Notes under the pieces: generated by a model
What the model was told of the DNA's origin: nothing
What the model saw: the letters and a program-made list of their open reading frames with translations, nothing else
Database searches by the model: none
Origin: an uncultured Prolixibacteraceae bacterium
Lineage (GTDB): Bacteria > Bacteroidota > Bacteroidia > Bacteroidales > Prolixibacteraceae
Direction: 5' to 3'
DNA: 40,000 bases
Assembly: GCA_963783085.1 (NCBI GenBank)
Contig: CAWAMJ010000012.1
Location: 100,331 to 140,330 of the forward strand
Made by a program: the position numbers and the translations under genes
Part shown: positions 1 through 40,000 of the stretch, one piece after another
Position numbering within the stretch: position 1 is the stretch's first letter
How the letters are laid out: the number at the start of each line of letters is the position of its first letter

Positions 1-1155
1 CTGGAGGATATTACCAAAACAAAGAAAAAGATAGCAGAACTGGAACAGGGGAAAAAAAGGTACAAAGTACTGCTGGAAGCTATTCCCGATATGTTTTTTG
101 TTATTGGGAAAGATGGCATGTACGAGGATTTTGTGATAAAAGAAAGCGATTTGTTTAAACTGGAAGATGCAAATATTGTCGGGAGCACCATTTATGATGT
201 AGGATTTCCGGAAAATATGGCAAAGAAAATTCACCAGTGTATTCATACCTGTATCGCAAATAATTCCCTCGAAACCATCGAATATTCGCTCACAACCCCC
301 AACGGAATTTTCATGTACGAGATGCGCCTGGCAAAATTAAATGCACGCTCTGTCATTTCCATAGCACGTGATATCACCAAACGAAAAACCGCCGAAATCG
401 GACTTGAAAAAGCGATAAAGAAAGCAGAAGAATCGGACAGGCTGAAGTCCGCTTTCCTATCGAACCTGTCGCATGAAATCAGGACGCCACTGAATATTAT
501 CACCAATTTCACACGGATGTTGACCGAAGCAGATATGGACGACGAAGAAAAGACAGAAATCTCGGATGCCATCATGCAAAATGGTTCGCAATTGTTGAAC
601 ATGATCGATAATACCGTCCATCTTTCTCAAATAGAAACCGGCACCGTCATCCTCAGCCCGCGTTTTTGTAAAATAAACACATTAATCCGCGACGTATACA
701 ACTGGTTTCTGCCCAACATCCCCGATAATAAAAAATTGAAGATCAACCTGAAAATAAGTGTTCCCAATCCGGCATTCGGATTTATTTCTGATCCGAACCG
801 GTTAAACGATGTCCTTAAAATTCTGGTAGACAATGCCGTTAAATATACGCCCAAAGGGGAAATTGATTTGGGTTATGAAATGCTCCGCAACGAACAGGTT
901 AAGTTCTATGTTTCAGACACCGGTATTGGAATCCCGGAAGAAGAAGCAGAAAACATATTCAGCCGTTTTTACCGGGTGCAAAATAAAATTAACGAACGCA
1001 CATCGGGTTCGGGGCTTGGGCTGCCAATTGCCAGGCATTATGTCACCTTGCTGGGGGGCGAACTTCAACTGGAATCCACACCCGGGAAAGGCACCCGGTT
1101 CTGGTTCTCGCTGCCTTTCCGTGAAGGAGAAGGATTTCTGAGGATCGTAAACTAA
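1..1155 (+). CDS. sensor histidine kinase, 5' end outside window (PAS-like region, HisKA, HATPase_c)
   Basis: Frame 1 is open from nt 1 (LEDITKTKKK...), so the listed Met at 91 is internal. Motifs seen: H-box SHEIRTPLN, N-box DNAVKYTP, G-boxes DTGIGI and GSGLGLPIARHYV. Confidence 0.85.
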   Translation: MEDITKTKKKIAELEQGKKRYKVLLEAIPDMFFVIGKDGMYEDFVIKESDLFKLEDANIVGSTIYDVGFPENMAKKIHQCIHTCIANNSLETIEYSLTTPNGIFMYEMRLAKLNARSVISIARDITKRKTAEIGLEKAIKKAEESDRLKSAFLSNLSHEIRTPLNIITNFTRMLTEADMDDEEKTEISDAIMQNGSQLLNMIDNTVHLSQIETGTVILSPRFCKINTLIRDVYNWFLPNIPDNKKLKINLKISVPNPAFGFISDPNRLNDVLKILVDNAVKYTPKGEIDLGYEMLRNEQVKFYVSDTGIGIPEEEAENIFSRFYRVQNKINERTSGSGLGLPIARHYVTLLGGELQLESTPGKGTRFWFSLPFREGEGFLRIVN

Positions 1156-1225
1156 AGGTTCGCCGTTCACAGTTGCAGTTTTCATCGCAACTTCCCGGAA
1201 TGATGTGACGAGGACACCGTTCCTG

Positions 1226-2518
1226 TTAATACCTGTTTGTAATCGAATTTAATTGCCGGTAGCCAACCAGCCGGTCGTAGCGGCTGGCCAGGTCGTGGTA
1301 GTAAACATAAATCTGGTAATTGTTTTCTGTTTCCCAGTAACTTCCTTCCAGATTTACATGGTCGGCGGTGGATGAACCCTGCGGCACATAAACGTACTGA
1401 TAATTGTAATAACCTTGTTTTAGCAGAAGCGTCAGTTCATAGGCGCTGGTATTGAAATTCCAGCTCATCTCGCTGCTTTTATTGGCGTTCCAGTTGGTTA
1501 ACGCACCAAAAACATTCACGGTTCCCCCCAGTAAAACCGATTCAAGGTTTAACGTAAAATGCACAAAAAAATAATCGCACTCTGTATCGAAATCCTGCAC
1601 CTGTGGATCGAGGCTTTCTACTACATATTTCCCGTCCATTTCTTCGTAAGAAAAAAACTTTTTCCCCGAACGAACTTCATCCGGAACCAGTGTTTTATGG
1701 TAATACGGGCGGTGAAACTCCGTGTTCAATACTCCTTCCCCATTCATATTCGTGGTTCTGATATCGAAATACCTGAATTCGTTTCCCGCCGGAAATACGT
1801 TTTCACGATTATAATCGTAAACCAACGCCTGATCACGAATAAACAATGGTTTTAAATTGCGGATGGAATTGTCCCAGCGGTTATTCTGCGTAACCACCAC
1901 TTTTATTTCCTCCCGCGGGTTCTGAACCTGCAGTTTTTCATGAAACACCGTAAAATCAATTTCCTGGTTCGAGCCCTTAAATGCGTCAAGTGTGGCGCGT
2001 CTGACTGTTCCTTCAATATCCACCATTGGTTCAACAACGTAAAAACGCTTGGTCAATACAATGTTCTCCTTGTTGCCTTCATAAACCACCAAAGCATAAT
2101 TGCCTGAGACCTTAAATCTTACATTTTCATTGGGCAGAAGCAACTGGTAATTTACATAATCAAATGTAGTATTAAACGATTTTGCATAATCGTTAACGGG
2201 ATTTTCGTTAAATCCATCAAGGTAATCTGTTTGCGGCATAAAACTCTCGTGCCAGGCTGCATCGCAGTGGATTATGGTATAATAGTAATTTTTTACTTCG
2301 GTACCCAAATCATCGAACTTTAAAATCAGCGGCACCTCATCACCAATTTCAAACACGGGATCCGACATGATAAAGCCGTCGCGATACATCAGCACCGTTT
2401 TTATATTTTCATCGTATACAGCATTTTCATAATAAAAATTTTCCTCCTGGGCCCCGCCCGTTAAAAAATGCAGCAGAAAAATCAACGTCAGCAAAAAGTG
2501 TTTTTGTAATGTTTGCAT
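1226..2518 (-). CDS. secreted DUF5103-like protein (type IX secretion plug-like family)
   Basis: ATG start and N-terminal signal peptide (LIFLLHFLTGGAQ). The FDDL...IIHCDAAW...DYLDGF...GNYALVVY pattern matches what I recall for DUF5103. Family assignment is from memory only. Confidence 0.6.
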   Translation of the reverse strand: MQTLQKHFLLTLIFLLHFLTGGAQEENFYYENAVYDENIKTVLMYRDGFIMSDPVFEIGDEVPLILKFDDLGTEVKNYYYTIIHCDAAWHESFMPQTDYLDGFNENPVNDYAKSFNTTFDYVNYQLLLPNENVRFKVSGNYALVVYEGNKENIVLTKRFYVVEPMVDIEGTVRRATLDAFKGSNQEIDFTVFHEKLQVQNPREEIKVVVTQNNRWDNSIRNLKPLFIRDQALVYDYNRENVFPAGNEFRYFDIRTTNMNGEGVLNTEFHRPYYHKTLVPDEVRSGKKFFSYEEMDGKYVVESLDPQVQDFDTECDYFFVHFTLNLESVLLGGTVNVFGALTNWNANKSSEMSWNFNTSAYELTLLLKQGYYNYQYVYVPQGSSTADHVNLEGSYWETENNYQIYVYYHDLASRYDRLVGYRQLNSITNRY

Positions 2519-2714
2519 AATCCAAAAAGTAGAGTTCCTAATACAAAGAACGTGAAAATTGTTAATTTAATCTGAAGTTTCATTTTTTTCGAAAAAATAT
2601 CCCGAAAAAATCCTGCAGGTAAATGATTTAAATCAACTGAAATGTTGACCAATACGGTCGTTTCCAATAGCGTAAGTTTCACAATGAAAGATTGTGAAAA
2701 GACAATTAATTATT

Positions 2715-2722
2715 TACTTTTG
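2715..2722 (+). promoter_or_regulatory. candidate Bacteroidota -7 promoter box (TAnnTTTG) for the nqr operon
   Basis: TACTTTTG lies 33 nt upstream of the nqrA ATG in an AT-rich leader. Confidence 0.35.
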
Positions 2723-2754
2723 CCAACCTAAAATTAATCTATTCTTGATACAAA

Positions 2755-4101
2755 ATGTCAGAGGTTATAAAGTTAAGGAGAGGGCTGAATATAAAGCTTG
2801 CAGGTAGTGCTGAAAAAAAGCTGGACACCCTTCCGGTTCCGGCAACAGTAGCGATAAAACCTACCGATTTCCCGGGTCTCATACCCAAGCTGAGCATCAA
2901 AGAAGGCAGTGAGGTAAAAGCAGGAGATCCTTTATTTTACGACAAATATCATCCCGAAATAATTTTTACTGCCCCGCTGGGTGGAAAAGTGGTTTCGGTT
3001 AACCGCGGCGAACGGCGAAGAATTCTGGAAATAGTGATAGGACCCGATGCCGGTGCAGGATTTGCAGAATTTACAAAAGCCGATCCTTCCGCACTTTCGG
3101 CTGAAGAAATTAAAGAACAGTTATTAAGGAGCGGGACATGGCCTTTTATTAAAAGGCGCCCTTACGGAATTACTGCCTCGCCCGCTGAAAAACCCAAAGC
3201 AATTTTTATTTCCACGTTCGATACCGCACCGCTTGCACCCGATTATAATTTTGTTTTGGAAGGTCAGTTGTCTACGTTTCAGACAGGAGTTAATGCGCTG
3301 GCTAAATTAACCGATGGAAAAGTACATTTGGGAGTAAATGAAAGTTCGTCGTTTACAGAAATCAAAAATGCCGCGATTGAACAGTTCAGCGGCCCTCATC
3401 CAACGGGAAACGTTGGCGTTCAGATTCACCATGTTTCACCGATTGTTAAAGGCGATGTGGTTTGGACGGTAAACGTGCAGGACGTGCTTTTCATCGGCAG
3501 GTTGTTCGAAACCGGAAAAGTTGATTTTTCCAGAATTTATGCGCTCACAGGCTCGGAAGTCGAAAAACCCATGTATGTTAAATCGGTACTTGGCGCCCCC
3601 GTTGCGCCGGTGGTAAAAAACCGCTTGATTAATGTTGACTACAAACAACGCATCATCAGCGGAAATGTTCTTACAGGCGTACAATTGAAAAAAGAAAACT
3701 ACCTGGGCTTTCACGATTCACAGGTAACTGTTATTCCTGAGGGCGATCAGTATGAATTTCTTGGATGGGCTTCGCTGGGCGTTAAAAAATTCAGCGCGTC
3801 AAAAACCTTCCTCTCGTCGCTGCTTCCGGAAAAAGGCTATAAATTAAATGCCAATTTACATGGCGGTGAACGGGCTTTCGTAATGACCAACCAGTACCGG
3901 AAAGTAGTCCCGATGGATATTATGCCGGTAATTTTATTGAAATCGATTCTGGCGAATGATATCGACAAAATGGAGCAACTGGGTATTTACGAAGTGATTG
4001 AAGAAGATTTTGCGCTGTGCGAATATATTTGTGTTTCAAAAATTAAAGTACAGGATATTTTGCGCACCGGCATCAATACCATGATAAAGGAACTTGGATA
4101 A
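2755..4101 (+). CDS. nqrA: Na+-translocating NADH:quinone oxidoreductase subunit A
   Basis: 448 aa, soluble. It is the first of six tightly spaced co-directional genes with the sizes and order of nqrABCDEF. Confidence 0.9.
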   Translation: MSEVIKLRRGLNIKLAGSAEKKLDTLPVPATVAIKPTDFPGLIPKLSIKEGSEVKAGDPLFYDKYHPEIIFTAPLGGKVVSVNRGERRRILEIVIGPDAGAGFAEFTKADPSALSAEEIKEQLLRSGTWPFIKRRPYGITASPAEKPKAIFISTFDTAPLAPDYNFVLEGQLSTFQTGVNALAKLTDGKVHLGVNESSSFTEIKNAAIEQFSGPHPTGNVGVQIHHVSPIVKGDVVWTVNVQDVLFIGRLFETGKVDFSRIYALTGSEVEKPMYVKSVLGAPVAPVVKNRLINVDYKQRIISGNVLTGVQLKKENYLGFHDSQVTVIPEGDQYEFLGWASLGVKKFSASKTFLSSLLPEKGYKLNANLHGGERAFVMTNQYRKVVPMDIMPVILLKSILANDIDKMEQLGIYEVIEEDFALCEYICVSKIKVQDILRTGINTMIKELG

Positions 4102-4162
4102 CCTGGTTTCCGGAGATTGAAGTTTTAACATCCAATACCATATTAACAAACTGTTTGGTAAA

Positions 4163-5329
4163 ATGAATTTTATAAAAAACTTTTTTGAAAAAACTGAACC
4201 GTACGTGCAGAAAGGGGCGAAATACCACTGGCTCCGTTCGGTTCACGATGGTTTTTTTACGTTTATGTTTGTACCCAAAAATACATCGAAATCAGGTACA
4301 CACATTCACGACTATATCGACCTGAAACGTACCATGTCAATAGTGGTTCTTGCGCTGGTGCCGGCTATTTTGTTCGGCATGTACAACGTGGGCTACCAAC
4401 ACTTTAAAGCAATCGGAGAATTTGCTTCCACCGGTTTTTCCGAGGTGTTTTTGTATGGCTTTATACGGGTGCTTCCCGTCATTATTGTTTCATATGCAGT
4501 TGGACTGGGTCTCGAATTCGTTTTTGCACAATTTCGGGGACATGATATTAACGAAGGTTTTCTGGTTTCAGGAATGCTCATCCCACTGATAATGCCCATT
4601 GAAACACCGCTGTGGATGATAGCAGTAGCTACGGCTTTTGCTGTTATTTTCGGAAAAGAGGTTTTTGGTGGAACCGGCATGAACATCTGGAATCCGGCAT
4701 TGGTAGCCAGGGCATTTTTATTCTTTGCCTATCCGGCTCAAATGTCAGGAATTTCAGTTTGGGTTTCACTGAATCCCGGCGATAGAGTAGTTGACGCTTT
4801 TACCGGCGCTACACCGATGGCCGACGCAGCAGCAGGAAATATCAACTTCAGCGTTGCCGATGCATTTTTTGGTTTTATCCCAGGTTCCATCGGCGAAACA
4901 TCGACGCTGGCAATTCTGATTGGGGCGGTTATTTTAATCATCACCGGCATTGGAAACTGGAAAATCATGTTGTCCACCCTTTTGGGCGGCCTCTTCATGG
5001 GAATCCTGCTGAACATTTTTGCGGTTAACCCATACATGGCGCTTCCTTTCTGGCAGCACCTCATCATTGGCGGATTTGCTTTCGGCGCTGTATTTATGGC
5101 CACCGACCCGGTTTCGGCAGCCCAAACAGAAAGGGGAAAATGGATTTATGGCTTCCTGATTGGCGTTCTGGCTATTTTAATCCGGGTACTCAACCCTGCC
5201 TACCCGGAAGGAGTTATGCTGGCCATTCTGATTATGAATACATTTGCTCCGCTAATCGACCATTATGTCGTTCAGGGACACATAAAACGCCGGTTGAAAA
5301 GGGCAACAGTGAGCCGAAGGACTGCTTAA
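4163..5329 (+). CDS. nqrB: Na+-translocating NADH:quinone oxidoreductase subunit B
   Basis: Polytopic membrane protein with an FTGATPM flavin-attachment-type motif and a C-terminal MATDPVS region. Position 2 in the operon. Confidence 0.9.
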   Translation: MNFIKNFFEKTEPYVQKGAKYHWLRSVHDGFFTFMFVPKNTSKSGTHIHDYIDLKRTMSIVVLALVPAILFGMYNVGYQHFKAIGEFASTGFSEVFLYGFIRVLPVIIVSYAVGLGLEFVFAQFRGHDINEGFLVSGMLIPLIMPIETPLWMIAVATAFAVIFGKEVFGGTGMNIWNPALVARAFLFFAYPAQMSGISVWVSLNPGDRVVDAFTGATPMADAAAGNINFSVADAFFGFIPGSIGETSTLAILIGAVILIITGIGNWKIMLSTLLGGLFMGILLNIFAVNPYMALPFWQHLIIGGFAFGAVFMATDPVSAAQTERGKWIYGFLIGVLAILIRVLNPAYPEGVMLAILIMNTFAPLIDHYVVQGHIKRRLKRATVSRRTA

Positions 5330-5348
5330 CTCGTAAATTATATGAATC

Positions 5349-6047
5349 ATGGACAGAAACAGTAATACATATACATTCATTTATGCATCGGCAATGGTTA
5401 TTCTGGTTGCCGCAGTGCTTGCTTCGGTATCGATGGCTTTAAGGCCCAAGCAACAAAAAAACACTGAAATCGAAAAAAAACAAAGTATCCTTGCGTCGGT
5501 AAATGTTGAAACAACCACAAAAAATGCAGAAGATATTTTTGCAGAAAAAATAAAGAATCAGTATGTGGTTAATACGCAAGGTGAAAAAGTGGAAGGTGAC
5601 GCATTCAATATCGATTTAAAGAAGGAATATGCAAGACCTTTGGAAGATCAAAAACTCCCTGTTTTTGAAATTCAATCCGAAGAAGGTTTAAAATACATCC
5701 TGCCGATGCGTGGAACAGGTTTATGGGGGCCCATCTGGGGATTTGTTTCGTTAAGCGACGATATGAACACAATTTACGGGGCCAATTTCGACCACGAAGG
5801 TGAAACACCGGGATTGGGGGCTGAAATTGCCACTGACTGGTTTCAGCAGGAATTTAAAGGCAAAACCATTTTTGACGAATCGGGCGATCTGGTTTCTATA
5901 ACCGTTACCAAAGCCGGTCAGGACGCGCCTGAAGAACATTCTGTCGACGGAATTTCAGGAGGTACCATTACCAGTAAAGGACTTCAGAAAATGTTGATGG
6001 ACGATTTTACCAAGTATAAAGCATTCTTAAACAAGAAAAAATCATAA
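5349..6047 (+). CDS. nqrC: Na+-translocating NADH:quinone oxidoreductase subunit C
   Basis: Single N-terminal TM helix, FMN-attachment-type motif DGISGGTITS, 232 aa. Confidence 0.9.
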   Translation: MDRNSNTYTFIYASAMVILVAAVLASVSMALRPKQQKNTEIEKKQSILASVNVETTTKNAEDIFAEKIKNQYVVNTQGEKVEGDAFNIDLKKEYARPLEDQKLPVFEIQSEEGLKYILPMRGTGLWGPIWGFVSLSDDMNTIYGANFDHEGETPGLGAEIATDWFQQEFKGKTIFDESGDLVSITVTKAGQDAPEEHSVDGISGGTITSKGLQKMLMDDFTKYKAFLNKKKS

Positions 6048-6050
6048 GTG

Positions 6051-6695
6051 ATGAGCGAACCATTATTTTCGAAGAAAAATTTAAAGCTGCTCTCTGATCC
6101 CATGAACAACAGCAACCCTATAACCGTACAGGTTTTGGGTATCTGTTCGGCATTGGCAGTAACAGCACAGCTCAAACCAGCAGTGGTTATGGCGTTGTCG
6201 GTTATGGCCGTTTTGGCGCTGGCAAACGTTATTATTTCTTTATTGCGCAATACCATCCCCAATCGTATCCGCATCATCGTTCAACTGGTAGTAATTGCCG
6301 CTTTGGTAATTCTGGTTGACCAGATATTGAAAGCATACGTTTATGATGTGAGTAAACAGCTTTCCGTATTTGTGGGATTAATCATTACGAACTGTATCCT
6401 GATGGGCCGGCTGGAAGCATTTGCTTTAGGCAACCGTCCGTGGCAGTCGTTCCTCGACGGCATCGGAAATGCAGCCGGTTACGGAATTATCCTGATTATA
6501 GTTGGTCTGGTCCGGGAATTCTTCGGATCAGGCTCTATTTACGGATATCAGTTGATACCCGACAGTTGGTATATCGATAACGGCGGTTTTTATTCCAACA
6601 ACGGGATGATGATATTGCCGCCGATGGCTTTGATTACTGTGGGTGTGATTATTTGGGTACAACGCAGCAAGAACAAAAAGTTAATTGAAAATTAA
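6051..6695 (+). CDS. nqrD: Na+-translocating NADH:quinone oxidoreductase subunit D
   Basis: Small hydrophobic protein. ATG at 6051 is preferred; the ORF track begins at GTG 6048, which directly abuts the nqrC stop. Confidence 0.88.
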
Positions 6696-6715
6696 CAGCC
6701 AAAACAGAATTAGTT

Positions 6716-7333
6716 ATGGAAAACCTGATAAATATATTCATCAAATCGATTTTTATCGAGAACATGGTTTTTGCCTATTTTTTGGGCATGTGTTCTTATC
6801 TGGCAGTTTCGAAATCAGTTAAAACAGCAACCGGACTCGGAATTGCAGTAGTGTTTGTTTTGGGCATAACCGTTCCGGTGGATTACCTGCTCGAAAATTA
6901 TGTGCTCAGCGAAGGTGCATTAAGTTGGTTAGGTCCGGACTTTGCCAACATCGATCTCGGCTTTTTATCCTTCATCATGTTTATTGCAGTTATCGCGTCT
7001 ATGGTACAGTTGGTTGAAATGATAGTTGAAAAGTTTGCACCGGTCCTTTACACGCAACTGGGAATTTTTCTCCCGCTGATCGCTGTTAACTGCGCCATTC
7101 TTGGAGGTTCACTGTTTATGCAGCAAAAAGCTTTTGTGAACACAGCCGAAGCAACTGTTTACGGCATTGGCTCGGGAATCGGTTGGTTTCTGGCCATTGT
7201 AGGTATTGCTGCTATCCGGGAAAGGCTTCAATATTCCAATGTTCCTGCACCGCTTCGCGGACTGGGGATCACGTTTATTGTAACCGGCTTAATGGGACTG
7301 GCGTTCATGGGATTTATGGGAATTAAATTATAA
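6716..7333 (+). CDS. nqrE: Na+-translocating NADH:quinone oxidoreductase subunit E
   Basis: 205-aa hydrophobic paralogue of NqrD with the conserved AVNCAILGG segment. Confidence 0.9.
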
Positions 7334-7351
7334 CAAATAAACCGATTTTCA

Positions 7352-8614
7352 ATGCTTTTGCTATCAACACAAACAACTGTTATAATCACCAGCGTGATTG
7401 TTTTCCTGGGGGTAATTATCCTGCTGGTTGCAATTCTTCTTTTTGCAAAGAAAAAGCTAACCCCTTCCGGCGAAGTAAAGCTGGATATTAATGAAGGTTC
7501 CCGCGAAATAGTGGCAGAACCTGGAAATTCACTGTTATCAACGCTTGGAAACAACAAAATATTCCTTCCTTCTGCTTGCGGTGGCGGCGGTACCTGTGCC
7601 ATGTGCCGTTGCCAGGTAGTTGACGGTGGCGGTTCGATTTTGCCAACCGAAACAGATTTCTTTACCCGGAAAGAACAAAACGATAATTGGCGGCTGGCCT
7701 GTCAGGTAAAAGTTAAAGAGGACCTGAAAATAAAGATTCCACAAGAAGTTCTTGGAATTAAAAAATGGGAATGCGAAGTGGTTTCCAATAAAAACGTGGC
7801 AACATTTATCAAAGAATTTGTGGTCCGGCTTCCGGAAGGCGAAAACCTCAATTTCAAATCGGGAGGTTATATTCAAATAGACGTTCCGAAAATCGAGGTG
7901 GATTTTAACGACATCGAAGTGGATCAAAAATTTCGCGAAGAATGGGAAAAATTCGGCATGTTCAGTTTAAAAATGAAAAATCCGGAGCCAACATTCCGCG
8001 CTTATTCCATGGCCAATCACCCTGCCGAAGGAAACATCGTAATGCTGAATATCCGCATTGCCACACCACCGTGGGACCGTGCCAACAATGCATTTAAAAA
8101 AGTAAACCCGGGAATTTGTTCTTCTTATATTTTCTCCCGCAAACCGGGTGATAAAGTAACCATTTCAGGGCCTTACGGAGAATTCTTCCTGAAAAACAAC
8201 GACAACGAAATGATGTTTATTGGTGGCGGCGCCGGAATGGCCCCCATGCGCTCGCACCTTTTCCATCTGTTTCATACGGTAAAAGAAAGGGACAAAAAAG
8301 TTACCTTCTGGTACGGTGCCCGTTCATGGAAAGAAGTGTTCTATTACGACCAATTCCGCGAAATTGAAAAAAATTACGATAATTTCAGTTTTCACCTGGC
8401 ACTGTCGGAACCAATGCCCGAAGATAAATGGGAAGGTCCTACCGGATTTATCCACCAGGTGATTTACGACAATTACCTCAGCAAACACGAAGAACCCGAA
8501 GAAATTGATTACTACCTCTGCGGACCGCCAATGATGAACGATGCAGTTCAGAAAATGCTTTACAACCTTGGCGTTCCGGATGAAAATGTGCTGTTCGACG
8601 ATTTCGGAAGTTAA
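7352..8614 (+). CDS. nqrF: Na+-translocating NADH:quinone oxidoreductase subunit F
   Basis: N-terminal TM helix, 2Fe-2S motif CGGGGTCAMCRC, FAD motif RAYSMAN, NADH motif GGGAGMAPM. Confidence 0.92.
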   Translation: MLLLSTQTTVIITSVIVFLGVIILLVAILLFAKKKLTPSGEVKLDINEGSREIVAEPGNSLLSTLGNNKIFLPSACGGGGTCAMCRCQVVDGGGSILPTETDFFTRKEQNDNWRLACQVKVKEDLKIKIPQEVLGIKKWECEVVSNKNVATFIKEFVVRLPEGENLNFKSGGYIQIDVPKIEVDFNDIEVDQKFREEWEKFGMFSLKMKNPEPTFRAYSMANHPAEGNIVMLNIRIATPPWDRANNAFKKVNPGICSSYIFSRKPGDKVTISGPYGEFFLKNNDNEMMFIGGGAGMAPMRSHLFHLFHTVKERDKKVTFWYGARSWKEVFYYDQFREIEKNYDNFSFHLALSEPMPEDKWEGPTGFIHQVIYDNYLSKHEEPEEIDYYLCGPPMMNDAVQKMLYNLGVPDENVLFDDFGS

Positions 8615-8916
8615 TCACGCTTACCAACATCAAAATAATATACCAGCCATCCTTCTTTTGAAGGATGGTTTTTTTGTGTAAAATTTAACGCCGCACAATT
8701 TAATTTAATGCCCTGATTTCTTCCAGCCGTTGTAGGGCAACCGGATCGGTGGAGAAAATGTTTTTCAAGTTTTTCACAGGCAAAGTCGCTGCAAAAAGCA
8801 CAGCTTTTAAGTTTTTTACCGATGGCACACGTTCTGATTTCACAGTTACTACATCCTGAAAACAATCGTCCGGCAACCGGTGTGCAACCGTCGCAGTCGG
8901 TTTTAATTTGTTTCAT
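8611..8916 (-). CDS. Cys-rich DUF3795-like protein; 3' end probably altered by a frameshift
   Basis: The CDGC...CSNCEIRTC...CAFCSDFAC pattern matches DUF3795. ATG at 8916 overlaps the SLC13 stop as ATGA. As read, the ORF runs antisense through the nqrF terminator. A +1 frame gives FSTDPVALQRLEEIRALN* ending at 8700. Confidence 0.55.
   Translation of the reverse strand: MKQIKTDCDGCTPVAGRLFSGCSNCEIRTCAIGKKLKSCAFCSDFACEKLEKHFLHRSGCPTTAGRNQGIKLNCAALNFTQKNHPSKEGWLVYYFDVGKRD
8647..8675 (+). terminator. rho-independent terminator of the nqr operon
   Basis: CCATCCTTC-TTTT-GAAGGATGG perfect 9-bp stem followed by T7, 33 nt after the nqrF stop. Confidence 0.8.
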
Positions 8917-10571
8917 GCTGCCCATGCCGGGAAAACCGAAACATCGATATCGAAAACCACGATGCCCCAGAAATACATAACGAGCGTGGCCACTATAATT
9001 CCGGCGATATTCAGCAAAATTCCGGTGCGGACCATATCTTTCACCCTGATGCGGTTGGTACCGAAAATAATAGCATTGGGCGGCGTTGCAACCGGCAGCA
9101 TAAATGCCAGCGAAGCCGCTACCGTGGCGGGGACCATTAAAAGCAACGGATTTATTTTTATGGAAACTGCAAGATCGCCCAGGATGGGCAATATCATTTG
9201 GGTGGTGGCCAGGTTAGAGGTAAGTTCTGTCAGCAACGACATCATCGTAACGTTGGAAAGCGTCAGCACAATAGGTTTTACATGGGCAAGCGAAACCAGT
9301 TGTTCACCGATCCAAAGTGAAAGGCCGGACTCTACAAATCCTTTGGCCAAAGCAAAACCGCCACCAAACAGCAACACAATATTCCATGGAACTTTATTGG
9401 CGGTTTCCCAGTTCATGATCCGTTCGCCCTTTTTTGTTTTTGAAGGAATAACAAACAACAATGTTGCAATGAAAATGGCCACAGTGCCGTCGTTAATGTA
9501 ATCAGGGGCATTAAAAAGCTGTGCCCATCCCGGTATCACAACCGACTGAATATCGAACCCCAATCGGAATATCCAGAGCAAAGCAAGAATAATGAAAAGC
9601 ACCAAAACAATTTTTTCCTCTGGTTTGGGCTTGCCCAAAAGCTGGTACTCCTCCTTGAATCCGCCAATCTTCAAATTTCTCCAGCTTTCTTTGGGCTTGT
9701 ACAGGAGATAGAGCAGCAACCAGGCGCAAAAAAACAGCAAAACTGTGACGGGGAATGCAAAAATAAACCAACTGGCGAATGAAATTTCCGGCATTTCAGG
9801 AAAGACAATATGCGCAATTTGTATAAACGACAGGTTTGGCGGTGTACCTATTAACGTTGCAACCCCGCCAATTGACGCTGAATAGGCAATTCCGAGCAAC
9901 AAACCAATCGAATATTTCCAGGTATGTTCCCTGCCCAGGCTTTCTTCGAGTTTCATGATTATCGACAATGCAATCGGTACCATCATCATTGCTGTGGCGG
10001 TATTCGACATCCACATCGACAAAAACGAGGTGGCGAGCATAAAGCCCATTAAAATGCGGCCAGGGCTCACTCCGAAGAAAATCAATATCCGGAGGGCAAT
10101 CCTGCGGTGCAGGTTCCAGCGTTCCATGGCAAAAGCCACCATAAAACCACCGATAAACAAAAAAATCAGGTGGTTGAAATACATGGCCGAAATCACTTTT
10201 CCGTCGGCCACGCCAAACAGCGGGAAGAGCGCCACCGGAAGCAAAGCAGTTACCGCCAGCGGAACAGCCTCGGTAATCCACCAGGCAGCCATTAAAAATG
10301 CAATGGCAGCCGTATACGTCACTTTCGGATTTCCCGGATCGAGATCAGCAAAAAGTATAATGAACAAACTTACTACTGGCGCAGCAATCAATGCAACCTG
10401 CTGCGTTTTTCCTGATTTCGGCGCAAATGATTCCGGCATAATTTTGTTTAGCTTTTCTTGATTTGGCAAATACGGAATAAACAGTATTAAAACAACAACA
10501 ATAAAGTTATAAAAGAAAGCCAAAAAATCAATTATGTTGAATTTCATTTGATTTTTAAGTAACTTGTTCAA
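8913..10571 (-). CDS. SLC13/DASS family anion:Na+ symporter
   Basis: About 550-aa polytopic protein with duplicated hairpin motifs SNTATAMMMVPIA and PVATPPNAIIFG. The listed start is TTG; ATG at 10547 (MKFNII) is an alternative. Confidence 0.8.
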   Translation of the reverse strand: MNKLLKNQMKFNIIDFLAFFYNFIVVVLILFIPYLPNQEKLNKIMPESFAPKSGKTQQVALIAAPVVSLFIILFADLDPGNPKVTYTAAIAFLMAAWWITEAVPLAVTALLPVALFPLFGVADGKVISAMYFNHLIFLFIGGFMVAFAMERWNLHRRIALRILIFFGVSPGRILMGFMLATSFLSMWMSNTATAMMMVPIALSIIMKLEESLGREHTWKYSIGLLLGIAYSASIGGVATLIGTPPNLSFIQIAHIVFPEMPEISFASWFIFAFPVTVLLFFCAWLLLYLLYKPKESWRNLKIGGFKEEYQLLGKPKPEEKIVLVLFIILALLWIFRLGFDIQSVVIPGWAQLFNAPDYINDGTVAIFIATLLFVIPSKTKKGERIMNWETANKVPWNIVLLFGGGFALAKGFVESGLSLWIGEQLVSLAHVKPIVLTLSNVTMMSLLTELTSNLATTQMILPILGDLAVSIKINPLLLMVPATVAASLAFMLPVATPPNAIIFGTNRIRVKDMVRTGILLNIAGIIVATLVMYFWGIVVFDIDVSVFPAWAA

Positions 10572-10597
10572 ATGTTTCAGAATAAAACCGTCAAATA

Positions 10598-10948
10598 ATG
10601 TATCAGTATAAAGCTCTTGTTGAACGGGTTGTTGATGGCGACACCATTGACGTGATCATTGATTTGGGATTTAAAATAACAACAAACCAGCGGATAAGGC
10701 TGGCCGGTATAAACACACCGGAAACCTACAATGTGAAAAAAGATTCCGACGAATTTAAAAAAGGGATGCAGGCCAAAATTTTTGTGGAGCAGCGGCTGAA
10801 TGTCAATAAAAATGAAATATTGATAGAAACTGATAAACTTACCGGAAAATATGGCCGATATATTGGTACTATATTCCTTGCAGACAGTAAAGTTTCGCTT
10901 AACGACGAACTGGTTTCCATGGGTCTGGCGGAGTACAAAACATACTGA
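10598..10948 (+). CDS. small thermonuclease (SNase)-like protein
   Basis: VVDGDTIDV...IRLAGINTPE motif typical of the SNase fold; 116 aa. Confidence 0.6.
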   Translation: MYQYKALVERVVDGDTIDVIIDLGFKITTNQRIRLAGINTPETYNVKKDSDEFKKGMQAKIFVEQRLNVNKNEILIETDKLTGKYGRYIGTIFLADSKVSLNDELVSMGLAEYKTY

Positions 10949-11001
10949 TTTTTTGAAACAATCCCACTGAATAAACAGAATAGCAAAAAAGAAACTGACG
11001 A

Positions 11002-12066
11002 ATGGCACGATTTATAAAAAGCCGAAAAAAATCACAGGGCGCTTCTCCGGGGGCGCTTATTTTTCTTGGAAACAAAAAAATGGAACAGCCGGAATTCCAT
11101 TTAATGATTTACGACAAAGACTCTGTTTCTGAAACCCCATTGGGAAGTTTGGATGAAATACCTGATGAAATCCCCGACAATTCGGTGATGTGGATTAATA
11201 TTTTCGGTTTGCACGACATAAAAATCATTGAAACTCTGGGTGATTTTTTTGACATTCCATCGCTGGATTTGGAAGATATTTTAAATCCTGACCAACGTCC
11301 AAAATTAAGCGTAAATGAAAACAACCTGAACATTTTTCTGAAAATACTGGAATACAAGGAAGATCAGAAGCGGGTTACAGGCGATCAGATTTCAATAGTG
11401 ATCGGCAGTAATTATGTTATTACTTTTCAGGAAACGGTTACGCATTATTTTGATCCGGTGCGTGAAAGGATAAGGACAAGCAAGGGGAAAATCAGACAAT
11501 CGGGCCCGGATTATCTGGCGTACGCACTCATCGATACGTTGGTTGATGGATACATTCACAACATTGAAAATCTGGGAAGTACCATTGAAGCGCTGGAAAA
11601 AGAGGTGCTTCATCAAACACGAAAAGAAACGCTTTACCAAATCTACCAGTTGAAGACCAATGTCAGCTTTATACGAAAAAACGTGTGGCCGCTAAAGGAA
11701 ATTATGCTTTTCCTGAACAAATCCGATTCAAAGCTCATTCAGAAAAAAACCCTGAGTTATTTAAAAGATTTACAGGATCTGACAACCCAGGCGCTTGAGG
11801 CAATCGACATTTATTATAACATGACAAACGATTATCTGAATATTTACCATGCCAATGTGGGAAACCGGACAAACGACGTAATGAAAGTGCTCACCATTTT
11901 TGCGTCAATTTTCATTCCACTTACTTTTATAGCAGGTGTTTACGGAACGAATTTCGATTACCTGCCTGAGCTGCACTTTAAATACAGCTATTTTATTATG
12001 CTCGGGGTGATGCTGGCCATCGCACTGACCATGTTGTTTTATTTTAAAAGAAAAGACTGGTTATAA
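11002..12066 (+). CDS. corA: CorA-family divalent cation transporter with GTN instead of GMN
   Basis: The C-terminal two-TM region PLTFIAGVYGTNFDYLPEL...YFKRKDWL closely resembles canonical CorA. The signature codon is ACG (Thr) at 11947-11949. Confidence 0.85.
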   Translation: MARFIKSRKKSQGASPGALIFLGNKKMEQPEFHLMIYDKDSVSETPLGSLDEIPDEIPDNSVMWINIFGLHDIKIIETLGDFFDIPSLDLEDILNPDQRPKLSVNENNLNIFLKILEYKEDQKRVTGDQISIVIGSNYVITFQETVTHYFDPVRERIRTSKGKIRQSGPDYLAYALIDTLVDGYIHNIENLGSTIEALEKEVLHQTRKETLYQIYQLKTNVSFIRKNVWPLKEIMLFLNKSDSKLIQKKTLSYLKDLQDLTTQALEAIDIYYNMTNDYLNIYHANVGNRTNDVMKVLTIFASIFIPLTFIAGVYGTNFDYLPELHFKYSYFIMLGVMLAIALTMLFYFKRKDWL

Positions 12067-12084
12067 ACTAAAAAGACTAAATAA

Positions 12085-13002
12085 ATGCAAGTAATATTGG
12101 GAGCAGGTGGCGCCATTGGTAACGATTTGGCCCGCGAACTGAAAAAATACACAGCTCAGGTGCGGCTGGTCAGCCGAAATCCTGAGAAAGTGAATGACGA
12201 TGATGAACTTTTAGCCGGCGATTTAACCGACGGCGAATTTGCAGACAAGGCAGTTGCCGGTTCCGAGGTTGCTTATATAACGGTCGGATTGCAGTATAAC
12301 ATCCAGGTATGGCGGGCAAAATGGCCCGTTATTATGCAGAATGTTATTTCCTCCTGTAAAAAACACAATACCAAACTGGTGTTTTTCGATAACATGTACA
12401 TGTACGATAAAAACAAGTTGAATCCGATGACGGAAGAAACCGAAATACAGCCTTCGAGCGAAAAAGGAAAAGTGCGCGCACAAATTGCGGAAATGCTGCT
12501 GAACGAAGTTAAATCAGGAAAACTGCAGGGTTTAATTGCCCGTGCTGCCGATTTTTACGGACCCGGAATTGGCAACAGCGTTTTAAATGAAGCAGTGGTT
12601 AATAACTTGAAGAAAAGGAAAAAAGCTATTTGGTTTGGTAAGCTGAACCACCTCCACAACTTCACCTACACGCCCGATGCAGCAATGGCAACAGCACTTT
12701 TGGGAAATACGCCTTCGGCTTATGGCGAAGTGTGGCACTTACCAACCGTTCAGCCACTTACCATGCGCGAATGGATTAACAGGTTCGCTGCAGAAATTGG
12801 AACAAAACCGAATAGTATGGTCATTCCCAAATTTATGATCATTCTGATGGGATTCATCAATCCACTTATGAAAGAAACCACGGAAATGTTGTACCAGTAC
12901 GACCGTAATTACAATTTCGACAGTTCAAAATTCGAAACAGTTTTTAACGTTAAACCGACCCAGGTTGAAACTGCCATTCATGAAATTGTAAAGGCAGGTT
13001 GA
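12085..13002 (+). CDS. NAD(P)-binding epimerase/dehydratase-like (atypical SDR) protein
   Basis: N-terminal GAGGAIG Rossmann motif; 305 aa. Confidence 0.65.
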   Translation: MQVILGAGGAIGNDLARELKKYTAQVRLVSRNPEKVNDDDELLAGDLTDGEFADKAVAGSEVAYITVGLQYNIQVWRAKWPVIMQNVISSCKKHNTKLVFFDNMYMYDKNKLNPMTEETEIQPSSEKGKVRAQIAEMLLNEVKSGKLQGLIARAADFYGPGIGNSVLNEAVVNNLKKRKKAIWFGKLNHLHNFTYTPDAAMATALLGNTPSAYGEVWHLPTVQPLTMREWINRFAAEIGTKPNSMVIPKFMIILMGFINPLMKETTEMLYQYDRNYNFDSSKFETVFNVKPTQVETAIHEIVKAG

Positions 13003-13070
13003 TCCTTCCGTTTTTATTTGTATTTTTCTTTGCTTTTATTTGAATTAAAAACCAGTAATACATCATCAAT

Positions 13071-13799
13071 ATGAAAACTCTGTTAAAATCCATTTTTATC
13101 GTAGCGCTGCTTTTTTCCGCCGACCAGCTTTTATATGCGCAGCAGGATAATAAAACCACTGCAAAAGAAGAAAGACAAGGATGGCAGTTGTTGTTCAACG
13201 GACAAAATTTCGACGGTTGGCGCGGTGTGAACCAGCAGGCATTTCCGGAAAAAGGCTGGAAAGTTACCAACGGCACAATTGTTTGCACCGGTGAAAAAGG
13301 CGGAAGTGTCATTACAAAAGAAAAATACGGCGATTTTGAACTAAAATGGGACTGGCAACTGACCACGCCCGGCTCAAATTCCGGATTAAAATATTTTGTG
13401 GTGGAACGGCCGGGCGACAGTGGCGGATACGGCTACGGAATTGAATACCAGTTGCTCGATGATAAGGATTACGTTGATCGCGGCCAAATGGAAGCCAACG
13501 ATTTCCACACCACCGGAGCAGCATATGAATTATATCCACCATCGCCGGACAAAAAAGTAAATCCGCCCGGAAAGTGGAACAGTAGCCGGATTGTAAGCAA
13601 AAACGGAAAAGTGGAACACTGGCTTAACGGGAAAAAAATCCTGGATTACGATCGCTTCAGCGATGATTTCAAAGAAAAAGTGGCCGAAAGTAAATTCAAG
13701 GATGTGGAGAATTACGGAGTACATCCTGAAGGACATATTTTGCTTCAGGATCACAACAGCCCGGTATATTTCAAAAACATCAAAATCAGAAAGTTGTAA
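13071..13799 (+). CDS. DUF1080 (3-keto-disaccharide hydrolase-like) secreted protein
   Basis: Signal peptide, GWQLLFNGQNFDGWRG opening, and a C-terminal HILLQDHNSPVYFKNIKIRKL ending typical of DUF1080. Confidence 0.75.
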   Translation: MKTLLKSIFIVALLFSADQLLYAQQDNKTTAKEERQGWQLLFNGQNFDGWRGVNQQAFPEKGWKVTNGTIVCTGEKGGSVITKEKYGDFELKWDWQLTTPGSNSGLKYFVVERPGDSGGYGYGIEYQLLDDKDYVDRGQMEANDFHTTGAAYELYPPSPDKKVNPPGKWNSSRIVSKNGKVEHWLNGKKILDYDRFSDDFKEKVAESKFKDVENYGVHPEGHILLQDHNSPVYFKNIKIRKL

Positions 13800-13863
13800 A
13801 GTTGAAGAATATTACCAACAGATGTACAACCTGAAACTTCAAACTTTAAATTCTAAACTCGAA

Positions 13864-15288
13864 ATGGAACGAAGAGATTTTATTAAAACAACAGCAGCCG
13901 GCAGTCTTGCCATTACAACCGCACCGACCATTTTAACCGGCTCGCGCTGGAAAGGTGCAAACGACCGGGTGAATGTAGCCCAAATCGGCATCCACGGAAT
14001 GGGACAAAACCATATTCAGGAATACCTTAAACTGGATAACGTGGAAGTAGTTGCCCTTTGCGATGTGGATGGAAATCTTTTTGCAGAGCGCATTAAAAAT
14101 CATTTTACGGATAAAGGATTCAAAGCCCCCAAAACATATATGGACATGCGCAAAATGTTTGAAGATAAAGACATTGATGCCGTTTCCATAACCACACCCA
14201 ATCACTGGCACTCGCTGGCGGCAATCTGGGCCATTCAGGCAGGCAAACATGTTTCGGTTGAAAAACCTTGCTGCCACACCTTTCATGAAGGCCAAAAGCT
14301 GGTTGAAGCAGCTAAAAAATACGATGTAATTGTACAGGACGGAGCAGAACAACGCAGCAATCCATGTTCCATTTCGATGGCGGGTTACCTGCATTCCGGG
14401 AAACTGGGAGAAGTTTACCTGGGTAAAGGAAATTGTTACAAATGGCGCGATTCCATCGGCAGGTACCCGGACGGTCCGATGACTAAGGATGAAAAATTTG
14501 CCTTTACCATCGGCAGTAATTCTTATGTGCAACCCTATACCAAACAATACCTTTCAAAAGTAGATTACAACCTTTGGCAGGGGCCGGCGCCACTTTTACC
14601 GTTTAACCGCAACCGTTTCCACTACAACTGGCACTGGAACTGGGATTACGGGAATGGCGACATGGGAAACCAGGGCGTGCACGAAATGGATATCGCCCGC
14701 TGGGGACTGGGAGTTTCACTACCCACAAAAATCAGTTCCATCGGTGGTCATTTTGTTTTCGATGATGCACAGCAAACTCCCAATGACCAGATGACAATTT
14801 TCGAATTTCCGAATCCTGACGGCGGCGATAACAAAAAGAAAATCCTGCAATTTGAAGTACGCCACTGGATTACCAACCACGAACTGCCCACGAAAGCAGG
14901 GGATACCGGAAACGATTATATGACCAGCGCAGCAAACGAAGTTGGAAATTTATTCTTTGGCTCCAAAGGTTTTATGAGCAAAACGGTTACCGACTGGCAG
15001 GTTTTTGAGGGCCAGAAGAAAACACCAACTGATTCAGGCAGCGGGCTCGGCAACCATTACCAGGATTATATTAACGCCATTCGTGCAAACGATCAAAAGT
15101 TGGCAAAAGGCGATATTGAAGAGGGATTTTACAGTTGTGCGTTAATTCACCTTGGCAATATTTCGTACCGGCTGGGGCGCACACTGGATTTCGATCCGAA
15201 AACAATGAAATTCAAAAACGACGAAGAGGCAAACCGCATGCTCACCAAAGAATACCGTGCTCCGTTTTTACTGCCGGAAAAAGTATAA
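13864..15288 (+). CDS. Tat-exported Gfo/Idh/MocA family oxidoreductase
   Basis: Start chosen at MERRDFIKTTAAGSLAITTAP (twin-arginine signal). Rossmann region VAQIGIHGMGQNH. The track's 13663 start overlaps the DUF1080 gene and is rejected. Confidence 0.8.
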   Translation: MERRDFIKTTAAGSLAITTAPTILTGSRWKGANDRVNVAQIGIHGMGQNHIQEYLKLDNVEVVALCDVDGNLFAERIKNHFTDKGFKAPKTYMDMRKMFEDKDIDAVSITTPNHWHSLAAIWAIQAGKHVSVEKPCCHTFHEGQKLVEAAKKYDVIVQDGAEQRSNPCSISMAGYLHSGKLGEVYLGKGNCYKWRDSIGRYPDGPMTKDEKFAFTIGSNSYVQPYTKQYLSKVDYNLWQGPAPLLPFNRNRFHYNWHWNWDYGNGDMGNQGVHEMDIARWGLGVSLPTKISSIGGHFVFDDAQQTPNDQMTIFEFPNPDGGDNKKKILQFEVRHWITNHELPTKAGDTGNDYMTSAANEVGNLFFGSKGFMSKTVTDWQVFEGQKKTPTDSGSGLGNHYQDYINAIRANDQKLAKGDIEEGFYSCALIHLGNISYRLGRTLDFDPKTMKFKNDEEANRMLTKEYRAPFLLPEKV

Positions 15289-15466
15289 TACCACAAATTA
15301 TTGTATTCCGGAATTGAAACGAGCTATCCGTCTGGCGGTTTGAAACCATCCGGCGGGTTTTCGGCAGAATAATCGTTATCCGGATTCCTGAAAGAGATAT
15401 TGAGTCTGCCCAACAAGTGGGATTTACATTAATTCAGTAAAAACACACGTTGTTATATTAAAATAA

Positions 15467-16177
15467 TCATGGATTTATCGTTTCCATCAGTAGCGAAAAG
15501 TTGTCGTTGTAATGATGCCCACCCGGCAGCCGGAAAACTTTCAGGCTATTGTTTTCACTTAAGCTGTCTTTAAGCAGAAGGTTCTCGTTCTGTCCGAAAA
15601 TACAAGTCATCGGCAACCCATTTCTTTCAATCTCGCCGCCCACTTTGTATTTTCGTTGTGCATCATCGGCTGTGGCTAACAAATCGCTTAGATGTACCTC
15701 GAAATCGGTACTTGCAGAAGGTGATAACAAAGCAACTTTTTTTATTTTGTGTTGTAAATCGATGGTTAATAACCGGGGCAAAAAACTGGCCACATCGGCG
15801 CCAAAAGAATAACCTACCACAATTAACGAAGCTTTTCCCCAGTTTTTCATAAAATAGTTGGAAATCTTTTCAATGTCGCGGGCAAATATCTTGGGTGATT
15901 TTCCTTTCCAGAAATATTTCCGGCTGTTCAGCGAAACCACACCGTAACCTTTCTTTTCAAATTCTTCTTTTAACTTTTGGCTGAATGCGTTCCACCCTCC
16001 GTCGCCGGTGAGGTATAAAATCAAATCACTCCGGCTTCCTTTTACTGCAGATGTTTCAAGCGGCAAATCTCCCAGCGCCGGAATTCCCTGTGCCGTTGTC
16101 AGGTTACTGCTCATACAAATAACGGTCAATAAAACCAGCCAATAAACAACAATCTTTCTCCTCTCCATCTTCATTTC
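15467..16177 (-). CDS. VirJ/AcvB-like alpha/beta hydrolase-family secreted protein
   Basis: LYLTGDGGWNAF...GYSFGADV resembles the VirJ domain. The listed start is TTG; ATG at 16177 or 16171 (MKMERRK) precedes the signal peptide. Confidence 0.5.
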   Translation of the reverse strand, partial: EMKMERRKIVVYWLVLLTVICMSSNLTTAQGIPALGDLPLETSAVKGSRSDLILYLTGDGGWNAFSQKLKEEFEKKGYGVVSLNSRKYFWKGKSPKIFARDIEKISNYFMKNWGKASLIVVGYSFGADVASFLPRLLTIDLQHKIKKVALLSPSASTDFEVHLSDLLATADDAQRKYKVGGEIERNGLPMTCIFGQNENLLLKDSLSENNSLKVFRLPGGHHYNDNFSLLMETINP

Positions 16178-16343
16178 ATTCGAATCTGTTGGTATTTTAA
16201 AAAAGCTGTTTGCCAATTATCCCGAATTAAAATTATTTCCTGAATTTCATATTTCTGCTGCTCGAAAATCGTACCAAAAATCTGTAGTCAATCATGAAAA
16301 ATCAGTGCAGTAATCTTTCATTTTTCCGTGAAAATGAAACCAA

Positions 16344-16915
16344 TTATTCCAAATCTTTCGCATAATCCAGTGTGGTTTTAAAAAAATCGTGACGCATTTT
16401 GTCGGCATCAATATCTTTGTACATCCATATTTCGCGGTCGCCTTTTTCTTTTGATGTCCTGATTTTTACCTCTTCCGAAAATTCAGGGTGAATTATGGCT
16501 TCGACAAGTGACAAATCCCAGATGGTTCGTTCCCTCACACCCGGGTCGATGTGATTGTACCAGCGCTGCAACAAAAAATCAGTCAAATCATGCTTTCCCT
16601 TCAACTGCCCCACGGTTTCATTCCAGTCGAACTTCATTTTCGACGCCACATTTACAGGAATTACATGCAATTCAACATCAGAATTTAAAATTACTTCCAA
16701 CGCCTGAATATACGACAAGCCCAATGACTCACCTGCCACTGTGTTGCATTTAATCCGGCAACTTCCCACGATGGCTCAATTAAACCACGCACAACTGCAT
16801 ATAAATCATCCACTTCATTACCGGTATCGGCATCAATAACAACACGTATTTTTTGCTGAGAATTCGCAGATATTGCGAGGAATAACATTAAAACGAACAA
16901 AACTTTGGATTTCAT
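16344..16915 (-). pseudogene. nucleoside hydrolase-like gene, frameshifted and short
   Basis: The N-terminal fragment carries the signal peptide and the DADTGNEVDD aspartate cluster. The second ORF continues in another frame, overlapping at 16691-16769. The total of about 190 codons is well below the ~310 I recall for the family. Confidence 0.5.
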
Positions 16916-17052
16916 AAATTGTAAAATGACGAGTGACTACCCGAATAAAAGTAGTAAAGATTTGGTTTCTCTGTAAATCCCCGGGAAATGATCCGGTTAA
17001 ATTCACTGGAAGGTAACACTGTCCCATCCGAAAAAGTGGCGTTTCAATTGGT

Positions 17053-19071
17053 TCAGTTTATCCATTTGTTGTTTTTTGGACCCATTTTGTCCAAAGGAAT
17101 GGGTTGTAACCCGTAATTTTCCATAAGTTCAGGTTTTAAAAAATCCTTTACTGTTTTTCCATCTGCAACAACAGATGTATTATTTTCTTCTTTATTTATC
17201 CCTTTGTCTCTCAGAAATCGATCTTCGCAACCGATTAACAGGTTATTTTTTATGGTGTTCACATCCACGTCTTCCTGAATATTTTTCAGTCCGGGGTATT
17301 TATCCTGATACAACTCCGAATTAATATCCACGTCTTCATACAGTTTTTTCCGGATTCCCGGCGATTCCAAATTTTCCAGCCAGCGTTTTTCACCCCAGGG
17401 AGAAAAGCTCACTGCTGCGCGGCAATCGTAAAACAGGTTATTTTCCACCACGTTATCCTTTCCGCCGTGAATTTGCACACCTCCAAAATCACGGGCGCCG
17501 CATCGTTCAAAAATGTTCCCGAAAACCTGCACCCCCGAAATCATATCGTCGAGCCGAACACCGGCAGCGCCGTGGCGTGTGCCCCCCTGAACATCGGACC
17601 AGTGGTTATAGCGGACTACAATTCCCCGGTACGACGGATTGTAGAACATATCCAGCCCGCCCTGATCATCCGATTCATTTACCACATGGCTGATTTCGTT
17701 GTACTCCACGGTCATATCGTTGCCTTCGATGCGCATAGCGGAAGACGACGAATTCATAAACCGGTTGTTACGAATAACGATACCACACCCCTCTGCATGA
17801 ACAGCCGGTTCATAGGTGCGTTTAAACAATGAAAAGTCCGCAACCACCGTATTTTCCACAAAGTGATTGGCCGGGATAAGGTTTTTTCGGTCGCCCCCTG
17901 CTACATCAATGCCGCTGCAACCAAACGTGCTGAGGAAACATCCGGAGATTCCATGTCCCTTTCCGCCGCTTATGCGTATGGCGTCTTTACCAAAACGTTC
18001 AATCCGGCAGTCTGCAATCCGGCAATTTTTACCATTGTCAACCGAAATGGCGCTCCCCCGCCCTTCCCGGAAAGTTAATCCCTGAAATTTTAAGTTTGAA
18101 CAGTCATGAGTTTCAATCATAAACGGCGCACTAAAAACGGATAATGTAACGTGGGCATTTTCAGGAACCACATCTTCAGGCGGATACCAGTAAAGCAGGC
18201 CCAAATCGCGGTCAAGATAATACTCTCCGGGCTGATCGATTTCACAAAACAGGTTCAGTCCGAAATAACGGAGGCTGTCCCTGTAACCATATTTGTGAAA
18301 AGGTCCGCTGATGTAAAATACCTGTGACTGTGCATCCACTTTTGCCACTATTTGAAACTCGTCGGCCCAATCCCAGTACCAGTACCCTCCCAGCCGGACA
18401 TCTTTTTCGCCAGCCCATCGGTTTTGCCTTTTACCGAGGTATTCAAAAACACCTTCCTTCGTTCCGTGCTTTCCGATATAAGTTGGCGGTAATTCAGTTT
18501 TTCCGATGGCAAGCCCAGCTTTGGTGAAACCTTCATTTGGCCAGCGGGCGAGGGTTTGTACCTGACCGTTGCAAAACAATTCCGGTCGTTTTCCAATTTC
18601 GGTGGCATCGCCAAAGTCGGTTAAGCCTGCTGAATTCAAATTCGTAAAATATATCTTTCCTGTTATTTCGGGTGACAGAAGTTTCAGCTTTTCAGCATTT
18701 TCCAGCACCTGCCAGTTGTTTAACCTTCGGCTGCCTGTAAATACCGGTTCTTCGCTGCCGACAGCTTTGTAAACCACCGGCGAATTTTTATTCCCGGAAT
18801 CCTCCGAAGAAAATACAACCGGCTTTTCAAGGTAATAATTCCCTCCTTTAAAATTAACCACGATTGCTTTTTCCGGTGAATTTTTCAATTGTAACCTGAC
18901 GGCGCCTTTTGCTTTTTCAAAGGTTTTAAAAGGGCTGCTTTCCGCACCAGGATTTGCATCGTTTCCGGTGGGTGACACATAAAACTCCAGCGTGTTTTGG
19001 TGGGAACAGGATATTAAGAAAAACAGGATTGCCAGGTACCCCGGCTTGAACAGATGTTGTTTTATTTTCAT
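17053..19071 (-). CDS. right-handed parallel beta-helix lipoprotein (putative polysaccharide lyase/hydrolase)
   Basis: Lipobox FFLISC. Repeated PbH1-like segments (IRISGGKGHGISGC, IVIRNNRFMNSSSSAMRIEGN, VVENNLFYDC). Confidence 0.7.
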   Translation of the reverse strand: MKIKQHLFKPGYLAILFFLISCSHQNTLEFYVSPTGNDANPGAESSPFKTFEKAKGAVRLQLKNSPEKAIVVNFKGGNYYLEKPVVFSSEDSGNKNSPVVYKAVGSEEPVFTGSRRLNNWQVLENAEKLKLLSPEITGKIYFTNLNSAGLTDFGDATEIGKRPELFCNGQVQTLARWPNEGFTKAGLAIGKTELPPTYIGKHGTKEGVFEYLGKRQNRWAGEKDVRLGGYWYWDWADEFQIVAKVDAQSQVFYISGPFHKYGYRDSLRYFGLNLFCEIDQPGEYYLDRDLGLLYWYPPEDVVPENAHVTLSVFSAPFMIETHDCSNLKFQGLTFREGRGSAISVDNGKNCRIADCRIERFGKDAIRISGGKGHGISGCFLSTFGCSGIDVAGGDRKNLIPANHFVENTVVADFSLFKRTYEPAVHAEGCGIVIRNNRFMNSSSSAMRIEGNDMTVEYNEISHVVNESDDQGGLDMFYNPSYRGIVVRYNHWSDVQGGTRHGAAGVRLDDMISGVQVFGNIFERCGARDFGGVQIHGGKDNVVENNLFYDCRAAVSFSPWGEKRWLENLESPGIRKKLYEDVDINSELYQDKYPGLKNIQEDVDVNTIKNNLLIGCEDRFLRDKGINKEENNTSVVADGKTVKDFLKPELMENYGLQPIPLDKMGPKNNKWIN

Positions 19072-19112
19072 AATCGATAATGTTATTTTACATAAAGCTG
19101 ATTTACATTGCT

Positions 19113-20228
19113 CTAATTGCTGCCGGCTACAAAATCCAGTGGCAGGTTTTTGTACGTTCTGGCAAGCGTTGCAATGTTGCGGGCATCGCCGCTGAAACTG
19201 TCGATGGGCTGCGCGAGGTAATGCGAAATGGGCGGCAACAGCGAATTGCTGTCGGGTTTTACAAAACCGTACAATCCTACTCCCGCTTTTTGTGCGTCAA
19301 CAACTACTTTCTTTGCATCTTTCCGGTTCCAATTTGCCAGACAAGTAATCAACCGCGTATTTTCACCCACCATACTCCGGATGGAATCAATCTTGCTGAT
19401 ATCGCCTTCCTCATTCATCAGCCAGTCGATTTCCTGAAACATTTTCGAATTTACAATGTGCGGGTGCGTAATATCGAAACAGGTGAGCCAGATGATGCAA
19501 TCGGGATTGGTTTCTTTGGCTGCCTTGTGAATAACGTCCCAGCAAGCGGCTATGGCGCGTCGGCTATAGATTGTATAATCGTGTTCCGAAAGATTTTCTT
19601 CTCCGGGGAATGCTTTGCCCGTTAATTCTTTGTACCGCTGTTTTTCACTATCCAGCCACTTTCCGCCGGTACTGCTGCGGTTGGGCTGGTAAAACCAGTC
19701 AATCATAAACCCGTCGACACCGGTTTTGGAAACGGCATCGCGAATAACGGCGTCGAGATAATCCAGGTACTTTTGGGTATAGGGAATGTGCCGGTCTGCA
19801 GGCACTCCATAACTATATTCCGGGTTTTCCTGCCCCCAGCGCGTGTTCGAGCCGATGCATAAATATCCCATTACTTTAATTCCGGATTCGTGCCCGAGCT
19901 TCACCATTTCGGGCAAAAAATCATGTGCCAGCCCCGGCTGTGGAGGAACCACTCCGTTTTTATACCAGGCATACCCGTTACACGAAACAATGAACGTTTG
20001 AATGGTATTTGCACCCATACTTTTGTACCACGCTATATGTTCTTCCGGGTCGGCATCGGCCCATAAACCCGGCGCAGCAAAAGCATTCGGGCCACCTTCG
20101 CCCCAGTTAAAATCGAGATCATAAGCCTTTATCTCTTCCTGACCTTTTGAAGCGCCATTGTCGTTTGTACACGACAAAAGGCCGATAACTGAGATTGTAA
20201 ATACAATTGAAATGCAACATTTATACAT
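19113..20228 (-). CDS. putative TIM-barrel glycoside hydrolase-like lipoprotein (GHL6-like)
   Basis: Lipobox GLLSC. The pattern WYKSMGANTIQTFIVSCNGYAWYKNGVVPPQPGL...GIKVMGYLCIG resembles hypothetical glycosyl hydrolase families. Weak assignment. Confidence 0.4.
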   Translation of the reverse strand: MYKCCISIVFTISVIGLLSCTNDNGASKGQEEIKAYDLDFNWGEGGPNAFAAPGLWADADPEEHIAWYKSMGANTIQTFIVSCNGYAWYKNGVVPPQPGLAHDFLPEMVKLGHESGIKVMGYLCIGSNTRWGQENPEYSYGVPADRHIPYTQKYLDYLDAVIRDAVSKTGVDGFMIDWFYQPNRSSTGGKWLDSEKQRYKELTGKAFPGEENLSEHDYTIYSRRAIAACWDVIHKAAKETNPDCIIWLTCFDITHPHIVNSKMFQEIDWLMNEEGDISKIDSIRSMVGENTRLITCLANWNRKDAKKVVVDAQKAGVGLYGFVKPDSNSLLPPISHYLAQPIDSFSGDARNIATLARTYKNLPLDFVAGSN

Positions 20229-20242
20229 GGTCCGGTTTTTTT

Positions 20243-21328
20243 TTATTGTTTTAAGAATTTTAATAACATCAGCCGCGGAAAATATATTTTCTCATCTTTT
20301 ACAAGTTCATCAAACTTAAAGTTATTCACGTTGTAAGTTACCGGAATACCATCAGATTTCAACTCCGGATGCGCATTGGCGGTGTAATTGAATTCGTTTT
20401 CATTAAGTTGCGGGGTATAAAAAACCACCGGCTCTGTCCAGGGGCCTTCTAATTTCTCTGCCAGCCTGTACGCCAGCGACGAATGGCCAAAACCGAGCGT
20501 TTGAATTTGAACGTATTTATTCAACACCCGGTCAAAATGAACGGAAAATTCGGTTTGTGATTTAAACAGTACAGCAGATTTTGGTTCCTCTGTTAAATTT
20601 CCGGCCCATTTGTCGCCAATCCACCATTCCATTCCTGATAAATCTCCGTTTGAAATCTGGTCTTTTCTAAACCGAAACAGGTAAGTTTCGTGTGTACCCG
20701 GTTCTTTAACTCCAAAAGCGTACACAAAATCATTATCTTTCAGAACCGCAGAAGAACCAACAATTACCACGAATGTTTCCGGGCCTTTTACATATTTTAC
20801 ATTCCAGTTTTTGGGGTTGTCATTCGGATTAGCAATAATTGCCAGTGTCCAGCCAATCGATTCAAAACCCAGACCTTCCGAAGTCGATTTTTCTTCAAAA
20901 AGAAAAATAAGAAGTTTCCCGTTAACAACCGTTCCATGCCCGGTCCAGAACCATGTTTTTCCGGGAAGTTCAAAAAAAGCTTTGGGATTTTCGTTTGTTC
21001 CTTTCCAAAAATAGTTTAATTCGTCATTTTCAAGGTTATTCCCATTTTGAATCGCAATGGTATTATTGATCATCTTCGAGCCTTCACGTTGACCTGTCCC
21101 TTTAGTATCAATAAATGTATCACTAAAAAGCCAAAGTATTTTTCCGTTTTCCAAATCGATGGTTGCTGCACCGTCGGCCCCGCGCCAGAATTTATCGGCT
21201 GTAAAAACATGGTTATCCAATGCTGACACTTTGAACCTGCTGTCTGTTAATTCGTTATTTTGTCCGGAAAGAAATCCGGAAAAAAAAATAAGAATGATGC
21301 TAACCGCGAAAATCGTGGGCAGTTTCAT
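20243..21328 (-). CDS. DUF4185-like beta-propeller protein (putative glycosidase)
   Basis: ATG at 21328 (MKLPTIFAV, signal peptide) is preferred over the TTG at 21367, which overlaps the upstream gene. The GADGAATIDLENGKILWLFSDTFI motif resembles DUF4185. Confidence 0.45.
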   Translation of the reverse strand: MKLPTIFAVSIILIFFSGFLSGQNNELTDSRFKVSALDNHVFTADKFWRGADGAATIDLENGKILWLFSDTFIDTKGTGQREGSKMINNTIAIQNGNNLENDELNYFWKGTNENPKAFFELPGKTWFWTGHGTVVNGKLLIFLFEEKSTSEGLGFESIGWTLAIIANPNDNPKNWNVKYVKGPETFVVIVGSSAVLKDNDFVYAFGVKEPGTHETYLFRFRKDQISNGDLSGMEWWIGDKWAGNLTEEPKSAVLFKSQTEFSVHFDRVLNKYVQIQTLGFGHSSLAYRLAEKLEGPWTEPVVFYTPQLNENEFNYTANAHPELKSDGIPVTYNVNNFKFDELVKDEKIYFPRLMLLKFLKQ

Positions 21329-21350
21329 AAAAATCGAATTGAAATAATTT

Positions 21351-22538
21351 TCAAACTTCCTTTTCAATAATATTCGCTGAATTCTTTTCTTTCAGAATCA
21401 CCTTTTTACGTCCGTCGGGCAGGATTTCTTCTTTTACCAGCCAGTGGTTTTCATCGTATTCCACAAACGCCGAAAGTGGTTCCACTTCGCTGAGACCACG
21501 CCATTCATTCAGCTCCACCGGTTCCCACTTTTTGGTTTTGGCAGATTTGTAACAGGCATCTATAATCGCATTTACCACATAACCATCGTAAAAATCTTCA
21601 GTCGGTTTTTTGCCAGCCTCAATAGCGCTGAACATGTCCGTGAACATGTGGTTGTATCCCAGTTCGTGCACCTCATCGCCCACGGGGAAAAGCCAGCCCG
21701 AATCGGATTCGGCTTTTTCAGCCACATAGCCTTTTTTACCCGGCGCCGAAAACATTTCAAGCCCGGTGCGCAGGAAATTATCGATCCGGATGGAACCATC
21801 TACGCCGGCCACTTCGTCTTTCAGTTCCATGCCGCCACGGAAACACCAGCTCACTTCAAACTGCCCGATGGCGCCGTTCTGGTAGCGCACCAGCCCAATG
21901 GCATGGTCTTCGGCTGCAATGGGCTTCACTTGAGTATCGGCCCAGCAAACCACTTCCACCGGCCGAATGTTTTTGCCGATAAAACTGCGCCCGATTTCAA
22001 TGCAGTGGCAGCCCAAATCGACAATGGCGCCCCCACCCGACTTTTCCGGATTCCAGAACCAGTCGCTGTGCGGCCCGGGATGTGCCTCGCGTGAACGTAC
22101 CCACAACACTTTTCCAATGGCGCCGTTTTCAACCGAAGCATGGGCTTTCAGATGTTTTGGCGTGTACACCAAATCTTCAAGGTAGCCATGAAATACACCG
22201 GCTTGTTCCACTTTTTGCAGAATCTCCCAAGCTTCCTGAGCATTTCGTCCCAGCGGCTTTGTACAAAGCACCGGTTTCCCTGCGTCAACGGCAGCAAAAA
22301 TGGCTTCCTTGTGCAAATCGTTGGGAAGGCCAACCACAACTACATCTATTTCCGGGTCGGAAACTGCTTCCTTAAGATTAGTTGTCCACTTTGGAATGTG
22401 GTTGTCGACGGCAAATTTGGCCCCCCGTTTTTCTGAACGGGAATAAACCAGCGCAACTTCATCACGGCTGCGCAATCCGTGTAACGACATGGTGTAAAAA
22501 GTACCGATGAGACCGGTACCAAGCATTGCTATTTTCAT
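21351..22538 (-). CDS. cytoplasmic Gfo/Idh/MocA family oxidoreductase
   Basis: [15 protein letters not shown] Rossmann start; EKPL-like motif CTKPL; 395 aa. Confidence 0.8.
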
Positions 22539-22621
22539 AATCTCAGTTTTTTGATTTCGTTTTGGTTAAAGGTACTAATTGAAATGTTTTTTGGAAAAAA
22601 ATTGCGTTTTTAAAAAATACA

Positions 22622-22779
22622 AAACTTGAGTCTGCTCCGAAAAGTCTGAGTTCATTGATTTTCAACTTCTTAACCCCTGACCCCTAAAGGGGAACTTGCT
22701 GAAAATCAATGGACTCTTCAAAGTCCCCTATATTTGTGGGATTTAGGGGTTTTTGACTTTTCGGAGTGGACTCAAACTT
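22622..22779. repeat. nested inverted-repeat (MITE-like) element
   Basis: Outer IR 22622-22646 / 22755-22779 matches about 21 of 25. Inner IR 22648-22666 / 22698-22716 matches 17 of 19. Small hairpins CCCCtaaaGGGG (22681-22692) and CCCCTA...TAGGGG (22724-22749). Confidence 0.6.
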
Positions 22780-22841
22780 AATTCAATGCCGTTTAATTAA
22801 GCTGAATATTCAATAATTGGATTAAACAAACACCCTTCGAC

Positions 22842-22892
22842 TACGCTCAGGGTGACTGTCAGACTGAGCGTAGTCGAAGGGTCCTGTCGCTA
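22842..22892. repeat. 19-bp perfect-stem palindrome (REP-like)
   Basis: ACCCTTCGACTACGCTCAG - 13-nt loop - CTGAGCGTAGTCGAAGGGT. Confidence 0.6.
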
Positions 22893-23078
22893 ACTTAACG
22901 ACATTGAAACTTAATTTCTAATCTAATTTTCGGGCTTTGGAAAGTCCGAATCCCGAAAATCGGAGAATCTTTCGCCGATATTGTTTTTTTCTAACAGCCC
23001 GATTGGATTTCCGGGAACACTCAACTGTTTTCCTTTGTTACGAATATTGAAACGACACGAAACTCAAAACATAAAATT

Positions 23079-23807
23079 ATGGCACGAATATTTATTACCG
23101 GCTCGGCAGATGGATTGGGACATTTAGCAGCAAAAGAGTTGGTTGAACAGGGACATCAGGTTGTTTTGCATGCACGAAACGAAAAGCGTGGAGAGGATGC
23201 GCTAAATAAAGTACCCGGCGCAGAAAATGTTCTTACAGCGGATCTTTCAAACATGGAAGAAACAAAACAATTGGCCGAACATGTTAATGCACTGGGCCGT
23301 TTCGATGCAGTTATACATAATGCCGGAGTTTACCGGGAATCAAACGAACTGATTTTTAAAGTAAACACATTGGCTCCCTATATTCTGACATGTCTGATTC
23401 ACAAGCCGGAACGTCTGGTTTACCTCAGCTCCGGCTCACACACGTCGGGAAATCCAAATCTTAAGAGCATGGAAACCGGCAGTGTTACTTACGGCGACTC
23501 AAAACTGCACGATGTAATTTTAAGTTTTGCGGTGGCGCGCAAATGGCCGGATGTATATTCCAACGCTGTTGACCCGGGCTGGGTGCCCACAAAAATGGGT
23601 GGTTCCGGCGCACCGGGCGACCTTCAAAAAGGATACGAGACCCAGGTCTGGCTGGCTGCGGGCAATGACGACGGAGCCAAAGTCAGCGGCCGCTATTTTC
23701 ACCACAAAAAACAAAAGCACCATGTGCCTGAAGCGGCTGATGCCGGAGTTCAGGAAAAATTTCTCGAACTGTGCGAGCAAATTACAGGAATTGGCTTTCC
23801 TTATTAA
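23079..23807 (+). CDS. SDR family NAD(P)-dependent oxidoreductase
   Basis: ITGSADGLG cofactor motif, NAG motif (HNAGV), YGDSK catalytic Tyr-Lys; 242 aa. Confidence 0.8.
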   Translation: MARIFITGSADGLGHLAAKELVEQGHQVVLHARNEKRGEDALNKVPGAENVLTADLSNMEETKQLAEHVNALGRFDAVIHNAGVYRESNELIFKVNTLAPYILTCLIHKPERLVYLSSGSHTSGNPNLKSMETGSVTYGDSKLHDVILSFAVARKWPDVYSNAVDPGWVPTKMGGSGAPGDLQKGYETQVWLAAGNDDGAKVSGRYFHHKKQKHHVPEAADAGVQEKFLELCEQITGIGFPY

Positions 23808-23955
23808 TTCTACTTTGACACTTTAGAAAAAACAACCTGATTTTATTCTAAAATCCCTAAAAGGATCAGGATGATTTTTCTCTTTTCTTCCTTTAGTACC
23901 GAGGTAAAAAAGGAGAAAAATCTAATTTTAAACCAATCTGTAAAAGTAGAATTAA
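23804..23955. repeat. nested inverted-repeat (MITE-like) element overlapping the SDR stop codon
   Basis: Terminal IR TTAATTCTACTTT (23804-23816) / AAAGTAGAATTAA (23943-23955). Internal hairpins CCTGAT...ATCAGG and GATTTTTCTC...GGAGAAAAATC. Confidence 0.55.
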
Positions 23956-23959
23956 TCTT

Positions 23960-24006
23960 AACCTCCGGCTTTCCCACAAGGTATTTCTTTGGAAAAGCCG
24001 GAGGTT
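23960..24006. terminator. strong stem-loop between convergent SDR and spondin genes
   Basis: AACCTCCGGCTTTCC ... GGAAAAGCCGGAGGTT, about a 15-bp stem with one bulge. Confidence 0.5.
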
Positions 24007-24089
24007 GTATATGCCAGGCCAGGTCCGTTTATCCGGGCATTTAGGGAGCGAATTGACAGCTGTCTTTTCAACTCCGGGAAAAAAGATTT

Positions 24090-25358
24090 TTAATTTTTCA
24101 CAATGGTCACCCGTATCATCTGGTTGACAGGTGGATAAGTGAATTCGTCGTTGACTTCCCTGATAACGCCGCCTTCATCGATTCCGCCGTTCAATTGTGC
24201 CGGCTGGTGAATTCCAGCGCCGGGGTATTCGTTGACTTCCGTTCCGCAATCCCAAAGTTTAATCTGTGCCGTTACGTCGCCATTTTTCGCCACGTTTCCT
24301 GAGAACAGGCGGATTCCACGATCATCCGGGGCAAAAAACAAGTCGTTCGACTGGCCGAGCATGCTCGCAAAACTTAAATAATCTCCCGGTTTGGCTTCAA
24401 ACGAAAACGTATACTCTTCGCCCGGGAAAAGCGCTCCGGGACTGCCCGAACCGATCGGTATGTTGTAAACGCCACTGGTTTCGTCATCTGTCATCAGCGA
24501 AGAGGCCAGTATTGATGGATCTCCGTTTTCCGCCAAATTTTCCAAACCCAAACCATAATCCGGTTTTCCATTGGCAAACAGCGGTTTGTTTTTGTGGTGA
24601 AGAATCCAGACACCCGGTCCGATGGGTGAAACATAACCGGTGTTCATAGCGAGGTAATCTCCAAGCGGCCCAACGTTACCACCTTCGGCAATTTCTTCGA
24701 TTCCCATTTCGTAATCCGGTTCTCCTTCTTTAAAAAACAGATACGGATCGGTATGTACAGCCCAGGCGACCGGCGAAATGGGTGTGGTACTGCCACTTAA
24801 ATTTTCAATTTTCACAGTAAACATACTGGTTCCATCAAATTCCAGCGTTACTTTCAGATTGGTTTCAACAGTTCCGTAATCAAATCCGTCGCCAACGCCT
24901 GACATCAACTGAACATTTTCGCTCTCATCGGCGCCATCGTGCACGTTTCCGGCGCCGGGTGTCTGATTTTCTTCGGTTCCGGCATCCCACAACATCACCT
25001 GCGAAGTGATATCTCCTTCAAGAGGATCGTCACCATTGTAGAGGTTAATCCCTTCATCGCCGGGCGCATAAAATCCATCGTTCGACCAGCCGTACATGGT
25101 AAAAAACGACAGTTTGTGTCCTTTGCCCGCGTGGAAAGAAAAGGTGTACGAATGTCCCGGAAGCGCCGGTCCTGCGTCGGTTTCGCCATCGGGCATAACC
25201 GTGGTTCCCGACTGGAAAAACGGGTACTCTTCAGAAACATTCCCGATGGTAACGGTAAACATTCCTTTGGAAGGAATAAACGGTAGTTCGTCTTTTTTAC
25301 ACTGCGTAAAAAGAACTGTAAAAAATAAAATACTTGTCATCCATTTGAACGTTTTCAT
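24090..25358 (-). CDS. secreted protein with two spondin_N-like domains
   Basis: Lipoprotein-like signal (FTQC). An internal duplication: GHSYTFSFHAGKGHKLSFFTMYGWSNDGFYAP recurs as GEEYTFSFEAKPGDYLSFASMLGQSNDLFFAP. Confidence 0.6.
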   Translation of the reverse strand: MKTFKWMTSILFFTVLFTQCKKDELPFIPSKGMFTVTIGNVSEEYPFFQSGTTVMPDGETDAGPALPGHSYTFSFHAGKGHKLSFFTMYGWSNDGFYAPGDEGINLYNGDDPLEGDITSQVMLWDAGTEENQTPGAGNVHDGADESENVQLMSGVGDGFDYGTVETNLKVTLEFDGTSMFTVKIENLSGSTTPISPVAWAVHTDPYLFFKEGEPDYEMGIEEIAEGGNVGPLGDYLAMNTGYVSPIGPGVWILHHKNKPLFANGKPDYGLGLENLAENGDPSILASSLMTDDETSGVYNIPIGSGSPGALFPGEEYTFSFEAKPGDYLSFASMLGQSNDLFFAPDDRGIRLFSGNVAKNGDVTAQIKLWDCGTEVNEYPGAGIHQPAQLNGGIDEGGVIREVNDEFTYPPVNQMIRVTIVKN

Positions 25359-25629
25359 AGCTGCATTTTTTTAATGATTAAACTGGTTCAAATTTCCGGG
25401 GAAAGTATCACGGCAACGTCACAAAAAATGGAACTTTTTATCATATTTTTATTTCGAAAAACAAACAATGGATGTTATTATGTGTTGTTTTTTTCTTGCT
25501 TCCTGAATCAGAACTCCAATTTTAAAAGCCTCAAATTCTTCTTCCTATTTTTCGCGGAAAGTAGCACCTGTTTTTCCATATTTTTTATCTAAATCTTTAT
25601 ATTGGAGGGTAATTGTGGTAGGTTTTTTT

Positions 25630-26898
25630 TCATTCTTTTCCCATTTGTGAACCAATAAAAGGTATTTTCGGAGCTAAAAAATAGCCCGTCAGACTTGCAA
25701 ATAAAATTGGTATAAAATGTCCGAAACCTGTCAAGGTAGCAAGTAAAATTGTTGTACTCATTGGTGTTCGGGTTACACAAGTGTTAGTTGCAGCCATACA
25801 GCTAACTATCGCCAAAGTCAAATTTATTGTCGGGAATAGTTGATGGATAATTAATCCTAATGTTGCACCTACGAAAAATAGTGGAATAATAAACCCACCT
25901 CTCCAACCGGATGTTACGGTTATTGAAATGGCGATTATTTTAAAAACTAAAATCGCAAACAATAAAATCAATGGGAAATTTCCAGAGAGTAGTACGTTAA
26001 TTTCGTGATGCCCAAAGTATCGGGTTATTGGAAAGTAAAACGCTATTACACCAAGTAGTATACCACCAATTAGCGTTTTGATATAAATGGGTATCGGTCT
26101 TTTCTCGAAAATTGATTTAAAAAATTTGGTGCAAAAAATAAAAGCCCAACCAAAAGCTGCACCGATGATTGCAAAAAGAACTGCGTATCCGAAATCAAAA
26201 ATCCCTGAATATTCGTAAGCAGACAAATCCCAAATAGGACCAAGTCCTAAATGAATGATTAAAGCAAACACCAAATAACTAAAGCAACTTGCAACAAATG
26301 CAGGGATTATGGCTTTGTAGTATTCAACTGCGTGTTTATGGTGAAGTATTTCCAGGGAAAATAAACTACCCCCTAAAGGCGCGCCAAATAATGCAGTAAA
26401 ACCTGAAGCCATTCCTGCGATACTTAATGATCGTAATTCTTCTCCTTTAAGCCGGAACAATTTTCCTATCCAAGTTCCTGTTGAGCCTGTCACTTGAACC
26501 AATGGTGCTTCGGGCCCGAGACTACCACCTGACGCAACACATAACAAAGAAGAGAGAACCATTGACGGATTGTTTTTGGGGTCAAGTTTGCCCTTGTTAA
26601 ACCGAATGTTGTTTACAATTAAATTTATTTCCCCTGGGTCTCCAATGAAGTGAATTATCAGGCCTGCTAAAAGTCCGCAAATTGCCATCACAGGAATTAC
26701 TTGCCAACCATTAAAAAAGGCTAATTGGTGTGTCAAAAACTCAAGTCCAATCCAATATACTCCTGCTATTATTCCACCTGCTAATCCCAGAAGCGCCCAT
26801 AACATAAAAGTCCGATTGAAAACGAACGGGTTGAATCGCACAGGTTGGTCTAAAATGTTTAAATACGTTACTAATTTTCTTCTTCGTTTTAACTTCAC
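25630..26898 (-). CDS. ClC family chloride channel / H+-anion antiporter-like protein
   Basis: GGSLGPEAPLVQV (GxEGP-type), GAPLGGSLFSLE and GGFIIPLFFVGA motifs. The listed start is GTG and overlaps the stop of the upstream gene remnant. ATG at 26805 is an alternative. Confidence 0.75.
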   Translation of the reverse strand: MKLKRRRKLVTYLNILDQPVRFNPFVFNRTFMLWALLGLAGGIIAGVYWIGLEFLTHQLAFFNGWQVIPVMAICGLLAGLIIHFIGDPGEINLIVNNIRFNKGKLDPKNNPSMVLSSLLCVASGGSLGPEAPLVQVTGSTGTWIGKLFRLKGEELRSLSIAGMASGFTALFGAPLGGSLFSLEILHHKHAVEYYKAIIPAFVASCFSYLVFALIIHLGLGPIWDLSAYEYSGIFDFGYAVLFAIIGAAFGWAFIFCTKFFKSIFEKRPIPIYIKTLIGGILLGVIAFYFPITRYFGHHEINVLLSGNFPLILLFAILVFKIIAISITVTSGWRGGFIIPLFFVGATLGLIIHQLFPTINLTLAIVSCMAATNTCVTRTPMSTTILLATLTGFGHFIPILFASLTGYFLAPKIPFIGSQMGKE

Positions 26899-27050
26899 TG
26901 TTTCGTTTCTACGAGGTCAACCTTAATTTTTAATTCATTTTCCAACAATTCCTGAAGGTCAACAAACTCCCAGCCTAAAGGTTTCTTAAATGATAATAAA
27001 ATGTCAACATCGGAATTTTCGTTTTATTCGTTGGCGTCGTAGTTTAATCT
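26895..27050 (-). pseudogene. remnant of an MNT-type nucleotidyltransferase (antitoxin-like)
   Basis: My minus-strand translation gives ...NYDANE*NENSDVDILLSFKKPLGWEFVDLQELLENELKIKVDLVETKQ*. It has an in-frame TAA (27026-27024) and no N-terminal half. Confidence 0.55.
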
Positions 27051-27060
27051 TGGTTATAGT

Positions 27061-27360
27061 TTAGTTTATTGTTAATCCTAATTTTTTTCCTAATCCCTCC
27101 TCGAAAATCTTAAACAGAGTAGAAATCTGAATATCAATTTTTCCATTTTCCAGTCGCGAGATATAACTTTTTTTAGTCCCTGTTTTTTTTGCCAGGTCTT
27201 CTTGGGTGAGATGAGCCTTTTTTCTTTCTTCTTTTATCATTTCTCCAACAATAAAAGCTTTTGCTTTCATTTCAAATTCATCACGTTTTTCTGTTCCTAG
27301 TTTTCCGTATTTGATGTCTAATAATTCATCAAAATTTGTTGCATCTTTTATTGTTTTCAT
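27061..27360 (-). CDS. XRE-family HTH antitoxin (HigA-like)
   Basis: 99 aa with HTH LTQEDLAKKTGTKKSYISRLENGK. A 4-nt ATGA overlap couples it to the upstream toxin gene. Confidence 0.8.
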   Translation of the reverse strand: MKTIKDATNFDELLDIKYGKLGTEKRDEFEMKAKAFIVGEMIKEERKKAHLTQEDLAKKTGTKKSYISRLENGKIDIQISTLFKIFEEGLGKKLGLTIN

Positions 27361-27704
27361 TTTCCTTCTCCTTTTTTGTTTTTGAAATAATCCTCTTTTA
27401 TTTTTAATGCTTTTTCAATTTCTTTCTTTGGTGTTTTCTGACTTTTTTTCTGAAATCCATTGAATAAAACAACAATGCGACCAGCGTCAAAACAACAAAA
27501 TACCCGATAAATGTCAGAACCAACTTTTATCCTTATTTCATAAAGTCCAACCGTACTTTCAACATTTTTTAAGAATTTCTGAGGAATTAAATCCACAGTT
27601 TTAATTACCTTAAAAACATACTCTATTTTTTCTTGTACTGATGAATCAAGTGAAATATAGTAATCAATAAAATAGTTTTTATAAAATTTTATCTCTCGGG
27701 TCAT
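27357..27704 (-). CDS. RelE/ParE-superfamily toxin (HigB/Gp49-like)
   Basis: 115 aa. Toxin-first order with a coupled XRE antitoxin. The LYEIRIKVGSDIYRVFCCFD pattern is typical of the Gp49/HigB group. Confidence 0.7.
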   Translation of the reverse strand: MTREIKFYKNYFIDYYISLDSSVQEKIEYVFKVIKTVDLIPQKFLKNVESTVGLYEIRIKVGSDIYRVFCCFDAGRIVVLFNGFQKKSQKTPKKEIEKALKIKEDYFKNKKGEGK

Positions 27705-27779
27705 TTTGCAAAGTTAACAAGTTTGTAAACATTTCGACGTGCAAAATCAAAATATTATTGAAGATTTTTCTGACTAATG

Positions 27780-27953
27780 TTAAAAATTGTAATTGATGAA
27801 TGAAAGCAGGTTGCTCCTTTGGCAACAATATTTTCGTAGTTTCTCGGTTGTTTCATCGGGTAAAAAGCTGCTTGTCAATAAACCTAAAGCATGTAGTTTA
27901 TGTATATGCCTGCAGTCTGTTACATCAGTCTTTTTCCTTTTTGCATGTAGTTC
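27780..27953 (-). pseudogene. IS110-family transposase fragment
   Basis: KKTDVTDCRHIHKLHALGLLTSSFLPDETTEKLRKYCCQRSNL matches the KTDxxDA...GLLxxxFVP...LRxLxRxR segment of DEDD transposases. Both ends of the gene are missing. Confidence 0.6.
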
Positions 27954-28015
27954 AACACACCCTCTAATGTAAAGCATATGCAAGCAATGCTTTATTAGAG
28001 GCTAGTTGTTAGCAA
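27950..28015 (-). other. short attC-like site (66 nt)
   Basis: Minus strand reads TTGCTAAC-AACTAG-CCTCTAAT(A)AAGCA-loop-TGCTTT(AC)ATTAGAGG-GTGT-GTTGAAC. It has R''/R'-like boxes, unpaired spacers and a bulged stem. It starts 11 nt after the stop at 28027. Confidence 0.55.
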
Positions 28016-28026
28016 TAGTTTTTGAA

Positions 28027-28947
28027 CTATTTTGATTGAAATTTTATATTAAATTTTGCAAGATATTCTGCCAAAGGTTCCAATCCAAGTTCTCTTCTCC
28101 ATGTATCAACTTTTGTTTCATCTTCAAGTGGGTAAAGTTCTTCAGAATTCGTAGACTGATTGAATCTTGTATGTGTACCATATTTCTGCGGTTTATTTTC
28201 GTTAACAAGACAGCGGTCATATATATTGGCATATCTCTGCCAGCTAAGTTCATTTTCTTCACATCGTTGCTTTATTGTCGGTAAATATTTCTTCTGACTT
28301 CCATCATTTGAATGTATAGCTACAAGGTATGCCCCCATTGCTGCTTCACTTCCTACGTCTTTGATTTTAGGCCACCCTTTCAAAACAATAAGTTCTTCAA
28401 GCGCTTTCTGACTATTTTTCTGAATCATAAATTTAGAATTCCATAATGCTTCAACAACAGAAGATTTCATTCCAATTTTTCTACCGGCAATACCTATTTC
28501 TTTAAAATAAGCCTGGTCCAAAGCTCGCAACCTCCAAAGTGATTTTGCATATTCAAGATCTAAATATGGCCTTTTAAATTTTATATTCAGCATTGAAATT
28601 AGGTGGTTTTCAAAGTCTTGCCAATGCCTATCTTCTCTTATTGTTAAAAAATCTGGATCAATTAATGAAGCGATTGACGTATCCATTTCGACTGCAATAT
28701 ATAAGTATTTAAAAGCACTGTCAATTTGCTTATTGATAGAGAGAGCACACGCATAATTATAAACATTAGGTTGATTCTTTGGATTTTGAGAATAAACCTT
28801 CTTATATTCCGCAAGTGCCCCAGGTGTATCTCCCTCATCTCTCAAACTATCAGCCGTACTTCTAATATTTTGAATAACTGGCTGTGAAATAGCAATTTCA
28901 CTAAATACAATGAGACAACCGATTAGTGACAATCTAATAGTATTCAT
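28027..28947 (-). CDS. secreted TPR-like / DUF6624-like protein
   Basis: Signal peptide. The C-terminal pattern LKGWPKIKDVGSEAAMGAYLVAIHS...KYGTHT resembles DUF6624. Weak assignment. Confidence 0.4.
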   Translation of the reverse strand: MNTIRLSLIGCLIVFSEIAISQPVIQNIRSTADSLRDEGDTPGALAEYKKVYSQNPKNQPNVYNYACALSINKQIDSAFKYLYIAVEMDTSIASLIDPDFLTIREDRHWQDFENHLISMLNIKFKRPYLDLEYAKSLWRLRALDQAYFKEIGIAGRKIGMKSSVVEALWNSKFMIQKNSQKALEELIVLKGWPKIKDVGSEAAMGAYLVAIHSNDGSQKKYLPTIKQRCEENELSWQRYANIYDRCLVNENKPQKYGTHTRFNQSTNSEELYPLEDETKVDTWRRELGLEPLAEYLAKFNIKFQSK

Positions 28948-29031
28948 TTTCTATGATGTATTTATTAAAATCATGCGATAACGGTTCAGTAGTCGAGTAG
29001 GCAAAGGGAGTTTCACCCTAAGCCTCTCACA

Positions 29032-29065
29032 GAACCGTGCTTGATAGTCTCCCATCACACGGCTC
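29032..29065 (-). ncRNA. group II intron domain V
   Basis: GAGCCGUGUGAUGGGAGACUAUCAAGCACGGUUC: 34 nt, AGC catalytic triad, 2-nt AA bulge, GAGA (GNRA) tetraloop, fully paired lower and upper stems. Confidence 0.9.
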
Positions 29066-29108
29066 TTGCCTGCCTGGTCGGCAGACAGGTTATACAAATC
29101 TAAACGCT

Positions 29109-30362
29109 TCATTTAAATAAACCAATTTGCCAATGGTAAAATAATGTAGGAAATTGAAACTGCACTTTTTCTAACCATATATAGGCACGGTTTACACTGG
29201 TTTTGTAGCGTTTGTACCTTCTCCTTGCCCAGCGTATTAATCGCTTTCGCAGTAGCTGAAAGATTGGATTCAGTTCGTGTTTCCTGAACTTACCGAAGTA
29301 GTTAACCCACCCTCGTATAAAAGGGTTTAAAAATTGGGCAACGCCTACAATACTTTTGTAAGTCAGTCCAACAATGTCCAATTCCTCCATCTTGTCTGCA
29401 ATACGTTTCTTCGAACTAATACTGATGGCACAATCGTAACCCAAGAACAGTTTCCCTGTCTTTGGCGATTTGGTTGTGCGCGGCTGAAACGAATACCCAA
29501 GAAAATCGAACTTAACGGTCGGATAATTGCTTTGACGTCTATAATCTCGGCAATACACCAGTTTAGTCTTTTCAGGGTGCAATTCCAACCCACAATCAGC
29601 CATACGTCCACGTATTTTTACCAACAACCACTCTGCATGGGCTTTGCTCTTACAGTGAAGTATCGCATCATCTGCGTAACGTTCAAAACTCACTGTTTTG
29701 TGCTTCAGTTCAAGCCATTTGTCCATGGCATAATGAAGAAACAGGTTTGCCAGCAACGGGCTTATCACCCCACCCTGCGGTGTGCCTTTCCCCTGCTTTT
29801 GAACCAGTTCGCCTGATTTCTTTTGCACGGGTGCATTTAACCACCGTTTGATGTAAAATAAACACCAGTTTTCCGAAACATGTTTCTCTACTGCAAGCAT
29901 CAGTTTTCCGTGGTCTATATTATCAAAGAAACCTTTAATGTCGAGGTCGATTACCCAGTCTGTTTTCCTGCAATTATTCCGAACCGATTCGAGTGCCTGA
30001 TGGGCATCCTTGTTCGGACGGTAACCATAGGAGTTTGAACTGAATATCTTTTCAAACCTCGGTTCTAAGTAATCTTTAATAACCATTTGCCCTATCCTGT
30101 CGGCGATGGTTGGAATCCCAAGTTTTCGGGTTTTACCATCTTTCTTGGCTATCTCAACTTCTTTAACAGGTGGCGGAAAATAGCTGCCCGATGCCATGCG
30201 GTTCCAAAGTTTGTACAAGTGTTTTGACCTGTCTGCATCGAATTCTTCCATGCTGATTTCGTCAATGCCTGCACTCCCTTTATTGGCTTTCACTTTCTTG
30301 TAAGCCGCCCATACCATTTCGCGGCTTACAGGTACTGATTTTGTCTCATTCCATAAATTCAT
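29109..30362 (-). CDS. group II intron reverse transcriptase/maturase
   Basis: 417 aa with RT motifs (GIPTIADRIGQ, TPQGGVISPLLANLFL, YADDAILHC) and a maturase X region (RGWVNYFG). No C-terminal HNH/En domain. Confidence 0.92.
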   Translation of the reverse strand: MNLWNETKSVPVSREMVWAAYKKVKANKGSAGIDEISMEEFDADRSKHLYKLWNRMASGSYFPPPVKEVEIAKKDGKTRKLGIPTIADRIGQMVIKDYLEPRFEKIFSSNSYGYRPNKDAHQALESVRNNCRKTDWVIDLDIKGFFDNIDHGKLMLAVEKHVSENWCLFYIKRWLNAPVQKKSGELVQKQGKGTPQGGVISPLLANLFLHYAMDKWLELKHKTVSFERYADDAILHCKSKAHAEWLLVKIRGRMADCGLELHPEKTKLVYCRDYRRQSNYPTVKFDFLGYSFQPRTTKSPKTGKLFLGYDCAISISSKKRIADKMEELDIVGLTYKSIVGVAQFLNPFIRGWVNYFGKFRKHELNPIFQLLRKRLIRWARRRYKRYKTSVNRAYIWLEKVQFQFPTLFYHWQIGLFK

Positions 30363-31063
30363 CCTCTTACCAGAGTTGTTAAATGTTATGATACTGTATA
30401 ACCTAACCCCTTTGCTCCATCTCGATTACCGAGACTTCATCACTACTACGGGTTAGTCCGTCTCCCGACATTTCGTCGGGATTCCCGAGTTCCGTAATTA
30501 AACCTGGATAAAGTTCATGCCGCCTGAATGACGCCAGCCGAATGGATAGTAAACAGGTAACTTCCAAACTTAATGTTGTTTACAACACTATTTTTCACTC
30601 CGTCACATACTTCGTAGCTTTTGACTGGATGTGGCCACTTCTCGACACCTCTTCAGCGGTTACGGTTAGTTCATCTCCTTTATCCATACCTGATAACCTC
30701 GTGGGCTACCTTTTCCTAAACGCTCAATACCATGCCTCTTAAACACAGCACCTTTAGGTGGTTTAAAACCCTTGCCTGTACAACGGTCTTAGTGGGTCGG
30801 TTCCACCATCTTAACTACAGCATGCAAAGAACTAAAACTGCCGATTCTTTGCTTCTCGGCACACCAAGTGGAGTGCGGGATTTTGAAACGGTTTCCTGTC
30901 AAACCTGCACGGAGCCAAGCCGGCTTTTTATTAAACATCATTTTTAAACCGTAATCCGTCAAAGACGGATTGGCGGTGGTTGAACAGGGCGAAAAACGCT
31001 GGAACACCACGCCCGCCCGCATTACATTTGCACTTTGTTATAGCCAGTGTTTTATTCTCTTAT

Positions 31064-31591
31064 TCAATTATCTTCCAGGTAATCAGCATAAAAATCAAAG
31101 TAAACTTGAGTAATATAATCGTGAAATCCCCAACCAATATCACTTGTGTCTGTCATTACTTTTTCGGCTCTGTTTGCAAATTTTTCCAGTAGTCCATTTT
31201 TACTCATCAAAGTCAAAGCTTGTACGTAAGTCTTTTCCAGACTTGAATAAAAACTTTCGTTTATATCTCCAAAATCATTCGTAAATTCAACTCCAGTTTC
31301 CACATAAAAAAGCATTAAGTCAGCAAGATTTTCATCGGATACTCCAAGTTTTTTAAAATCGCTTATAGCTTTCTTCCCTTCTTTCAAATTATAGCCAAAT
31401 CCTCTCTTAGGAAAGAAGGTTTCGAATACTTTCTCACGATATTTTGATAATAGCTCTTTTTCGTTTGGATTTACATAAAAATCAAAGAACTCTTTAACTG
31501 ATTTATTCTTATTATATAATTCACCAATCAAATCAATTAGTTGACTTTTATTCAGATTTTTTAGGTTGTTTTTTACTTCTCGGATTCCCAT
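31064..31591 (-). CDS. hypothetical protein (175 aa, acidic, helical)
   Basis: Clean ORF with an ATG start. It is the last gene of the HicAB-containing block. I recognise no catalytic motif. Confidence 0.6.
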   Translation of the reverse strand: MGIREVKNNLKNLNKSQLIDLIGELYNKNKSVKEFFDFYVNPNEKELLSKYREKVFETFFPKRGFGYNLKEGKKAISDFKKLGVSDENLADLMLFYVETGVEFTNDFGDINESFYSSLEKTYVQALTLMSKNGLLEKFANRAEKVMTDTSDIGWGFHDYITQVYFDFYADYLEDN

Positions 31592-31641
31592 TGTCCTAAT
31601 TATTTCATCATTGGAGTTAACAATTAATATTGCCTGTGTTT

Positions 31642-32040
31642 TTAACTTTTATAAATCAGGTTCATTTCAGATAGTTCTTGTCCAATTTGATGAATTCCAC
31701 TCAATATTTTTTCAGTTTGGTTCTCAGACGGCTTTTTACGTCCTTGTACATATTGGGACAATAACGTTGGATTCATTCCAATTTTTTCTGCAAGAAATTT
31801 TGCATTGAGCACTTTATAATATTGAAAGAATTGCGCAAAGTCAATTTCAAATTTTAAGTTCTCATGCGTAATCTCAAATTCTTCTTCAAAGTTTAATTGA
31901 GTAGCTTCAAGTGCATTATTTATTAATTCAGGAATAGTTCTCCCGGTAGTAAATATTGGATATTCTTCTGAATATGCTGAAAAACCAGTCTTTGTTTTTT
32001 CAACTATTATTTTAATTTTTTTCTTTAATGTTTTCATCAT
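31642..32040 (-). CDS. hicB: HicB-family antitoxin with C-terminal HTH
   Basis: N-terminal IVEKTKTGFSAYSEEYPIFTTGRTIPEL (HicB fold) plus C-terminal FLAEKIGMNPTLLSQYVQGRKKPS (HTH). Lies 8 nt downstream of hicA. Confidence 0.75.
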   Translation of the reverse strand: MMKTLKKKIKIIVEKTKTGFSAYSEEYPIFTTGRTIPELINNALEATQLNFEEEFEITHENLKFEIDFAQFFQYYKVLNAKFLAEKIGMNPTLLSQYVQGRKKPSENQTEKILSGIHQIGQELSEMNLIYKS

Positions 32041-32048
32041 TCTTGTTT

Positions 32049-32237
32049 TTAAATTGTAATTCCTGCATCTCTCAAAATTTTCTTCTCAAGTCCTTTACCG
32101 ACTTCTTGACTTCCATGGTTTGGAAAAATTATTATTCCTTCTTTTTGGTCATGTTTCAATTTAACATGTGACCCTTTTTGAGAAATTGGATACCACCCAT
32201 GTTTTTTCAAGAGTTGGAATAATTCGGAACATTTCAT
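32049..32237 (-). CDS. hicA: HicA-family mRNA interferase toxin
   Basis: 62 aa; LLKKHGWYPISQKGSHVKLKH...IIIFPNHGSQEVGKGLEKKILRDAGI matches the HicA/YcfA pattern. Confidence 0.85.
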   Translation of the reverse strand: MKCSELFQLLKKHGWYPISQKGSHVKLKHDQKEGIIIFPNHGSQEVGKGLEKKILRDAGITI

Positions 32238-32542
32238 TTAAATAAATCTTTCTAAATTGTATTCAAAGGTAAATAATAATTTACTTTTTACAATAAAATA
32301 ATTGCAGGAATTTACTTTTTTTCAACATTGGCTATAACGGTACGTATAAGTTTTGTTGGGGATTCCGAAGCACTTATCTTTCAAAATACAACGAACTTGA
32401 ATAGAAGTAATGCCTTTAAAATTGGCACTTTCACCCCAATAAAATTTATACGATGTTGAACTTAACCTCACTGGCGTTCGGTGGTTTTTAATTCACCGAA
32501 CGTCAGTATCTTTGAGGTATTGTTTCATTTAAAATTCATATT

Positions 32543-33407
32543 ATGACAAATTTAAAAAAAATTCGAACAGGAATCTGTTCTGCGGAACTTAAGTGAAAGG
32601 ACCAGGAAAAGTTACTGGTGGCACATAGTTGACTACAGCAAATTTTGCAAAAAAGACCCTGGGCAAACAGGAGTGCAAGAGCTGAGGGCTTATTTCCAGT
32701 CGATGCTCACCGACGGTAACCACAAACCGGGAAGTGTAAAAATGGGATATTTTGCCCTTCGTTTCCTGTTTACCAACATTTACCACAAAGAATGGGCAAA
32801 ACAATACCTTCCAACGCCAAAAGTTGCCAAAACACTTCCGCTGGTTTTGTCGAAAGACGAAGTAACCGATGTACTTGGGGCCATTGACAACTTCAAGCAC
32901 CGCACCATCATTATGCTTATTTATTCCACCGGGGCCAGGGTATCGGAAAGTGTGAACATCAAACTGACCGATATCGACAGCCGGCGGATGCAGGTCAACA
33001 TCCAGGAAGGGAAAGGTCTGAAGCAACGGAAAGTTCCGCTCTCGCCTGCACTGCTCTCTGTATTGCGAAAATATTACCGGCAGTACAAACCAGGGCATTA
33101 CCTTTTCGAAGGCGCCGGGGGAAAAGGCACACACCTGGGCATTACTGCTGTACGGACTATTTGCACTAATGCACGGCACCGCACGCTACACATTAAAAAG
33201 CCCTACACACCGCACACTTTTCGCCACAGTTTTGCCACACACCACCTCGAACAGGGCACCAGCCTGTTGGTCATACAGCGTTTGTTGGGACATTCCGATT
33301 TAAGCAATACCCTAAAATACCTGCATGTGCAGCAACTCAACACCGGCCAGGTGGTAAACCCGCTGGATACGCTGGAAGGATTGGAGGGGCTATGCAACAT
33401 CAAATAA
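32543..33407 (+). CDS. tyrosine recombinase/integrase of the IS91-type unit; N-terminus out of frame at an A8 run
   Basis: Box I TGARVSE and box II HTFRHSFATH...LLGHS...TLKYLH. ATG 32543 (MTNLKK) is in a different frame from the main ORF. The homologous N-terminal sequence (FEQESVLRNLSERTRKSY...) is open in the main frame only from 32556. Confidence 0.7.
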
Positions 33408-34600
33408 GCCTTGAGAATATCCTGAACGAATATGGCGAAGGCTATATCAGCCGGAACCGGGTTTCAGGACAGGAAAAAGGGTTGGTGCGCCTGTTATCAG
33501 CGTGCCGCACAGCAGGCCTTGGCAGCCATTTTGAAAAATGCGACCATTGCAGCCATACCGAAAAATCCTATAATTCCTGTCGCAACCGCCACTGCCCTGC
33601 GTGCCAGCAAAAAGACAAACTGGAGTGGATGGACAAACGTATGAAAGAACTCCTGCCGGTGGGATATTACCACCTGGTGTTTACCCTGCCTCACGAATTA
33701 AACCTGCTTTGCCTTCAAAATAAAAAGGTGATGTACGGCCTGCTTTTTAAAACTGTATCGCAAACCCTGCTGGAACTTGCCCGCGACCCCAAACACCTGG
33801 GGGCAGATATTGGGTTAATTACTGTCTTGCACACGTGGGGACAAAACATGAAAGAACACCCCCACCTACACTGCATTATGCCGGCAGGCGGGCTCAGCTT
33901 TGACCGTAACCACTGGGTACATATTCCCAATAAAAACAATTTCTTTATTGCCGGGAAAGTGCTGTCCAAAAAGTTCAGGGGCAAGTTTTTGCATCTGCTA
34001 AAGCAGTCGAAGGTAAACGGGGAACTTGTTTTTCACGGAAAACTGGCAGACATAAAAGGGCCGGTGCAGTTTGACCGGTTCCTTACGCCTCTGTACCAAA
34101 AGCAATGGGTAGTGAATGTGCAGAAACCCATGGGCAACCCCGAAAAGATACTGGAATACCTCTCGCGTTATGTGTTCCGCATTGCCATTACCGGCCGGCG
34201 TATCCTGGAAGTGAAAGACGGGAAGGTACTCTTTTCGTGGAAAGACTACCGCACCAACCGTTTCCGCAAAATGTGGCTCGATACCGATGAGTTTATCCGC
34301 CGGTTCCTGTCGCATGTATTGCCAAAGGGGTTCTTTAAGGTGCGGTATTTCGGTATTTTTTCCAGCCGTTACCGGAAACAAAATATTGAAACTGCCCGGA
34401 AGCTCCTGGCTGAAGAGACTGAAACCAAAAAAGAAGAGGCTTTGGAAGATGGCCGCCGGATTTGGGAAAAACAGGATACGGTGTGGAATGAAATCCTTGA
34501 ACTTATTAAAAACCACCGCCAGCCCAACTGCCCGGCATGTAAAAAAGGAAGGTTACGCTTTGCCGGATTGGTAAAGGATGTACCATTGGAACCAGGTTAA
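33392..34600 (+). CDS. IS91-family (HUH, Y2) rolling-circle transposase
   Basis: Zn-binding CDHCSH...SCRNRHCPACQ, then LLPVGYYHLVFTLP, HUH-like HPHLHCIMP, and the tyrosine region LEYLSRYVFRIAI. Confidence 0.88.
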   Translation: MQHQISLENILNEYGEGYISRNRVSGQEKGLVRLLSACRTAGLGSHFEKCDHCSHTEKSYNSCRNRHCPACQQKDKLEWMDKRMKELLPVGYYHLVFTLPHELNLLCLQNKKVMYGLLFKTVSQTLLELARDPKHLGADIGLITVLHTWGQNMKEHPHLHCIMPAGGLSFDRNHWVHIPNKNNFFIAGKVLSKKFRGKFLHLLKQSKVNGELVFHGKLADIKGPVQFDRFLTPLYQKQWVVNVQKPMGNPEKILEYLSRYVFRIAITGRRILEVKDGKVLFSWKDYRTNRFRKMWLDTDEFIRRFLSHVLPKGFFKVRYFGIFSSRYRKQNIETARKLLAEETETKKEEALEDGRRIWEKQDTVWNEILELIKNHRQPNCPACKKGRLRFAGLVKDVPLEPG

Positions 34601-34975
34601 TCACAGGGCAACAAAACGTTCTTTGAACCTTTTTTAAATCCAGGTTAACAGCTAAAAATTCCCTGTTTTGGCTGAACGGGAAAAATATGCAGGCAAACGA
34701 ACAAAAATTTTACCTCAATAACCCGGGTTCACGCCAAACAGGCAAACCGGTAAAAACAACAGATGAAAAATACCGGAAAGAAAACAAGAAAAACATTCAA
34801 TCCCCATAGCCGGAACAATTAATAATCAGCGGCTAAGCCCAACACGAATTAAAACACAATTGGGCTTGGCATTTTGAAAGCAGTTACCCCCGAAAGAAGG
34901 CAGCAGGTTTGCATACTTACTGCCTTTTTTCGGGGCCCAACTGTGCCTTAATTCCTAATTTGTTAGCGATAGTTT

Positions 34976-37606
34976 TTATTGAACAACAATTTTTCTGTTA
35001 AATGTTCTCTTTCCATCAAATAATTTGACCAAATAAACCCCGGCAGGTAATCGCCCCAAATCGAAACTACTGATATCTGCTAAAATGTTATTTTCATAAA
35101 CTTTCTCTCCGTAAGAGTTATAAATGTTTAAAACATAGTTTGTATTCGTATCTTTAAGAAGCTCAATATGCAGGATATCCTTAACTGGATTTGGATAGAT
35201 ACGAATATCGATATTTTGAGAAATGTTTGATGCTATGCCTGTCGTTAAACTATCTACAAGGTAAAAATACCCCGAAGTATCAGCAGCATTGCTATTTAAA
35301 TCTTTAATTAGTATTTGACAGCTATCCTTAGCAGAAATGTATTGAAAAACATCCCAGGTAAATGATTTCTGTTCTGCAGGATAATCATAAGATAAGGTGT
35401 GCCAGTAGTAATTCTTCGATGTTTTATAAGAAATCGAAACATTATTGGCATAGGAGGAAATCCATTTGATTTCGGTACTTCCTTTATAGGAAACTTCTTG
35501 ATTTGGGACAGGACTGACAATTTCTAAATAAGGCAAAATATTTATAACGATAGAATCTGCACTTTCATTTATTTCGCTGTCGTAAACCTTAATCCAATAA
35601 ACTCCCGGTTTTACAACAGGCAGACACCAATTAAAAGAATCTGATTCATCCTCTATATTTTCTATTATTACATTCCAGTTATATTCATTCTGAGGTCTGT
35701 AACTAAGAGTAAATGCGTCAGAATAAAGGTTCTCCCATTTTAAAGTCAAGGTATCACCGGGCATCACTTCGGTGCCCGAAACCGGAGTAATAATTTTAGT
35801 TGATGGAATGAGCGAAATCGATAATGTATCACTTAAACCATACCGGGCATCTGATATCCGGATTAACATTTTAGTTGGCTGAATATCGGGAGTAGTCCAA
35901 CTGAGTTGCTTTTCACTTGCCGTAACCGAATCCTGTACTGTGTTCCATTTTTCTTCACTGGTAATTTTATATTCCAATTTCACGTAATCAATAAATGCCT
36001 CATCCCAAATAACCTGATTTACTTTACCTGCCTGCCATTTTAGACCTTCCATTGCCGGGTTGAATGCCAAATAAGGAACAGCTTCAAATTCCTTCTCTCC
36101 ACTAAATTTAGAACCGGTATAAGCCTGGTCGATTGTTTGTACTGCCCATCTGTAAACTCCGGCAGAATCTAAATGAATTTTCCACCCCTGATTTTTTTGG
36201 ACGTTACCCAAAAATGGCAATCTTAATACCCCGGATGAATGATCGGACATGGAATTCAAAATTGTATCGCCCCCAACCCGGTATAAATAACAATTATAAT
36301 AAAGCCCATCACTTGCAGATTCATTATCCGAACCTTCATTCCAAAACAGATAGACAGTGTTACTATAAACAGAATCCTTTAAAGTTTTTGGGGGATCAGG
36401 CATGGTATTGGATTTGAAACCTTTATTGACATAAACTTCTGTTTCTGCGATTCCAGATCGGTTAAAACCTGTAGAAACGACGTCCAATTTGCCATCATTG
36501 TTGTAATCGAAAAATGCTACGGTGCCTTGGATGTCAGCAAAAGATACTCTTTCCTGTTGAGTAAATTCAGCATTTCCATTATTGTTGAAAAGATAAGTTT
36601 CATAGTATATCTTAAAAATTAAATCAAGGTCTCCATCATTGTCATAGTCACCCCAGTCATGGTGCATAATATTAACGGGCAGACCTGCTATTTTACTTTT
36701 AGTGTAATTGTCATTGCCATCATTCAACAGAATTAGTCCTCCTGAAAAAATATCAACGTCTCCATCGTTATCAAAATCTCCCCATGAGCAATTTCTTTCT
36801 TCACTAAAAACACGATTTGAATAAAGTAGAAAATTACCATCGCCTGTATTTTCATACAATTCTCCTTTAAGCAAAATATCCATGTCATAATCCTTATCAA
36901 AGTCTACGAAAAATACATTCGTATAATAATCCCCCGACATTTCAAAGGAAGATAATTCGTTTAACGATTTGCCTTTATTATTTAGGAACAGGCAGGTTTT
37001 TTCTCCCTGTTCTGAGCTGCCTGAAACAATCAGATCGATATAACCATCATTATTATAATCCCCAAAATCAGCTTTACTGGCAAACATGGCCGTAAAGTTG
37101 GAAATACTATCTTCCTTAAATGTACCATCGCCCAGGTTCTTAAATAACTTCGATTGCTTATCTGATTCATAAGGTGCCTTGGCCCCCGAAATAAACACAT
37201 CCATATCTCCGTCGTTGTCGTAATCGGCCCATTTTATTTCCCCTCTGCTTAACTGAGGAAACACGTCATTATTCACTTCAAGTATATTGCCCGGATTATT
37301 TTGATAAAGCTTGGTGAATGAATAATCATCTTCACCTGACATCAGCATATCCATATCATTGTCATTGTCATAATCAGCCAATCCAATTGAACTGTATTTC
37401 AGTCCGATTAAATCAAGAGTTGTATCTTTTTGCAGGATAAATTCACCATACTGAGTGAATTCAATCAGGTAAGGAGAATTTGCAGCGTATCCTGTAGTTA
37501 AACGAATACGACCATTTCGTAACGCACCTCCATTCTTACTGAAATGAAGGATAATATTCGTACTGTCTCCTCCGGTTTCCGTGCTTACAGTATACCAATC
37601 ATCCAT
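34976..37606 (-). CDS. FG-GAP/VCBS-repeat protein with T9SS C-terminal sorting domain (3' part of a split gene)
   Basis: Many DYDNDGDMD-type repeats. The C-terminal IYPNPVKDILHIEL...GVYLVKLFDGKRTFNRKIVVQ is a type-A T9SS sorting domain. The frame stays open upstream of the listed Met to about 37888. Confidence 0.8.
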   Translation of the reverse strand: MDDWYTVSTETGGDSTNIILHFSKNGGALRNGRIRLTTGYAANSPYLIEFTQYGEFILQKDTTLDLIGLKYSSIGLADYDNDNDMDMLMSGEDDYSFTKLYQNNPGNILEVNNDVFPQLSRGEIKWADYDNDGDMDVFISGAKAPYESDKQSKLFKNLGDGTFKEDSISNFTAMFASKADFGDYNNDGYIDLIVSGSSEQGEKTCLFLNNKGKSLNELSSFEMSGDYYTNVFFVDFDKDYDMDILLKGELYENTGDGNFLLYSNRVFSEERNCSWGDFDNDGDVDIFSGGLILLNDGNDNYTKSKIAGLPVNIMHHDWGDYDNDGDLDLIFKIYYETYLFNNNGNAEFTQQERVSFADIQGTVAFFDYNNDGKLDVVSTGFNRSGIAETEVYVNKGFKSNTMPDPPKTLKDSVYSNTVYLFWNEGSDNESASDGLYYNCYLYRVGGDTILNSMSDHSSGVLRLPFLGNVQKNQGWKIHLDSAGVYRWAVQTIDQAYTGSKFSGEKEFEAVPYLAFNPAMEGLKWQAGKVNQVIWDEAFIDYVKLEYKITSEEKWNTVQDSVTASEKQLSWTTPDIQPTKMLIRISDARYGLSDTLSISLIPSTKIITPVSGTEVMPGDTLTLKWENLYSDAFTLSYRPQNEYNWNVIIENIEDESDSFNWCLPVVKPGVYWIKVYDSEINESADSIVINILPYLEIVSPVPNQEVSYKGSTEIKWISSYANNVSISYKTSKNYYWHTLSYDYPAEQKSFTWDVFQYISAKDSCQILIKDLNSNAADTSGYFYLVDSLTTGIASNISQNIDIRIYPNPVKDILHIELLKDTNTNYVLNIYNSYGEKVYENNILADISSFDLGRLPAGVYLVKLFDGKRTFNRKIVVQ

Positions 37607-37826
37607 GGCTTTTATTTCCGTAAGGTTCAGAAGACCCTTCCCGTTATTCTTAATCGTGAAGGTAAAACTTTCGTTATCCGTTGAAATTTCTGCAGGTTTT
37701 GGATAATGACTAATGATAGGAACTGAATCTCCTATATAAAATGAATGTACTTCGGAATAGGAAGAAGCGAGAAATCCATTGTCAACAGTTTTTACCTTCC
37801 AGTAATAATACCCCGGCTCCAGATTT

Positions 37827-39185
37827 TTAACCAGCAGGCAAGTGTCTTTTATATTGCGCCCAAGCTGATATGAGGCCGGGGAAACAAATTAAATTATCGT
37901 GTCCCCTTTTCAGTTCCAGTACATATCCCAACCCTTTTTCAGGTGTTTCAGCGTCATTGCCAGGCGACCAGTGCAATAATACACTGGTTGAGTCTGTATT
38001 AGCGCTCAGACTTTGAGGTTGTTCGGGGCTGGTGTTGCTTTTGGTAGTATTGTTCAGGTATATTTTAGTGACCCGATCACGATACCCTGAACTTAAAAGG
38101 TTTCCTTCCCCTGTAACAATAATATCTAAATCATGGTCATTATCAATATCTCCAAATTTGATTACGCCCCCTTCAACACCCTGAATATTTTCACCTGTTT
38201 CTTCAGTAAAACTAACACCACCATTATTTTTATAAAGCGTGGTCTCTATATCATTGATGCCTACACCCGTAACCATAAAATCCAGCCAACCGTCATTGTT
38301 GAAGTCTCCTAAATCGATGGCAGCACTCCCTAAACGGTATCCACTTACAATTGGTTGTTCGTCGAACTTTAAATTATTGTTTCTGTATATCGTTACAAAG
38401 TTTTGGTCCGTGCCACATAAAAAAATATCTAAATAGCCGTCATTGTCATAGTCCCCCCATTTAGCCATGCCATATCTTAAATTTTTCAGTGAACTTGAGG
38501 TGTCGGCTACGAAAACATTATTTCCCTGATTAATGTAAATTTTTGAAAATCCATAATCAGGCCATCCGTTGTCACCTGTAACAAGCAAATCTAAATCTCC
38601 ATCTTTATCAAAGTCTCCCCAATCTGCGGATCCATTTGTCAGCGATGGAACAGATGTCTCTATTCTGCAGAAGTTATTTCTGCCATTGCTTTCATATAAG
38701 CCAGCCGTGGTGCTAAAGAGGTCAATATCCCCATCATTATCATAATCGCCAATTTCAAAGCTGGTAAACTCAGCATAATTAAATGACATATAATTTTGCA
38801 CTTCAAATTCTCCATTACCATTATTTTTACTAAAATTTGGAAAAGGAAAAACAGTAGAGTTAGTCCTACCATCCATAACCAGATCTAAGTCTCCATCATT
38901 ATCATAATCGAGAAAATCGATTTTCCCGAATTCAAATGCCGGCAGGTTGGTATTTATAGTATCCTTCTCAAATACATTATTTCCTTTGTTAAGATAGATA
39001 ACAGTTGTTGTTAAACCATCTCCTGAAATCAAAATATCCAGTAAGCCATCATTATTGATATCTCCCAGCGAGCAACAGCTATATTTAACCTGTGCCAGTC
39101 CGGCATTCTCCAATTCCGTATATATTTGCGCCATTATATAGCTAGGTGCAAATAACAGTACGATTATTACTAATGTTTTATACAT
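37827..39185 (-). CDS. FG-GAP/VCBS-repeat protein with signal peptide (5' part of the same split gene)
   Basis: Signal peptide MYKTLVIIVLLFAPSYIMAQ, FG-GAP repeats (GDINNDGLLD, DYDNDGDLD...). It ends in an out-of-frame tail after ...GHDNLI. Confidence 0.8.
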   Translation of the reverse strand: MYKTLVIIVLLFAPSYIMAQIYTELENAGLAQVKYSCCSLGDINNDGLLDILISGDGLTTTVIYLNKGNNVFEKDTINTNLPAFEFGKIDFLDYDNDGDLDLVMDGRTNSTVFPFPNFSKNNGNGEFEVQNYMSFNYAEFTSFEIGDYDNDGDIDLFSTTAGLYESNGRNNFCRIETSVPSLTNGSADWGDFDKDGDLDLLVTGDNGWPDYGFSKIYINQGNNVFVADTSSSLKNLRYGMAKWGDYDNDGYLDIFLCGTDQNFVTIYRNNNLKFDEQPIVSGYRLGSAAIDLGDFNNDGWLDFMVTGVGINDIETTLYKNNGGVSFTEETGENIQGVEGGVIKFGDIDNDHDLDIIVTGEGNLLSSGYRDRVTKIYLNNTTKSNTSPEQPQSLSANTDSTSVLLHWSPGNDAETPEKGLGYVLELKRGHDNLICFPGLISAWAQYKRHLPAG

Positions 39186-39198
39186 GTTTTTTAAATTA

Positions 39199-39389
39199 TT
39201 GCTAACGGTTTGGCTATGTGGAGTGCGGGACTTTGAAACGCTTCACGGTCAGGCTGCCACTGAGCCAATTCGTTTATTCAAATTTTGTTTTTATAGCCAA
39301 ATCGTCAAAGACGAATTGGCGGTGTTGCAACGAAGCACAGCTGTTTGATTACGCACTGCACCCCGCATTACATATAGCTTTTGTTGTGC
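39199..39389 (-). other. large attC-like structured element (191 nt), uninterrupted copy
   Basis: R''-like GCACAAC (39389-39383) lies 13 nt after the stop at 39403. R'-like ACC-GTTAGCAA (39206-39199) lies 13 nt before the ATG at 39185. It shares conserved blocks with 30865-31045: ATGTAATGCGGG, CACCGCCAAT-CGTCTTTGACG, CGTTTCAAA-TCCCGCACTCCAC. Confidence 0.6.
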
Positions 39390-39402
39390 TTTCGTGCTTT
39401 TC

Positions 39403-40000
39403 TTATTTTACAGCATCAATCAATATTTGTGTCTTTGAGCCTTGTTTTACATGCTGCTTATCTTCTAGGTCAAAATCAGCTCCGTCCATGGCATTTGTAG
39501 CTTGTTGAAATAATGGTAAATATCTTGCTTCATCATTTAAAATATCAATTATTGGTTCACAGAATCTATTCATCAAACGTTCACTATTGAATGGAGGATT
39601 ATCTTGGGCGCTTACTAATATTCTGAACATGGTTAATAAATGAAACCTAACACGTTTGTATTTGGAGTCTATAATTCTTCTTCTGAAAAGAGATTCAAGT
39701 CTATAATATGCAAGGGCACTCGTATAGTAAGGAATAAAAGCATGGTCCTCATTGAAAATTTGTGAAGAATCAGAATTCAACCTTTTTACAATAGAACCAA
39801 AATAACTTGTGACCAAATGGGGATTTTGGAGAAACATTGCTGAAAAGGATTTAATCTGAATAGGAATACTGATTATACGAGTCTTAGTCACAGAACTATC
39901 AGTATTATATTGTTTTGACCTTCTTTCGTAATAAAGTGCTCCATCTCCATCAAAAGACTTATAATATTGCTCCAATCTCCTTTGGAAATCAGTAAGTGCA
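39403..40000 (-). CDS. AIPR-like abortive-infection protein, C-terminal part (5' end outside window)
   Basis: The frame is open to the window edge (...ALTDFQRRLEQYYKSF). LYYERRSKQY...RIISIPIQIKSFSAMFLQNPH resembles the AIPR C-terminal region. Assignment is from memory. Confidence 0.5.
   Translation of the reverse strand, partial: ALTDFQRRLEQYYKSFDGDGALYYERRSKQYNTDSSVTKTRIISIPIQIKSFSAMFLQNPHLVTSYFGSIVKRLNSDSSQIFNEDHAFIPYYTSALAYYRLESLFRRRIIDSKYKRVRFHLLTMFRILVSAQDNPPFNSERLMNRFCEPIIDILNDEARYLPLFQQATNAMDGADFDLEDKQHVKQGSKTQILIDAVK

Follow-up and report, generated by a model that had tools for sequence, protein, structure and literature searches.

A chromosomal cassette array with bulge-free attC-like sites, probably a variant integron-like system, in Prolixibacteraceae-like Bacteroidota

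Integrons are the classic gene-capture system of bacteria and are defined by a single integrase signature and a single site model, for both of which Proteobacteria were the main source. Their recombining strand is the bottom strand, the choice of strand being set by extrahelical bases in the integrons studied, and the attC sites studied so far have an upper size limit of about 141 nt. IS91 elements, which have ori and ter ends and insert 3' of GTTC/CTTG targets, include some ISfinder family members with an integrase ORF; we know of no role assigned to such IS91-associated integrases. Among recombinases, those associated with IS91 are most closely related to IntI (10.1101/542381). Integron sites are also invaded by group IIC-attC introns, the known representatives of which target the bottom strand and are oriented against the cassette genes (PMC3001079).

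The window, as we call the whole 40,000-nt stretch of DNA analysed here, very likely includes the distal part of an integron-type chromosomal cassette array of a Prolixibacteraceae-like member of Bacteroidota, located on the minus strand between 26.9 and 40 kb (Table 1). Judging from its sequence, the array belongs to an integron-like system of variant form. The region has a low GC content (0.30-0.36) and carries at least four attC-like sites of one layout, namely an R'' box (..AAC), 3 nt, an 18-bp L stem, a centre, about 6 nt and an R' box (GTT..). The cargo is typical of sedentary integrons and comprises two toxin-antitoxin pairs, an AIPR gene and an MNT remnant. The AIPR gene belongs to the most upstream visible cassette and runs off the window, with no in-frame stop up to base 40000. 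The FG-GAP gene is broken into two ORFs (39185-37827 and 37606-34976); in two related loci, L001 and L002, it is a single ORF of 1389 and 1402 aa, respectively. At the opposite end, the toxin-antitoxin block is probably a decayed terminal cassette, because its CTATAAC box is followed by no partner; this block gave neither a family-model match nor an own-box match. The MNT remnant marks the distal end of the array and abuts the core gene for a ClC channel.

Table 1. Features of the cassette array and its border (window coordinates)
Feature	Position	Strand	Details
AIPR (abortive-infection-like) gene, 3' part	39403-40000	-	Pfam PF10592, E 6e-7, profile positions 132-277 only
Site A	39199-39389	-	attC-like, long subtype, 191 nt; arm comparison: L'' GCTATATGTAATGCGG, L' CCGCACTCCACATAGC, spacer CAAACC
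R'' box, site A	39389-39383	-	GCACAAC
R' box, site A	39206-39199	-	GTTAGCAA
FG-GAP/T9SS cassette	34963-39205	-	Pfam FG-GAP_3, Por_Secre_tail; start TTAGCAA, own R'' TCGCTAA
R'' box	34969-34962	-	TCGCTAAC
Int-Y2 unit	32456-34962	+	cassette-like, 2507 nt; Pfam and NCBIfam matches; reversed at R'' of the FG-GAP attC
Own site of the Int-Y2 unit	34834-34969	+	attC-like; R1 29.3 bits, E 4e-5
Y2 transposase gene	33392-34600	+	PF04986, PF14319; NF033538 411.8 bits (cutoff 125)
Int gene, integron-like tyrosine recombinase	32543-33407	+	frameshift in A8 run 32554-61
Site C	32330-32464	-	body of the FG-GAP cassette attC; spacer ATC, L'' GTATAAATTTTATTGGGG, L' CCCCAACAAAACTTATAC, second spacer GTACC
R' box, site C	32338-32330	-	GTTATAGCC
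HicA-HicB-DUF6155 cassette	28982-32337	-	Pfam HicA_toxin, HTH_3, DUF6155; includes site D and the intron; start TTATAGCC, own R'' GGCTATAAC
HicA, HicB, DUF6155 genes	32237-32049, 32040-31642, 31591-31064	-	
Site D	28975-31045	-	attC-like, long subtype, in two pieces (31045-30865 and 28991-28975); homology to site A
R'' box, site D	31045-31037	-	GGCTATAAC
Group II intron, class C-like	28992-30864	-	1873 nt; Rfam RF01999 102 bits, RF00029 65 bits
RT/maturase ORF	30362-29109	-	417 aa; RVT_1 and GIIM only; TIGR04416 407 bits
R' box, site D	28982-28975	-	GTTATCGC
DUF6624/TPR cassette	27956-28981	-	gene 28947-28027, Pfam DUF6624; ends with site E
Site E	28015-27950	-	short hairpin, 66 nt; 15-bp stem with 2-nt bulge
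R'' box, site E	28015-28008	-	TTGCTAAC
R' box, site E	27956-27950	-	GTTGAAC
Toxin-antitoxin block	27053-27955	-	Gp49/HigB-like toxin 27704-27357, HTH antitoxin 27360-27061 (Pfam Gp49, HTH_3)
R'' box	27059-27053	-	CTATAAC
MNT (nucleotidyltransferase) gene remnant	26895-27040	-	by-eye reading, ...SDVDILLSFKKPLGWEFVDLQELLENELKIKVDLVETKQ and stop
ClC channel gene, core	26898-25630	-	Voltage_CLC, PF00654

The earlier note had placed nine boxes on the minus strand, and all nine lie where it put them, at the distances it gave from the neighbouring stop and start codons, GTT boxes finishing 13, 92 and 27 nt ahead of the next ATG. As short motifs, these boxes carry no significance: the minus strand of the 13-kb array part has 11 copies of RYYYAAC and 20 of GTTRRRY, and the 27-kb core part has 22 copies of each. 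Their significance comes from being parts of larger sites matched by a covariance model of the whole family. The note had left out both insertions, the 1873-nt intron in pair 31045/28982 and the 2507-nt unit encoding an integrase and an IS91 transposase (Int-Y2) in pair 34969/32338. A group II intron interrupts one of the four sites, and another has the Int-Y2 unit at its R'' box. The length of 170-197 nt that the note ascribed to three of four sites has to be revised, the insertion-free lengths being 191 (A), about 133 (C), 198 (D) and 66 nt (E). Sites A and D share 75% identity over about 110 nt, and A represents an empty target for the intron that splits D 9 nt upstream of its GTT; site D with the cassette's own R' folds end to end. 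The R'' position of site C is now provided by the end of the Int-Y2 unit (..GTTCAAC). Site E is the sole window site with a bulge, located on the L' arm; its score against the family model was not significant (11.5 bits, E 0.9), and short sites of 65-70 nt are also present in other arrays.

The covariance model, R1, was built from 15 attC-like sites taken from metagenomes. In the window it matched site C at full length (32331-32464, minus strand; 119.1 bits, E 5e-27), site A (39199-39392, minus strand; 52.9 bits, E 6e-10) and the site carried by the Int-Y2 unit itself. A stretch of 10.4 kb holds four members of the site family and has no IntI in its vicinity; only where the FG-GAP genes intervene are neighbouring sites more than 4 kb apart. 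Overall, R1 gave 76 matches in 23 sources. Elsewhere the arrays have a single orientation and one ORF per site (L095, about 13 sites; L120, 11 sites), and the intron and all matches, both in the window and in the RT-oriented loci, share the strand of the cassette ORFs. An Rfam scan at the gathering threshold returned only two matches, both to the intron.

The consensus fold computed with RNAalifold contains a 13-pair stem with compensatory changes in 11 pairs. When extended to 21 pairs, i.e. the 18-bp L stem together with the three AAC/GTT pairs of the R box, the structure has 14 pairs varying on both sides (14 of 18 stem pairs in our summary count). The covariation score was 0.508 compared to 0.120 in shuffles and at most 0.10 in slid controls; none of 500 shuffles matched the observed values for four of the five measures, and one of 500 did so for further pair types. 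AAC/GTT is conserved in 14-15 of the 15 aligned sites, and the L stem covaries. At alignment positions 21/118 and 26/113, 14-15 of the 15 sequences show no pairing. Read on the gene strand, the L stem has two invariant A.C mismatches. No extrahelical bulges were found in the 15-site alignment, the L'' and L' arms being equal in length. On the complementary strand the A.C mismatches become G.T wobbles, and therefore the bottom strand, which might be the recombining strand here as well, folds better. The sites are imperfect hairpins composed of the AAC/GTT R box, an asymmetric, unpaired spacer (3 vs about 6 nt), the covarying L stem of 18 bp and a central part measuring 30-120 nt.

Hairpins positioned right behind stop codons could simply represent a generic terminator or REP-like family, with box complementarity arising by chance. 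Isolated boxes are indeed common by chance, and positions behind terminators are where class C group II introns usually home (PMC3001079). However, R1 had no match at E<0.5 in positions 1-26000 of the window, which hold 26 kb of core genes. Moreover, the R'' box of a cassette matches the R' at its own start at six or more of seven positions in 16 of 27 cassettes (mean 4.63), compared to means of 2.06 for same-site pairs and 2.18 for random pairs; random pairs reach this level in 2% of cases, and terminators could not produce such a match. Over the seven variable bases, the window cassettes score 7/7 (HicA-HicB-DUF6155; 9/9 counting the AAC/GTT core), 6/7 (FG-GAP) and 2/7 (DUF6624), so that, as first proposed, two of four blocks display the permutation. 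In L001, the matches are 9/9, 7/7, 9/9 and 6/7; this locus also has a true REP-like family, which is different from and unrelated to the attC-like sites.

Shared cassettes in related contigs break at GTT boxes, as had been expected of cassettes exchanged at G/TT (the slash marks the crossover). A cassette encoding a 337-aa protein is 99.7% identical in L123 and L124, where it occupies different contexts; the identity begins at C/GTTAGCGCC and stops at ..GGCGG-GTTGTG. Similarly, the FG-GAP cassettes of the window, L001 and L002 have three distinct upstream flanks, and homology begins exactly at GTTAGCAA. Since arrays, in addition, start at an integrase (see below), the terminator/REP explanation is extremely improbable; it was rejected on account of the own-box match, the GTT breakpoints and the lack of R1 matches in core genes. 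Instead, cassettes are probably inserted as circles, a tyrosine recombinase cutting G/TT of the R' box. Each cassette is made up of TTRRRY.., one gene or a small operon, and an attC-like site ending in G. Insertion in this manner would explain why a cassette opens with the reverse complement of the R'' box located behind its own gene.

Which enzyme acts on the array may be gleaned from its relatives. Pfam and NCBIfam searches detected no array integrase within the window, in agreement with the earlier remark that no integron integrase was in view; nevertheless, an integron-like tyrosine recombinase is encoded inside the array as part of the Int-Y2 unit. In three related contigs, the gene for a tyrosine recombinase of about 545 aa immediately precedes the array and has the same orientation. 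In L129, core genes are followed by a 546-aa integrase, 129 nt and then G/TTGCAAGC; the first cassette has GCTTGCAAC as its own R'', and at least 10 further cassettes come after it. The layout is the same in L130/L131 (62% identity) and L132 (54% identity), and an attI-like G/TT junction lies beside the integrase in L129, L131 and L132. The window stops before the start of its own array. The link between the window array and the 545-aa integrase rests on these relatives because the window has no array integrase: by analogy, the recombinase would be a tyrosine recombinase of about 545 aa, encoded immediately before the first cassette and in the same orientation.

The integrase of the relatives is related to IntI but built differently. 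Its best NCBIfam match was TIGR02249 (211.9 bits, below the integron cutoff of 265), and the best PDB and Foldseek matches were both to IntI4 (2a3v, 153.8 bits, and 2a3v_B, E 1e-17). It aligns to IntI4 residues 16-182 and 245-318 and lacks the IntI-specific insertion, having 19 residues there vs 62 in IntI4. The approximately 270 extra N-terminal residues correspond to three HARP-like modules. The platform enzyme would therefore, as predicted from these comparisons, combine an IntI4-like catalytic half devoid of the IntI insertion with three HARP-like modules. Standard integron definitions would probably miss such an integrase and its sites; integron finders require the C-terminal signature of IntI and would pass over the platform.

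Could the array nonetheless belong to an ordinary integron, sedentary chromosomal or CALIN, with a canonical IntI elsewhere and normal attC sites callable by IntegronFinder? The boxes, L stem, G/TT junctions, permutation and cargo all obey integron rules, and Bacteroidota are counted among the integron-bearing phyla (PMC9668308, PMC8618304). On the other hand, the recombinase at the array start is devoid of the IntI insertion in three independent related contigs, a phmmer scan of 126 loci (1.2 Mb) revealed no other tyrosine recombinase, the sites have no extrahelical bulges, and IntegronFinder 2.0 detected only In0 elements and one Salinibacter integron in complete Bacteroidetes genomes (PMC9024848). 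We thus consider an ordinary integron unlikely. The cassette-array reading itself is upheld by the covarying sites, the arrays of the same family in many contigs, the own-box statistic, the GTT breakpoints and the adjacency to an integrase in three contigs. The designation "integron" used in the earlier note applies only in part: R''...R' sites, G/TT crossover and circular permutation are present, but the IntI-specific insertion is missing from the array integrase of the relatives, and the sites have no bulged extrahelical bases.

The Int-Y2 unit offers another candidate for the moving enzyme. Its crossovers in the window would lie at G32455/T32456 and G34962/T34963. The window unit is 76% identical at the nucleotide level to a 2513-bp repeat, and the copies of L123 and L124 are 99.5% identical to each other. 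Four mapped copies start with TTGAAC, finish with ..AATTTG and are flanked by variable GTT boxes of attC-like sites; for such ends, a G/TT crossover appears to be a better fit than rolling-circle ends. The unit is present in eight loci (the window, L085, L086, L123-125, L127 and L128), in all of which it is confined to arrays and runs against the cassettes. It has cassette-like borders and, in the window, has entered an R'' box backwards. It is conceivable that cassettes are moved by these cassette-borne units rather than by a fixed platform, with the integron-like integrase of the unit recombining the hairpin sites and the IS91-type HUH transposase perhaps supplying single-stranded circles. 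The shared G/TT junctions, the unit's own site, its confinement to arrays in reversed orientation, its multiplication to 3-4 nearly identical copies per 17-25 kb of array at most, and the proximity of IS91-associated recombinases to IntI (10.1101/542381) are all compatible with this possibility. However, arrays begin at the 545-aa integrase in all three contexts examined, long stretches of array (L095, L120) contain no Int-Y2 unit, the window copy of Int is frameshifted, and reversed entry at R'' is a polarity unlike that of ordinary cassettes. Movement of the cassettes by Int-Y2 units therefore seems quite unlikely, and a fixed platform with the 545-aa type of integrase remains the favoured reading.

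The group II intron is co-oriented with the cassette genes and has ends GTGTGCC (at 30864) and CTCGAC (at 28992); in the Pfam search its RT had RVT_1 and GIIM only and no endonuclease domain. Nearly all of about 80 related intron copies are located 6-10 nt upstream of a GTTRRRY box, and the 3' exons of nearly all copies examined (about 70) read N6-10 followed by GTTRRRY. The intron homes into the L' arm of the gene strand, in the window 9 nt ahead of GTT. Separate introns with a 421-aa RT are found in L124/L125 on the strand opposite to the cassettes, as in S.ma.I2.

It is possible, although we propose it only tentatively, that Bacteroidota carry a widespread undescribed class of integron-like systems, in which an IntI relative that lost or never acquired the insertion reads bulge-free hairpins, aided by its three N-terminal HARP-like modules, IS91-type units of integrase and HUH transposase behave as self-mobilising cassettes entering R'' boxes in reversed orientation, and a dedicated intron lineage homes into the gene strand of the sites. 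Confirmation of this array type would mean that an integrase of different build, together with bulge-free sites, carries out the integron mechanism throughout a major phylum, whose complete genomes had yielded almost no integrons in surveys. How strand and site are chosen without the IntI insertion and extrahelical bases would become a testable question, IS91-associated integrases would gain a concrete substrate, and large unannotated pools of cassettes rich in defence and toxin-antitoxin genes would be added.

Compared to known systems, the array most resembles sedentary chromosomal integrons and CALINs, such as the Vibrio superintegron with its VCR attC sites. Common to both are co-oriented, mostly one-gene cassettes, the R''(..AAC)...R'(GTT..) arrangement with L stem, unpaired spacers and G/TT crossover, R''/R' complementarity within the same cassette, site sequences homogeneous per lineage, toxin-antitoxin and defence cargo and, in the relatives, an attI-like junction beside the integrase. 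Unlike in integrons, the relatives' integrase lacks the IntI insertion, has about 270 more N-terminal residues and is co-oriented with the cassettes, and the sites are bulge-free, with two invariant A.C/G.T positions instead, and typically about 130 nt long, reaching 190-200 nt here compared to about 141 nt at most for studied attC sites. The Int-Y2 unit resembles IS91 elements with an upstream tyrosine recombinase (ISWz1-type) in its overlapping ORFs for an integrase and a Y2/Zn-finger transposase; the latter is a Y2 HUH enzyme with an N-terminal zinc-binding domain and passes the NCBIfam IS91 model, and the recombinase falls into the integron-like subgroup that has no IntI insertion (10.1101/542381). 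In contrast to IS91, the ends of the unit appear to be G/TT junctions within attC-like sites and it carries an attC-like site of its own, and therefore it probably behaves as a reversed cassette. Finally, the intron is similar to group IIC-attC introns of the S.ma.I2 lineage, which lack an endonuclease and home into integron-type hairpin sites rather than genes, but it differs from them in residing on the gene strand, 6-10 nt before R' within the L' arm.

The boxes that the earlier note had read as the ends of integron-like attC sites, R'' ending AAC and R' beginning GTT, were all found on the minus strand at the coordinates claimed, and their distances to stop and start codons were as described. 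Two of the box pairs proved to be interrupted by mobile elements that had gone unmentioned, a group II intron and a 2.5-kb plus-strand unit. Taken alone, bare 7-mer boxes have little meaning: RYYYAAC occurs 11 times and GTTRRRY 20 times in the 13-kb array region, and each occurs 22 times in the remaining window. At the left end of the array, the MNT (nucleotidyltransferase) remnant overlaps the predicted GTG start (26898) of the core ClC channel gene, and thus the array abuts core DNA without a spacer. The FG-GAP/T9SS gene is split into two ORFs. In L001 and L002, two loci collected by a genome-contig search with the FG-GAP protein, the orthologues are unsplit (1389 and 1402 aa); either the window gene is truly disrupted or the assembly is in error here.

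Features of the cassette array and of related loci (window positions unless a locus is named)
Feature	Position	Strand	Details
AIPR gene	extends past right window edge	minus	rightmost block; profile annotation
R1 match (site A)	39199-39392	minus	52.9 bits
FG-GAP/T9SS gene, two ORFs	39185-37827; 37606-34976	minus	next leftward after AIPR; 452 and 876 aa; gap 37607-37826
R1 match (own site of Int-Y2 unit)	34834-34969	plus	29.3 bits
Int-Y2 unit	32456-34962	plus	2.5 kb; tyrosine recombinase and IS91-family Y2 transposase; profile matches
Window recombinase gene	32543-33407	plus	in Int-Y2 unit
R1 match	32331-32464	minus	119 bits
HicA, HicB, DUF6155		minus	left of FG-GAP/T9SS block
Site D	31045-30865 and 28991-28975	minus	split by group II intron
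Group II intron	30864-28992	minus	Rfam RF01999, 102 bits; RF00029, 65 bits; RT/maturase TIGR04416, 407 bits
DUF6624/TPR gene		minus	left of HicA-HicB-DUF6155
Gp49-type toxin and HTH antitoxin		minus	left of DUF6624/TPR gene
MNT remnant, then core ClC channel gene	26895-27040 (remnant)		left end of block order
421-aa RT genes (examples)	L124 8647-9912, 13696-14961, 17934-19199	opposite to cassettes	second group II intron type
Unrelated REP-like repeats	L001 9590-9750, 14270-14330, 14950-15070, 15400-15480, 19170-19290; L002 4776-5330		TAATC..ATCAGG..AATCAGGAAAATC

A metagenome scan with the intron reverse transcriptase (RT) yielded 80 loci (74-91% amino acid identity); in nearly all of them the intron lies 6-10 nt upstream of a GTTRRRY-like box, CATA being the usual last four exon bases. 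Joining the exons in intron loci rebuilds empty sites of ~125-135 nt, or of ~190 nt in the subfamily that includes sites A and D of the window. We aligned 15 such sites (alignment A3) and built from them a covariance model, R1. The L stem of A3 covaries strongly, with 13 pairs found by RNAalifold, 11 of them with compensatory changes. When the structure is extended to 21 pairs, 18 from the L stem and three from the R box, both partners vary in 14 of them, and the covariation score is 0.508 versus 0.120 in shuffles. Shuffles equalled the observed value in 0/500 cases for four of five measures and in 1/500 for further pair types, and controls slid by 1-3 columns scored 0.10 or less. No bulged bases were present in the 15 aligned sites. 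At two stem positions A stands opposite C in 14-15 of the 15 sites; on the complementary strand these become G.T wobbles, so that an uninterrupted helix is possible on that strand.

R1 has three matches in the array region (see table), nothing with an E-value below 0.5 in window positions 1-26000, and no support for site E, a short hairpin behind the DUF6624 gene, or for the terminal CTATAAC box. Searches against Rfam returned no family matching the sites, only the two intron models. Elsewhere R1 detects single-orientation arrays with one ORF per site: 13 sites in L095, 11 each in L120 and L094, 8-10 in L123/L129 and seven in L047.

Arm-by-arm comparison showed that sites A, C and D share one layout: R'' ending AAC, 3 nt, L'' of 16-18 nt, a centre, the complementary L', 4-7 nt, and R' beginning GTT. 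Sites A (39389-39199) and D are homologous (75% identity over ~110 nt), A being the intron target in uninterrupted form. The possibility that the 190-nt repeat is the 5' part of the intron is ruled out, since the intron begins GTGTGCC at 30864 and site A is the empty target. Site C reads ..GTTCAAC-ATC-GTATAAATTTTATTGGGG...CCCCAACAAAACTTATAC-GTACC-GTTATAGCC and is a complete site, not a fragment. An initial reading, in which an IS91 element cuts site C mid-way and the 34.9-kb hairpin is the IS end, was overturned by copy-to-copy comparison, which places the unit exactly at the R'' box and makes the hairpin at 34.8-34.97 kb the unit's own site. Once closed by its own cassette's R' (TTATAGCC, starting at 32337), site D folds end to end on both strands. 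For site A as placed in the array, minimum-free-energy folding gives three local hairpins and no end-to-end fold; a fold of the latter kind is seen only for a site closed by the R' of its own cassette.

Several further features of the sites deserve mention. The centres carry a conserved TTGA(C/A)AG(G)AAA ... (C)GCAAT(C)C immediately ahead of L' (A3 columns ~82-106; window 32390-32362 and 39255-39228), common to contigs whose intron RTs are only ~75% identical. This motif may serve in protein binding, as a promoter or in recognition by the intron. Adjoining an Int-Y2 unit in L086 (2786-2870) is a ~50-nt site with R'', part of L'', the 3' spacer and R' but no centre (TTAGTTCAACACACGCCTGTTCATTGGCTAGCTCGGTCGTTGGCGAT), either a minimal or a deleted form. 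The R'' and flank behind the DUF6624 gene (28024-28008; AAAACTATTGCTAACAA) are identical at 16/17 positions to the flank behind the FG-GAP gene (34978-34962). In addition, AAAACTATTGCTAACAA is complementary at 10/10 positions to the R' with which the FG-GAP cassette begins (GTTAGCAATA, 39206-39197) but does not match its own cassette start, a pattern suggesting that the sites were rearranged in the past.

An integron cassette derives from a circle that is cut at G|TT. Consequently, the first bases of a cassette should complement the R'' behind its own gene rather than the R'' of the adjoining site. We compared the seven variable bases of the boxes across consecutive R1 matches. R'' and the R' that opens the same cassette agree at 4.63/7 positions on average (n=27), with at least six matches in 16/27 cases, ten of which are 7/7. 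The corresponding mean for R'' and R' of the same site is 2.06/7 (n=34, maximum 4, none reaching six), versus 2.18/7 for random R''/R' pairs (n=5000; 2% with at least six). Cassettes of L001, a related MAG locus, match their own boxes at 9/9, 7/7, 9/9 and 6/7. In the window, the permutation signature proposed earlier holds for the HicAB-DUF6155 (7/7) and FG-GAP (6/7) cassettes and fails for the two distal blocks.

Shared cassettes locate the breakpoints. L123 and L124 share, in different contexts, a 337-aa cassette with 99.7% identity; the shared stretch starts before the gene, at C|GTTAGCGCC, and stops at ..GGCGG-GTTGTG after a co-travelling site of ~130 nt, the cassette's own R'' being GGCGCTAAC. 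Likewise, the FG-GAP cassettes of the window, L001 and L002 have three unrelated upstream flanks, all meeting at GTTAGCAA. The own-box statistic and these breakpoints argue for the crossover between G and TT postulated in the earlier note. They exclude the alternative that the note itself had named, namely, that the boxes and palindromes are a generic terminator or REP family.

The recombinase of the Int-Y2 unit is Xer/IntI-like (TIGR02249, 145 bits versus a cutoff of 265), is devoid of the region of the IntI insertion, and its gene overlaps that of the Y2 transposase. IS91-associated recombinases are the closest relatives of IntI and lack the IntI insertion (10.1101/542381). The frame opened by the ATG at 32543 is lost in a run of eight A's (32554-32561); seven A's would give a protein of ~290 aa. 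Many database homologues are called N-terminally short (234-244 aa), implying that the frameshift either recurs, and may be programmed, or reflects an error frequent in homopolymers. Most homologues lie on contigs of only 1-3 kb, in keeping with a repeat. Longer contigs (L123-L125, L127, L128) carry several Int-Y2 copies in each array, all of them oriented against the cassettes. Comparison of copies defines a 2513-bp unit that starts TTGAAC and ends ..AATTTG beside variable GTT boxes. The window copy sits at the G|TT that the FG-GAP cassette's R'' box shows on its complementary strand. Given this insertion point and its own site, Int-Y2 is a reversed cassette-like element and not the array platform. 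When the six-frame ORFs of 126 loci were searched by phmmer with the window integrase, no further recombinases came up.

Other mobile elements are present in related loci. L124/L125 contain several copies per array of a second group II intron type (RT of 421 aa) on the strand opposite to the cassettes, and one Int-Y2 copy directly abuts an intron 3' end (..CCTACTCGA|TTGAAC). The REP-like repeats of L001 and L002 lie within the cassette regions and at their edge, next to genes, or gene fragments, of IS200/RAYT-like transposases.

No gene of the array-integrase type lies within the window, and such an integrase was reached only by walking one related contig, L129, upstream. There, core genes and a toxin-antitoxin pair precede a 546-aa tyrosine recombinase that has the same orientation as the cassettes; 129 nt further on, ..CCACTC-G|TTGCAAGC opens the first cassette. 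This cassette carries an R1 site, with GCTTGCAAC as its own R'', and ten or more others follow. The same layout was found in L130/L131 (integrase homologue with 62% identity; sites of 89.6 and 77.3 bits with R1) and in L132, a GenBank Bacteroidetes MAG (54% identity). Own-box matches in L132 are 9/9 and 8/8, although R1 does not recognise its sites, which have diverged too far. The family counts 4801 database proteins at an E-value of 1e-30 or better, the named ones coming from Bacteroidota or Bacteroidales.

The catalytic half of the array integrase best matches TIGR02249 among NCBIfam models (211.9 bits). Its best PDB match is IntI4 both by sequence (2a3v, 153.8 bits; two aligned stretches, with 19 residues versus 62 in IntI4) and, for the catalytic half only, by Foldseek (2a3v_B, E-value 1e-17). 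Residues ~1-270 (L129 3889-4700) are predicted to form three beta-beta-alpha-beta-beta-alpha modules (model mean pLDDT 76.8), arranged in tandem, ~60 aa each, with a W..K.W.IP motif; one of them matches Pfam HARP (31 bits). To our knowledge, no tyrosine recombinase with such a three-module N-terminus has been described.

We infer a mechanism similar to that of integrons, in which a tyrosine recombinase would form cassette circles and insert them by crossover at G|TT of sites folded as single strands. The most probable candidate is the array integrase (545 aa); its HARP-like N-terminal modules may substitute for the absent IntI insertion in reading structured DNA. The conserved G.T/A.C asymmetry would favour folding of the strand complementary to the genes, while the intron would exploit the gene-strand hairpin and the Int-Y2 unit, with its Y2 transposase, would presumably use the R'' box in reverse. 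The predicted circle junction of HicAB-DUF6155, ..TGAACC-G|TTATAGCC, would restore a perfect GGCTATAAC/GTTATAGCC R box.

We found no description of this combination of integrase and sites in the literature, and some of these arrays may already have been scored as CALINs in MAG-based surveys. Among complete genomes, IntegronFinder 2.0 reported for Bacteroidetes In0 elements and one Salinibacter integron only (PMC9024848). The 421-aa-RT introns of L124/L125 have the orientation described for IIC-attC introns, whereas the window intron lineage differs from the latter in strand and orientation (PMC3001079). In function the window array would resemble a sedentary chromosomal integron. Two defining features of integrons, the IntI additional domain and extrahelical bases, were looked for and are absent here.

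Follow-up and report, generated by a model that had tools for sequence, protein, structure and literature searches.

A complete group II intron, very probably of class D, in the hairpin arm of an attC-like element from Prolixibacteraceae

A 40,000-nt stretch of the genome of an uncultured Prolixibacteraceae bacterium (GenBank assembly GCA_963783085.1, contig CAWAMJ010000012.1; below, the window, with positions counted from its first nucleotide) carries an attC-like element of ~198 nt that is split by a group II intron between two gene cassettes. In the textbook view, what connects group II introns with integrons is one sublineage of class C, which recognizes the attC hairpin by its shape and lies antisense in the array. 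The intron considered here, described in the initial annotation as class C-like, lies on the same strand as the flanking genes, as had been noted there. The locus raises the question of which class the intron belongs to and how it recognizes its site, and also of whether it is still alive and whether the element that it occupies is a recombination site at all.

The intron is complete and comprises 1873 nt of the minus strand (5' GUGUG ... GAC 3'), as initially proposed (Table 1). By direct reading, its 5' end is GUGUGCCGAG at 30864, and its 3' end is CGAC at 28992; the boundary pattern GTGTGCC[GA]AG ... CTACTCGA[CT] is kept across 61 full-length relatives. Two Rfam families match the minus strand, RF01999 (domain I) at 30807-30688, with 102 bits and E 4.5e-20, and RF00029 (domains V/VI) at 29067-28992, with 65 bits and E 8.7e-11. 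The consensus fold of domain I, based on 35 sequences, contains 100 pairs, with compensatory changes in 65 of them. The AGC triad, AA bulge and GAGA loop of domain V and the bulged A at 28998, all reported earlier, are seen by direct reading and covered by RF00029. In general, the locus has what is expected of a group II intron: GUGYG/AY ends, domain V, domain VI with a bulged A, a covarying domain I, and a reverse transcriptase (RT)/maturase encoded in domain IV. The intron-encoded protein (IEP) is an intact ORF matching RVT_1 (5.6e-39), GIIM (1.8e-12), and TIGR04416 (407 bits, cut-off 300), which bears out the previously described RT/maturase with YADD and no endonuclease (En) domain. Its gene has dN/dS of 0.07-0.09 relative to the paralogues.

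Table 1. Features of the intron and of its host element (window positions).
Feature	Position	Strand	Basis
5' exon: R'' box GGCTATAAC (31045-31037), L'' arm, loop, most of L' arm	30865..31045	-	paralogue alignment, fold, nhmmer
IBS2 CACT (30875-30872) and IBS1 CACTTG (30870-30865)	within 5' exon	-	
Group II intron, complete, 1873 nt	28992..30864	-	Rfam matches, conserved boundaries of relatives, rejoined flanks
Domain I, intron positions 1-382, closing helix 4-10 / 376-382	30483..30864	-	consensus fold, RF01999
EBS2-type motif AGUG in a 15-nt internal loop, pairing with exon CACT (-11..-8)	30636..30639	-	covariation
EBS1 UAUGUG, terminal loop of the ID3 hairpin	30604..30609	-	covariation
Domain II, short hairpin CCCGAC-GAAA-UGUCGGG	30464..30480	-	sequence reading; directly 3' of the domain I closing helix
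IEP, 417 aa: RT + maturase (X), YADD, no endonuclease domain	29109..30362	-	Pfam, TIGR04416
Domain V, 34 nt: AGC triad, AA bulge, 5-bp distal stem, GAGA loop	29032..29065	-	RF00029, sequence
Domain VI, bulged branch A at 28998, 7 nt from the 3' splice site	28992..29030	-	RF00029, sequence
3' exon: remaining L' arm (TACT), spacer, R' box GTTATCGC, GTT at 28982-28980	28975..28991	-	alignment, fold
Intron-free paralogue of the element	39180..39415	-	nhmmer 189 bits, alignment

The insertion point is fixed to the nucleotide, as had been claimed. With the intron removed, the flanks align without gaps to three intron-free elements, the one at 39180-39415 of the window and two from elsewhere in the genome (C5:202163-202402 and C13:14093-14318); the nhmmer match of the 5' exon scores 200.7 bits. 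Once joined, the flanks form a structure of -34.2 kcal/mol (z -2.7), and the insertion point falls within the restored helix AGTGCAA/TTG|TACT. The intron is inserted in the top strand, inside L', 9 nt ahead of the GTT of R', with the junction CACTTG|TACT. The ligated exons would read ...CCACTTG|TACTGAACC. The initial annotation had this type of intron homing just after stem-loops; instead, the site is inside the 3' arm of the hairpin and is read by EBS1/EBS2 pairing.

The same position is used by relatives. About 60 of them across Bacteroidota occupy the same place in the 3' arm of a hairpin, with GTT at +8..+11 of the 3' exon in 34 of 37 and an upstream ORF on the intron's strand at all 26 of 26 loci. 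In their folds, the insertion is in the paired 3' arm, and GTT pairs with an upstream AAC in most. The folds were used because locating R'' by complementarity to R' proved unreliable, since R' ends in bases that are part of the next cassette. A search of the genome for further copies, with comparison of their flanks, as the initial annotation had suggested, yielded one more copy, C5:199471-201397, which occupies the identical position in another attC-like element, and a C13 copy from which the first ~102 nt have been lost. All three genomic copies keep an intact ORF, and a mosaic copy on C5 indicates recent exchange between intron copies.

To find what the intron reads in its exon, we relied on covariation among the relatives. 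Each exon position from -1 to -6 has its top mutual information with one of intron positions 256..261, with 76-98% pairing and two to four Watson-Crick pair types. Further upstream, mutual-information peaks link exon positions -9 and -11 to intron positions 227 and 229, in the EBS2 loop. Complements between this loop and the exon average 4.75 nt for cognate pairs and 3.91 (sd 0.13) for permuted ones; none of 300 permutations reaches the cognate value, about 6 sd away. Covariation thus shows recognition of the 5' exon by predicted pairing of a 6-nt EBS1 and a 4-7-nt EBS2 with the hairpin arm, over ~11-13 nt of its coding-sense (top) strand. Given pairing with this strand of the arm, the intron always comes to lie 8-11 nt upstream of GTT and in the direction of the cassette genes. 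IBS1 itself is base-paired within the hairpin if the strand folds. The previously suggested EBS1, AAGTGG (30639-30634), was wrong: covariation places EBS1 at intron positions 256-261, while AGUG (30639-30636), which AAGTGG overlaps, belongs to the EBS2-type loop. In all domain I-IV columns, we found no convincing partner of exon +1 by mutual information or pairing fraction, the best column having 45% Watson-Crick pairs; hence, of what folding and the search for exon-binding sites were to provide, a folded domain I, EBS1 and EBS2 were obtained, and an EBS3 partner was not found. We also sought the EBS1 of RmInt1 as an exact complement of the RmInt1 exon and did not find it; the pairwise alignment of domain I is poor there.

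Judging from its sequence, the intron at 28992-30864 is probably still active. The alternative with the best prospects, even if we regard it as unlikely, is a decaying relic that looks complete and no longer splices or moves, as its EBS1 does not match its own exon. In fact, EBS1 UAUGUG forms just four Watson-Crick pairs, one G.U and one U.U with CACUUG of the occupied sites, while five to six pairs are formed in 32 of the 51 scored relatives (about 60%). Moreover, a predicted homing site 8 kb away, CCACATA|G at 39215/39214, is a perfect complement of EBS1 and of the EBS2 motif AGUG, and it is empty. Taken together, the imperfect pairing at occupied sites and the vacancy of the perfect one suggest that this copy may splice or home poorly, and the truncation of the C13 copy also fits decay. 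On the other hand, the 417-aa ORF is intact, with dN/dS of 0.07-0.09, all ribozyme domains are intact, domain I folding with 65 compensatory pairs, a further copy on C5 occupies the corresponding position of another element, and the mosaic on C5 speaks of recent exchange between copies. In addition, IIE and IIF introns tolerate partial changes of the IBS in vitro (PMC3753933).

Still less probable is that the host element is a mere conserved intergenic repeat or a terminator-like hairpin, the link to integrons being coincidental. It is true that the element is long and that no canonical integron integrase was found: all matches to the IntI profile TIGR02249 are below the cut-off, and the recombinases of 384 and 406 aa adjacent to the arrays lack the IntI-specific insertion. 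However, the element has attC-type boxes, R'' ...AAC and R' GTT..., which close an imperfect palindrome (GGCTATAAC ... GTTATCGC), and AAC/GTT boxes pair across 34 relatives. In the C5 array, the bases following G|TT in one element and the R'' of the next are exact reverse complements of each other (GTTAGCGG/CCGCTAAT, GTTACCTG/CAGGTAAC), a footprint that cassette exchange at G|TT would be expected to leave. Finally, the elements form arrays that carry toxin-antitoxin cargo, and the recombinases adjoining these arrays are tyrosine recombinases.

As for the class, the IEP is most similar to that of RmInt1. It shares 46% identity (389 bits, 96% coverage) with a 419-aa IEP encoded on pSymB of Sinorhizobium meliloti, in an intron of 1884 nt, the size of Sr.me.I1/RmInt1; the tblastn alignment reaches residue 412 of 417. 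Sr.me.I1/RmInt1 heads the table of class D (Toro and Martinez-Abarca 2013, PMC3552965), whose members have introns of 1805-2001 nt and IEPs of 401-430 aa (Table S1, PMC3552965); the 1873-nt intron and its En-less RT-X protein are within these ranges. In a maximum-likelihood tree with limited reference sampling, from which classes A, B, E and F are absent, RmInt1 and an IEP from an E. coli plasmid join the IEP and its relatives from Bacteroidota in a single clade (92/94), and the class C references, GsI-IIC and the E. rectale IIC RT, are on a separate branch of length 2.09. At the RNA level, RF01999 is also matched by domain I of RmInt1 (113.7 bits). By contrast, IIC introns have CGC rather than AGC in domain V and a distal stem shorter by 2 bp, and their IBS1-EBS1 pairing is just 3-4 bp, with no EBS2/IBS2 (PMC1702495); none of these traits was found when we checked the intron RNA for them, as it has AGC, a full-length domain V, a 6-nt EBS1 and EBS2.

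The best matches of the IEP among solved structures are class C RTs (153-159 bits; GsI-IIC, 1.6e-45, and E. rectale IIC, 1e-43). To our knowledge, the PDB contains no class D IEP structure, and therefore solved structures alone pointed misleadingly to class C. It is highly improbable that we are dealing with a IIC or IIC-attC-like intron that reads a stem-loop structure, inserts just after it and happens to be unusually oriented here: beyond those structural matches, a compact intron, an En-less IEP and a hairpin at the target would suit it, but the protein scores 389 bits with RmInt1 among plasmid-encoded IEPs against 159 with class C and stands apart from class C in the tree, the RNA contradicts all four IIC traits, and the insertion is within the hairpin arm and not past the stem. 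Of the two observations named in the initial annotation as speaking against class C, a protein of another class was found, while the other copies lie in the same hairpin, not in targets free of stem-loops. We conclude with good confidence that the intron is a full-length class D (RmInt1-type, IIB-like) retroelement of a large Bacteroidota lineage that homes to the L' arm of cassette-separating attC-like hairpins.

Introns without an endonuclease prime from the replication fork (PMC4424553), and RmInt1 prefers the lagging-strand template (PMC4075523). Since the present IEP also lacks the endonuclease, we propose a similar route, in which the intron RNA would probably reverse-splice into the top strand exposed at the replication fork, and the nascent DNA strand would prime cDNA synthesis. 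At all three intron loci, the sense strand is locally G-rich, and the sign of the GC skew fits the RmInt1 bias; however, we discarded the GC skew as an indicator of replication direction, and its support for the fork model is confounded, as all genes of these regions are packed on one strand. With the intron in sense to the cassettes, transcripts reading through the cassettes could include it, give rise to the IEP and undergo splicing. In the DNA, the intron holds the two halves of the hairpin 1.9 kb apart, and therefore the recombination site should be disabled and the two neighboring cassettes welded.

A further possibility, which we put forward tentatively and consider somewhat less likely than not, is that this class D lineage as a whole has become a dedicated parasite of a non-canonical, IntI-less integron-like cassette system of Bacteroidota, with EBS1/EBS2 loops that imitate L'' so as to pair with the coding-strand L'. 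If so, each insertion would lock one recombination site and join two cassettes into one, and splicing could still remove it from cassette transcripts; homing would shape both cassette mobility and cassette genesis in this system, and the choice of strand would follow from which of the array's strands is exposed as single-stranded DNA at the replication fork.

Beyond this locus, the lineage shows that recombination hairpins have been colonized by introns more than once, here by another class, which pairs with the sequence of the opposite strand, sits elsewhere in the site and runs in gene direction, and in a phylum whose arrays have no canonical integron integrase. The EBS-IBS covariation is a natural experiment, in which an intron tracks a rapidly diversifying repeat, and the intron junction is a cheap marker by which genomes of Bacteroidota can be screened for cassette arrays of this kind. 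RmInt1 and other class D introns have already been retargeted as gene-targeting tools, and hence there may be a use for a lineage that addresses structured DNA through a simple, readable code.

The closest known system is that of RmInt1 and class D, which shares with the present lineage an En-less RT-X IEP of ~417-419 aa, an intron of ~1.87-1.88 kb, the RF01999 domain I, the AGC triad, a 34-nt domain V and exon recognition by EBS1 and EBS2. The class D table already lists members from Bacteroidetes, such as Zu.pr.I2 (417 aa, "putative non-coding sequence"), and Vi.vu.I1 from a cassette of a Vibrio chromosomal integron (PMC3552965). The targets differ, as RmInt1 homes to the insertion sequence ISRm2011-2 and the present lineage to the attC-like L' arm at a fixed distance from GTT. 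In addition, class D RNA is IIB-like with EBS1, EBS2 and EBS3, while no EBS3 covariation was detected here.

The IIC-attC introns (S.ma.I2 and relatives; Quiroga, Centron, Leon and Roy) are similar in being group II introns without En that are specialized on integron-type hairpins inside cassette arrays. However, they belong to class C and insert in the bottom strand, antisense, at R'' TTGT/T (PMC3001079), recognizing their site by a 3-4-bp IBS1 plus the stem-loop, whereas the present intron is of class D, in the top strand, in sense, in L', with a 6-nt EBS1 and EBS2. The statement in the initial annotation that the described attC-targeting class C introns are oppositely oriented is thus correct (PMC3001079, PMC7923331). 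The published precedent for non-IIC or sense-strand introns at attC sites or CALINs is the set of sense introns of Sonbol and Siam 2021 (PMC7923331): UHB.I2 (IIB1/CL1), the class E fragments H.ha.F1/F2, and one unusual Enterobacter cloacae IIC. Those are single cases of classes CL1, E and C, and UHB.I2 is just downstream of an attC, with no conserved flanks reported, whereas the present lineage is of class D, lies inside the site and occupies ~60 loci at one position, with EBS-IBS covariation. In the literature, we found no paper describing class D, sense-strand introns in the L' arm of attC-like hairpins; class, strand, position and recognition mode all differ from those of the published attC-targeting introns.

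The 1873-nt group II intron carries one ORF, whose product, the intron-encoded protein (IEP), has RVT_1 and GIIM domains, a YADD motif and a TIGR04416 match of 407 bits; no endonuclease (En) domain was found in its 417 aa. When 35 related sequences are folded to a consensus, domain I forms 100 pairs, 65 of them with compensatory changes, and is closed by a helix between intron positions 4-10 and 376-382. The coordinates and anatomy read in the initial annotation are borne out by Rfam matches, sequence reading and this fold; the intron folds from 30864, and its parts are intact.

Coordinates of intron parts, copies and neighboring features (bare numbers, window; C5, C11 and C13, other contigs of the genome; L008 and L083, loci of relatives)
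Feature	Position	Strand	Details or basis
Intron 5' end, begins GUGUGCCGAG	30864	minus	sequence reading
Domain I	30807-30688	minus	Rfam RF01999, 102 bits
EBS2 AGUG, pairs with exon CACU	30639-30636	minus	covariation
EBS1 UAUGUG, terminal loop of hairpin	30609-30604	minus	covariation, consensus fold
IEP ORF, between domain I and V/VI matches	30362-29109	minus	417 aa, uninterrupted
Domains V/VI	29067-28992	minus	Rfam RF00029, 65 bits
Domain V, 34 nt	29065-29032	minus	AGC triad, AA bulge, GAGA loop; sequence reading
Domain VI bulged A	28998	minus	sequence reading
Intron 3' end ...CGAC	28992	minus	sequence reading
Window (C12) copy			full length, 417-aa ORF
C5 copy	C5:199471-201397		junction CCCGCACTCCACTTG|TACC...GTTAGCGG, 416-aa ORF
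C13 copy	C13:about 772-2571 (772-2714 also given)	minus	intact 416-aa ORF
Intron-free elements	39180-39415; C5:202163-202402; C5:204322-204551; C13:14093-14318
Unoccupied L' arm	39214-39215	minus	CACT-C-CACATA|G
Unoccupied L' arm	C13:14128		CACT-C-CACTTA|C
Gp49/HigB-like toxin, HTH antitoxin	27061-27704	minus
HicA toxin, adjoining ORF	31642-32237	minus
384-aa recombinase	C5:185977-187131	plus
406-aa recombinase	C13:17809-19029	minus
Recombinase/IS91 pair	32673-34600	plus
Further such pairs	C11:175165-175980; C11:167803-168534; C5:194936-195463; C5:197327-198034
Tandem introns	L008:4352 onward
Tandem introns, Persicobacter plasmid locus	L083:2425-2465

The intron had been called class C-like, but sequence comparisons place it in class D, the RmInt1 type. 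A search of solved structures did rank class C reverse transcriptases on top (GsI-IIC, 158.9 bits), the PDB holding no class D protein; this ranking is overruled by the plasmid match, the tree and the RNA. Among plasmids, S. meliloti pSymB encodes an IEP of 419 aa to which the window IEP is 46% identical over 96% of its own length (389 bits). To judge from intron and IEP sizes, the pSymB intron (1884 nt from GUGUG to the end of domain VI) is probably Sr.me.I1/RmInt1, with which Toro and Martinez-Abarca open their table of class D introns (PMC3552965); the RmInt1 domain I also matches RF01999 (113.7 bits). In a maximum-likelihood tree with references from some of the intron classes, one clade (92/94) unites the window IEP with RmInt1, an E. 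coli plasmid IEP and eight Bacteroidota-affiliated relatives, and the two class C references sit on a branch of length 2.09. All four class C (IIC) RNA features listed by Toor et al. (PMC1702495) are missing: the domain V triad is AGC, not CGC, its distal stem is full length, not 2 bp shorter, the IBS1-EBS1 pairing spans 6 nt, not 3-4 bp, and there is an EBS2. The 5-nt domain V loop of IIE/IIF introns (PMC3753933) is absent from the intron as well. Intron and IEP lengths fall inside the class D range of the PMC3552965 table, which includes Bacteroidetes members, e.g., Zu.pr.I2 (417 aa, target "putative non-coding sequence").

The window (C12:100331-140330) belongs to a 5.7-Mb genome in 22 contigs, and in a scan of species-representative genomes the closest relatives were Prolixibacteraceae. 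The interrupted element (~198 nt) lies downstream of a DUF6155 gene. Joined without the intron, its flanks align gaplessly to the intron-free copies; further, weaker copies occur elsewhere in the genome. The joined element has a folding energy of -34.2 kcal/mol (z -2.7), with an outer box (GCTATAAC paired with GTTATCGC), an unpaired spacer, an inner helix AGTGCAA/TTG|TACT, interrupted by the intron at the bar, and a longer imperfect stem ending ...GCGGG/CCCGC. In C5, the stretch past G|TT in one element and the AAC box in the element that follows are reverse complements of each other (GTTAGCGG/CCGCTAAT, then GTTACCTG/CAGGTAAC), the footprint that would be expected if cassettes exchange at G|TT. 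The cassette cargo includes HicA/HicB-like and HigB/HigA-like pairs, two toxin loci being in the window; sedentary cassette arrays typically carry such toxin-antitoxin pairs. As no canonical integron integrase was found in the genome, every TIGR02249 match being below the cut-off, we call the element attC-like rather than attC. The recombinases adjoining the C5 and C13 arrays lie upstream of them, oriented as the cassettes; they have an N-terminal extension in common, and the insertion that IntI proteins carry between the motifs GKGxKDR and HxLRH is missing from both. A tyrosine recombinase in the window (244-aa ORF), whose TIGR02249 match of 145 bits is under the cut-off, shares a few bases with an overlapping IS91-family transposase; this multi-copy pair occurs within or beside cassette arrays, divergent to the cassettes.

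The search for further copies that the initial annotation had proposed yielded two, one at an identical junction in C5 and a 5'-truncated one in C13. The latter is without its first ~102 nt and the end of the attC-like arm, and a deletion at a CCAC microhomology apparently accounts for the loss. The dN/dS among the three copies is 0.07-0.09. The C5 copy is mosaic. Over its first ~300 nt, where EBS1 and EBS2 lie, it matches the window copy (98-100% identity), and over the remainder it matches the C13 copy (99-100%), which implies that intron sublineages have recombined or that template switching has occurred between them. EBS1 of the C13 copy is CAUGUU, unlike that of the other two.

The scan yielded 80 loci with IEPs 62-92% identical, nearly all in Bacteroidota, and both intron ends were found in 61 of them. 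Insertion position and orientation are fixed across this lineage. The 5' exons of the relatives end in ...CCGCAAC(N)CATA| or variants, GTT stands at +8 to +11 of the 3' exon (34 of 37 loci), and when the rejoined exons are folded as DNA, the junction falls within a paired 3' arm, GTT pairing with an upstream AAC in about half of the folds. The orientation along the cassette genes, reported earlier for the window, holds elsewhere: the longest upstream ORF is on the intron strand in 26/26 loci, and the downstream one in 20/24. Given the shared junction, GTT spacing and ORF strands, sense insertion inside the 3' arm (L') is a rule of the lineage, not an accident of the window. Six loci (L019, L023, L054, L055, L057, L072; IEPs 72-76% identical) come from MAGs that bear the labels Smithella, Cloacimonadota, Marinimicrobia and Clostridia; most of the contigs concerned are very short, and the loci may reflect horizontal transfer or binning contamination. 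At L008, introns stand head to tail, the 3' exon opening directly with another GTGTGCTGTGAG 5' end; at L083, the 5' exon closes with the ...CTACTCGAT 3' end of another intron. Both tandems fit repeated homing to one retained IBS2-IBS1.

Covariation shows that the coding strand of the L' arm is recognized by base pairing. Among 42 relatives whose flanks are known, the mutual information of each exon position from -1 to -6 peaks at intron positions 256 to 261, with 76-98% pairing and up to four Watson-Crick pair types (exon/intron TTTCATA/TATGAAA, AACTTA/TAAGTT, CGTGTA/TACACG, ATTTAT/ATAAAT); EBS1 is placed accordingly. Another loop lies 27 nt upstream and covaries with the exon around -8 to -13 (GTTGC/GCAAC, GTAGG/CCTAC, AGGGG/CCCCT, AGTGCGT/ACGCACT); cognate pairing averages 4.75 nt against 3.91 (sd 0.13) in permuted sets, and none of 300 permutations was as high. 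The AAGTGG tentatively proposed as EBS1 overlaps this EBS2 and is ruled out by the covariation. No EBS3 partner for exon +1 was found by covariation among the relatives. EBS1 is the exact complement of CACAUA, which occurs in the empty element (39215|39214) and, in the closest relative (L001), at the site that holds the intron. Both occupied sites in this genome read CACUUG, giving one U.U mismatch and one G.U pair, which may mean near-cognate homing or reduced splicing. Two unoccupied L' arms fit EBS2 and EBS1; the one at 39214-39215 fits perfectly and is empty, whereas the two occupied sites are imperfect matches.

By analogy with RmInt1 (PMC4075523) and other En-less introns, for which the fork model has precedent (PMC4424553), the intron would be expressed and spliced from read-through cassette transcripts, and its RNA would reverse splice into the strand exposed at the replication fork, the nascent strand acting as primer. 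Local GC skew at all three loci has the sign predicted by this model, but is confounded. The insertion parts the 5' arm (L'') from most of L' and from the 3' box (R'), which should inactivate the attC-like site.

The attC-targeting introns in the literature form a monophyletic subset of class C, inserted in the bottom strand at the 5' box R'' (TTGT/T), opposite to the cassettes (PMC3001079, PMC7923331), the orientation that the initial annotation had given for them. The exceptions on record are isolated: a IIB1/CL1 intron that lies directly downstream of an attC, fragments of class E introns in a CALIN and a top-strand IIC intron in Enterobacter cloacae (PMC7923331). The class D table lists Vi.vu.I1 as located in an integron cassette of Vibrio (PMC3552965). 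Full-text literature searches turned up no account of a class D lineage whose homing sites are attC-like elements of Bacteroidota. Unlike the IIC-attC introns, which are class C, bottom-strand, at R'' and antisense, the window lineage is class D and inserts inside L' in the sense orientation.

Follow-up and report, generated by a model that had tools for sequence, protein, structure and literature searches.

Integron biology rests on two pillars, the attC site folded into a hairpin and an integrase that uses an extra domain to read the extrahelical bases of that hairpin. The boundary of an integron cassette is the G|TT of the R' site, so that the first bases of a cassette pair with the R'' site of its own attC, which is the next one downstream in the array. 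In 'inverted' integrons of the Treponema/Spirochaetota type, the integrases are bona fide IntI enzymes carrying the additional domain. Xer sites are ~28-bp double-stranded dif-like sequences, and we know of no Xer system that builds ordered cassette arrays with circular-cassette complementarity.

The IntI additional domain around patch III is treated as defining for integrons (PMC9668308; also PMC8138268), and IntegronFinder surveys, which demand this domain, report almost no integrons in Bacteroidetes. According to IntegronFinder 2.0, Bacteroidetes formerly held only In0 elements and now hold one complete integron, in Salinibacter (PMC9024848). A search of the literature on integrons in Marinilabiliales or Bacteroidota, and on integrases without the additional domain, was incomplete in coverage and found nothing specific.

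The window analyzed here is a stretch of 40,000 nucleotides from an uncultured Prolixibacteraceae bacterium. Comparative analysis indicates that the structured elements within it are, very probably, recombination sites of the attC type, belonging to integron-like gene cassettes that form a chromosomal array.

attC-like elements and cassettes of the window

Two homologous elements of ~185 nt are located on the minus strand of the window, copy A at 39385-39204 and copy B, which is split, at 31039-28980. The three conserved blocks described by the first-pass annotation were each found exactly twice in the window, on the minus strand and where it had placed them: a 23-mer at 39240-39218 and 30890-30868, a 22-mer at 39324-39303 and 30978-30957, and a 12-mer at 39373-39362 and 31027-31016. 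The two long blocks gave no match in 100 dinucleotide-preserving shuffles. The sequence between the blocks diverges, as had been claimed, with the copies aligning at 79% identity over ~200 columns. Homology stops sharply at AAC on the 5' side (39385-39383 in copy A; 31039-31037 in copy B) and at GTT on the 3' side (39206-39204; 28982-28980), which identifies these positions as the true boundaries of the elements, assigned to the R'' and R' sites, respectively.

Copy A is an attC-like site of type A (39204-39385, minus strand; nhmmer E=1e-57). Its R'' is followed by an A-rich spacer and by L'' (GCTAT, 39378-39374), which pairs with L' (ATAGC, 39217-39213) in the outer helix proposed earlier. 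Between the L boxes lie the inner stem TGCGGG/CCCGCA and a conserved centre of ~125 nt, while the 3' end comprises the spacer CAAACC and R', where crossover would fall between 39206 and 39205. Copy B, an attC-like site of type B, consists of a 5' part (30865-31039, minus strand; nhmmer E=3e-51) with L'' GTGCAA (31033-31028), ending at the intron insertion point CACTTG^, and a 3' part (28980-28991, minus strand) with the TAC of L', the spacer TGAACC and R'. The outer helix GTGCAA/TTG^TAC pairs with one G.T included, and uninterrupted relatives carry the perfect TTGCAC. The reading of copy B as a split element was borne out, since joining 30865 to 28991 rebuilds the element and the interruption is a complete group II intron of 1873 nt (28992-30864, minus strand), inserted in the top strand of attC B and co-oriented with the cassette genes.

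The inner helix agrees with the earlier description, and so does the central hairpin with its change from T:A to C:G, although this change also fits an alternative long-range pairing. The hairpin CCAATYCGTC-TTT-GACGR, present in types A and B, competes with the long-range helix GCCAATYCG/CGRMTTGGC. RNAalifold folds of the large centre, obtained separately for types A and B, were mutually different and unconvincing.

Besides A and B, the window contains at least three sites (34964-34841, 32457-32336 and 28010-27954), with A and B being the only high-confidence family members among the five. The attC-like site at 32336-32457 (minus strand; 122 nt, E=2e-4) is type E-like. Read as reverse complement, its tail GTTATAGCCA is identical to the R'' flank of attC B, TGGCTATAAC (10/10), which defines the cassette 32335-31040 on the minus strand, in which ORFs 31642-32040 (weak HTH) and 31064-31591 (DUF6155) are followed by attC B. 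The candidate site X (34841-34964, minus strand), located after an FG-GAP/T9SS gene, is less well supported, with a relative (L008) for its 3' arm only. Its R'' flank CTATCGCTAAC is close to the tail of attC A, GTTAGCAATAAT, a near-match by which X would close a 4.3-kb cassette (39203-34965, minus strand) carrying the FG-GAP repeat genes 37827-39185 and 34976-37606, the latter with a T9SS sorting domain. The attC A tail shows one or two mismatches with the R'' flanks of X and of Y. Site Y is a short attC-like hairpin (27954-28010, minus strand; E=2e-10) after the TPR/DUF6624 ORF 28027-28947, which occupies the cassette 28011-28979 (minus strand). Its homologue in the L008 array displays compensatory changes, CCTCTAAT/ATTAGAGG versus CCTCCAAT/ATTGGAGG. 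Downstream of attC B, no partner R'' flank for its tail was found within the window. A generic scan of the window for AAC, stem and GTT was noisy, with ~57-60 matches per strand versus 17-45 in shuffles, and served for coordinates only.

The window represents the middle of an array that extends over at least 28.0-39.4 kb on the minus strand and has been colonised by the group II intron, an IS91-family unit and an IS110-like remnant. The IS91-family unit (32458-34840, plus strand) is a passenger in the array, positioned between attC X and the type E-like site, whose R'' GTTCAAC it adjoins. It encodes a 283-aa tyrosine recombinase (32556-33404) and a transposase (33392-34600; NF033538, 412 bits). 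The recombinase was considered as the array integrase and rejected, being the partner ORF of an IS91-family transposase, lying inside the array and containing no N-terminal domain of the kind found at array heads.

Sequence types, covariation and cassette logic across genomes

The collection of homologues revealed that A and B are no private pair but two widespread sequence types of a larger family. An exact scan for the 23-nt 3' block, with one genome per species, yielded 42 loci, mostly in Prolixibacteraceae and relatives (Draconibacterium, Mariniphaga, Sunxiuqinia, Prolixibacter, Mangrovibacterium and Marinifilum), with a few in Zobellia, a Cyclobacteriaceae MAG and a Cloacimonadota MAG. 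Type A follows the pattern ..AAAAGCTATATGTAATGCGGGG....CACATAGCCAAACCGTT and type B the pattern ..AAAGTGCAAATGTAATGCGGGCGGGC....CACTTGCACCAACCGTT. In a 39-copy alignment, similarity ends abruptly at an invariant AAC (5') and at CCGTT (3'), with flanks that differ in every copy; abrupt ends at AAC and GTT characterise the R'' (inverse-core) and R' (core) sites of attC. Searches with nhmmer and the A/B profile, in which weak end-only matches were reused as queries, added types C, D, E, F and G, giving 100 elements of 120-195 nt with both ends located and a common end architecture. Measured from AAC to GTT, types A and B span ~182-186 nt, types C, D, E and G ~122-130 nt, and type F ~170 nt. All types share the layout YAAC, A-rich spacer, 6-nt L'', a TGCGGG-like and a TTCRAAATCCCGC-like segment, L', CAACC and GTT. 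The centres, with conserved blocks such as ATGTAATGCGGG and CGTTTCAAARTCCCGCACTCCAC, are conserved in sequence within each type across genera, a conservation far exceeding the needs of a hairpin.

Array organisation was examined in 49 related loci, which come from Prolixibacteraceae and further members of the Marinilabiliales. In these one-directional arrays, nearly every gene has an element behind it, reaching densities of 7 in 8 kb (L039 and L033), 7 (L043), 11 in 9 kb (L044) and 5 (L047), and none of 42 loci carries elements on both strands. The genes flanking the elements are functionally unrelated, and the cargo includes defence and toxin-antitoxin-type genes (AIPR, HigB/HigA-like, AbiE and GIY-YIG). 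The element had no match in plasmid and phage collections, as would be expected of sedentary arrays on chromosomes.

Covariation was counted over the arms of 45 distinct elements of all types, using a hand-drawn structure of R box, L box, two inner pairs and GC stem. The expectation that additional copies would covary was upheld, with 89% of cells paired compared with 31-41% when the 3' partners were slid by 1-3 columns, changes on both sides in 14 of 17 stem pairs, and no column shuffle among 500 reaching any observed covariation measure. In the L-box helix, 93% of cells are paired across its 8 pairs, with compensatory changes at all 8, and the 45-element count generalises the two-copy observation. 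AAC and GTT are invariant in all 45 elements, preceded by Y and followed by R, respectively, in nearly all, with other positions free. The resulting R''/R' consensus YAAC/GTTR fits RYYYAAC/GTTRRRY only partially. Between R box and L box, the spacer AAA(A) lies opposite CAA(A)CC. In integron attCs, strand choice is set by extrahelical bases of the bottom strand; the present elements have a conserved A.C mismatch beside the L box, and in type C one base of the GC stem is bulged.

The relation between neighbouring elements provides the cassette signature. In 43 of 58 neighbouring pairs, and in 43 of 51 pairs less than 2.5 kb apart, the tail after the upstream GTT and the R'' flank of the downstream element are reverse complements across 8 nt or more, typically 9-10 nt. 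Random pairs from different loci match at 2.0%, and an element's own tail matches its own R'' flank in 4 of 100 cases. This complementarity is, on comparative grounds, the logic of a circular integron cassette. The match often resumes past a single mismatch at position 11, implying an R box of ~13 bp with a fixed mismatch, C.A on the top strand or G.T on the bottom strand.

The same counts bear on whether the elements are autonomous small repeats of MITE or REP type, or transposon ends, inserting into palindromic AAC|GTT targets. Their dispersal in multiple copies, their terminal AAC...GTT symmetry and the presence of several IS families at these sites would suit such repeats. However, complementarity is seen in 4 of 100 cases between the two flanks of one element and in 43 of 58 between successive elements, a contrast that fits cassette circles and not a target duplication or a palindromic target. 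The single orientation per locus, the placement of one copy after nearly every gene and the travel of homologous cassettes together with their element likewise oppose this explanation, which we consider scarcely credible.

Direct comparison of loci supports the cassette reading. A 630-bp cassette is shared at 98.9% identity between L012, where it follows attI-like non-attC sequence downstream of the recombinase gene, and L039, where it follows a type-C element deep in the array, with homology beginning at ..C|GTTACCTGCAATTTT. A second cassette stands after type E in L006 and after type B in L028, with homology from |GTT. Cassettes are, judging from these alignments, mobile as units with the breakpoint G|TT. 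Sharp breaks also occur at the AAC| of R'', where the same ORF ends and R'' flank are joined to different attC bodies (L032 versus L044; L029 versus L039), suggesting that R'' is a second place of exchange, perhaps by way of the top strand. Breakpoints at AAC| are not expected under the canonical single-crossover model.

The array organisation, circular-cassette complementarity, G|TT breakpoints and stem covariation are thereby demonstrated at the level of sequence comparison. The first-pass annotation had proposed selection on a single strand that folds, with DNA (as in attC) and RNA as the two options and with a centre more complex than that of a canonical attC. Arrays, flank complementarity, G|TT breakpoints and covariation strongly favour the DNA form, whereas the missing Rfam match and boundaries at DNA junctions speak against RNA. 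Structured RNAs, such as 3'-UTR or 5'-UTR elements, terminator or insulator hairpins or small RNAs whose intergenic position is incidental, would account for strongly structured, covarying elements that lie between genes on the coding strand, and for type centres that are conserved across genera and unneeded in a pure hairpin recombination site. Yet no Rfam family matched a 300-nt slice with the element at gathering or relaxed thresholds (E up to 10; best E-value 2.2), and the only matches past the gathering threshold belong to the group II intron. The boundaries coincide with DNA recombination junctions, the flank is complementary to the far end of the next cassette, which an RNA would not need, and the neighbouring genes share no function. 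At the R-box mismatch, the transcribed strand has C.A and its complement G.T, and the bottom strand is predicted to be slightly more stable in 52 of 73 elements (mean difference -1.9 kcal/mol). An RNA function is, on this balance, very improbable. A known Rfam family or the terminal repeat of a known mobile element had also been named as findings that would refute the claim; the former is absent, while the latter corresponds in spirit to a cassette recombination site, an identity that confirms rather than refutes the attC option.

Array heads, recombinase and inserted elements

No array-type integrase is encoded in the window, which contains only the IS91-associated paralogue; as the genes are on the minus strand, the array head and its recombinase would lie beyond position 40000. 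Three proteins of the window, looked up in order to reach that head, had no exact gene record. Eight array heads are visible in relatives. In five of them (L012, L025, L043, L044 and L047), a Xer-like tyrosine recombinase of 360-380 aa, oriented with the cassettes, lies directly upstream of the detected elements. Behind the stop codon of its gene come ~100 nt (in L012, 330 nt) with many direct and inverted repeats, such as ATAACATTAC, which occurs three times, and this attI-like region ends in ..GCACAYWM|GTT, where the array begins. In L012 and L025, the first detected attC has an R'' flank that matches the start of the first cassette. The remaining three heads, L046, L048 and L049, share this gene layout, but no element was detected at the first ORFs behind the recombinase; L046 shows two weak element matches only, and L049 has an IS3-type pair directly after the recombinase. 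In L030, the recombinase adjoins an inverted attC of type B.

The recombinase comprises a SAM-like domain, a catalytic domain and ~95 N-terminal residues that have no Pfam match and are predicted to form a small alpha/beta domain. It aligns with VchIntIA (PDB 2a3v) in two pieces, separated by 27 aa where VchIntIA has 69, indicating that the IntI-specific additional domain is missing. Scores of 185-210 bits fall below the cut-off of 265 for TIGR02249 (integron-integrase). With the XerA/'integron integrase' model, L025 and L012 are just above the cut-off, and L030 scores 192 against a cut-off of 220. The nearest solved folds are XerA, then IntI. Synteny suggests that this Xer-like recombinase upstream of the arrays is the catalyst.

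An ordinary integron would offer a rival account, in which a canonical IntI is encoded elsewhere in the genome and the Xer-like recombinase is unrelated or a mere neighbour. The site architecture and cassette logic are exactly integron-like, the array start lies outside the window, and Bacteroidota appear among the integron-bearing phyla in reviews (PMC8618304). Against this stand the recombinase without additional domain and the attI-like ..|GTT directly upstream of the detected elements in five of eight heads, the detection of only IS91-linked tyrosine recombinases besides it in the 49 loci, and the near absence of complete integrons from Bacteroidetes proper in the IntegronFinder surveys (PMC9024848). 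An ordinary integron is therefore regarded as unlikely.

Insertions into the sites add further detail. The window intron matches RF01999 (102 bits) and RF00029 (65 bits), and its RT/maturase ORF (29109-30362; TIGR04416, 407 bits) is devoid of an endonuclease domain. Group IIC-attC introns are described as inserting at TTGT/T on the bottom strand of attC and as pointing against the cassettes (PMC7923331). Introns in L005, L010 and L035 behave in the same way, lying on the opposite strand to cassette transcription with their 5' end at ..TTTGT^T inside R'' on the bottom strand. The introns of the window, L023 and L029 differ, being inserted in the top strand in gene orientation, after ..TTG/TTA near L'/R'. 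Comparison of the window intron with that of L023 for EBS1/IBS1 covariation gave no clear site. Among IS elements, the IS91-family end seen in the window recurs in L008, L024 and L028, at the R'' of elements of types A and B, and IS1182-like elements with the end TCAGACTGTCTAAAAACC are positioned exactly at CCG|TT in L001, L009, L027 and L037.

Proposed mechanism and comparison with known systems

In the proposed mechanism, an attC-like site following one or more cassette genes would fold, as single-stranded DNA, into a long imperfect hairpin. Its outermost part would be the R box, ..YAAC with GTTR.., followed by the unpaired spacer AAAA opposite CAAACC. Next would come a 5-6-bp L box, differing in sequence by type yet always paired, and a partly mismatched segment, with the GC-rich stem TGCGGG/CCCGCA and the large type-conserved centre further inward. 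A tyrosine recombinase would cut and exchange strands at the G|TT of R', so that cassettes of the form [TTnnnnnn..gene..attC..G] could leave the array as circles and enter an attI-like site or another attC. The main substrate is probably the bottom strand.

A broader proposal, which we advance tentatively and rate at slightly less than an even chance, is that these arrays form a distinct, undescribed class of chromosomal integron in Marinilabiliales and, sporadically, other Bacteroidota. This class would combine a Xer/XerA-like integrase lacking the additional domain and carrying a novel N-terminal domain with long attCs of a few cross-genus types, maybe recombined at both R' (G|TT) and R'' (AAC|). 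If this is true, hairpin-based capture needs no IntI-specific domain and either evolved twice or predates the domain. The sites are attC-like in their AAC/GTT ends, L box with spacer, array position, G|TT crossover and cassette complementarity, yet they lie behind a recombinase without the additional domain across a marine Bacteroidota order. Should that recombinase be the catalyst, cassette arrays would be more widespread than current tools detect, the additional-domain requirement would not be universal, and the origin of integrons from Xer-like ancestors would become experimentally approachable. The conserved 23-mer and the boundary rule offer a simple means to find and delimit cassettes, many with defence or toxin-antitoxin genes.

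Among known systems, Xer recombinases (XerC/D and archaeal XerA, with dif/pdif modules and IMEXs) resemble the present system in the recombinase, whose sequence and fold are closest to XerA and XerD, but the sites here are hairpins of 120-195 nt. Integrons of the Treponema/Spirochaetota 'inverted' type share the cassette-oriented recombinase gene and an insertion site downstream of its 3' end, but they differ from the present recombinase, which lacks the additional domain and has an extra N-terminal domain.

The closest counterparts are the attC sites of sedentary chromosomal integrons, such as the VCRs of Vibrio cholerae. Both mark the 3' end of promoterless cassettes that form one-directional arrays, both consist of an imperfect hairpin in which R''..AAC and GTT..R' are followed inward by an unpaired spacer, an L box and a terminal structure, and in both the crossover is at G|TT and the first bases of a cassette complement its own R''. 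The homogeneity of sites within a type and the defence or toxin-antitoxin-type cargo are also shared with VCR arrays. The differences concern length (120-195 nt here, compared with 57-141 bp for most attCs), an R box extending to ~13 bp with a fixed mismatch, sequence types that recur across genera and even classes, and centres conserved across genera where integron attCs have a variable terminal structure. Breakpoints are found here at R'' as well, the host belongs to Bacteroidota (Marinilabiliales), and the recombinase next to the arrays is without the IntI additional domain.

Elements and breakpoints at the R'' end

The IS91-family unit of the window (32458-34840, plus strand), comprising a 283-aa tyrosine recombinase (32556-33404) and a transposase (33392-34600), is directly adjoined by GTTCAAC, the R'' (5') end of an attC-like cassette recombination site. 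The IS91 end, a hairpin followed by GGTTTAGTTCAAC, also abuts R'' in three further genomes, at the related loci L008 (~6729 onward), L024 and L028, where the bordered attCs are of different sequence types. This recurrence of one end beside different attC types suggests an IS91 lineage that targets attC, with a partner recombinase paralogous (E=1e-44) to the array recombinase, the Xer-like enzyme encoded upstream of arrays in relatives.

R'' also receives group II introns, located at ~4470-4946 in L005, ~2547-3010 in L010 and upstream of 1781 in L035, each on the opposite strand from the cassettes and inserted at TTTGT^T, the classic IIC-attC position. Another intron lineage occupies the top strand of attC in the window, L023 and L029; both attC strands are therefore intron targets.

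Two locus pairs exhibit a breakpoint at R'' itself. L032 (1000-1090, minus strand) and L044 (16757-16847, plus strand) have in common an ORF end and R'' flank, identical at 41/41 nt, followed by differing attC types, and L029 (1290-1380) and L039 (6950-7040) likewise carry a common ORF end and R'' flank with different attC types beyond. In both pairs the break falls exactly after AAC, a sharp transition not expected under the canonical one-crossover model.

Insertions at R' and altered attC copies

At the R' (3') end, IS1182-like elements with the terminal sequence TCAGACTGTCTAAAAACC are inserted exactly between CCG and TT, the inferred crossover point, as is a ~120-nt MITE-like derivative with the same end. 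Such insertions occur in L001 (minus), L009 (minus), L027 (plus) and L037 (minus, twice).

In L042 (minus strand, ~3240-3260 and ~4650-4665), GTTGAACCGTTGAACCGTTG, consisting of three tandem copies of GAACCGTT, follows two different attCs directly at their R' ends, and this triplication may be either a trace left by successive recombination events or the terminus of an element. L030 contains an inverted type-B attC (3401-3614) whose R' end and the stop codon of an array-type recombinase are 18 nt apart (ACAAAACAAC followed by GGTTAGTGCAAG), an arrangement that may reflect inversion or inverted insertion at the attI-like site. Type-B elements in L009 (4409-4607) and L020 (7182-7382) are truncated at the 5' side, retaining only the 3' ~90 nt, with unrelated sequence replacing the upstream half; in L009 this sequence looks like a transposase gene end.

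Cargo and an IS110-like remnant in the window

The minus strand of the window carries a HigB-like (Gp49) toxin and HTH antitoxin pair (27061-27704) and a 190-aa ORF (39403-39975) whose match to the AIPR abortive-infection family is confined to that family's C-terminal half and which may be a truncated defence gene. Together, these genes are typical integron-array cargo.

A transposase gene remnant (27705-27945, minus strand) lies immediately downstream of the short attC-like hairpin 'Y' and resembles L001 172-318, with a motif of the type KKTDVKDC..LHALGLL; it is tentatively assigned as IS110-family-like. Among IS110 relatives, attC-targeting elements are known, namely IS1111-attC.
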